A DNA stretch of 14,520 nt, taken from an uncultured Bacteriovoracaceae bacterium. Lineage in GTDB: Bacteria > Bdellovibrionota > Bacteriovoracia > Bacteriovoracales > Bacteriovoracaceae. This document shows positions 1-14,520 of this stretch, in pieces. The first letter of the stretch is position 1, and each line of letters starts with the position of its first letter. Under the pieces are notes generated by a model. That model was not told the origin of the DNA, made no database searches, and saw nothing but the letters and a program-made list of their open reading frames with translations. The DNA is taken from assembly GCA_964012805.1 (NCBI GenBank), contig CAXGUD010000070.1, positions 1 to 14,520 of the forward strand, given 5' to 3'. The translations under genes and the position numbers were made by a program.

Positions 1-20
1 ACGTCATCTGGTAGTCTTTA

Positions 21-55
21 AAATAACTTTTAAATAACTTTTAAATAACTTTTAA
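21..55. repeat. 11-bp tandem repeat (AAATAACTTTT) x3 plus 2 nt
   Basis: Exact copies at 21-31, 32-42 and 43-53, upstream of recJ. Confidence 0.9.
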
Positions 56-118
56 GCCTATCATTATCTAACGCTTTGATTAATGCATAGGTTCTAGTAA
101 CTGTGGTAGAAGTTTTGA

Positions 119-1846
119 ATGCAAACAACACAAAACCAACCACAAAGAAACCTTCACCCTATTATCCGAAACCTTTTTTCAAAAAGAGGCCTAGATCTCA
201 CTGAGCAAGAAGAGTTCCTCTCTTGGGACCTCAAGAAGCTTCCCGAGCTGACAGACTTGCGCGACATCACAAAAGCCGCTCTGAGAATTAAGAAGTCGAT
301 GTCCTATGGCAAGAAAATCGGTGTTTATGGTGATTATGATGTCGATGGCACAACTTCTTGTGCTTTATTCTGGCAGTTTTTTAAATCTTTGAATTATGAA
401 AATGTTGCTTTGATTCAACCAAGTCGTTTTGTGGAAGGTTATGGTTTGCACAAAAGTTCAATTGATGATGCCATTAGCCAGGATATCGACCTTTTAATTA
501 CGGTTGATTGTGGAATAACAAATACAGAGGCTGCCCTCTATTCTAAAGAGAAAGGCTTGGACCTCATTATAACAGATCATCATACAGATGCTTGTGAGGA
601 GATGCCTGAGGCTTATGCTATCGTCAATCCTAATAGAAGAGATGAGCCAGAAAACTCACCCCTTAAAACACTTGCTGGAGTTGGTGTCGCTTTTTGTGTT
701 TGCTTAGAGGTAAAAAATTTATTTGAGAGTGAAGGAAAAACCTGTCCCTCTCTTTACCCTCTTTTAGAATATGTGGCCATTGGAACTATTTGTGACCTTG
801 CAAAGCTGACTCCTGTTAATTTAAAGCTTGTTAGGCATGGGCTAAAAAAAGTTAAGGACTCTTCTTTTTTAGGGGTAAAAGCTTTCTTTACTCCGGAAGA
901 AAGGTCGAGGCCCATCATTCCAAGCGAAAAGTTATCATTTCAAGTAGGCCCGCTTATTAATTCAAAGGGAAGGCTTGACCACCCTGAAAAAGCTCTCAAG
1001 CTTCTCATATCAGATAACTCTGAGGAAGCCTTTAGTTATTATGCCCATCTGAATGATTGTAATAATGAAAGAAAAAAAATAACCTCTGTTGTTTTTGAGG
1101 AAGCTAAAGATCAAGTTATCTCTGATTGCAGAGATGAAGACCTTATCATTAATATCGTCTACAAAGATGATTGGCATGAAGGAGTTATTGGTATTGTTGC
1201 AAGTCGCCTTGTCGAGACTTTCAAGGTACCTGCGATTGTCTTTTCCAATGCAGAAGAAGAGGGTGTCATTAAAGCATCTGCAAGAAGCGCAGGACCTCTC
1301 AATTTATTTGATTGCCTAAACCAAAACTCTGACCTCTTTATAAAATTTGGTGGCCATAAAGCAGCGGCAGGTCTTTCTATGAAAAAAGAAAACTTACCGC
1401 TTTTAAAAGAAAACTTAAAAAACCTCCTCAGAGAATTGCCACTGATAGAGAGGACGGTTCCTGAAGACTATGATTTAGAGATTACCGCTCACGAAATCAA
1501 TAGCGAGTTGCTTTCACACTTGGACCTCCTAGAGCCATTTGGAATGGGAAATGAAAAACCTCTTTTTAAAGTGAGAGGTCTTACTCTTCAATCTTTTGAT
1601 CTTTTAAAGGAAGTTCATGTAAGATGGAACTTCCTATCTAGTCAGAACGGACCAAATGGAAGTCCTCTACGGCTTAAAGGAATTAGTTTTAATTATGTAG
1701 GGAAGTGGGGAGTGCTCTCCCCAGACAGAATCTATGACCTTCAGTTTGCTAAAGATTCAGATTTGTCGGTCTATTGCCACCTTTCCCTAAACCGATTCAA
1801 TGGAAGAGAATCTATTCAATTAATGGTAGAAAAGATTACTCTTTAA
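119..1846 (+). CDS. recJ: Single-stranded DNA-specific exonuclease RecJ (DHH/DHHA1 family)
   Basis: Motifs YGDYDVDG, TVDCG, ITDHH, GTICD, WHEGVIGIVASRL, GGHKAAAG and LEPFGMGN; 575 aa is typical length. Confidence 0.96.
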   Translation: MQTTQNQPQRNLHPIIRNLFSKRGLDLTEQEEFLSWDLKKLPELTDLRDITKAALRIKKSMSYGKKIGVYGDYDVDGTTSCALFWQFFKSLNYENVALIQPSRFVEGYGLHKSSIDDAISQDIDLLITVDCGITNTEAALYSKEKGLDLIITDHHTDACEEMPEAYAIVNPNRRDEPENSPLKTLAGVGVAFCVCLEVKNLFESEGKTCPSLYPLLEYVAIGTICDLAKLTPVNLKLVRHGLKKVKDSSFLGVKAFFTPEERSRPIIPSEKLSFQVGPLINSKGRLDHPEKALKLLISDNSEEAFSYYAHLNDCNNERKKITSVVFEEAKDQVISDCRDEDLIINIVYKDDWHEGVIGIVASRLVETFKVPAIVFSNAEEEGVIKASARSAGPLNLFDCLNQNSDLFIKFGGHKAAAGLSMKKENLPLLKENLKNLLRELPLIERTVPEDYDLEITAHEINSELLSHLDLLEPFGMGNEKPLFKVRGLTLQSFDLLKEVHVRWNFLSSQNGPNGSPLRLKGISFNYVGKWGVLSPDRIYDLQFAKDSDLSVYCHLSLNRFNGRESIQLMVEKITL

Positions 1847-1851
1847 AAAAA

Positions 1852-2376
1852 TTAGTCTCTTACAACCGTTACTTTTTTCATAACGACATCTTCTAGCGGT
1901 CTATCATCTCGGTTTGTTGCTGTTTTTCCAATCTGATGAATAATGTCCATTCCTTCAATAACTTTACCAAAAACTGTATGGTGTCCATTAAGGTGTGGAG
2001 TCGGTACGAGAGTTATAAAAAACTGAGAACCATTTGTGCCCGGTCCTGCATTTGCCATGGAAAAAATACCTTCAGAGGAATGTTTAAGCTCTGGTTGGCA
2101 CTCGTCCTGGAATTGGTAGCCTGGCCCTCCAGTTCCAATACCATGAGGACAACCACCTTGGATCATAAAGCCTTCAATAACTCTATGAAAGATAAGTCCA
2201 TCATAATATGGTCCTTCTTTTTCAGTTTCTTGCCTTCCTTCAACAAGATTGACAAAATTCCAAACTGTTTCAGGACACTCTTTAGCATAAAGTTCTGCTT
2301 TGAAGTTTCCTAATGTTGTTTCAAAGTCGACTTTAATACGGTCTAGGTTTTCTTTATAGTCACTTTTTGCGGCCAT
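1852..2376 (-). CDS. ppiB: Cyclophilin-type peptidyl-prolyl cis-trans isomerase
   Basis: FHRVIEGFMIQGG, SMANAGPGTNGSQFFIT and HLNGHHTVFG motifs; no signal peptide; AAGGAG RBS. The ppiA/ppiB naming is uncertain. Confidence 0.93.
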   Translation of the reverse strand: MAAKSDYKENLDRIKVDFETTLGNFKAELYAKECPETVWNFVNLVEGRQETEKEGPYYDGLIFHRVIEGFMIQGGCPHGIGTGGPGYQFQDECQPELKHSSEGIFSMANAGPGTNGSQFFITLVPTPHLNGHHTVFGKVIEGMDIIHQIGKTATNRDDRPLEDVVMKKVTVVRD

Positions 2377-2393
2377 GAACTGCTCCTTTTTAT

Positions 2394-3206
2394 TTATCTA
2401 GCCAAGTACTGTATTTTTGCGCGCCCGTTGAACTCCCTAGGAATTCGGCCGCGAGGGATATAAAGGTTTAATTTTTGTGTTTTTGAAAAAAATGAATCAA
2501 GATGAATGGAGAAGTGGGGAACTTTTTTATTTTTTTGGTTATAAATGGAAAACATTTCCAAGCTCATAATTTTAATGCTTCCATTTTCAAATCGATTTTC
2601 TTTTAGGAAGCGTTGAATTGAAGCCTTTGAGTAACAAAGGCTAATAAAAATAGGATAACCCCTTCCACCCTTTCTCGAGGATAAGAATCTTTTTAATTTA
2701 GATATATCTCTTTTGTTTGCTCTGTTTACCAAATTATCTATCCAGAAAAGATTAACGACAGGGTAGGCAGGGCTTTGGAAAATACTTTGATTGGCCTTTA
2801 CCTTTTCAAGGGTTTCAAAAAAAATTTTTTCTTCTTCTTTTTGAGGGAGGAATTGACCATTTGTTTTTTTTAGGTTAATGCGGTAGGCTACGTTATAAAG
2901 GTTTTGAAAATGAACCGCTTTTGGGTAATCTAGCCCAAAATTTTGTCTTATCTTTTCATAGTTAAAAAACTTTAATTTGTGTTCCCTTTTACACTGTCCC
3001 GATTCAGAGAAGTTAAGCCATTCTGGAACTTCTTGCAGAAAGAATTTAGAGAGGGCAACGCTTCTGTATTGTTCACCAATAATGTGCTTTGAATAAGAAG
3101 CATTTTTCTCCTTATCACTAGAGAAGGGGTTGAGCGAACTACAGGATGTAAAAAATAAAGAAAAGAAAATGGGTATGAAGATAAATTTTCTAAATAAATT
3201 AAGCAT
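2394..3206 (-). CDS. Hypothetical lipoprotein
   Basis: Basic n-region, hydrophobic h-region and lipobox-like FTS-C; 2 nt from the upstream gene and 17 nt from the cyclophilin gene. Confidence 0.7.
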   Translation of the reverse strand: MLNLFRKFIFIPIFFSLFFTSCSSLNPFSSDKEKNASYSKHIIGEQYRSVALSKFFLQEVPEWLNFSESGQCKREHKLKFFNYEKIRQNFGLDYPKAVHFQNLYNVAYRINLKKTNGQFLPQKEEEKIFFETLEKVKANQSIFQSPAYPVVNLFWIDNLVNRANKRDISKLKRFLSSRKGGRGYPIFISLCYSKASIQRFLKENRFENGSIKIMSLEMFSIYNQKNKKVPHFSIHLDSFFSKTQKLNLYIPRGRIPREFNGRAKIQYLAR

Positions 3207-3208
3207 AA

Positions 3209-4615
3209 CTAATCTCCGACCTTGGTAAAAAAGGATAAGATGTTATCTTCTATGACTTTTAATTGCTCTAATCCATCATGAAGTTTATATCTTTGGCCCG
3301 CTCCGCTATGGTCACTTTGGCTTTTTTTATTATTAACGGGCCCAAGAGTATAAAAACCAGGTTCATTGGGATGTAATCCATTATCTGAACTGGTTTGCTT
3401 CTTTGAGGCACTAAAGTCTGCCTTAAGCCCTCCAAAAAGATGATGACTGCATTCGTAACCAGTTAAAACGGCAACTTTATCGCAGGAAATAGTTTTAATG
3501 CTATTTGAGTTGCCTCTAAAAGGAGCATCCTCTATTGTCACGAATACTTCTTCTCTATCAATGAGTTTATCTACGGAAGTTGCGTTAAAGCCACAAAAGA
3601 AAGCAGGATTTTTTGATGGCTCTTGGGGTCTTGGTATTTTGGCCTTCATATAATCTTCGAGGTCCCGCCACTCTCTTAAGCTTTTTTCAAAAGAAGTCCT
3701 CTTATTTTCAAAGGAAACTTTTCTTTCCTCTAAAAAATCATTCAGCTCTTTTAAAAAAGAATCTTTTTTTAGATTATTTAATATTTTTTGAAAAGCCTCG
3801 TCTTCCGTAGTTACAAGTGAAACTTGCATAGATTCTTTTTCTATTAAGTCTTTTACGTTTAATAAAAGCTTTCCAGACGACTCACCGCTACCAATGATCG
3901 TTAATTTTTTTATATTTTCTTTAAGTGGTAGTAAGCTTTTAAAGCTTTCAATGCCATAAAAGACCTTTTCCTTTAGAGAGAGGCTGCTTTCATTAAGGGC
4001 CAATGTAGAGGAAGGACCCATTTTTTTGGGATTTCCTAGGACCCCTGATGCATCAATGACGATGTCAAAGTCATTGAATTGTTCCATGGGTGTTTTAAGA
4101 GAGTTAATAACGTCATCGCCTAGTGAATCAAGTGTTTTTTTGTCCAGGCTTTTTTCTGAGAAGGAGTCTTCATTGGGGTTTATAAGATAGACGACTCTAA
4201 ACAAATCAAAAAGTCTCGTTCTTCCTTCAATTTCTTCATCGAGGTCCAAAAATCTTTTGTGGACACGAAGGACTGTACCTCTAATGTGTGTGACTTTTTT
4301 TTGAATAAATTTTGAAAGAGGTTTTAGGTACTTTTCCCAATACTCACTAATTGAAGGTGTAAGTTCAGTATCAAAAAGAGCATCATTTGATTCACCATTT
4401 TGATCTGTGAGAACTTTCCTTCCTGCATGAGTCGTTATTTCAGACCAAGTGCCCGTCATTTTTTCTGTAGACTTTACAGAAAGATTTTCTTCTTCAAAAA
4501 GCTTTGTTTTTCCGCCCAAAGAAGGAGAGAAAATTGAAACCTCAGCTCCCAAAGTTGTTAAACGCAGAGACATCTCAATAGCAAGTGGCCCGCCGCCTAT
4601 TATACCAATCTTCAT
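3209..4615 (-). CDS. FAD/NAD(P)-binding flavoprotein, two-dinucleotide-binding type (FMO/pyridine nucleotide oxidoreductase-like)
   Basis: N-terminal Rossmann MKIGIIGGGPLA, DIVIDASG, second Rossmann IIGSGESS and VLTGY (ATGY-like) motif. Confidence 0.7.
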   Translation of the reverse strand: MKIGIIGGGPLAIEMSLRLTTLGAEVSIFSPSLGGKTKLFEEENLSVKSTEKMTGTWSEITTHAGRKVLTDQNGESNDALFDTELTPSISEYWEKYLKPLSKFIQKKVTHIRGTVLRVHKRFLDLDEEIEGRTRLFDLFRVVYLINPNEDSFSEKSLDKKTLDSLGDDVINSLKTPMEQFNDFDIVIDASGVLGNPKKMGPSSTLALNESSLSLKEKVFYGIESFKSLLPLKENIKKLTIIGSGESSGKLLLNVKDLIEKESMQVSLVTTEDEAFQKILNNLKKDSFLKELNDFLEERKVSFENKRTSFEKSLREWRDLEDYMKAKIPRPQEPSKNPAFFCGFNATSVDKLIDREEVFVTIEDAPFRGNSNSIKTISCDKVAVLTGYECSHHLFGGLKADFSASKKQTSSDNGLHPNEPGFYTLGPVNNKKSQSDHSGAGQRYKLHDGLEQLKVIEDNILSFFTKVGD

Positions 4616-4671
4616 CTATCCCCAACCTCTAAGTAAATGAACGGGTAGGTTTATCATTTTAGGGCCTCATT

Positions 4672-5127
4672 TTAAAGAGAATTAGCCTTTTTGTGCGATC
4701 TGTCAGTTAAAGAATATTCAGAAAATTCGTACAGAAACTCAATAAAACTACCAATGGGCTTGAAAGAGTCCTGAGATTTATCCAAAAGACATCCGTATCG
4801 ATAAAACGCCCTCCCATCTTCGATAATTTCCTGGGCGTGTTTTATTTCAATCATTGCTGGTAAGTACGAGTTCGATGAAAAATAGAGTCTAATATTAACA
4901 ACATCATCTGTTGAAAATGGACCCTTTTGACCTCTTATCGCGGGGACTTCAAATTGGAGGCCATCTCTTGATATATCGATGAGGGAAATAGGAAAAATCT
5001 CTTCTCCTTCTTCGACTTCCGCATAAACTTCAAGTAGATTATCAAACATTAACCGTTCAAATTTTCTTCGTTTTTTTTCAATGCTTTCTGATCTTTTATC
5101 TTCAAAGTTGATGACTTTATTACTCAT
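4672..5127 (-). CDS. PilZ domain protein (putative c-di-GMP receptor)
   Basis: RxxxR (RKFER) and DxSxxG (DISRDG) motifs both present; AGGAGG RBS. Confidence 0.88.
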   Translation of the reverse strand: MSNKVINFEDKRSESIEKKRRKFERLMFDNLLEVYAEVEEGEEIFPISLIDISRDGLQFEVPAIRGQKGPFSTDDVVNIRLYFSSNSYLPAMIEIKHAQEIIEDGRAFYRYGCLLDKSQDSFKPIGSFIEFLYEFSEYSLTDRSHKKANSL

Positions 5128-5153
5128 GAAGGCCTCCTTTTAGGATCGAGATA

Positions 5154-5180
5154 TCATCGGCTGAAAAAGAGAACCTAATA
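5154..5180 (-). promoter_or_regulatory. Possible sigma28 (FliA) promoter of the PilZ gene
   Basis: GCCGATGA at 5161-5154 matches the GCCGATAA -10 at 7/8, 26 nt before the ATG. The -35 is weak (TATT at N15). Confidence 0.4.
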
Positions 5181-5316
5181 AGGGGAAAATGGTCCTTTAT
5201 TTTTTTAGGGGGAAAATTTTTCCTACAAATCAAATGAGCAGTAATTTTTGGATTGTTAGGAGCAAAATACCGAAAATATTTCTTAGAAGGAATAAAGTTT
5301 TTTTAAGAAGGTTTAA

Positions 5317-7572
5317 ATGGAAACTAGTCCTAAGGGAGGACATTCACTTTCAACAATATTGATGACTTCAGTCTTTTCTATATATTTTATCATTATCGTA
5401 TTAACGACATCTATCAGGATCTTAGTTGAATATCAAAATGCAGAAAAAGAAATTTATAAAGAAATGGAATCCATTATTGAAACATTTAGGGACCCATTAA
5501 GTGAATCTCTTTGGGAGTTTAATGATCTTCTTCTGAGTTCTACGGTAAATGGAATCATGAAAAACCCTATTATTAAAGGGGTTGAAGTTCGTAGTTTTTT
5601 CGGAGATTTAAAAAAAATACGAGGAATTACCAAAAATAGTGATGGTGAATTTTATAATTCATTAGATGGAAAAAATATAAAAATAAATGAAACTGATAGC
5701 GAAGAGATTATTGCTTTTAATTTTAAAATTCTACATAAAGATGCGGGAAAGAAAGGGAAAAGGGTTCTTGTAGGAAAAGGTTCTTTTTATTCAAGCAGGC
5801 TTTTTATAAAAGAAAAAATATGGCGAACTTTTACTTATATTTTGTTGTCAGAGTTCATAAAAACAATATCTATCTTTATCTTTTTTATTTGGATTTTTAA
5901 AAAAATATTGGGAGATCCATTAAAAAAATTAACTTCTTCAATTGAGAGGATTGATCTGAATGAAATAGATAGTGGGCCAATTAAGGTTTTTGAAAAAAAT
6001 GAGGGAGGAAGGGAACTTACTATTTTTCAGGACTCATTTAATAAAATGAAAAAAGACTTAAAAGAAACTCATGAGTCACTTAGAGATTATTCATCTTCTT
6101 TGGAAGACAAAGTTGAAAATAGAGCTAAAGATCTAAAAAATCTTCTTGAAAACTTGGGACAAGGTTTTATGGTTTTTAATAAAGAAGGAATTGTTCAACC
6201 CGGTTGCTCTAATGTAACCCTTCAATTATTTGGTTGTGATCCTACAAATAAGAAATTTTCGGAAGTTCTTCAATACAAAAAAGATGATAAATTATCTTTA
6301 GATAGCTGGATTAAAAATGCTTGGAAAGGGAAAATATCTTTTCGAGAGATTGCCCCACTTGCTCCAAAATCTTTTGAAAAACTTGAAAGGTTTATAGAAC
6401 TTGAATACAGACCAATTTATAACGAAAAAAAGGGCGCAGAAAAGAAACTTGAAAGAGTTATTTGTATTGCCTCAGATAAAACAAAAGAGAGAGAGTTAGA
6501 AAAAATTGCAGATAAAGAAAAGTCACAGGCACACATGATACTAAAAATTATAAGTGATAAAAATGGATTTAACAGCATGATCAGGGAGGTTAAAAGAAAT
6601 ATTAGTGATATTAAAAGGGATATAATAGAAAAAAACGAAAAAATAGACCTAAAAAATATATTTAGAATTATGCACACTTCAAAAGGCGCCTTTTCATCTT
6701 ATTCGATGAAAGAGCTAGCAAATCTAGCACATAGATTTGAAGATCAAATTTTAAAGATTGAAAACAATGATATTAACCTAGATGAAGATTCAAGAATGTT
6801 TAATAACCTTAGGACTAAGATAAATTACCTTGAGGAAAAGTTAGAAAACTTTTTGGAAGAAAATAAAATGGTTCTTGAAGGTGGTGCTGAGTCTGGAAAT
6901 GGTGTTAAAGAGGAACAATTAATAGAAAAATTTAAACAATTTATTCTAAAAAGAGAGGGTGATAAATCTAAGATTTATCAAGATTTCACCGGTGAATTTT
7001 ATTCAAAAAAAATATCGGAATGTTTTGAGAGGTTTATCCCTATTGTGAAGGAGCTTGAAGAAAGATTAGGTAAACCAATAACTCTTAAAATAGAACAGAG
7101 TCCTATAATTGTTAATTTCCAGTTTTACGAGCCATTTATCCTTTCATGTATTCACATCTTTAGAAATTGTGCTGATCATGGGATTGAAGACACAGAAGAA
7201 AGAATTGCAAATGGTAAAGAAGTAAAGGGTTTAATCACAGTAAGATTTAAAAAAGTCATGAATGATAAAATACAAATAGCTATTAAAGATGATGGAAGGG
7301 GAATCACCCCTAAAAAAATAAAAGAGGTTGTAATAAGCAAAGATATTTTGTCTGCAAAGGAAGTTAATAACCTACCTGATTCTAAAATTCTTCAACTTAT
7401 TTTCCACGAAGAGTTTTCATCAAAAGATGAAGTAACCGAGTTCTCTGGCAGAGGGGTCGGGTTAAGTGCAGTTATGGAAGAAGTCAAAAAGTTAAATGGG
7501 AATATTTTGGTAGCTTCAAAAGATGGGTCAGGAACATCATTTATGATAAGCCTTCCTCTCATTCTGAGTTAA
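5317..7572 (+). CDS. Membrane sensor histidine kinase: TM-sensor-TM-HAMP-PAS-like-Hpt-CheA-type HATPase, no CheW domain
   Basis: Two TM helices; HAMP (PLKKLTSSIERI...ELTIFQDSFNKM); PAS-like start (LLENLGQGFMVFNKEG); Hpt FRIMHTSKG; N-box HIFRNCADHGIE; G1 DDGRG; G2 SGRGVGL. The protein ends right after the ATPase domain. Confidence 0.88.
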   Translation: METSPKGGHSLSTILMTSVFSIYFIIIVLTTSIRILVEYQNAEKEIYKEMESIIETFRDPLSESLWEFNDLLLSSTVNGIMKNPIIKGVEVRSFFGDLKKIRGITKNSDGEFYNSLDGKNIKINETDSEEIIAFNFKILHKDAGKKGKRVLVGKGSFYSSRLFIKEKIWRTFTYILLSEFIKTISIFIFFIWIFKKILGDPLKKLTSSIERIDLNEIDSGPIKVFEKNEGGRELTIFQDSFNKMKKDLKETHESLRDYSSSLEDKVENRAKDLKNLLENLGQGFMVFNKEGIVQPGCSNVTLQLFGCDPTNKKFSEVLQYKKDDKLSLDSWIKNAWKGKISFREIAPLAPKSFEKLERFIELEYRPIYNEKKGAEKKLERVICIASDKTKERELEKIADKEKSQAHMILKIISDKNGFNSMIREVKRNISDIKRDIIEKNEKIDLKNIFRIMHTSKGAFSSYSMKELANLAHRFEDQILKIENNDINLDEDSRMFNNLRTKINYLEEKLENFLEENKMVLEGGAESGNGVKEEQLIEKFKQFILKREGDKSKIYQDFTGEFYSKKISECFERFIPIVKELEERLGKPITLKIEQSPIIVNFQFYEPFILSCIHIFRNCADHGIEDTEERIANGKEVKGLITVRFKKVMNDKIQIAIKDDGRGITPKKIKEVVISKDILSAKEVNNLPDSKILQLIFHEEFSSKDEVTEFSGRGVGLSAVMEEVKKLNGNILVASKDGSGTSFMISLPLILS

Positions 7573-7581
7573 TTTTAAAAA

Positions 7582-8538
7582 TCACATTTTTTTATCCCAA
7601 AAAGGTGTCTTTGATATTTCATCTTTAATTTTTGTAAAAGACTCTAATCTTGAAAGTATAATTTTTTCTTCATAACCCTCAAGGCCTAGGGAGTTAAAAT
7701 GGCACCCTTTAGACTGTTCTTCATGTTGGCAATCGTTAAATTGGCAGCGGACTATATAAGGATGAAGGTCTGGAAAAAAGTCAATGAGGTCCTCCTCACT
7801 CAAGTCTTCCATGGAAAAGGAGCGGATGCCGGGAGAGTCAATTAGTGAAAAACTATTGCAATCAATAATTTCTGACCATGTTGTTGTATGGGACCCTTTT
7901 CCTTTTTTACCTACAGCTTTGGTTTTGAGTTCAACCTTACCACCACTAAATGTGTTAATAGATCGACTTTTTCCAACCCCTGATTGACCTACAAAGATGG
8001 CCGTTGAGCCTGAGAGACGCTCTTTAAGGTCATTAAGACCCAAATCTAGAAATCTATTTTCATATTCAGGGAATTTAGCAGAGACTTCAAAGCACTCTAC
8101 GTTGAGGTGCTTTAAACGGTCCCTTTCAAAGTGGATATCTAAGTCTCTTGGGTTGTACTCATCCATTTTATTAAAAACAATGAGAGGTTTTACATCCCAT
8201 TGGATGGCCCTAACGAGGAAACGGTCTAAAATACCTCTTTTATAGCGGGGTTTTGAAGTTGAATTGACAATGACGATATAGTCACAGTTTGCAGCTGTGA
8301 CTTTCTTCTTTCTCTCTCTTACAATGACTCTGTAAAGTTCATTTCTTCTTTCTTCCACTTCATGAATTTCGTATTCGCCTTCACCCATTTTTTCTAAATA
8401 AACAAAGTCACCAACAACAATCGTTTCATCTTTTTTTAAAAGTTTTCCTAAAGCGGTGGCGAGAACTATTTCTCCAGTTGTTTCCAGTTTACACGTAAAT
8501 TCTCTTTTTGAAGAATGATAAACTCTCGCCTTAATCAT
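7582..8538 (-). CDS. rsgA: Small ribosomal subunit biogenesis GTPase RsgA
   Basis: Circularly permuted G4 NKMD, G5 SAK, G1 GQSGVGKS, G2 HTTT and G3 DSPG; N-terminal OB-fold (VVGDFV); C-terminal Zn finger CQFNDCQH...C. Confidence 0.95.
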   Translation of the reverse strand: MIKARVYHSSKREFTCKLETTGEIVLATALGKLLKKDETIVVGDFVYLEKMGEGEYEIHEVEERRNELYRVIVRERKKKVTAANCDYIVIVNSTSKPRYKRGILDRFLVRAIQWDVKPLIVFNKMDEYNPRDLDIHFERDRLKHLNVECFEVSAKFPEYENRFLDLGLNDLKERLSGSTAIFVGQSGVGKSRSINTFSGGKVELKTKAVGKKGKGSHTTTWSEIIDCNSFSLIDSPGIRSFSMEDLSEEDLIDFFPDLHPYIVRCQFNDCQHEEQSKGCHFNSLGLEGYEEKIILSRLESFTKIKDEISKTPFWDKKM

Positions 8539-9907
8539 TCTTTTTTCCTCTACTCAAATTGAGAAAGCCTTGTGGAAAAAACTGATTTTTTGGATCTAGG
8601 TTTTCTTTAAGGTAACGGTACATTTCTAGCTGAACCTTTGTTAAAAAAGGAGCAATAAAGTCTTGCTTTAAAAGGCCTATTCCGTGCTCAGCAAAAGGCG
8701 AACCATGGATGGACTTTATTTTTTTATAAAACTCCGTAAGGAGGTTTTGGCATTTTTCTTCCTCTTCGGCCAGAGGTAAAAAGTTAAAATGGAGATGTCC
8801 ATCCCCAAAATGGCCAAAAAGATTATATGAAATGCCTTTTGTGGAAAAATCACGATAATAACTGATAAGAGTTTCAAAGGATTCCTTTGGAACCTGGACA
8901 TCTGTCCCTTTTTTCTTCACTCCCCGCCTTTGATTGACTTCCGAAATAAACCTTGGAATCAGCATCCTCAGGTGGTGGCATTTATCCCCATTCATTTCAA
9001 ATATATTATCATCCGGAGTAAGTGTTAGAGTGGGGATTAAGTTTTCGATAATAAGGTCAAAACTTGAAAGTTTAACCTCTAGAAAGATGACATCGTAACC
9101 AGCAGGTAAAGGCTTTTCCTCATCTGGAAGATAGGAAAGACAATTGTGGTCTAAAAGTTCAACAGAAATAAGGTGATCTCTAAAGTTTTGGGCATTATAA
9201 AAAATTTCCAAATGAGGTTTAACGTCTTCTTCCCATTTTGGGAGTTTTATAAAGAGGAAGCGAGTTGTTTCATCTTTAATTGTTTCAAAATGGGCCCTCG
9301 TCACAACCCCTAGTTGACCTTCCATTCCTACCATCAGGTCTGTTTCCTTTTCAAGCCTGGGAAAGGGAGCATTTTTAAAACCATCATATTTTTTATAACT
9401 GTCTTGATAGGCTTCAAGGATCTTTTTTCCTTCTTCAGATTGGAAAAGGGGATGATTAATCAAAAGGTTTTTTGAATAAAGAGTCTGTTCTTTACCCTCA
9501 AAATTAAGGTATTCAATTTCTGTCACATGCTCCCTTAAGGAACCAAATCCAAAGGACCTTTCACCAGAAGCTGAAGTCGCAATTCCCGCTAACATACAGG
9601 CCAGTTCTTCAGTGGGAGAAACCATGATATTTCTGCCGTGGCTCAAACAAAAGCCTCTTGCATCCTTCCAGGTTACTGGGCCTTCTATTTCTAAAGCACC
9701 TTCACGAGCAAAGTCCATTTTTTGGGGCAGCGCGTTTAAATCTCCCATGTAGAGGTGTTCAAAGCCCTTTCCCTTGAGTGCTTTTCCAAGGTTGGGGTAA
9801 GGAATGACTGTCGACGTGCCAGAGGCGTAAAAGAGGGTTTCGGCATGTGATTTAAGGTGTTTCTTTAAATCCTCTTTCTTCCTAAAGGCTTTTAATTGGA
9901 TCTTCAT
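8531..9907 (-). CDS. FAD-binding oxidoreductase, GlcD/D-2-hydroxyacid dehydrogenase-like (VAO/PCMH family)
   Basis: GMEGQLGVVT, GHFGDGHLH, AEHGIG and LDPKNQFFP motifs; 8-nt overlap with rsgA (ATGATTAA). Confidence 0.88.
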   Translation of the reverse strand: MKIQLKAFRKKEDLKKHLKSHAETLFYASGTSTVIPYPNLGKALKGKGFEHLYMGDLNALPQKMDFAREGALEIEGPVTWKDARGFCLSHGRNIMVSPTEELACMLAGIATSASGERSFGFGSLREHVTEIEYLNFEGKEQTLYSKNLLINHPLFQSEEGKKILEAYQDSYKKYDGFKNAPFPRLEKETDLMVGMEGQLGVVTRAHFETIKDETTRFLFIKLPKWEEDVKPHLEIFYNAQNFRDHLISVELLDHNCLSYLPDEEKPLPAGYDVIFLEVKLSSFDLIIENLIPTLTLTPDDNIFEMNGDKCHHLRMLIPRFISEVNQRRGVKKKGTDVQVPKESFETLISYYRDFSTKGISYNLFGHFGDGHLHFNFLPLAEEEEKCQNLLTEFYKKIKSIHGSPFAEHGIGLLKQDFIAPFLTKVQLEMYRYLKENLDPKNQFFPQGFLNLSRGKKND

Positions 9908-9918
9908 GGTTTTATACT

Positions 9919-9947
9919 AATCTATTTTGGCGTGGAAGGACAGTCTA
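9919..9947 (-). promoter_or_regulatory. Possible sigma70 promoter of the oxidoreductase-rsgA operon
   Basis: TAGACT-N17-TAGATT ending 11 nt before the ATG. Confidence 0.35.
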
Positions 9948-9963
9948 AGAGGGACTTTAATCC

Positions 9964-9992
9964 TTGACATGTAAGCCCCTCTCCCTTAAATT
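9964..9992 (+). promoter_or_regulatory. Sigma70 promoter of tRNA-Arg
   Basis: TTGACA (9964-9969), 17-nt spacer, TAAATT (9987-9992), then a GC-rich discriminator (ACCGCC). Confidence 0.75.
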
Positions 9993-10033
9993 ACCGCCTA
10001 CCGAGGGGCCATTTTAGGCTCACAAATATCGAT

Positions 10034-10110
10034 GCAGTCGTAGCTCAGCTGGATAGAGCATCCGCCTTCTAAGCGGACGGTCGCAGGTTCGAATCCTGCC
10101 GACTGTGCCA
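10034..10110 (+). tRNA. tRNA-Arg(TCT)
   Basis: Full cloverleaf: acceptor GCAGTCG/CGACTGT, D-arm GCTC/GAGC with A20, anticodon arm TCCGC-CTTCTAA-GCGGA (TCT at 10068-10070), T-arm GCAGG-TTCGAAT-CCTGC, encoded CCA; 77 nt. Confidence 0.98.
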
Positions 10111-10268
10111 TATTCGCACCCCCAATAAATTTTCCAAGTACCTCTAAATTAAACGCTTATTTCCTTTTTTATACCAAAAATTCCCTAAAATTTAAGTTTT
10201 CGCAGTTTCTGCAGGTGTTTTGAAGCTTTTGCTTCATATTAGGGGGGCTGACTTTATTGAGGAAGAAC

Positions 10269-10295
10269 TAAAACCCCTGTTTTTTAGAGGCTTTA
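10269..10295 (-). terminator. Putative intrinsic terminator of the left-arm operon
   Basis: Minus-strand hairpin UAAAGCCUCU-AAAAAAC-AGGGGUUUUA about 10 nt after the stop at 10305. Two G-U pairs form only on the minus strand. Confidence 0.55.
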
Positions 10296-10304
10296 TTATA
10301 GGTA

Positions 10305-10724
10305 TTAAACTTGATTTACAGTAGTTACAAATTTTCTTTTTGTATTAATTCTTTTGTAATTATGTATTCTTTCGTAATAGCCGTGACCTTTAGTTTCCAT
10401 GAAAACAATAAATGGCAATGCTAATAGAAGCTGCAAGCAAAGAGTCTCCAGGTGGGAAATATCCCACTTAAGGTATTCCACACAGTCACTAACTAAATGG
10501 TAAATAGAGAGACTTATTAATAACTTGGCAAAGCTTTTGTATTCCCAAAGTATGTACGCAAGGAAAAAGCCAGAAAGGAAAACGAAAAAGCCTTCCGGAT
10601 AAAAGCCGAATAACTTCTCTATTCCCTTAGCAAGAATGACTCCTGGTATATGACAGACAAACATCACTGATATACCTAATGCTAATAAGCCTAAATATTT
10701 AAATAAACCTTTTATGTTATTCAT
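10305..10724 (-). CDS. Hypothetical membrane protein (3-4 TM helices, basic C-terminal tail)
   Basis: 139 aa with several hydrophobic segments; GGAGG RBS. Confidence 0.75.
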   Translation of the reverse strand: MNNIKGLFKYLGLLALGISVMFVCHIPGVILAKGIEKLFGFYPEGFFVFLSGFFLAYILWEYKSFAKLLISLSIYHLVSDCVEYLKWDISHLETLCLQLLLALPFIVFMETKGHGYYERIHNYKRINTKRKFVTTVNQV

Positions 10725-10767
10725 TTTAAATATCCTCCGATTTTAATATCAGCAGCAACCTCGTAGC

Positions 10768-11046
10768 CTAATTGCTCACAAGTTCCCTATAAATTAGCCA
10801 TACAAATAAAATTGGAGCAGGCACTGATATCCAAAATAAATCAGGGTATTTATTATAAAAATTAAACATCATATAATTCTTCTTTTCCAAAAGGATTGAT
10901 ATTATACCTAAAACCAAACCTAAAAAAAGAGCGAATTCTTTACTGAATATTGTGACGTCGAAATACTGAAGGGCAACTATTCTAAAACTGAACACAAGAC
11001 TAATCATGGTAATAAAACCCATCAATATGACATAATTTTTTTTCAT
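10768..11046 (-). CDS. 92-aa three-TM membrane protein, paralog A
   Basis: Start re-assigned to ATG 11046 (MKKNY...) because it aligns from residue 1 with 13014..13313 and removes the overlap with the upstream peptide ORF. Confidence 0.8.
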   Translation of the reverse strand: MKKNYVILMGFITMISLVFSFRIVALQYFDVTIFSKEFALFLGLVLGIISILLEKKNYMMFNFYNKYPDLFWISVPAPILFVWLIYRELVSN

Positions 11047-11062
11047 AGTAAGTTTCCAAACA

Positions 11063-11221
11063 TTAAATATCAGCGATATCAAAAGGAATGTCAGGCGTCC
11101 ATATACCTGCAGTTATAGAGCCGCCTCCAGAGCCAACTCCACCACCTCCGTTACCATTCCAGCCGTAGGAGTTTGATACGAAAGAAAGTACAACTAAAGA
11201 AACCATGATTATTTTTTTCAC
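11063..11221 (-). CDS. 52-aa secreted Gly-rich peptide (not in the ORF track)
   Basis: GGAGG RBS then GTG, 2 nt after the regulator stop. Translation MKKIIMVSLVVLSFVSNSYG-WNGNGGGGVGSGGGSITAGIWTPDIPFDIADI. It has a classical Sec signal and fills the intergenic gap. Confidence 0.8.
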   Translation of the reverse strand: MKKIIMVSLVVLSFVSNSYGWNGNGGGGVGSGGGSITAGIWTPDIPFDIADI

Positions 11222-11223
11222 TA

Positions 11224-11961
11224 CTACCTCCCCTCCATGTCATCGGACAGAATCATTGTAAAAATTGGCTCAGTCCGCTCCCCTTTATCTTCTTCCATAA
11301 TACTGGAAACATCCTTCATTGCATTAGTTAAAACCTGAATCACATCTCTTCTTGCTTCACTGGAGACCTTGTTCCATCTCAAGTTGAAGATATTTTTCCC
11401 GTTTTTAAAATTGGATTTTTTTACAAAATTAAAAAAGGTTGGGGCAAACTTCAAACCGTTGTCGATATCGACTTGGTAATTGTCATTCGTATCAACCACA
11501 ATTCCGTTTACTTCAGCAACGACCAACTTCTCTTTTAAATCTTCAAGGGCTTGTAACCCTGCTAAACCAAAGTTCTCTTTAATGAAGTCAACGGTAGTCC
11601 CGTCGTCGTTCTGACTTAATACAAAAACTTTGAAGTGCGTATCACTCACTAAAGCCTTGTTTAAAATTTCATTATCGCTTGTTCTGATTATTTCTTCTTC
11701 GTCCGAAAGAATAAGCCTAAAACTCTTCTCAAGAGACATTCTTATCAGGCTGTTTTTCTGAAGCGAGTTCAAAATCGTCTTAAGACCTCTCTTCTTTGTA
11801 ACGTGCGCTGCGATCTCTAACAGTGCATTTGCAGGGATATTCTTAATCTCACCGAGATAATATCTTCTAGCTGAAGAGTAGTTTATAGTTGTGCCCTCAA
11901 CAAGTTTCTCTAAGGATGTGCTGTCTCTTAATAGCCTTTTAACTTCTTCACAAAGAGTCAT
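11224..11961 (-). CDS. Putative HTH transcriptional regulator (XRE-like HTH, winged-helix-like middle, C-terminal domain; TIGR02147/DUF4423-like layout)
   Basis: N-terminal SLEKLVEGTTINYSSARRYYLGE resembles an XRE/Cro HTH; the middle GTTVDFIKENFG..GLQALEDL...VVAEVNG resembles a wHTH; AAGGAG RBS. Family assignment is by eye. Confidence 0.6.
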   Translation of the reverse strand: MTLCEEVKRLLRDSTSLEKLVEGTTINYSSARRYYLGEIKNIPANALLEIAAHVTKKRGLKTILNSLQKNSLIRMSLEKSFRLILSDEEEIIRTSDNEILNKALVSDTHFKVFVLSQNDDGTTVDFIKENFGLAGLQALEDLKEKLVVAEVNGIVVDTNDNYQVDIDNGLKFAPTFFNFVKKSNFKNGKNIFNLRWNKVSSEARRDVIQVLTNAMKDVSSIMEEDKGERTEPIFTMILSDDMEGR

Positions 11962-12303
11962 TAAATAGCTCCTTTATTTTTGGGAACAAAATTAATATCA
12001 CTTTGTCACCTTTTTTCAATATGGAGAACTTCAGTGTGGAAGAGTTTTCAAAGTGCAAATATAAAATTAGACGAAATTTCAATAACTTACGACAAAAGCT
12101 TTTGATTAGGCTCATTTAGTGTTTTTCACCCTGGAATTTTTATCTAAATCAACAGTATTTAGACCTTGATAAAGACCTATATTTTTCCATTTTGAAAACC
12201 ATACCCCCTTCCATAGAGGAAGTATTTTAAATCGAAACGCAAACCTCAATAGCCACCCCAAAAATATTTTTCTAGCGTTTCCCTCATCAAAAAGGGGGAT
12301 TAT

Positions 12304-12810
12304 ATGAAATTTAAAAATGCTGTTATTTGCTTCTCTTTAACCGTTACTTCTATTGCTTGTGCTTCTTCACCTGACAAAGAAATTATTCAGATGATTGAAC
12401 TTGCTAAGGAAACTAGAGCAATTACCAATTATGAGAGGAATCTAGCTGTTTCAGTTATTAAGAAAAAGAGGAAGTTGGGATTATGTGAATCCAAAAAGCC
12501 TTGTTACAAACCACAGTTTATTACTGATTTAATTTTAGGAAACACCACATTCCATGAAAAAAATCTAATAGATGATTTCCTTGGTGGCTTTTTTGAAGAA
12601 GAAAAAGATTTCATGAAAGATGTGGGCGATAAAGTTAAAGATGTGGGAAGGAAGATTAGGAAAAAGTTTGACGAAAACCAGAGGAAAAGAGCGGAAGGCA
12701 TTGCTGAAAATTACAAGCCCCATACCAGGGAAGCGAAAGAAAGAGAGAGAAAAAAAAGATTAGAAGAACACAACAAACTAATAGAAGCTAAAGTAGGAAC
12801 AGGAGTTTAA
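12304..12810 (+). CDS. Secreted (possibly lipo-) hypothetical protein with a charged helical C-terminus
   Basis: Signal MKFKNAVICFSLTVTSIACA; GGGGGA RBS; internal KDVGxK heptad duplication. Confidence 0.75.
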   Translation: MKFKNAVICFSLTVTSIACASSPDKEIIQMIELAKETRAITNYERNLAVSVIKKKRKLGLCESKKPCYKPQFITDLILGNTTFHEKNLIDDFLGGFFEEEKDFMKDVGDKVKDVGRKIRKKFDENQRKRAEGIAENYKPHTREAKERERKKRLEEHNKLIEAKVGTGV

Positions 12811-12811
12811 T

Positions 12812-12973
12812 TTGTTAAAGGAATTTCTTCCAAACATACTAGCAGTTGAGGCAATTCACGCCATGGGTATAAGTGAAGGAGTCGCTGAATTCATAGCTAT
12901 AGTAATGGCCTCAATTCTCATAGTTTTACTCAAAATGGGATTTGATAAACTATCTAAGATAAAGGGTTCATAA
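12812..12973 (+). CDS. 53-aa single-TM protein (not in the ORF track)
   Basis: AGGAG (12801-12805) 6 nt before TTG, 1 nt after the upstream stop. Translation MLKEFLPNILAVEAIHAMGISEGVAEFIAIVMASILIVLLKMGFDKLSKIKGS. Confidence 0.7.
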   Translation: MLKEFLPNILAVEAIHAMGISEGVAEFIAIVMASILIVLLKMGFDKLSKIKGS

Positions 12974-12989
12974 GGAACCCTTTTCTTAG
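12954..12989 (+). terminator. Hairpin, possible terminator or processing stem
   Basis: AAAGGGTTC-ATAAG-GAACCCTTT perfect 9-bp stem, extended by CTAAGA/TCTTAG across a 1-nt bulge; the stop codon of the 53-aa ORF lies in the loop. Confidence 0.55.
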
Positions 12990-13013
12990 TTTAAGAAAAT
13001 TTGGCGGTTAAAT

Positions 13014-13313
13014 ATGAAAAAGAATTTTAGTATATTTATAATTTTTGTTTCTTGGCTTAATATTTTTTATATAATTACAAAAAAGGCTCTTGAGTATTTT
13101 AATGCCAAAGCATACAGCAATGAGACCGCTCTTTTTTCTGGGTTTGTTTTGGCCATTGCTCTTACCTTGATTGAAAAAAATAGAGACTATGCGTTTAAAA
13201 TTTTTAAAAAGTATCCGATGCTTTTTTGGTTTTTATTGCCTGGTACATTTTTAATTTTATTTTTAGTTTATCAGGATTTTATGGAAGGCTCTTACAGGTA
13301 CATCAATAATTAA
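13014..13313 (+). CDS. 99-aa three-TM membrane protein, paralog B
   Basis: Ungapped alignment to 10768..11046 with shared MKKN, ALxYF, SxExALFxGxVL, LxEK and KYPxLFW. Confidence 0.82.
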   Translation: MKKNFSIFIIFVSWLNIFYIITKKALEYFNAKAYSNETALFSGFVLAIALTLIEKNRDYAFKIFKKYPMLFWFLLPGTFLILFLVYQDFMEGSYRYINN

Positions 13314-13373
13314 TTTTCTATCAAGAGAAAAAAGGATAATAGTTAGACCTCAAATAAACAAACAGGAGAAACT

Positions 13374-13631
13374 AAGAAAAATATTTTTTTATTAGTTTTT
13401 GTATTGTTGTTTTCTAATTAGGTTTTCTCTCGTTTAACAAAAGAAGCTTTGGCAATTGAGGCAAGTAAACTTTATGATTGTAAGTGCATTGGTATAAACC
13501 TTGAATATAGCTAGGAGCGCAAAGTATAACAAGGAATTCATATTAATTGTATAAAGCATTGCGATAAAAAACTAGGTATGCACGCCGAGATGGGGTTAAA
13601 ATTTATGTACCGCCACAGTACTCCGATGTGA
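13374..13631 (+). pseudogene. Decayed gene for a small secreted Cys-containing protein
   Basis: AGGAG RBS (13364-13368), AAG where ATG is expected, then KNIFLLVFVLLFSN*VFSRLTKEALAIEASKLYDCKCIGINLEYS*ERKV*QGIHINCIKHCDKKLGM... in one frame. In-frame stops at 13419, 13512 and 13527. Confidence 0.5.
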
Positions 13632-13702
13632 ATTTTTATTGGTGGTCTAAAGATAAATGGGACAAATTACCTTAATCACGGTTTATAAATAAGGAAAACG
13701 AT

Positions 13703-13867
13703 TTGGTTTCACAAAGATTATTTGTCGTTAAAGCAGTTTCCATTTTGGAAAAGAAAGAGTTTATTATAAAAGCTCTATCCAAAGATCACGCCTTATTTTT
13801 AGTAAAAAAACAAAATGAGTTTTGCAGTTGGCAGAATTTTAGTTTTCAAGTCAAAGCTTTGAAATAA
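13703..13867 (+). CDS. 54-aa hypothetical protein (not in the ORF track)
   Basis: TAAGGA 7 nt before TTG. Translation MVSQRLFVVKAVSILEKKEFIIKALSKDHALFLVKKQNEFCSWQNFSFQVKALK. Confidence 0.5.
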   Translation: MVSQRLFVVKAVSILEKKEFIIKALSKDHALFLVKKQNEFCSWQNFSFQVKALK

Positions 13868-13969
13868 GTATAAACATTATCTAGAAAAGTGAAAAAAAGT
13901 GGCCATTAAGCTAAAATATCCTCTTATTAGTGGTGAGACTTTTATATATGCTTATGGAGGGAGATAAAT

Positions 13970-14221
13970 ATGATTAAAAGCAAAGAGTCAGCCTACAAAT
14001 TATTAAATGAATTTAGGAAAGTTCTTTTTGAAGTTACGTTAGACAAAAGAAGTTATGAGGTTGAAACGGAATACCAATTTGACAAAATAATCGAGTCTTT
14101 GAATAGAAAGGAAATGGAAGACAGATTTCCTCATCCAAAAGAAACCTTAGAAGAAAATCTTCATTATATGAGAGAAATATTTAGGGGTATCAGAATTTAT
14201 TTCATGAAAAGTGGTAAATAA
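13970..14221 (+). CDS. 83-aa hypothetical protein
   Basis: GGAGG RBS and ATG start; charged, helical-looking sequence with no recognisable motif. Confidence 0.65.
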   Translation: MIKSKESAYKLLNEFRKVLFEVTLDKRSYEVETEYQFDKIIESLNRKEMEDRFPHPKETLEENLHYMREIFRGIRIYFMKSGK

Positions 14222-14402
14222 AAAAAGAAGGTCTAAAAATATACACTCAAGAGCTTTAAATTTTAGCTTGTGGAGGGGAGGAGATACTCTAACCTTTGAA
14301 TCGGAAACCTGGATAAAATTAATCATCCTCATTTTCCTAATAAAAAATGGCCTTCAATATTTAAAATAATTTTTTTTAAGTCCCTCAAAGCATAGCATTT
14401 CT

Positions 14403-14519
14403 TTACGGCTGGTCATTTGTTGACTTTCCTCCTAAGTCAAAAATCGTAACATAGGTTTTTTTACCTCCTATTCCAATAATATCATTTAGACCATCTCCAT
14501 TTATATCCCCGACCAGCCT
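14403..14519 (-). CDS. 3' end of an FG-GAP/VCBS repeat protein (partial; gene starts beyond the window)
   Basis: Minus-strand frame reads RLVGDINGDGLNDIIGIGGKKTYVTIFDLGGKSTNDQP*, containing a DxNGDGxxD Ca-binding motif. Confidence 0.85.
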   Translation of the reverse strand, partial: RLVGDINGDGLNDIIGIGGKKTYVTIFDLGGKSTNDQP

Positions 14520-14520
14520 T

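Follow-up and report, generated by a model that had tools for sequence, protein, structure and literature searches.

A family-wide pairing of an HTH regulator gene with an exported glycine tag, likely a peptide-signalling switch in Bdellovibrionota

Analysis of a 14,520-nt window (the whole stretch of DNA studied, comprising the entire contig CAXGUD010000070.1, C70 of genome G000) revealed a regulator gene directly followed by a gene for a small exported glycine-rich peptide, and by comparison with relatives this regulator-peptide pair is real, conserved, and family-wide. We read this widespread combination of regulator and short glycine tag as a likely, previously undescribed switch for peptide signalling; gene coupling, the conservation of that coupling, the enrichment of the tag, and an array of palindromes are established at the level of sequence. 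The cytoplasmic regulators known to sense peptides are mainly those of the Gram-positive RRNPP systems and the HetR of filamentous cyanobacteria. If the switch is true, it would be a further peptide-receptor family in predatory-type diderms, for which the literature searched held no peptide signalling, and the unnamed DUF4423/TIGR02147 proteins would gain a candidate ligand, a candidate binding site, and, at the window locus, a candidate operator; the pairing would also bear on the origin of the HetR hood. The literature searched (subscription journals and supplements lay outside it) held no description of the regulator-tag pairing, no papers on TIGR02147, no function or ligand for TIGR02147/DUF4423, nothing on Bdellovibrionota with RRNPP systems, and nothing on topic for the HetR hood with Bdellovibrio. 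In the passages available, DUF4423 occurred only in a table row for Bd3700; one table passage of PMC12546842 is cited, and the available passages of PMC7761841 had no bearing on the regulator-tag system.

Gene order at the window locus

The gene run on the reverse strand begins with a 245-aa regulator (11224..11961, -), a distant DUF4423/TIGR02147 homolog with an XRE-type HTH, a winged helix, and a HetR-hood-like C-terminal domain. It is followed after 2 nt by the GTG-initiated gene of a predicted 52-aa exported propeptide (11063..11221, -), whose GGAGG ribosome site, read from the sequence, lies inside the last codons of the regulator (11227..11231, -), 5 nt ahead of the GTG. The ATG (11046) of a 92-aa protein with three membrane segments (3-TM protein; 10768..11046, -) comes 16 nt past the peptide stop; an alternative upstream TTG giving 104 aa has no ribosome site. 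A 139-aa membrane protein (10305..10724, -) is probably the final gene of the same operon, and a terminator-like hairpin from a consensus scan only (10269..10295, -) closes the four-gene run. The three-gene layout, both gaps, and the GGAGG site are therefore as an earlier note on this DNA had described them. That note had also called the peptide ORF unannotated, which does not wholly hold since the identical 52-aa sequence is already present in the protein collection as an unnamed entry (cluster of 4, 14 contigs). Genome G082 of the same genus repeats this three-gene arrangement, its gaps being -1 and 16 nt.

Divergently transcribed from the regulator are a 168-aa protein with an export signal and a G-T-G-x tail (12304..12810, +), which is a likely regulator target, a 53-aa membrane ORF coupled to it (12812..12973, +), and a 99-aa paralog of the 3-TM protein with 36% identity (13014..13313, +). 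The family scan gave no match above cut-off for the eight ORFs of the window, and promoters in a sigma-70 scan were not above shuffles (9 vs. 11.2). The source DNA was detected in marine metagenome runs, and close relatives bear the source labels Bacteriovoracales and Bacteriovoracaceae. One RNA run yielded two 151-base contigs (10939-11089 and 11116-11266), which were not counted as expression evidence because they are contigs and DNA carry-over is possible. The 168-aa exported protein ends in K-V-G-T-G-V (12790-12810, +), a second ligand or chance; G-small-G-x tails of this kind were found in 3 of 1418 signal-peptide ORFs of genome G000. A tRNA-Arg(TCT) gene (10034-10110, +) points with its 3' end at the cassette, and as relatives have the genes past it only in patches and position 14520 is the contig end, the cassette may sit on an island. 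The 168-aa and 139-aa neighbours had no counterpart in five relatives by single-protein queries, two of these relatives being only 68-72% complete.

The 3-TM gene occurs twice in G000, once in G082 (91 aa), and nowhere else among 237 family genomes; the protein collection holds eight homologs, all close, and no named family was found among its Atlas or Pfam matches. With the gene in only 2 of 237 family genomes, the 3-TM protein cannot be the receptor or importer of the family, as the earlier note had proposed, and from this distribution it is a genus-only accessory or output. The candidate role of general receptor was rejected on the same count, the regulator-tag pair being present in about half of the family genomes. 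Both 3-TM copies in G000 come after an export-signal gene and the place of the gene is kept in G082, as might be expected if the exported peptide were an antagonistic or membrane-sensed factor with the 3-TM protein as its receptor or immunity protein; this is very improbable given the mismatch in distribution with the regulator-tag pair and the lack in the 3-TM protein of a cytoplasmic signalling domain and of a named family.

Exported partners and their glycine tags

Regulator relatives were identified in 111 of 201 family genomes, and a profile search across the phylum recovered them in 26 of 151 genomes, a single genome having as many as nine matches. The loci taken comprised 30 top loci, a further 29 found with the profile, and 40 paralog regions of lower score; after removal of duplicates 100 regulators were obtained, and seven were dropped due to length, score, or doubt, leaving 93. 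Two of the loci (L034 and L035) are copies from the same strain type. Three closer regulators (P0002-P0004, 36-40% identity) are known as proteins without DNA context. One word-based search gave 139 candidate stretches and another on viral contigs 125 candidates, none of which were confirmed as relatives, and a second word-based search returned only the window regulator itself.

A coupled partner was defined as a signal-peptide ORF starting -30 to +40 nt from the regulator stop, and such a gene followed 81 of 93 regulators compared to 95 of 714 control genes of the same genomes (one of the 81, L066, is probably spurious). A glycine tag under a seven-residue rule was present in 69 of the 81 partners vs. 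17/95 and 56/651 in two backgrounds, although the rules for signal peptides and tags are crude and were chosen with the data already in view, and the loci are related to one another. Several of the 12 untagged partners are variants, such as GEWTWV or GEVTGH. Among the 12 regulators lacking a coupled downstream partner, six have an upstream one (251-332 aa; one shared with a tandem paralog) and six have none by the rule. The partner overlaps the regulator stop by 4 nt in 50 of 80 cases. Downstream partners range from 36 to 207 aa with a median of 120, and those of at most 60 aa (7/80) occur in four separate clades. The coupling of a secreted partner suggested in the earlier note was thus borne out (81/93), whereas its tiny size was not, most relatives having partners of 79-207 aa; G082 does keep a short ORF. 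Since the partners of most relatives are long and bear a short glycine tag, the conserved unit is the regulator plus the tag.

The position of the tag varies with the clade. In the GExTGA clade it begins where cleavage is predicted and in the GGxxGG clade two residues into the mature part, and it is C-terminal in 13 of 80 partners with glycine at -6 in 12/13 and at -2 in 12/13, against 6/1320 G-rich ends in the background. Terminal tags give the six-residue register G-x-x-small-G-small. Upstream of the L064 and L065 regulators, a 332-aa exported gene encodes at least five tandem GGEGSGSG-type tags, resembling multi-copy pheromone precursors. The carrier bodies fall into 32 BLAST groups among 81, and the tags instead follow the regulator clades, for which the tree is a quick IQ-TREE result. 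For example, L053 and L054 share GGEGG[TN], and L058 and L090 share G[DT]FQGG, across families and with carriers unlinked by BLAST. For 46 representatives, tag likeness correlated with the hood (partial r 0.15, reached in 4 of 2000 permutations) and with the winged helix (0.23, 0/2000) vs. -0.05 for the HTH, a test in which five pairs had no hexamer by the rule and some rule picks are probably wrong. This hints that tag likeness tracks the winged helix and hood rather than the HTH, the co-variation for which the earlier note had asked, although co-inheritance can explain part of it as the permutation test ignores the tree.

The true DUF4423 loci showed a similar arrangement, with a coupled signal-peptide gene in 17 of 33 and a tag in 12 of 33, mostly ending G-N-G-G; two complete genomes had 16 and 19 DUF4423/TIGR02147 matches. 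In G000, the gene 91 nt after a true DUF4423 gene (L033:2108-3193, contig C97) encodes an exported protein whose four-glycine tag lies close to the start of the mature part, and the other two of its three true DUF4423 genes have no such exported partner. The tag could alternatively mark a co-regulated exported protein for processing or trafficking, with the regulator sensing another ligand and the pair being only an operon, given that a real body is present in most carriers (median 120 aa), that co-inheritance of adjacent genes would be enough alone to make tags follow clades, and that half of the true DUF4423 loci are without a coupled partner. We consider this rather unlikely, as a sorting mark would not occupy either end, the interior, or several copies, carriers of 36-55 aa leave almost nothing to sort, and the likeness to the HetR hood and the passed complex model described below also speak against it.

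Several further loci extend the picture of these pairs. Partners of 40 aa consisting of signal peptide plus tag are present at L055, L056, and L059 (G317, G287, and G309), which are complete genomes of another family. Regulators of the GExTGA clade (L004, L005, L010, L011, L020, and others) are usually preceded directly by the gene of an exported protein that contains the motif GSGCP-x-GT and is presumably DUF4360-like. In G000 and G025 the paralog beside a conserved upstream gene, where elsewhere the regulator precedes a GExTGA carrier, is shortened to 161 aa with an intact frame in both (L036:1309-1794 on G000 contig C62; L149:1495-1980 in G025). Missing from it are the winged helix and the hood's first helix (profile positions ~100-190), and it has no partner gene before the convergent neighbour, such that it may act as a peptide-blind regulator; this co-loss represents one event in one genus.

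The window peptide itself has a Sec-type signal (residues ~1-20; 11162-11221, -) with MKK, a hydrophobic core, and S-Y-G ahead of W21, and a 32-aa mature part (residues 21-52), in agreement with the earlier note; the cleavage site before W21 was judged by eye and the crude rule cuts two residues earlier. A match to a Phr N-terminus (15.5 bits, cut-off 25) was rejected as mirroring the signal peptide only. Within the glycine-tag region (residues 21-42; 11096..11161, -), the family register points to residues 26-33, where G-G-G-V-G-S-G-G resembles the GGxxGG and DUF4423 tags, and the complex model points to residues 33-39, where the docked G-S-I-T-A-G resembles the GExTGA tag; the two registers differ. 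The mature peptide has no Arg and only G-[SN]-G cores, the RG(S/T)GR motif of HetR ligands being absent. The G082 counterpart is a 55-aa peptide of 49% identity that ends at the same residue and shares N22, G23, G25-27, V29, G30, G32, G33, T37, A38, and the tail P-x-x-P-x-D-x-x-D-I. Across the 12-codon glycine block, the two genes have three identical codons, six silent differences, and three residue changes. The close regulator subfamily of the window is present in only 2 of 237 family genomes (G000 and G082). A sister regulator of the window clade in G052 (L137:2229 onward) is followed by a 36-aa ORF (the same ORF at L153:2247-2357) whose leader looks amphipathic and is not a classic signal peptide; the ORF also has a run of four glycines and a tail that is acidic.

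That 73 of 80 partners exceed 60 aa raises the question of whether the window copy is the stub of a once longer carrier, kept mainly for the translational coupling of the 3-TM gene, in which case the family may signal and this cassette not. The deviation of pocket residues 197-198 from the family fits this reading, as does the hydrophobic-Asp pattern of the tail, which by eye recalls a strand in some carriers. Searched against longer carriers, however, the G082 tail reached 18.9 bits at best and the window tail had no match, with shuffled 95th percentiles of ~20, and no carrier relic was found in the window or G082 locus. A recent truncation is therefore unsupported, which answers the objection of a truncated 5' stub raised in the earlier note, and an old truncation is possible. 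The shared stop position, the identity to G082 with mostly silent changes in the tag block, and the occurrence of short partners in four separate clades also tell against a stub, leaving it only a slim chance.

Regulator architecture and predicted peptide site

The regulator has three domains. An N-terminal helical domain of XRE/Cro-type HTH (residues 1-85; 11707..11961, -) is likely DNA-binding, is modelled with pLDDT 92-94, and has profile matches to HigA/HipB/SinR-type chains at positions 14-72; Pfam HTH_3 was recognized at E<=0.05 in 47 of 125 family members, the protein of the window not being among them. The winged helix (residues ~95-160; 11482..11679, -) has ArsR/MarR-type matches with Z 7-8.7 over model residues 91-180. 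The C-terminal HetR-hood-like domain (residues ~163-243; 11233..11475, -) gave pLDDT 89 when folded separately and includes an edge strand (residues 188-198; 11368-11400, -) that is the predicted peptide-pairing strand. The AlphaFold2 model of the whole regulator (pLDDT 81, pTM 0.51) has the HTH domain, the winged helix, and a less certain tail, and the protein is likely a dimeric DNA-binding protein, the dimer being predicted. The G082 regulator is 43% identical.

The window regulator had no Pfam DUF4423 or TIGR02147 match above cut-off and weak matches occurred in 3/125 (Pfam) and 2/125 (TIGR) relatives. Profile-profile comparison of the family with 31 DUF4423 proteins nevertheless gave 98.35% in hhalign (E 1.1e-14, 226 columns), and DUF4423 clusters were among the Atlas structure matches (TM 0.49-0.52). 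The kinship with TIGR02147/DUF4423 noticed earlier is thereby upheld, though below both family cut-offs. The absence of TPR repeats was likewise supported, as the chain is filled by the HTH, winged helix, and hood-like domain and no TPR family was among the 25 commonest Pfam matches of the 125 members. Weak matches to NCBIfam AimR were found in 5/125 members (best 1.1e-5). By sequence, the regulator is a distant branch of DUF4423 and neither a HetR nor an RRNPP member.

When residues 158-245 were folded alone and compared with 48,161 chains, the HetR hood in complex with PatS6 (4ynl_B) ranked first with a middling Z of 7.0, rmsd 3.2, and 74 of 76 residues aligned, covering the whole domain. 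The second match was full HetR (4hri_B, Z 5.0), and the next unrelated rows were helices with Z 4.1 and below over 39-61 residues. The C-terminal domain is accordingly predicted from the model to be of HetR-hood type. Pfam HetR_C (PF18460) had no match at the locus even at E 10, no HetR chain was among the 60 PDB sequence matches listed for the family profile, and Foldseek gave no match at E<=0.001 for the whole-chain or hood-domain model. The whole-chain VIA structure list contained winged helices throughout and not HetR. Its best match was Kfla_6221 (PDB 4g6q; Z 9.4, rmsd 6.7, 141 aligned), which aligned over 80 residues with the hood-domain model (Z 3.3). Kfla_6221 likewise has a winged helix plus a C-terminal domain, but is a 168-residue chain aligned only to model residues 95-242 and its entry names no ligand; as it shares the fold without a named ligand, fold alone is no proof of peptide binding.

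Modelling of two regulators with two mature peptides gave complex scores of 0.69, 0.69, and 0.68 compared to 0.01 for the best of three controls, the outcome of the multimer check proposed earlier. These scores lie above the pass mark, which 116 of 157 solved pairs attained in calibration as against 2 of 215 mismatched ones; the modelled complex is, however, unlike the calibration set, and the pass may reflect HetR-PatS likeness, with the predictor reproducing the solved structure of the HetR hood with PatS6. The runs share at least 64% of contacts, with a partner pLDDT of 46-50 such that the fold of the peptide itself is uncertain. In the model, peptide residues 30-42 are placed antiparallel on hood strand 188-198, touching helices of the other subunit with predicted contacts to winged-helix residues 114, 117-119, and 121. 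The same geometry is seen for PatS6 at strand beta3 of the HetR hood, where acidic residues of the strand hold the amino end of PatS6 (PMC4649674, in the part available). At position 197, the point at which the docked stretch begins in the model, 90 of 125 relatives have Glu, a residue that would accommodate a free amino terminus of the peptide; the window regulator has Asn followed by Lys198, and its clade mostly Asn-Lys, a departure from the family that makes the pocket of the window copy atypical.

Proposed circuit and candidate operator

By analogy with the control of HetR by PatX, we favour, with some reservation, a circuit in which an exported, trimmed, and re-imported peptide controls the regulator. 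Drawing on HetR-PatX and RRNPP systems, the 52-aa precursor would leave the cytoplasm via Sec, a periplasmic peptidase would cut it to about six to eight residues, and a general oligopeptide ABC transporter would take the peptide back in. Residues 30-42 would then, according to the complex model, pair antiparallel with hood strand 188-198 and touch the winged helix of the other subunit, and the bound peptide would by the same analogies free the regulator from palindromes between its own operon and the divergent one. Such a loop would report the build-up of the tag in the periplasm or nearby medium. Genome G000 encodes six oligopeptide-binding proteins (PF00496), and no peptidase or importer gene was linked to the locus.

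The missing dedicated importer or peptidase is also compatible with an export monitor, in which the regulator binds the tag on unexported precursor and senses Sec capacity or envelope stress within one cell with no re-import. Tight translational coupling gives both partners equal amounts side by side, internal tags in an unfolded precursor would need no cleavage, the stretch docked in the model is an internal one, and the window clade is without the conserved Glu. Against this, many tags start exactly at the signal-peptidase site and C-terminal tags hold a six-residue register, which argues for free ends, and signal-less PatX neither bound HetR in a two-hybrid assay nor blocked differentiation (PMC12756182, in the part available). 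Monitoring of this kind seems unlikely to us, though it deserves more weight than the other alternatives.

The favoured circuit of export and re-import is closest to HetR with PatS, PatX, or HetN in filamentous cyanobacteria. According to the available part of PMC12756182, export is indispensable for PatX, from which a HetR-binding hexapeptide is produced. Both systems have a three-part dimeric regulator with a C-terminal hood (by model for the window), a short peptide as antiparallel edge strand at two per dimer (predicted for the window), and a Sec-exported precursor in a diderm; PatS6 (ERGSGR, 4ynl title) and PatX6 (HRGTGR) have Gly second from the end, as in the terminal tags. The window regulator differs in having an XRE-type HTH and winged helix where HetR has DNA-binding and flap domains, in having no Pfam HetR_C sequence match, and in a peptide with no RG(S/T)GR motif and no Arg in its mature part. 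The precursor gene also overlaps the regulator, there are up to nine paralogous matches per genome with differing tags, and the host is unicellular. The likeness to RRNPP(A) systems (Rap-Phr, PlcR-PapR, NprR-NprX, AimR-AimP, and Rgg-SHP) is in layout only: the regulator adjoins a gene for a Sec-exported propeptide of similar size, the signal peptide being called by a hydrophobicity rule and by eye. Tags in RRNPP systems may be at the C-terminus, inside, or in tandem copies (PMC11343458, in the part available). In contrast to RRNPP(A), there is no TPR, the host is a diderm outside Bacillota, and most precursors carry a folded-looking body of ~100-200 aa. The suggestion of a non-RRNPP regulator-peptide system is partly supported by the missing TPR, the conserved exported partner, and the plausible predicted site, and qualified in that the closest model is HetR-PatS/PatX. 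TIGR02147/DUF4423 (PF14394) proteins are homologous over 226 columns with the same three-domain plan, and their genes often have a coupled downstream gene for an exported protein whose tag is of the G-x-x-x-G-N-G-G type; they differ in that the window subfamily falls below both cut-offs.

A broader and more tentative reading, to which we give somewhat less than even chances, is that many peptide channels operate side by side in Bdellovibrionota, with every regulator of the XRE-winged helix-hood type reading its own six-to-eight-residue glycine tag that is exported and then re-imported. This would cover the window subfamily plus DUF4423, with up to about twenty regulators per genome and the tag cut from the start, end, or middle of its carrier. 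If true, the HetR hood would be one branch of a widespread peptide-receptor fold and secreted proteins would carry receipts that tell the cell, or neighbours in the same prey, of their export.

A candidate operator array (12014..12197) of the palindrome TT[CGT]CA-N3-TG[ACG]AA, with exact copies at 12046, 12124, and 12185 and one outer mismatch each at 12014 and 12029, is the only such cluster among 98 exact sites in the 4.47-Mb genome. Two exact copies and one near copy lie upstream of the G082 ortholog, and the window and G082 regulators were the only ones out of 100 with at least two exact upstream sites. Shuffles equalled the counts in 0 and 1 of 20,000, figures that are inflated since the pattern was read from these two regions and then counted. 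The likely targets are the operon of the regulator itself and the divergent one encoding the 168-aa protein, the 53-aa ORF, and the 3-TM paralog. A fourth exact copy (13738-13750) lies 220 nt ahead of an 83-aa ORF (13970-14221). The two tandem paralogs at L094 (1850-2608 and 5973-6734) differ in their tags, and each is preceded at a distance of exactly 194 nt by a palindrome of the same class.
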